A program made the translations under genes and the position numbers. A stretch of 19,088 nt of DNA from an uncultured archaeon (lineage in GTDB: Archaea; Asgardarchaeota; Thorarchaeia; Thorarchaeales; Thorarchaeaceae), in assembly GCA_964631415.1 (NCBI GenBank), contig CAZVZC010000039.1:1-19088 (forward strand). Reading direction: 5' to 3'. The notes below the pieces were generated by a model. It ran no database searches and was not told where the DNA came from. It saw nothing but the letters and a program-made list of their open reading frames with translations. The first letter of the stretch is position 1. Each line of letters starts with the position of its first letter. This document shows positions 1 through 19,088 of this stretch, piece after piece.

Positions 1-90
1 ATCTAGTGCCGCTGGTGACAAAAGCCAGATTTGTGTGTGGCGATGTGGGAAACTCTTTCTGCCCATCGGTGCCACCGACTACACCAGTGG

Positions 91-1059
91 CTACTCTGGA
101 GCTGGCTGGTCACACTTCTGTGCGAGCGCTTCACCGGATATCCCAGATTGTCGTGACTTAACAAATCTGTACAATACAACAGGTATCACTATGGCGAGCC
201 AGAGGAGCGTGTTCCCGATTGTCACCATCAAGAAGTCTGTGCCGCTCGAATCCAACCATAGCTGTCCTAGCCGGGCCATCTGTACCAATGGAAGGACCAA
301 AACAACTCCGAACAACTGCTTGAGCCGGACTGCATTGATCCTGCAGGCCAGACGAGGACCAAATTGAGCTCCCACGACCATGCCAAGACTGATTGTCAAT
401 GCATAGAACACATGTATCTCCCCCGCAAGGTAGTTCATCACTGTGCCAGAGGTGGCTGTGAAGACCATCGTGAGCATAGATGTGGCGACTGCCGCATGCA
501 TGGGAAGCCCCATCAGCATGTTCAGTGTAGGGACCATGAGTACGCCACCCCCTATTCCGAGTAGCCCGGACAGTATACCCGCGCAGAGAGAACCGATAAG
601 GGAATAGCCAATCCTCACATGAGGAATCCGGGAGAGGTTGAATGAACCAACCTCAGATGCGAAATCAGCTTTTTCTCTCTTCTTGGCGAATAGCATTCTC
701 AGGGCGATAGGCATCAGGATAGCGGCGAACACAAGCCTGAGTGTTTCTTCATCTTGGAGGGTTCCACGAAGCCACACCCCCAAGAGCGAACCAGGAACAC
801 TTGTCACGGCCAAGAGTAGGCCTGCCCTTGGAATGACCGGATGGGGTTTCTGGCGATAGTATGGAACTAAGCTTGCCATCGCCACGAAGAACGCGGCCAC
901 CAGCGTAGTACCAGGTGCAGTCAAAGGCGAGAGACCAAATCCAATGATGAGCACTGGAACAAGAATGATGCCTCCCCCCACACCTAGCATGGACGAGAGT
1001 GCACCAACGCCTAGGCCGCACACAATCAAGACTACGGCTTCAACGAATAGCTCCTGCAT
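91..1059 (-). CDS. Sulfite exporter TauE/SafE family (TSUP) membrane protein
   Basis: 322 aa, polytopic. Has the duplicated family motif GALSSMLGVGGGIILVPVL and GILSGLLGIGGGVLMVPTL, followed by HAAVATS and GAQFGPRLA. Confidence 0.92.
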   Translation of the reverse strand: MQELFVEAVVLIVCGLGVGALSSMLGVGGGIILVPVLIIGFGLSPLTAPGTTLVAAFFVAMASLVPYYRQKPHPVIPRAGLLLAVTSVPGSLLGVWLRGTLQDEETLRLVFAAILMPIALRMLFAKKREKADFASEVGSFNLSRIPHVRIGYSLIGSLCAGILSGLLGIGGGVLMVPTLNMLMGLPMHAAVATSMLTMVFTATSGTVMNYLAGEIHVFYALTISLGMVVGAQFGPRLACRINAVRLKQLFGVVLVLPLVQMARLGQLWLDSSGTDFLMVTIGNTLLWLAIVIPVVLYRFVKSRQSGISGEALAQKCDQPAPE

Positions 1060-1131
1060 TCCAGTTTCCGTCAGGCGGGCCAGACAGCAACGGGCACTTA
1101 AGGTGTACTGTCGGGTCGTTGCGCACGGAGT

Positions 1132-1566
1132 TCAGGAAGGCGTCTTGCGGCGGCCGACATAGTAACAACCGAGAATCAGAATGAACAGACCGAGTAGCAT
1201 CAAAGCAATCCCCCCATTTTCCGCACCTATGTCGCCCTGTACCAAGGTGAGAACCACATATCCCAACACGACGATGATAAGACCTACAACCGCAGCGTAC
1301 TTGCCAGGCCTCGAGTTGTATCTCATGAAGGCGGGCTCTTCTTCGGAAGAAGAAACCGCGGGTCGACTCGAAACCCTCAGGTCCTCTCTAAAGAATCTCT
1401 GCCCGTCCGGTGTCAGACGACCCTTTAAGACCCCCTCAGTCGCGAGTTGCTGGAGCATCGATCTGACCTCGTCCTCGCCCATTCCGAGCCTAGTGCTCAG
1501 TATCGCGACCGAACTCAGGTCCTCGTCCATGACCAGTTTCGCCAATCGTTCCTTCTGAGCAGACAT
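1132..1566 (-). CDS. Hypothetical protein: N-terminal winged-helix (PCI/DDRGK-like) domain with two C-terminal TM helices
   Basis: Sequence LSTRLGMGEDEVRSMLQQLATEGVLKGRLTPDGQRFF fits a helix-turn-helix plus wing pattern. It is followed by a linker, two hydrophobic segments and a basic C-terminus. Start placed at ATG 1566 (alternatives 1572, 1587). Confidence 0.7.
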   Translation of the reverse strand: MSAQKERLAKLVMDEDLSSVAILSTRLGMGEDEVRSMLQQLATEGVLKGRLTPDGQRFFREDLRVSSRPAVSSSEEEPAFMRYNSRPGKYAAVVGLIIVVLGYVVLTLVQGDIGAENGGIALMLLGLFILILGCYYVGRRKTPS

Positions 1567-1653
1567 CCCCATCGCCAAGACCTGCAATACAGCCGCCCAT
1601 CATAAACGTACCGAGCCAGGCAATTGATGCCAGTGAGGCATGAGGCGCCGCCA

Positions 1654-2730
1654 TCATGAACCGAGCTTCTGTTCGTAGAAGTATCTGCCCTTCGAGTAGA
1701 CCTTCTCGTTTCCTGCGATGACTTCCCCTTGGGCCATGCTCTTGACCATGTCCACGTGCACCGCGCTCTGATTCGTACCATCACATTCCTTGTACGCGTT
1801 CCCAAGAGCACAGTGAATCGTCTGGCCTATCTTCTCGTCGAACAACATGTTGAGCGTGTACTGCTTGATGCCCCGGTTCGTGCCTATCGCCATCTCGCCA
1901 AGCCGCCGGGAACCGAGGTCGGTTTCGATGATTGACTTTAGTGTATCCTGGCCCTTCTCTGCCGCGTAGTCAATAACCTCGCCCTTGCTGAACTTCAGCC
2001 GCACACCCTCTATCACCTTTCCCTGCTGGAGAAAGGGTATGTCGAAATACACCTTACCCTCCACACTGTTGTCGACAGGCGCCGTGAAGACCTCGCCACT
2101 AGGCATGTTGTGCTTTCCGTCTGACGCAACCCAGATACGGCCGGCCGTGGATGCAAAGAGATCTGTTTCTGGACCAATGAACCTCACATCACTGTGCTTC
2201 TCGAGGTGCTCCTTCATGGCATAGAGGTTCTTGCTCTCGCTCTTCCAGTCTATCAGTGTGGCACCATAGACGAAGTTCTGGTACTCCTCCAAACTCATGT
2301 TCGCCTGCTGAGCCAGCGCTCTACAGGGATGGACTGTTAGGCACCATCTCTTCGATAGTCTGATGTCTGAGATTTTCTGCATAGTCCTACTGACGCTCAC
2401 AATCCTCTTGGGATCGACCGCCGCCAATGCTCTCGTGTTCATGGGCGCATTCAGCATCATGTACACATCGCAGGCTTCGATGAGCGCCTCTTGATGCCTT
2501 GGATACAGCGTCAGGGTGTCGTCATCCGCTCCATCATACAACGCACGAGTGATCTCTTCACTTGCCATCAACACGACAGAAGCGGCGCCAGCCTTGGCAA
2601 CTTCTCTTGTGACAGCCACAGCAAGGTCGTGCGCGTCTGGCGACGCATTGATGACGACCATGTCTCCTTTTTTGACTTCGGTGCTCCACTGCACGAGAAT
2701 ACGTGCATGATGTTCGATTCTGGTGTCCAT
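1654..2730 (-). CDS. Aminopeptidase, peptidase family M29 (AmpS/AmpT-like thermophilic metalloprotease)
   Basis: Motifs NMPSGEVFTAP, LGEMAIGTN, LFDEKIG, HCALGNAY and SAVHVDM. The N-terminus MDTRIEHHARILVQWS matches the family start, so ATG 2730 is preferred over 2769. Confidence 0.93.
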   Translation of the reverse strand: MDTRIEHHARILVQWSTEVKKGDMVVINASPDAHDLAVAVTREVAKAGAASVVLMASEEITRALYDGADDDTLTLYPRHQEALIEACDVYMMLNAPMNTRALAAVDPKRIVSVSRTMQKISDIRLSKRWCLTVHPCRALAQQANMSLEEYQNFVYGATLIDWKSESKNLYAMKEHLEKHSDVRFIGPETDLFASTAGRIWVASDGKHNMPSGEVFTAPVDNSVEGKVYFDIPFLQQGKVIEGVRLKFSKGEVIDYAAEKGQDTLKSIIETDLGSRRLGEMAIGTNRGIKQYTLNMLFDEKIGQTIHCALGNAYKECDGTNQSAVHVDMVKSMAQGEVIAGNEKVYSKGRYFYEQKLGS

Positions 2731-2771
2731 ACAGTCCACAACCAGCTTGTTTGACGGTAGCCTGTACAAGA

Positions 2772-2783
2772 CACTTATTTATC
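2772..2783. promoter_or_regulatory. Putative archaeal TATA-like element in the divergent aminopeptidase/transporter A intergenic region
   Basis: CACTTATTTATC is the most AT-rich tract in this otherwise GC-balanced spacer, ~45 nt from the aminopeptidase ATG. Confidence 0.35.
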
Positions 2784-2870
2784 GGCATTGGTCCAGTCCC
2801 AGAGTAAGCCACATACTGCCCTTGACTTTCGGATGCCTAATGGAGCGCGACTGAAACGGACATCGCTGGA

Positions 2871-4136
2871 GTGATATGCCTCGCCGTTTTCATTGTGACT
2901 CTGGCAGCTCTAGTACTCACCAAGTTCGATGAAACAGCTATAGTGCTTTTGTCGATGTCCATCTGTGCTATCGTGACCTACGTCATAGGAGGATTGTCAT
3001 TCTCGGTAGTGCTCGGCTACGTTGGCTGGGACACTATCCTGTTCATAATGGCAATGATGATAATCATCTCAGTCCTAGGTTCTTCGGGCATGTTTCAATA
3101 TATGGCCCTGATCATCGCCGGCCGAGCCAAGGGTGACCCGAAGAAACTGTACATGATGTTCATGGTACTTGTGTTCCTGATCTCTCTCTTCATTCATCCA
3201 TTGCCAACCATACTCATAATGGGTGCGTTCACAGTCGAGGTATGCAATGGGCTCGATATCGACTTCAGACCGTTTCTGATTTCAGAGGCTGTTGTTGCCA
3301 ACTCGGGCTCGATCGCTACCCCCATTGCGTCCATCCCAGACATGATCATCGTTTCCGTAGCGAAGATGGACGTAGGCCTCATGTTCATCGTCCTGTTCCC
3401 TCTATCGCTGTTCCTTCTTTTTCTGACAATCTTGTACTTCCTGAGATACTACCGTGACGCCTTCGTCCCGTCCCCTACTCTGGCTACGACTGATCTGTTC
3501 ATGGTAGAGCCAAGTGTGATGATACGCTCAAGATTCGACTTCTATGTCTCAGTGCTTGCCTTGGCTGTACTGATGACAGGTCTTGTGCTCATACCCAATG
3601 AGTCGGCTATCGTGGGTCTTCTTGTTGCTGCGGCATTGTTGGTGTTGTCATTCGACCGGGCGAAGGACCTACTGAATCGGCTGTCTTGGGATACAGTGTT
3701 CTTTGTCGTGGGCCTCTTCGGGATTGTGGCGGCATTAGAGGCAACAGGTGTGGTCGAAGACTTGGTGAACGCGTTGGGAGTAGTCGGGGGTAGTAACGTC
3801 TTTGTAGCCATAGTCATGATGATATGGTTGCCGGGCCTAGTCTTGTCAACAATGGATAATGTGCCCATTGCTGCACTTCTTGCTCCCACAGTTGCCCAAG
3901 GTACTGTGCTCGGATCGCTGAGCCCAGTTGTTTCTCAGTCCTTGATCTTGGGGGTGAATGCATCAGTCTATGTCGTCCCGTTTGGAGACGCACCCAACTA
4001 CATCGTACTGGACATAGCTGAGAGAAATCGCCGACCGATCACGTGGACCGTCTTCACGAGAGCTACTTTCCCTCTGGGAATACTACACCTTGTCATAGCC
4101 ACAATCTATCTGTCTGCTGTAGCCATGCTCTTGTGA
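2871..4136 (+). CDS. Ion transporter (IT) superfamily permease, ArsB/NhaD/CitMHS-SLC13-like, paralog A
   Basis: 421 aa, many TM segments. Internally repeated WDTILF/WDTVFF motifs, plus SSGMFQY, ANSGSIATPIA, STMDNVP and PFGDAPN. Start uncertain: GTG 2871, whereas the codon homologous to paralog B's ATG is ACG at 2856. Confidence 0.88.
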   Translation: MICLAVFIVTLAALVLTKFDETAIVLLSMSICAIVTYVIGGLSFSVVLGYVGWDTILFIMAMMIIISVLGSSGMFQYMALIIAGRAKGDPKKLYMMFMVLVFLISLFIHPLPTILIMGAFTVEVCNGLDIDFRPFLISEAVVANSGSIATPIASIPDMIIVSVAKMDVGLMFIVLFPLSLFLLFLTILYFLRYYRDAFVPSPTLATTDLFMVEPSVMIRSRFDFYVSVLALAVLMTGLVLIPNESAIVGLLVAAALLVLSFDRAKDLLNRLSWDTVFFVVGLFGIVAALEATGVVEDLVNALGVVGGSNVFVAIVMMIWLPGLVLSTMDNVPIAALLAPTVAQGTVLGSLSPVVSQSLILGVNASVYVVPFGDAPNYIVLDIAERNRRPITWTVFTRATFPLGILHLVIATIYLSAVAMLL

Positions 4137-4226
4137 TCTGACGCTATGCAAGCCGATTCTGCAGGGTAGTCCAGATCCATTTGCAGGTCGCATAGGACGG
4201 ACCAAACATCGAACACCTCGCAGGCG

Positions 4227-4448
4227 GCTCAATCCACCATCTGTTTCGCGGAATCATTTTGTCTTGCAGCTATGTGCTTGTTCCTCTTTTCCAGCGCGTG
4301 AATGCGCAGACCACTTTTCCAGTGGGACCTCCATCTGTGGAAAGGCATAATAGCAGTCTGGTAGTGACAGTCCCACGTGCCGCTTCCTTCCGGAAGCAGT
4401 AATCGTCAAAGCTCAGATGCGAGGATTGAGCGGAGTTGTCGAAAGGCA
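4227..4448 (+). other. Structured intergenic element (candidate ncRNA/leader or degenerate MITE)
   Basis: GCTCAATCC (4227-35) pairs with GGATTGAGC (4423-31) and CATCTG (4238-43) pairs with CAGATG (4414-19). This stem encloses several hairpins. Confidence 0.3.
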
Positions 4449-4502
4449 GAGAAACCATAGCAGCAAGCAGGAAGTGGCAGACCGAATGACACGGGAAGTT
4501 CA

Positions 4503-4511
4503 CTTTTTAAG
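4503..4511 (+). promoter_or_regulatory. Putative TATA box for the small ubiquitin-like gene
   Basis: CTTTTTAAG lies ~35-40 nt upstream of the probable start region at 4545. Confidence 0.45.
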
Positions 4512-4544
4512 AAGCCATCCAGAAAGATTAGACGCTTTACTGGG

Positions 4545-4895
4545 ATAGATGAGGAACCGAAGAAGGATCAGAAACTCGTCGCACGTCCTGTTGACCCGTC
4601 TGTCGTCACGAGGGTCGTGAGAAACCCCTTGTCTGGACAGGAGTGCGTCGTCAGCGGCTCTCCTTCAACCACTTTTCGTCAAGCCTGCTTGGCCAAATGG
4701 CCATTCAAGGGTGTTAGTGCTCATGCTCATTGGATAGTCTTGGATGATCGTGGAAACGATATCACCGACGAGCCCCTCACGTCATGTGACTGTGTGTCAG
4801 TCATACAAGTGGAAACGAAGAAACAGACAGAAGACACAGGCCACAGAGTCGAGGAAGAATCGTCCATGGACAAGACTGCCAGATTCTATGACTAG
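4545..4895 (+). CDS. Small hypothetical protein, candidate beta-grasp/ubiquitin-like fold without C-terminal GG
   Basis: The frame is open from 4461 to TAG 4895 and reads (I)DEEPKKDQKLVARPVDPSVVTRVVRNPLSGQECVVSGSPSTTFRQACLAKWPF...WIVLDDRGNDITDEPLTS...VIQV. The first canonical start is GTG 4617; ATA 4545 is a tentative upstream start. Confidence 0.6.
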   Translation: MDEEPKKDQKLVARPVDPSVVTRVVRNPLSGQECVVSGSPSTTFRQACLAKWPFKGVSAHAHWIVLDDRGNDITDEPLTSCDCVSVIQVETKKQTEDTGHRVEEESSMDKTARFYD

Positions 4896-4933
4896 TTGCG
4901 CATTGACAGTCAGCCTTTTTCGTCACTGCTTGT

Positions 4934-5004
4934 GTTTGGACACTTACAAGAACCAAGCTGAAGCCCGGAGTGTGACCAAACGCCGTATGCCTAGCATCGG
5001 TCAG
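4934..5004 (-). pseudogene. Remnant of the 3' end of a paralogous molybdopterin oxidoreductase
   Basis: Translates as LTDARHTAFGHTPGFSLVLV[2-nt deletion]SK, versus LTDDRHTAFGHTPGFNSVLVRVSK in the intact gene (6554-6625). Confidence 0.88.
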
Positions 5005-5194
5005 TATCTGTTGCGGCATGAATCAGTGAACAGGCAATCCGATTCCTACAGCCGCACTCCCGACTGTGCCATGACCTATCGCTAGATGTCTTGGCCACCA
5101 TCATGAAACTCCTTATCTGCTGGAGTTGTTCTGCTTCACCCACCATGAGCGGCTACTGCCCTCAAGTCTCTCTGGCCGCAGGAGTGCAACTAGT

Positions 5195-6469
5195 ATGGAA
5201 ATCGCCGGTGCTATTTGTCTGGCGATATTCATTGCCACCCTAGGTGTGCTCTTGCTGGGCAAGTTCAATGAAACCGCAGTAGTGCTTTTCGGAATGGCAC
5301 TTTCAGCGCTTGTCCTAATCCTTGTAGCTGGCAAGTCGTTCAGCCTGATGATGGGTTTAGTCGGCTGGGACACCATCATGTTCATCACGGCCATGATGAT
5401 CATAATAGCAGTTGTTGGATCATCAGGGATGTTCCAATACATCGCCCTCCTCTTAGCTAATCGCACCGCCGGGGATGTCAGGAAGATCTTCGTGCTCTTC
5501 ATGGCGCTGGTGTATGTCATATCTCTCGTCATCCACCCGCTCCCAACTGTACTGATAATGGGAACATTCACTGTCGAGATATGCAAAGGTCTTGACGCTG
5601 ACTTCAGACCCTTCCTGATGGCAGAGTGCGTGATCGCCAACTTCGCATCGATTCCGACTCCGATAGGGTCAGTGCCCAGTATGCTGATAGTCTTTCTGGC
5701 TGGGCTGGACATAGGTCTGATGTTCGTTGTCCTCTTCCCCCTCTCTTTGGTCCTCCTCGGTGTGACAATCTTATACATGATGAGATACTTGAAGGATGTA
5801 CCAGTTTCTTCACCGACAGACCATGTAGACGAACTCCTCATGGTCAATCCAAAGGTCATGATCAAGTCGCGTTCTGACTTCTATGTTTCATTGGTCGCAC
5901 TAGTGATTCTCATGATTGGCATGATTCTCGCGCCTGCAGATTCCGCGGTCGTTGCACTTCTCGTAGCAGCGGGACTGCTAATCCTGTCGTTCAGTCGTGC
6001 CAAAGACCTTCTGAATCGGTTATCGTGGGACACTATTTTCTTTGTTGTGGGTCTGTTCGGCATGGTCGCAGCCATGGAGGCCACAGGCGTCATAACCGAC
6101 ATTGTGGCAGGGATGACCATAATCGTCGGCTCAAACATATTCATTGCGGCAGCCATCCTGATCTGGCTGCCCGGTTTGGTCCTTTCTGCTGTCGACGCCA
6201 TTCCTGTTGCTGCACTACTAGCTCCTGTCGCATCCGGGTTCGGCGCCCTCAACCCAGTGGTTCCCTTTTCACTAGTCATAGGAGCAAACCTCAATGGCTA
6301 TGTCATCCCATTTGGAGACGCACCCAACATGGTGGTTGTGTCGCTTGCTGAGAAGGAAAACACCCCTCTCACGTGGTGGGAATTCACGAAAGTGGTGACC
6401 CCATTAGGCGTGCTGCACCTCATCATCTCGACGGTCTACATTTTTGGTGTCGGGTTCCTAATACCTTGA
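5195..6469 (+). CDS. Ion transporter (IT) superfamily permease, ArsB/NhaD/CitMHS-SLC13-like, paralog B
   Basis: Aligns end to end with paralog A (GWDTIMF, GSSGMFQY, IHPLPT, RAKDLLNRLSWDT, PFGDAPN). ATG 5195 is preceded by GGAG. Confidence 0.9.
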   Translation: MEIAGAICLAIFIATLGVLLLGKFNETAVVLFGMALSALVLILVAGKSFSLMMGLVGWDTIMFITAMMIIIAVVGSSGMFQYIALLLANRTAGDVRKIFVLFMALVYVISLVIHPLPTVLIMGTFTVEICKGLDADFRPFLMAECVIANFASIPTPIGSVPSMLIVFLAGLDIGLMFVVLFPLSLVLLGVTILYMMRYLKDVPVSSPTDHVDELLMVNPKVMIKSRSDFYVSLVALVILMIGMILAPADSAVVALLVAAGLLILSFSRAKDLLNRLSWDTIFFVVGLFGMVAAMEATGVITDIVAGMTIIVGSNIFIAAAILIWLPGLVLSAVDAIPVAALLAPVASGFGALNPVVPFSLVIGANLNGYVIPFGDAPNMVVVSLAEKENTPLTWWEFTKVVTPLGVLHLIISTVYIFGVGFLIP

Positions 6470-6484
6470 GTGTGAGAAGCACAC
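6470..6484. terminator. Small hairpin between convergent genes
   Basis: GTGTG-AGAAG-CACAC immediately after the transporter B stop, in a 45-nt convergent gap. Confidence 0.2.
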
Positions 6485-6514
6485 ACGGACATTGCGGCCT
6501 GATTCTATGACCAG

Positions 6515-8920
6515 TCACGCCTTCGAAGCCCGCCCAAAATGCTCGTAATCCGGTTTCGACACTCTGACGAGGACCGAATTGAAGCCAGGTGTGTGCCCGA
6601 ATGCTGTGTGCCTGTCATCGGTCAGTAGGTTGATGTTGCCATCCCTGTCCCACCAGCCATCTGAAACCCACACCACCCTAGGGTCTATGTCCTCACTGAT
6701 TTCGAGTTTCACAGGGTCGATGGACCCTCGAACGGACTCGACACGGACTAGGTCGCCTCCCGTAAGTCCGAGCCTTTCAGCGGTGTTTGGGTTCATCCTG
6801 AGGAACGTCCTGTGTGTCTCGGCTTCACTCATCGACGACATTCTGATTGGCTCAGTGACAACGTCGAATGGACAGATGTCTAGATTGCATTCTCTGCAGC
6901 CAATGCACTTCTCAGAGTTCCACCTTGGTATGAGCAGGCCTGTGACGCTGCTCGGAACAGCTATGACCCCCCCCGAAGGTTTCACTGCAAGTCCTCTGAC
7001 GAGCTCACTGAGCTCATTCCTCATTCTAGCATGAACCGCCGAATCCTTGCTCGTCGCTCCCTCCAACGCTTCAAGACTTGGTGGCTGCAGCGAAATCGCT
7101 TCATCCTCGCATTCCTTGACACACTTCTGACAGGTCGTACACGCAGAGTAGCTCTTGGCCTCGGCACCGACTTCCACAGTAGTGTATTGGGAGTGAAGTC
7201 GGGTCCGCAACCTACCGGAGATCATGATCAATGGGTAGTCCTTGAACACCTCAGGAGTGGACACTGGACTCTCAGCGGGCTCCTCGTGGAACGGCAGAGG
7301 GTCAAAGCCCATGTCCTGGAGCGTCTTGGAGTACAGCTCAACCCTGCCCGAAGGTGTAAGAAAGTGGTGATTGGCAAAAGGAATCGCGGAACTCTCTGTC
7401 CTGATCCCGCCCGGATTCTCTCTCAGTTTCTCAAGTGTGATCCCCTCGCAGTCATGACTCCTTAATGCCAGCCTGATGGCATTGAGCTCTGTCAGCCGGA
7501 AGTATTGGCCCAAACCGAGTTTCTTCGCAATGCCCGTCCATATCTCCAGTTCGTGTTTCGCCTCTCCTCGCGGTCTTACGATTTTCGGGGCATACTGGAC
7601 AATCCTGTGAAGCTCACTGTGAACGAGGTTATGATGTTCGAACAGAGTAGTCGCAGGCAGAACAACATCACACATGCGAGCTGTGTCTGTCATCTCTATG
7701 TCAATGCAGACCTTGAAGGGGATGTGTTTGAACGCTGCTCGAGTCTTACTTGTGTTGGGCCACTGAGTCAAGGGATTTGCTGCTTGGATTATCAAGACCC
7801 TGAGAGGTGACTCCTCATGGCTCAGCACATACTCCGGGATGAGGGTCCCCGATGGCACGACTGGCACGACCGATTCCGGCAGCATATCGGCAAGAGTTAT
7901 GGCAGAAGCATTGAAGGGGCCGCAGTCCGATGAGAGATACTGGAACCCGCCACCTGAAACGCCCAGATACCCGCAGATTGCGAGAAGGCTATGGACCGCT
8001 CTGGCCGCCCATGTTCCGTTGGTGTAGTGATTCATCCCGGCAGGGGCTGTCATTATGAGAGCAGGTCTGTGCGTGGCGAAGGTCAGGGCAATCGCTTCGA
8101 TTGTGTTTGGGTCTATCCAGGTTATCTGGCTGACAGTCTTCTTGTCATACTGTGCGACTCTCTGCTTGTACTCCTTGAATCCAACTACGCAACTCTCGAC
8201 GAACTCATGGTCGTACAGATCTCTCTTGATTATCTCATTCGCAATCCCAAGCGCAAGTGCTGCATCAGTCCCAGGTCTAATCGTCGTATAGATGTCGGCC
8301 ATCTTGGCATGCGGAGTCTTACGGGGGTCTATTACTATCAGCTTTGCACCCCTTTCGATCGCCTCTCGGATGATCCTCTTGGAGTGAAGGCTCGACTCGA
8401 ACTTATTCGTCCCCCAGATCACTATACACTTCGAGTTGACCCAGTCACTCATCTCATGTGGTGGGAATGGTCCCACATTGAATCTAGCGCCCTCATATGC
8501 TCCCTCGAAACAAATCTCGGCGATACCCGGGATCATCCTGCACCCAATGACGTTGCTGAACCGAGCCGCGTACTTCGGAGCAAGCCCATCGTTGCCAGAC
8601 CCGGAGTAGACAGCTACGGACTGAGGACCGAATCTGCTGCGAGCCTCGGCGATGTGAGCAGCTATCTCGTCCAGTGCGTCATCCCATGTCATTCTCTTGA
8701 AAGTGCCGTCCGCCTTCCTTCGCTGTGGGTGGAGCAGCCTGTCTTCTGAGTATGTCCTCAACACGTGGGCATAGCCCTTGGGACAGCATCTGCCCAGAGT
8801 GTAGGGATGACTCTTGTCACCCTCAAGTCTGACAATGCGACCGTGCTCTACGTGGACCACGAATGCACACATGTCGGGGCAATTAAGCGAACAGGCGCTA
8901 TAGTGCTTCTTGACAGGCAT
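6515..8920 (-). CDS. Molybdopterin (bis-MGD, DMSO reductase superfamily; MopB_3/YoaE-like) oxidoreductase with inserted 2x[4Fe-4S] ferredoxin
   Basis: N-terminal CSLNCPDMC...CPKG Fe-S motif. Also WDDALDEIA, IVIWGTN, IVIDPRKT, IRPGTDAALALG, TDTARMCDVVLPA, TPSGRVELYS, SGRLRTRLHSQ and MNPNTAERLGL. Probable Cys metal ligand in AEICFEGA. CxxCxxCxxxC and CxxCxxCxxxxCP occur in the insert. Confidence 0.93.
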   Translation of the reverse strand: MPVKKHYSACSLNCPDMCAFVVHVEHGRIVRLEGDKSHPYTLGRCCPKGYAHVLRTYSEDRLLHPQRRKADGTFKRMTWDDALDEIAAHIAEARSRFGPQSVAVYSGSGNDGLAPKYAARFSNVIGCRMIPGIAEICFEGAYEGARFNVGPFPPHEMSDWVNSKCIVIWGTNKFESSLHSKRIIREAIERGAKLIVIDPRKTPHAKMADIYTTIRPGTDAALALGIANEIIKRDLYDHEFVESCVVGFKEYKQRVAQYDKKTVSQITWIDPNTIEAIALTFATHRPALIMTAPAGMNHYTNGTWAARAVHSLLAICGYLGVSGGGFQYLSSDCGPFNASAITLADMLPESVVPVVPSGTLIPEYVLSHEESPLRVLIIQAANPLTQWPNTSKTRAAFKHIPFKVCIDIEMTDTARMCDVVLPATTLFEHHNLVHSELHRIVQYAPKIVRPRGEAKHELEIWTGIAKKLGLGQYFRLTELNAIRLALRSHDCEGITLEKLRENPGGIRTESSAIPFANHHFLTPSGRVELYSKTLQDMGFDPLPFHEEPAESPVSTPEVFKDYPLIMISGRLRTRLHSQYTTVEVGAEAKSYSACTTCQKCVKECEDEAISLQPPSLEALEGATSKDSAVHARMRNELSELVRGLAVKPSGGVIAVPSSVTGLLIPRWNSEKCIGCRECNLDICPFDVVTEPIRMSSMSEAETHRTFLRMNPNTAERLGLTGGDLVRVESVRGSIDPVKLEISEDIDPRVVWVSDGWWDRDGNINLLTDDRHTAFGHTPGFNSVLVRVSKPDYEHFGRASKA

Positions 8921-8983
8921 CTCTCGCTAGAGTGCCGTCTTTGAAGTCAATAACTGTTGCTGTTGGTTTCCTTCGGCACAGAC

Positions 8984-9634
8984 TTATGCTATTTGAGAGA
9001 GAAACCCCGATTCCGAATCATTCTGACGAGGAGCATCATTGCGCTTTTCATATCTCTCGAAAGCCTTTCTTATGGTGGCGCCTTTGGTATCGCAGACCGA
9101 CTCCATGCCCTTTAGGTCGCTGATTGTCTGCTTCATCCCGACGTTCGCTTGATCAGCATAGGCTCCTGCAATCAATCCATCTAGAAACTTGTCTGGATCA
9201 TCTGAACTGAAGATCTCATCCCTAAGCCCATCCTTTCGTTCGCGCTCCTCCACTTCCCCGGTGCATGAGGCTGCGAGAAGCCCTCCTACAAAGGCCCATC
9301 CGACAGACGCACCTACGCCTGCATATGACAAAACAGTCAGAAGATCGACGCCTAGCAGCAGGGGCGATAACAGTGTGAACGACACAAGGAAGAAGGGATC
9401 CCAGAACTCGCTCACCCCTGGCATAGGGCCGAATACGTAGCTCTCAATGAATAAGAGGTACGAGAAAAAGACGAGTGGCGCATAGATGAGCGCATGAACA
9501 GCATATCGCCCGAACACGGCCCGGAGGGCTCGAATGACTATCCTTGGACCCACGTCAGCAACATACAGAAAATCGAGAAACAGCACGAGAGCCCACAGCG
9601 GAACCAAGACCCAAGGAAACTCCAACCAGTTCAT
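8984..9634 (-). CDS. Hypothetical membrane protein (about 4 TM segments, charged C-terminal cytoplasmic tail)
   Basis: Long ORF filling the gap between the kinase and the oxidoreductase. Hydrophobic N-terminal half, charged C-terminal half. ATG 9634 preferred; the track starts at 9709. Confidence 0.65.
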   Translation of the reverse strand: MNWLEFPWVLVPLWALVLFLDFLYVADVGPRIVIRALRAVFGRYAVHALIYAPLVFFSYLLFIESYVFGPMPGVSEFWDPFFLVSFTLLSPLLLGVDLLTVLSYAGVGASVGWAFVGGLLAASCTGEVEERERKDGLRDEIFSSDDPDKFLDGLIAGAYADQANVGMKQTISDLKGMESVCDTKGATIRKAFERYEKRNDAPRQNDSESGFLSQIA

Positions 9635-9736
9635 GAGTGTGCCTCCGATTCCATTCCACTCTTCGAGCAGACTGAGAAAAGGATATTGCCCACAAAGCAG
9701 GGATGTCAACTGACCCTTTCCAGGTTGAAGCAGATG

Positions 9737-12730
9737 TCACAGACCAGTCATTGACTCAATGGACGCATAGACCTCCGGCCCTACCAAGTCCGCGACTGCC
9801 GCCGCCACTCGCGTCAGTATTACGCCCATCTCACCCTGACTCAGTTTACCAGTAGGAAGGACTCTGTCGCCCACAACGGTCAACTGTTTGTCGCAGCCTG
9901 CTAGCACTGATGGTGGACATACCAGCCCAGCCTCTCTCAGAAAGCGACCGAAACCCGACCTGCCCTGAAGAACGTCTAGAGCCACCTCTCGTGACTCAGG
10001 GCTCAGCTGAGTCTTCCACACTGCCAACTCGCTCGACCGAGCTGGCTCTTCCTCTGATAAGATGCGGGCCAGCTCATCCGCATTGTCAAGGACATGACCA
10101 ACCTGCTCAAGTACCACTTTCTTCAAGTCGGTCGCTGGCAGAGAACTAGTTCGCTCAAGGAAATCCATGCAGGACCTGCAGGAAGTTCCCCCGGTCACAC
10201 TCCGGCTTGTGAAGTCCACAACGACGTAGCGCGAGGACAGACTCCTTGATGTTTCTCCGGGCATCCCTCCAATGTCACATGTTCCTACGGGGCATTCCAA
10301 GCTGGTGACGTCGTAGCACACTCTCAGATCTGTTCTGTGAGCCGCATAGACTCCAAGCATGTCAACAGTGAATCGGACTTCTGCCTGGTTGCCTATGACC
10401 ACTATCGGATAGAGACCTGTCAGCGCAGCGTGAATCGCTCTCTCCAATCCTCCCTTCAACCTGCTCTTCAGGAACCTTGCTGCGACGGATACCGGGAGTC
10501 GCACAACGAACACAGTACCCCTTGTGAAGTCACCAATGACCCTGTCTTCGACTGAAATCTGGCCACCAAACGCGTCTGTCAATGTGCGAACAAGAGAAAG
10601 GCCAAGTCCTGTTCCCCGGGCACCCTCCATGAATCTGCTGAAGAGCTTCTTCCTCTGTTCAGGCGGAATCCCCGCTCCATAATCTGCTACGCGAACCTCC
10701 CAATGGCTTCTCCCACGAAAGACAGCGGATGATATCTCGACATCGATTCGCTTCTCACCCGGGGAATACTGAATGGCATTATGGAACAGATTGAGGAACA
10801 GATCAATCAAGAGGCTATTCGCATCTACGTAGTAGGGTTCCTCGCTTTCAAAGCGAAGATGTGCATCAATCTCGGGCGTGCTCATCGCCACTTGCTTGAT
10901 CGCATCTGTGATGCATGCAGCTAGGTCGACCGGCACCAACTGTTCGCTCCTCGCTGCGTCAGCCCTGGCGAGCTGTCTAACACTCCTGGTCAGCTCCCCA
11001 GCACGGGCAAGCGCAGCCAGTGCTCCTGCCTTTGCGTTCTCCTCGACGTCCGGTGGGAGACCTTTCATGTCGAGGAGCTCTAGAGCGCTCAGAATGGCCT
11101 GATGATAGTTGCCTATGTCATGCACCAAGATGTCGGCGTATAGAGTCGCTCTCTTTTGAGACGTTTCGGCCCGGAGATATGACCCCATATACAAAGACCC
11201 GAGGAAGGCTGGACCTCCTAGCAGGCCAAGGAGAAGGATCACTTCGGCAGACCACCAACCAGCTGACCATTCATTGAAGACAGACCTGAGAATGTTTGGA
11301 ATAATCCATAAAGCGAGAAACGTGACAGCGGTCAGTTCGACTGTGAATGTGCCTTGTGAGGACCTGAGAAGCAGAAAACATAGATACGTGTACCCGAAGA
11401 CATTGACGAGATTCACTGATAGCAGGATTACTTGACCCAAAGGACTGAATGCAGTATCCGGCGCAGATGTGACTAACCTGAATCCTATTGCCTGGCCAAT
11501 CAAGCTCAGCACGAACACCAGACCGAGACCCTTTACAAGCCAAACCCCTAGTCGACTCTCATCGTCCTGTGTTTCACCAGTCCATCTTATCACCAGTATC
11601 AGGCCGACTGAAACGACAAGACTCCCCACTATGTATGCTACGAATGACGCGGTTTCTCCGACACCGGAAAGCTGGCCAATCCCTATCTGGCCCATTTCGA
11701 CAAGGGCTTGTATCACGAACATCAGAATCAGAGGAAAGTATCTTTTAGCTGGTTTTTGCCTCGAATACGAGAAGACGAGAAATGCCATCACAGTAGATAG
11801 CGCAGATATTCCAATGTGTGATAACGTGTAGGCTCCAAAGTCTACCAAGTGGAAAGTAGGCATGATCACTTTCGCGGCTACAGTGACCAGAAGCGGGGCA
11901 ACGACCAGCATCGACACTGAAAACGCCACAGCATATGACTTCCCTCGACCCAAGGCTGTGCTTCTCAGTATTGGCATGGCCAGAGCCAAGTAAAGGAGAA
12001 AGAATCCCGCCAGCTGCAGCGTCATGGACATAGTCCAGACTGCGCTTGGCCACATCAAGGAGAAGAGCAAAGGCACTGCCGACAGACCCAACACAACTGG
12101 CCCGAGGAGAAGCCGAATTCGGTCGGTCTGATGCGGATATCGGACCTCCTTAGTCAACCGCACTCCGGCTGCTGTCAGCGTGGCCAAGGCCAGCAATCCA
12201 AACATGAAGCCGATGACTGTGACTGCCCATGAAAAGCTTAGAATAAGATAGTGAATCACACCATGAGCTGCCAAACACGAAATCAACATCAAAATCATGG
12301 TTCGGTAAAGTGTTATCTTTCCCCTGCCGGCCAGACGACGGCTGAGAAAGGATGTGACAAGAAGCTGGACACCCAATAGACTGAGTACTGCAAGATCAGA
12401 TACTGTCTGGGCCGCAGACTGAAGCGCCAGCGGTGAAGAGGCACTGAACAGCTGCTCCGCGGAGCCGATCATACTTTCTAAAGACGAAAACACGAAGACT
12501 GAAACGATGAGTACCGGGATGGGCGATGAGTCTTCTCGTGACTGGAACAGTGATGCAGATGCACACTCGATTGTCAGGAAAGCCAGCACCGCGCGGTAAC
12601 CCACACTTATCTCATAAGACTCCCAAGCCTGAACGCTAGTCATGTACACTACAAATGAAACCGAAATGACTACAACGAGGTGACGAATGAACCGATTCGC
12701 AGTTGAGGTCCCACTCCACGACTCAGTCAT
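9737..12730 (-). CDS. Polytopic membrane sensor histidine kinase (HisKA + HATPase_c) with C-terminal DENN-like extension
   Basis: ~520 aa of successive TM helices. H-box ADILVHDIGNYHQ (His537, nt 11120-22), N-box LFLNLFHNAIQYS, G1 VADYGAGIP, F-box LFSRF, G2 GTGLGLSLV. These are followed by ~250 further residues. Confidence 0.92.
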   Translation of the reverse strand: MTESWSGTSTANRFIRHLVVVISVSFVVYMTSVQAWESYEISVGYRAVLAFLTIECASASLFQSREDSSPIPVLIVSVFVFSSLESMIGSAEQLFSASSPLALQSAAQTVSDLAVLSLLGVQLLVTSFLSRRLAGRGKITLYRTMILMLISCLAAHGVIHYLILSFSWAVTVIGFMFGLLALATLTAAGVRLTKEVRYPHQTDRIRLLLGPVVLGLSAVPLLFSLMWPSAVWTMSMTLQLAGFFLLYLALAMPILRSTALGRGKSYAVAFSVSMLVVAPLLVTVAAKVIMPTFHLVDFGAYTLSHIGISALSTVMAFLVFSYSRQKPAKRYFPLILMFVIQALVEMGQIGIGQLSGVGETASFVAYIVGSLVVSVGLILVIRWTGETQDDESRLGVWLVKGLGLVFVLSLIGQAIGFRLVTSAPDTAFSPLGQVILLSVNLVNVFGYTYLCFLLLRSSQGTFTVELTAVTFLALWIIPNILRSVFNEWSAGWWSAEVILLLGLLGGPAFLGSLYMGSYLRAETSQKRATLYADILVHDIGNYHQAILSALELLDMKGLPPDVEENAKAGALAALARAGELTRSVRQLARADAARSEQLVPVDLAACITDAIKQVAMSTPEIDAHLRFESEEPYYVDANSLLIDLFLNLFHNAIQYSPGEKRIDVEISSAVFRGRSHWEVRVADYGAGIPPEQRKKLFSRFMEGARGTGLGLSLVRTLTDAFGGQISVEDRVIGDFTRGTVFVVRLPVSVAARFLKSRLKGGLERAIHAALTGLYPIVVIGNQAEVRFTVDMLGVYAAHRTDLRVCYDVTSLECPVGTCDIGGMPGETSRSLSSRYVVVDFTSRSVTGGTSCRSCMDFLERTSSLPATDLKKVVLEQVGHVLDNADELARILSEEEPARSSELAVWKTQLSPESREVALDVLQGRSGFGRFLREAGLVCPPSVLAGCDKQLTVVGDRVLPTGKLSQGEMGVILTRVAAAVADLVGPEVYASIESMTGL

Positions 12731-12878
12731 CGAATCACACTTCTGACGAATCCCGGCCCAAGAAAACTCTTGTTTGGATGTAGTATTCGATGCAACCGCT
12801 TATTGTGCAGGGAATACCCGGACCAATAGGATAATGTGTAAGCAGATGTACGCGGCGAAGTCAGGAGCGGACCATCCT

Positions 12879-15800
12879 ATGACAGACGAACCGACGATTG
12901 AGATTCGCGACTATAATGACGAACTCGCAAAGCCTCTCGCAGAGATGTACAACAGCTGGGACTCGTTGTGGCCGGGTGGATTCACTCAGGGAGTCCCCTT
13001 CACGGCTGACAGGGTAATCAAGCAGTACCAGACCATGCGAGCACTTGCCATATTGATCGCAATGGACAAGCAGAGCGGCAAACCGGTTGGGTCTGTCACT
13101 CTCCTCTCTCACTGGAGAGACCCCGAAGCTGCATACGTAGGAACGCTTGGTGTGAGTCCGGATGCGCTCAACAAGAAGGTCGGAAAGCGCCTTCTGATGA
13201 AGTGCTTCGAGATTGCACTGCGAAAGGGCTACAGTAGAGTCGATCTCGGAACGTGGGCAGGAAACCTCAGAGCAGTCCCACTCTACAAGAAGATGGGACT
13301 CATGTGGGATCCCGAAGGTCAAGGCGTGGAAATGGAGAGCTATGTGCCGGGAATCCTACAGCATCCGCTATGTGCTCCGTTCTTCGCGACCAATCCGGAT
13401 CCAGCTGCATGGTACGCACTGCAGCGCAGAGACCTGGCTCAGGCACCTGACGATAACACGGAGCACGGAATGGCCGTCTATGTCTACAACTTCGAGAGCG
13501 GCAAGAACAGTCTGCATGTTCTGGTTGATCGCCTCGCAAGGTCAATCACAGGAATCGAACGAGTCATGCCTGACGGGCGTCTTGTGGTGAGGGCAAAGGT
13601 GAGCCAGCACTTGACCCTGTGTGGGATCCCCTCCGTCTACGAACTCAGAATCGAGAATGGCACCGGAAGGGACATCGATCTCGCAATTGCCCTTGAGGGC
13701 TTGCCAGGACTACACTTCGACGGCGTGTCTGGAGCGACAACACGCGTCAAGGCCAAGAAGTCATTCACATTGGCAGTCCCCTTCAGCCTTTCACCAGATG
13801 CTCCTCTCTATCGCCGCAACATCAAAACGCCTTCAATCGTGGCAAAACTGCGACTTAATGGACAGGAGTCCATATTGCGAACCGGCCTGAGGATAAAACC
13901 AGTCGTGGAAATCCAGACGAGATGGAAGGAATGCCGTGTCCTGCCGTCGGGGACCGCAACCATTCCCATTACCATGATCAATAGCTCTTCAATGAAGCTG
14001 AAAGGAAAGCTCATGTTCGAGAATGTCGGACAGCACATTACCGTAACCCCCTCGGAGTGCGAGGTCGAGCTTGCTCCAGAGGGTCTCGGAGGTGCTGTCA
14101 TCACTGTCACGACTCAACCGGATCTTCCAGCTGGCACACATGATCTCTGGGCATACATGATTCTTTCTTACCTCGACGAGGCTGGCAAGAAGAGAGAGGT
14201 AAAGACAGGGAGGTCTAGAATACCCCTCTTCTGTCTGCAAGGAGGCCGTGTCACGGCTGGAGAAGACGACCGTACTCGTGAGGTCTTGCTGGTCGCTCCG
14301 CAGTACACTGCACGTATCCTGCGGGAAGGTGCAGTCCTTAGGCTGTCCAGCCTCTACGGTAGCTCGACCAGTCAGATGACCCTCTCAACAGAGATAGGCC
14401 CGCCCTTCGGGTTGAGCCCATTCCGCTTCGCTGAGCGAGATGTCAAGGTCAGGGTGACAGAGTCAGGTGTCGTAGTGTCGGCCACTGCCACACATCCTGA
14501 GAGACCACTTATGATAGAGGATCGTTGGGTCGCTCTCAACTCATCGCCTGTACTCAAGCACGAAGTGTGGGTCACAAACACAAGTCAGGAAAACCACGAG
14601 ATGCAGGTCAGACTCAATGGCAGAGGAGGCGGCATTCCGCTCAGCTTCGATCGTGTTTTTGTCCCTCTCCCATCAGGTGTAGTTGAGGCACCGACGGGCA
14701 ACTTGCTCATGAGTTACCCATCGATTCCAAGTGAGCCCGGTTCTCTCACAGAGGAGTGGGTAGCCACAGGCGGCCCGTCAGGGGTGTCTGGCCAAGTATG
14801 GAAGCCCACCAACCTTGAGTCTGTTTATCTTGCAGCTGGGCAACTGTCACGCATCGTTTCAAAGCCACTCAGGATCGGCGGAAAGGAAACAAAATGCATT
14901 TCGGAAGTATGGAACATCGCTGCCGCTAGCGACTGGCGTGACATTCAAAGAATCTGGAAGGCGAATGTGAGAGGTGAATACGAGAACGTACAGAAGGCAG
15001 GAGTGCGTCAGCCTACACTTCCGATGATTGCTGTCAGCAAGAAGACTGTCATAATACCTCATAGGCAAAGTGCAGAGGCGGAGCTGACAGTCGATAACAC
15101 CGTTAGTGCCCCTGTGATTGGGAATGTGGAGGTTGAAGCGCCAGAGGGGTGGGATGCCGAAATCAGACACTCTGGCGACAGCACACTCACGGTCGAGCAG
15201 GACACTGATGAGTCAAAAGGGACAGTCCTTCAGGGTCGTCAGAAATACACACTGACGTTGAGGCCCACGGGTCTGACGAAGGCTGGATTCTCGATCGAGA
15301 GAGGGCTCGTGAGGGTGCGCGCGCCCATGGAGTTCCGCGAGTATTTCACGTTGCTGCAGCTCGGGTCTGCTGGTTCCACGGTCACAATCACAGAGGCAAT
15401 CGAGCAGGGCCTAAGAGTGTTCCGCGTGAACAATGGGGTCGCTGAGTTCGCTGTTTCTGGAGACTACGGAGGCTGCCTGTTTTCTCTCAAGAACAGTCAC
15501 TCCACAGAGTTGCTCTGTTCTGCATTCCCGAAGCCCGCACCCAAGCTGTTCATCGACAACTACTGCGGAGGAGTCCAGCCGTTCGTGTGGGATGACAGCT
15601 CGGGTGAGGATATCTTCCAAGTTAAGACGAACAAGGAGAAGATGGACGCCAGGCCATGCGAGCATGGTGGGGTCTGGAAGGGGGTGGAGGTGAGCTGGAC
15701 AAGCCAAGTCCAGAAGACATGCCGAGGAGTGCAATTCAAGCTCCAGTACCTCACTGCCCCAGGCAGTCCCATGGTTCTTGTCAACTGGGTCATCAAGAAC

Positions 15801-16199
15801 TCCACTGGAGCGCCGCTCTCGTTCATGCCGTGTCTCTTTGTGGATCCAGGGTTCAACGGCGCGTTTGGAGGCACCATTGTGCATACCCGTTGGGGAGGAA
15901 GTGAGCTGGACATCACAGACCTGCAAGTCCCTGCCTCTGTCACACCCGAAACAAACTCTCTATGGCTCAGAAGAAGCGCGGTTCAGGAGAACAACGAAGG
16001 GCTAGGAATCCTCTGGGCGGGGTCGGATCCCCAATCAGTCGCAATCTGCACCAGCGAGATGGCCATCTGTGGCGGCATGGACTTCAAGTGCTGGTTGATG
16101 CCCGGCGAGGAGAGAGTCGTCAGGGCATGCCTGTTCGTGGATCCGCCTAACTTCGAGGACCTGGAGAAAGTGCAAGACTCCCTCACAGAGTTGTTCTAG
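12879..16199 (+). CDS. Giant GNAT-family acetyltransferase with multiple beta-rich C-terminal domains
   Basis: GNAT motif A LGVSPDALNKKVGKRLL and motif B TWAGNLRAVPLYKKMG lie in the first ~150 aa. The remainder is beta-strand-rich (Ig-like/supersandwich-like). ATG 12879 has GGAG at 12864-67. Confidence 0.85.
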   Translation: MTDEPTIEIRDYNDELAKPLAEMYNSWDSLWPGGFTQGVPFTADRVIKQYQTMRALAILIAMDKQSGKPVGSVTLLSHWRDPEAAYVGTLGVSPDALNKKVGKRLLMKCFEIALRKGYSRVDLGTWAGNLRAVPLYKKMGLMWDPEGQGVEMESYVPGILQHPLCAPFFATNPDPAAWYALQRRDLAQAPDDNTEHGMAVYVYNFESGKNSLHVLVDRLARSITGIERVMPDGRLVVRAKVSQHLTLCGIPSVYELRIENGTGRDIDLAIALEGLPGLHFDGVSGATTRVKAKKSFTLAVPFSLSPDAPLYRRNIKTPSIVAKLRLNGQESILRTGLRIKPVVEIQTRWKECRVLPSGTATIPITMINSSSMKLKGKLMFENVGQHITVTPSECEVELAPEGLGGAVITVTTQPDLPAGTHDLWAYMILSYLDEAGKKREVKTGRSRIPLFCLQGGRVTAGEDDRTREVLLVAPQYTARILREGAVLRLSSLYGSSTSQMTLSTEIGPPFGLSPFRFAERDVKVRVTESGVVVSATATHPERPLMIEDRWVALNSSPVLKHEVWVTNTSQENHEMQVRLNGRGGGIPLSFDRVFVPLPSGVVEAPTGNLLMSYPSIPSEPGSLTEEWVATGGPSGVSGQVWKPTNLESVYLAAGQLSRIVSKPLRIGGKETKCISEVWNIAAASDWRDIQRIWKANVRGEYENVQKAGVRQPTLPMIAVSKKTVIIPHRQSAEAELTVDNTVSAPVIGNVEVEAPEGWDAEIRHSGDSTLTVEQDTDESKGTVLQGRQKYTLTLRPTGLTKAGFSIERGLVRVRAPMEFREYFTLLQLGSAGSTVTITEAIEQGLRVFRVNNGVAEFAVSGDYGGCLFSLKNSHSTELLCSAFPKPAPKLFIDNYCGGVQPFVWDDSSGEDIFQVKTNKEKMDARPCEHGGVWKGVEVSWTSQVQKTCRGVQFKLQYLTAPGSPMVLVNWVIKNSTGAPLSFMPCLFVDPGFNGAFGGTIVHTRWGGSELDITDLQVPASVTPETNSLWLRRSAVQENNEGLGILWAGSDPQSVAICTSEMAICGGMDFKCWLMPGEERVVRACLFVDPPNFEDLEKVQDSLTELF

Positions 16200-16246
16200 A
16201 GAAGCGGGGTCACACCGTTCTGCCCTTTGGTGGGCCGCGAAGGCCC
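16200..16246 (+). terminator. Tandem GC-rich hairpins downstream of the GNAT gene
   Basis: AGAA(G)CGG...CCGTTCT and GGGCC-GCGAA-GGCCC (16232-46). No clear U-tract. Confidence 0.25.
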
Positions 16247-16343
16247 GCCCGTCCTATTGAGCCTGCAATCCCGCAACTTCAATAGATGGATGTGCGATAG
16301 GTTCGAAATCAGAAGGAACCAGACAGTAATCGAGAGTGAACAC

Positions 16344-16703
16344 ATGCTTGGGCAACCGAGGGATTTCATCGGCAACATTCTGGCAGTTCTGATATCCAGA
16401 CCACTAAGGAAACCCGATTTCAGGGCGCAAGTCATGAGATGGAGAATGGTGGTCGTGCTTGAGACCGACTACTATCCGGTGACCATCAGGTTCGACAAAG
16501 GAGTCAAAGTGGGGTACGGTGACAACCCTCAGCCCACCATCCGGGTAAAAGCCAGCCTCGATACAATCATCAAACTGGTGAAGGGAGCTACCTCACCAAT
16601 TCGAGCACTCTTGACCGGCGGTCTCAAGGTCAAGGGCCTTCTAAGACACCCTCGGGCCACTCTGCAGTTCTACAGACTGATCTCCTCTTCCATCAGGGGG
16701 TGA
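16344..16703 (+). CDS. SCP2 sterol/lipid-binding domain protein
   Basis: 119 aa from ATG 16344. The C-terminal PTIRVKASLDTIIKLVKGATSPIRALLTGGLKVKG is a typical SCP2 signature. Confidence 0.8.
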   Translation: MLGQPRDFIGNILAVLISRPLRKPDFRAQVMRWRMVVVLETDYYPVTIRFDKGVKVGYGDNPQPTIRVKASLDTIIKLVKGATSPIRALLTGGLKVKGLLRHPRATLQFYRLISSSIRG

Positions 16704-18133
16704 TACGAATGAGCCTCAAGCAGAAACTCGCATCGATTGTTGGTGAGCAATATGTGTCTGACGGACTTGCCGAACAGTATGTCTATTCGTTCGATATGAC
16801 CGAAAACACACCGCGGCGGCCTGCGCTGGTTGTCATGCCTGAATCAGTTGAACAGGTCCAGCAGATTGTTCGGACTGCGAACAAGGAGCGAGTCCCACTT
16901 GTTCCATTCGTCACCGGACAGAATGTAGGTGGCCTGACGATACCGCAGGTTGATGGCGCTGTCACCGTAGATCTCAAGCGCATGAACAGAATCATCGAGG
17001 TCGACGATGAGGCCATGTACGCTGTCCTCGAACCAGGCGTCACCTTTGGCCACCTTCGGAAGTATCTCGACGAACACAATCCGTCGCTGAGGTATACGTA
17101 CCCCTTGGCTCCGCCTTTCACTTCGGTGATGGCGAATGCTCTTCTACAAGGACTGTGTGATCTATCAACAGTTAGAGGTGCAATGGCGGATTTCATCAAC
17201 GGGCTTGAGGTAGTCCTGCCCACTGGAGAACTAGTACGAGCAGGCTCAGCAATCATGGGCGACGGCAACTGGTTTGGCAGATATCCGCTTCCAGACCTTG
17301 TGGGCCTCTTCAGCGGCTGGCAGGGGATGACAGGTATCGTTACGAAGATTGCGCTTCAGCTCTGGCCTAAGAAGCAATTCACAAAGCATGCAGCGCTCTT
17401 CACTTTTGGAGAGGTGGCTACAACAGATCTGCTCAGGCGCATAGCGAGAGCACAGGTCCTTGACGATGCAGACTGCATGTCTTTGCCCATTGTCAAGATG
17501 CTTCTGGGTGTGTCTGCCCCAGTGGAAGTGTACGAGGGAGAACCTGACTATGGGACCTTGCTCACCTTATCTGGTAACACGGAGAAGGAAGTAGAATCCA
17601 AGTACGAGCTGGTCGAGAGCTATGTTGAGGACGCAAGAAAGGCGGAGAACCGTCAGATCTTGGTTGACTGGGATGCAGTGTCCAAGATGATGGGTGACCA
17701 AGCAGAGTCATGGGTGGACTTCCCGTCCGATGCCTACAAGGTTCTTACAGAGTATGACGGACTGACATGGGTCGGCACGTACATTCATCCCAAGCGTTGG
17801 GCAGAGGCGCTGTCCCAAGGAAGACGCGTTGTTGAGAAGTATGGGTTCGAACTGATGGCCTACCTCAAGCCAATGAACAGCATGCACTTCGGTGAGTTCA
17901 AGTTCATCATTCGGTTCCCAAAGGACAAGACAACTGTGGAGCAGATCCGGCGCTGCAATGAAGAGCTACTAGACCTCGCTCTAGGTCTGAAGGCACTTCC
18001 CTACAAGACACCCGTATGGGCCGCGAAGAAGATCCAAGAGAAAGCAGACCCCGGATTCGTGGAACTGCTCCGTAGAATCAAGAAGACACTCGATCCGAAC
18101 GGGATAATGAACCCGGGGAGGTGGGCGTTGTGA
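16700..18133 (+). CDS. FAD-linked oxidoreductase (VAO/PCMH - GlcD superfamily, FAD_binding_4 + FAD-oxidase_C)
   Basis: PALVVMPESVEQVQQIV, VDLKRMNRIIEVD, EPGVTF, GLEVVLPTGEL, GIVTK and LDPNGIMNPG. GTGA overlap with the SCP2 gene (alternative start ATG 16709). Confidence 0.92.
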   Translation: MIRMSLKQKLASIVGEQYVSDGLAEQYVYSFDMTENTPRRPALVVMPESVEQVQQIVRTANKERVPLVPFVTGQNVGGLTIPQVDGAVTVDLKRMNRIIEVDDEAMYAVLEPGVTFGHLRKYLDEHNPSLRYTYPLAPPFTSVMANALLQGLCDLSTVRGAMADFINGLEVVLPTGELVRAGSAIMGDGNWFGRYPLPDLVGLFSGWQGMTGIVTKIALQLWPKKQFTKHAALFTFGEVATTDLLRRIARAQVLDDADCMSLPIVKMLLGVSAPVEVYEGEPDYGTLLTLSGNTEKEVESKYELVESYVEDARKAENRQILVDWDAVSKMMGDQAESWVDFPSDAYKVLTEYDGLTWVGTYIHPKRWAEALSQGRRVVEKYGFELMAYLKPMNSMHFGEFKFIIRFPKDKTTVEQIRRCNEELLDLALGLKALPYKTPVWAAKKIQEKADPGFVELLRRIKKTLDPNGIMNPGRWAL

Positions 18134-19088
18134 TTTCGTATGAGTCAGCGATCGGCCAGTGGCTGCACAGATGTAACCGCTGTGGGACGTGCAAGTACAT
18201 CTTTCGAGACTATGGACCATCTTGCCCGTCGGGAGAATACTACAAGCTCGAAACCTATTTCGCATCTGGCAGGATAGCAGTTGCTCGGGGTCTGGCCACT
18301 GGCGATATAGACTGGCAGGAGTCTATGCTGAAACCAGTCTTTGCCTGTACCACTTGTGGAAGCTGTCAGACTCAATGCATGGCGCCGCATAGAGAACATA
18401 TCGTCGACATCATTGAGGAACTGAGAGGCTTTGCAGTTGACAAGCTTGGCCCATTGCCTGCTCATCATGATCTCGCTGAAAGCATCATCCGGAAGCATAA
18501 CCCATACAACGCCACACATCACAGTCGTCAAATCGTGGAGCGGCTTCACTTGCCCCTCAAAGCAGACACCATACTCTTCATGGGCTGCACTGCAAACTAT
18601 AGGGAAACCAGCATACGCGATGCAACGATCTCGATACTCAGGAAAGCCGGCATTGACTTTACGATTGTTGACGAGTACTGTTGTGGCTCTCCTCTTCTCA
18701 GAGTAGGGCAGAAGGCGGCAGCGCGAAATGTTGCAGAACACAACCTGCAGGTGATAGAGATGGCAGGCGCGGGGAGAGTTGTCACTTCCTGTGCAGGCTG
18801 CTATCGAACACTCTCAAAGGACTACAAGAATCTGGGAGCGGACTTGGGCATAGAAGTGATTCATTCCTCACAACTTGCGAATGAGCTACTGAACGGAGGC
18901 AAACTGAAGCCCAAAGCTCGCAGTCCAATCGGCCGCGTGACATACCATGATCCATGCCACTTGGGCAGACACATGGGAGTTTACGAAGAACCAAGACAGG
19001 CCCTTGCGATGCTGCCTGTCGAGTTTGTCGAGATGTACCCAAACCGGAACAATGCTTGGTGCTGCTGCGCGGGCGGCGGCGTCAAATC
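18130..19088 (+). CDS. Fe-S oxidoreductase, GlcF/HdrD-like (2x[4Fe-4S] + CCG domains), 3'-truncated by the window
   Basis: Not in the ORF track because there is no stop in the window. Hand translation from GTG 18130 (overlapping the upstream TGA) gives RCNRCGTCK...SCP, CTTCGSCQTQC, LFMGC, EYCCG, TSCAGC, YHDPCHLGR and WCCCAGGG. Confidence 0.92.
   Translation, partial: MISYESAIGQWLHRCNRCGTCKYIFRDYGPSCPSGEYYKLETYFASGRIAVARGLATGDIDWQESMLKPVFACTTCGSCQTQCMAPHREHIVDIIEELRGFAVDKLGPLPAHHDLAESIIRKHNPYNATHHSRQIVERLHLPLKADTILFMGCTANYRETSIRDATISILRKAGIDFTIVDEYCCGSPLLRVGQKAAARNVAEHNLQVIEMAGAGRVVTSCAGCYRTLSKDYKNLGADLGIEVIHSSQLANELLNGGKLKPKARSPIGRVTYHDPCHLGRHMGVYEEPRQALAMLPVEFVEMYPNRNNAWCCCAGGGVK

Follow-up and report, generated by a model that had tools for sequence, protein, structure and literature searches.

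DENN modules, long considered eukaryote-specific parts of the regulators of Rab, Rag and Arf GTPases, are by now known from Asgard archaea as well. The organisms that carry archaeal DENN proteins are mostly uncultured, and their DENN proteins have come without an assayable activity. Taken as a whole, the DENN superfamily is associated with regulators of small GTPases, and several DENN modules act as scaffolds without touching a GTPase; DENND10 does so in Commander, and the DENN domain of FLCN in the lysosomal complex. In folliculin and in C9orf72-SMCR8, the GAP arginine sits in the longin half of the protein (PMC12290439). Liu et al. 2020/2021 report Asgard DENN domains with non-eukaryotic architectures, and Fig. 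5c of the same work presents Asgard proteins in which NPRL2-like longin domains are joined to two-component domains (bioRxiv 10.1101/2020.10.19.343400).

Gene layout and kinase core

The gene described here lies in a 19,088-nt stretch of thorarchaeal DNA, called the window below, and encodes the protein P0001. Its parts, and the gene that follows it, are as follows (all on the minus strand):

9737..12730, minus: whole gene, a 997-aa polytopic sensor histidine kinase with a C-terminal module predicted to be DENN (P0001); a single ORF, with full-length orthologues P0004, P0005 and P0007 among database proteins
9737-9739, minus: stop codon of P0001
11171..12730, minus: N-terminal membrane sensor region, residues 1-520, with about 14 hydrophobic helices in a Kyte-Doolittle scan
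10814..11170, minus: DHp/dimerisation region with the H-box VHDIGNYH, residues 521-639, placed by NCBIfam kinase models and motif position
11120..11122, minus: codon of the histidine predicted to accept the phosphoryl group, H537 (HDIGNYH motif at 537)
10490..10813, minus: HATPase_c catalytic (CA) domain, residues 640-747, with N, G1, F and G2 boxes (Pfam PF02518, E 8.9e-23, and genome search)
10139..10483, minus: predicted cDENN alpha/beta core, residues 750-864, from AF2 secondary structure and folliculin alignment
9956..10138, minus: predicted dDENN helical part, residues 865-925 (model helices H117-142, H151-159 and H162-173)
9740..9955, minus: subfamily-specific C-terminal extension, residues 926-997 (model elements H177-246 and E201-210)
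8984..9709, minus: small membrane protein P0002, downstream on the same strand; translation probably begins at M26, near nt 9634

A motif scan found the kinase boxes of P0001 intact (H537, N-box 647, G1 683, F 697 and G2 706). The NCBIfam kinase models CreC, ChvG and LvrB align from residue 529 and span the DHp region; Pfam HisKA has no match in P0001, and H537 is conserved in the three orthologues. Judged by these core motifs, P0001 is a catalytically intact kinase of a family that is common in Thorarchaeota. The sensor region matches no Pfam entry and no known sensor family, and it is homologous end to end to kinases of roughly 760 aa in all 16 genera of the host's family.

The kinase does not end with its ATPase domain. 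An earlier note, made from the sequence alone, had described a complete HATPase domain followed by a tail of about 250 aa, and this reading holds, with the string GTVFVVRLP ending at residue 746, at about nt 10493 (about 10495 in the note). The tail comprises residues 748-997 (nt 9740-10489), no stop codon separates it from HATPase_c, and it contains the strings LERAIHAALTG at 762, CDIGG at 818 and VVVDF at 836. The spacer between the end of the CA domain and the first predicted DENN helix is only about 6 residues long. The same note had found no response regulator in the window, and the other large ORFs, when checked, contained none. In the host genome (85% complete), 7 matches to HATPase_c stand against only 2 receiver domains, and both receivers adjoin other kinases, on contig C10.

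The tail as a predicted DENN domain and its Asgard relatives

The tail was modelled by AF2 with a pLDDT of 90.6 and a pTM of 0.88, as an alpha/beta core of cDENN type followed by a helical dDENN part. The top structural matches to the model were exclusively DENN proteins, both in Foldseek searches of the PDB and when VIA-align was run on Foldseek's list, and the same outcome was obtained with VIA-align on 48,161 chains and in the ESM Atlas. The cDENN and dDENN parts align to folliculin residues 348-558, and the folliculin and SMCR8 alignments extend to model residue 176. Beyond that point, the C-terminal extension is modelled as helices, a beta-hairpin and then two helices; it aligns in part to DENND10, C9orf72 and DENND1A (to residues 210-218), not to folliculin, and is common to P0007, P0008, P0009, P0013 and L009. 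Within the cDENN core, D819 (of DIxG) and D839 (of VVVD) are invariant in the family and the glycines are nearly so. A co-fold of two tail copies gave a score of 0.00, the mark being 0.42, an outcome that speaks neither for nor against dimerisation.

Searched alone, the tail has no match in Pfam or NCBIfam at E<=1, which agrees with the statement in the earlier note that it carries no receiver, Hpt or PAS pattern, and when PDB sequences were searched with a profile built from 9 tails, only noise came back (E>=0.17). Tail homologues give sub-threshold Pfam matches to Folliculin_C (2.1e-4), Folliculin (1.6e-5) and C9orf72-like (3e-3), with a weak one to SMCR8_C. As neither Pfam nor the PDB profile search yields a match to the tail itself, DENN membership rests on the predicted fold together with homology to these weakly matching relatives. 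On the strength of the model, the tail is a real DENN domain of the folliculin/SMCR8 type, and a DENN assignment first proposed from sequence motifs has been borne out by fold comparison.

Word-indexed searches contributed little to the tail family: with a single tail they recovered close orthologues and a fragment, and with a profile 4 proteins. An exhaustive phmmer search gave only 7 matches. It was a six-frame survey of 400 Asgard genomes that revealed a longin-DENN family, found by the tail profile in 85 of them, mostly as frames of 340-400 aa. P0008, the closest free-standing relative of the tail, is modelled as longin plus DENN, and more distant relatives match the Pfam families Folliculin (longin) and C9orf72-like, all of which supports the proposal that the kinase occupies the position usually held by the longin module. 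The P0001 polypeptide itself has no N-terminal longin (uDENN) module. A profile of the FLCN-type longin (A3) found nothing in the 4 genomes of the genus, in a search that had no positive control, nor was a second DENN found in that genus (g1). The longin-DENN family also includes proteins of about 760 aa with two DENN domains in tandem and forms of 470-600 aa, and in neither does Pfam detect a GTPase or another known fused domain.

Origin of the fusion and the role of the tail

Uninterrupted kinase-DENN frames of 1001-1040 aa are present in three further genomes of the genus (G001-G003), and the survey for this architecture that the earlier note had called for found it among the 400 Asgard genomes in that one genus, in 4/4 genomes. 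Each of the 16 genera of the host's family has tail-less members of P0001's kinase family, 745-790 aa long, and the gene order around P0007 is conserved. A single clade (100/98) unites the four kinase-fused DENN domains and is sister to P0008 and P0009 (95/90). The dN/dS ratio is 0.17 for the tail, at a dS of about 0.6, compared with 0.19 in the sensor and 0.09 in the kinase core; between G000 and G003, the tail is 36% and the kinase core 64% identical. The fusion is genuine, has a single origin, is restricted to one genus and has a tail under purifying selection. We are highly confident that P0001 is an intact kinase behind whose ATPase domain, in the ancestor of that genus, the cDENN and dDENN parts of an Asgard longin-DENN protein were fused, with the kinase at the place of the longin. 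Being confined to one genus, the fusion is not a general Asgard mechanism.

Several other explanations of the tail were weighed. The genome is a metagenome-assembled draft in 81 contigs, and the other kinases of P0001's family end just past the ATPase domain, so that a lost stop, a frameshift or a chimeric contig might have merged two separate genes, one for a kinase and one for a DENN protein; yet the same open frame recurs in four genomes as well as in metagenome contigs of independent origin, at 31-90% tail identity and with gene order conserved, and the purifying selection and the spacer of only about 6 residues also argue against such an artefact. Because the orthologues share a continuous frame, the lost-stop or chimera reading was rejected, and the chance that the fusion is artefactual is practically negligible. 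Scarcely less improbable is a degenerate receiver or other non-DENN fold, that is, a hybrid kinase in disguise. Hybrid kinases do bear a receiver at this position, and the tail is alpha/beta with invariant aspartates at strand ends, but the DENN fold, the lack of any Response_reg match and the absence of a CheY-like chain among the matches listed largely refute it. It is also improbable, if less extremely so, that the tail is a recent passenger domain without function here, retained because the fusion is young. The limitation to a single genus and the faster evolution of the tail relative to the kinase core would suit a passenger, but its dN/dS is 0.17 at a dS of about 0.6, the frame stays open across species with 31-36% tail identity, and the family-invariant D819 and D839 have been kept, as have the glycines.

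The neighbouring genes bear on the question of partners. Genes for small GTPases, roadblock proteins or longin proteins are absent next to the gene of P0001 and next to those of its closest relatives, and the neighbourhoods of the tail relatives (P0008, P0009, P0010, P0012, G037, G162, G166, G313 and G003) contain no conserved GTPase, roadblock or kinase gene. The Ras-like genes nearest to tail relatives lie 5-17 kb off, which is unremarkable with 16-79 such genes per genome. On the P0009 contig, a HATPase_c gene lies two genes downstream, a single case. P0002, possibly co-transcribed with the kinase gene, is 40% identical to the product of a 219-aa gene that follows P0007 in L002, and no homologues elsewhere in the host's family were found with P0002 as the query. 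In G002 its counterpart is missing after the kinase, where a Mo-oxidoreductase is directly next, and P0002 was therefore rejected as an obligatory partner of the kinase.

In the mechanism we propose, the membrane domain would sense a signal and thereby set both the conformation of the DHp/CA dimer and its autophosphorylation at H537, while the DENN module would offer a protein-binding surface kept at the membrane by the kinase. Its partner might be a Rab/Arf/Rag-like GTPase, bound in the manner of DENND1, or a longin or roadblock protein, so that the states of the sensor and of the GTPase could be coupled in either direction. We infer the partner, the direction and any GEF or GAP effect, and regard the whole scheme, in which sensing is coupled to the binding of a small-GTPase-system component by DENN, as a nearly even prospect that leans slightly towards doubt. 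A stricter version, in which the membrane sensor kinase directly controls a Rab/Arf/Rag-like GTPase through its own DENN and the kinase dimer replaces the longin pair, seems rather unlikely. The earlier note had proposed that the protein could signal to small GTPases, and this found no support: no GTPase gene is linked, and the longin half, the bearer of the GAP arginine in folliculin and C9orf72-SMCR8, is missing.

A possible, if doubtful, alternative is that P0001 is a conventional two-component kinase whose DENN is a scaffold, oligomerisation or autoregulatory domain unrelated to GTPases. The domain could then engage a partner other than a GTPase or pack against the CA/DHp core, and the output would pass by His-to-Asp transfer to a response regulator encoded elsewhere. 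This alternative is opposed by the position of both receivers of the genome beside other kinases, by the association of the DENN superfamily with small-GTPase regulators and by the abundance of Ras-like and roadblock proteins in the genome (17 and 12 matches, respectively).

The fusion offers a practical handle on what archaeal DENN modules do, because autophosphorylation and phosphotransfer by a histidine kinase can be measured and the kinase has a fixed place in the membrane. The partners of the DENN tail, and what they do to the kinase output, are therefore testable with recombinant fragments. A GTPase partner would show eukaryote-type GTPase regulation wired into prokaryotic signalling before eukaryotes arose, and its absence would make DENN a general scaffold domain in archaea, the restriction of the fusion to one genus limiting the generality of either conclusion. 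If direct control of a GTPase were true, P0001 would be a natural signalling hybrid of two-component and small-GTPase systems in archaeal relatives of eukaryotes, and the first longin-less DENN to act on a GTPase.

Comparison with known systems

The folliculin C-terminal DENN (PDB 3V42; FLCN in 6NZD, 6ULG and 8DHB) is 11-12% identical to the tail, which has an extra C-terminal extension of 70 residues. FLCN has an N-terminal longin with a GAP arginine and pairs with FNIP, whereas P0001 has a membrane kinase instead and, compared with both folliculin and C9orf72-SMCR8, is without the half that bears their catalytic residue. SMCR8/C9orf72, DENND10 and DENND1A/B (PDB 6LT0, 7O2W, 7MGE, 8P0V, 6EKK and 3TW8) are 7-16% identical to the tail; all of them combine longin(uDENN) and DENN in a soluble eukaryotic protein that has no kinase or membrane domain fused to it. 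Hybrid sensor histidine kinases resemble P0001 in having an extra domain directly after HATPase_c on the same kinase core, but the extra domain of P0001 is no receiver, by sequence or by fold.

The idea is less novel than the earlier note supposed. Asgard DENN architectures that differ from those of eukaryotes, and two-component longin fusions, had already been reported by Liu et al. (bioRxiv 10.1101/2020.10.19.343400); the kinase-DENN architecture itself is not named in the paper texts searched, that of Liu et al. included. By sequence, the tail belongs to the same archaeal family as the Asgard longin-DENN proteins, from which P0001 differs in having a 750-aa polytopic histidine kinase, not a longin, as the N-terminal partner of the predicted DENN. 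The NPRL2-like longin fusions share the logic of P0001, in that a eukaryote-type GTPase-regulator module is joined to two-component parts, but what they take from a GATOR1-type protein is its longin half, whereas P0001 has the DENN half of one of the FLCN/SMCR8 type.

Kinase gene, tail and neighbours

The gene under study encodes an intact sensor histidine kinase that ends in a DENN module without a longin half; the module is conserved and under selection. The gene lies on a 19,088-bp sequence that is an entire contig (C39) of a 2.16-Mb draft genome, 85% complete (G000).

Features of the kinase gene and the other ORFs of the window
9737-12730 (-), kinase-DENN ORF, 997 aa, single ORF
residue 537 (-), H-box histidine H537; N, G1, F and G2 boxes at residues 647, 683, 697 and 706
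residues 640-747 (-), HATPase_c (Pfam, E 8.9e-23)
residues 748-997, nt 9740-10489 (-), tail, a stop-free continuation of the HATPase_c frame
6515-8920 (-), molybdopterin oxidoreductase, 801 aa
8984-9709 (-), small membrane protein of no family, 27 nt downstream of the kinase
12774-16199 (+), 1141-aa protein, N-terminal GNAT acetyltransferase, weak FixG_C Ig-like match
remaining ORFs: TauE, M29 peptidase, two CitMHS transporters, SCP2, FAD oxidase, CCG/Fe-S protein

Residues 1-520 form about 14 hydrophobic helices, the NCBIfam kinase models start aligning at residue 529, and the tail has no Pfam or NCBIfam match at E<=1. The earlier note had described a kinase frame running on past its ATPase domain; that frame is indeed open over 9737-12730, the strings quoted from the tail are present within it, and there is, as the note had said, no response regulator among the other large ORFs.

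A lost stop codon was set aside because orthologues carry the same uninterrupted frame. The close orthologues P0004 (tail identity 90%) and P0005 (80%; NCBI organism name Candidatus Thorarchaeota) have equal length and the same architecture, and the tail sits inside a stop-free frame of 1001-1040 aa in all four genomes of the genus. In a distant orthologue, P0007, tail identity drops to 31%, and the order of genes on its 25-kb metagenome contig agrees gene for gene with that of the window; a chimeric assembly was set aside on finding the same fusion in the four genomes and on this contig. The linker from the end of HATPase_c to the first tail helix is only about six residues long. Between G000 and a second genome of the genus, G002, the tail has a dN/dS of 0.17 at a dS of 0.59, and a decaying appendage was set aside as well; the values for the membrane region and the kinase core are 0.19 and 0.09.

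The oxidoreductase holds a cysteine-rich, 4Fe-4S ferredoxin-like insert (about residues 579-687, weak Fer4 matches) between its Molybdopterin and Molydop_binding domains, and its orthologue lies 3' of the kinase on the P0007 contig and immediately abuts the kinase in G002. The small membrane protein, which probably starts at M26, shares 40% identity with a 219-aa gene behind P0007, is missing at the corresponding site in G002, and as a query found no match elsewhere in Thorarchaeaceae. The gene of the GNAT protein and the kinase gene are divergently transcribed, with a start-to-start gap of about 43 nt, and the GNAT protein has a counterpart of 1104 aa at the same position on the P0007 contig.

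Fold of the tail

An AlphaFold2 model of the tail (residues 750-997, numbered from 1), built from an alignment of nine tails, reached a mean pLDDT of 90.6 and a pTM of 0.88. It opens with an alpha/beta core (tail residues 1-115), continues with helices (116-176) and closes with an extension that combines helices and a beta-hairpin (177-248). The top Foldseek match in the PDB was the folliculin C-terminal domain, 3v42_A (E 1.4e-3, probability 1.00, TM 0.56 by target), followed by FLCN, C9orf72, SMCR8 and DENND10.

Structural comparison scores of the tail model
FLCN, 11.8 (3.5 A / 168)
DENND10, 11.3
SMCR8, 10.1
C9orf72, 9.3
DENND1A / DENND1B, 8.4 / 8.3
next class, FlaI/GspE ATPases, about 6

The identical six DENN proteins led a Foldseek-independent search of 48,161 representative chains, and a degenerate receiver fails as an explanation of the tail, with DENN proteins on top and no CheY-like chain among the best 50 rows listed. 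The first match in the ESM Atlas was a Heimdallarchaeota cluster with Pfam Folliculin (TM 0.63, 180 aligned, rmsd 2.8), and eukaryotic FLCN/SMCR8-type, SMCR8 and DENN clusters came after it. Because the Foldseek-PDB, 48,161-chain and ESM Atlas searches were all led by DENN/folliculin-type proteins, the DENN call of the earlier note holds at the level of the predicted fold. The Atlas also returned bacterial 'GTPase-associated protein 1' clusters (GAP1-M/N2), whose middle domain has a shape likeness to the model (TM 0.40-0.43) that is too weak for interpretation.

Two neighbouring strands each end in a conserved aspartate, D819 of the DIxG motif (codon 10274-10276) and D839 of VVVD (codon 10214-10216). 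No tail and no free-standing longin-DENN protein departs from D819; D839 is likewise invariant in 9/9 tails and almost so in the mixed alignment A4. Together with several near-invariant glycines, they may mark a binding site. To our knowledge, no function has been assigned to these residues.

Relatives and origin

Exhaustively searching 1.84 billion representatives with phmmer turned up no more than seven proteins related to the tail. In a six-frame survey with the nine-tail profile, a DENN domain was present in 85 of 400 Asgard genomes, mostly in frames of 340-400 aa, and paralogues were expanded, up to 6-7 matches per genome, in families f5 (31/31 genomes), f18 (19/22) and f20 (12/12). Longer forms exist as well: some measure 560-600 aa, others are tandem double-DENN proteins of about 760 aa. 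One of the former, P0009 (558 aa), was inspected by eye and has a membrane region and then longin-like and DENN parts; frames of comparable length (556-593 aa), at times tandem paralogues, are found in other Asgard lineages (L074:3738-7526, L075:2806-4473, L076:1647-3344). In a single case, the P0009 contig, a 330-aa HATPase_c gene lies two genes downstream. The f20 genomes, with 5-7 DENN matches apiece, encode tandem-DENN proteins of about 750-770 aa (L073:2279-4576, L064:2453-4726, L070:1757-3994), in which the 380-aa N-terminal region before the DENN pair has no Pfam match.

A Pfam scan of 19 free-standing relatives gave sub-threshold matches to Folliculin, the longin half (6/19, best E 1.6e-5), C9orf72-like (6/19) and Folliculin_C (2/19, best E 2.1e-4), and P0010 has a weak precomputed SMCR8_C match. 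Many of these relatives share a conserved 'FDxxxGP' start, the GP motif of GAP-type longins in a 2025 paper (PMC12290439). Because of the sub-threshold matches and this start, the tail's family is, on sequence evidence, the Asgard longin-DENN family of Liu et al. The suggestion that the kinase stands in place of the longin module was sound: the relatives carry a longin at the kinase's position.

When 39 DENN domains, some of them on long branches, were placed in a maximum-likelihood tree, the four kinase-fused domains formed a single clade (100/98), with P0008 and P0009 as sister (95/90) and two Odinarchaeia-type proteins next. Polytopic kinases of the same family as the kinase part (residues 1-750) are present in 41/41 genomes and 16/16 genera sampled in Thorarchaeaceae; those without a tail are 745-790-aa frames terminating shortly past the ATPase domain, and the other three genomes of the genus (G001-G003) keep such tail-less paralogues alongside the fusion. 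Across 81 Thorarchaeaceae genomes, the DENN profile found one weak match besides this genus. Most simply, a DENN half was joined just once to a kinase already present, in the common ancestor of a single Thorarchaeota genus, and this half probably came from another Asgard lineage. In several sister genera, family kinases of about 760 aa lie tail-to-tail with a second kinase gene of about 620-690 aa (G386:C77, G020:C44, G017:C21, G009:C14), which may be a conserved kinase pair.

Possible role and known systems

The genome yielded 17 matches to Ras-like proteins and 12 to roadblock proteins. Just two receiver domains were found in this 85%-complete genome, set against seven HATPase_c matches, and both adjoin other kinases in one cluster (contig C10, 48.2-50.8 kb: a 739-aa kinase, a 147-aa receiver frame and a 619-aa receiver-kinase), so most kinases are left without an obvious partner. 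A eukaryote-like trafficking cluster on contig C1 (98-103 kb; L077:4154-8677) encodes a LAMTOR5-like roadblock, a Sec23/24-like protein (trunk, beta-sandwich, zinc finger), two more roadblocks (one MP1/LAMTOR3-like), an Arf-like GTPase and a further roadblock, with no DENN gene among them.

The kinase would hold the DENN module at the membrane as a protein-binding surface, and the module would couple the sensor state, in either direction, to a small GTPase or its longin/roadblock regulators. We infer such coupling tentatively, at slightly under even chances. The main rival reading, that the kinase is an ordinary one and its DENN tail has a scaffolding or regulatory role with no connection to GTPases, has a sizeable minority chance of being correct. 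Several points count against GTPase coupling: some DENN modules serve purely as scaffolds; the gene neighbourhoods of the kinase-DENN gene and its relatives contain no linked GTPase, roadblock or longin gene; and an FLCN-type longin profile matched nothing in the four genomes of the genus. Moreover, the GAP arginine of FLCN-type complexes is in the longin half (PMC12290439), which the kinase-DENN protein does not have.

The earlier note overstated the novelty of such a hybrid, as the preprint of Liu et al. (bioRxiv 10.1101/2020.10.19.343400) already presents DENN domains in Asgard archaea, Asgard architectures unlike eukaryotic ones and NPRL2-like longin domains fused to two-component domains. 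A histidine kinase-DENN fusion was not found named in the running text of the literature searched. The DENN module occupies the C-terminal site where hybrid kinases bear an output receiver, and a kinase dimer might bring two DENN domains together, by analogy with the FLCN-FNIP and C9orf72-SMCR8 pairs.
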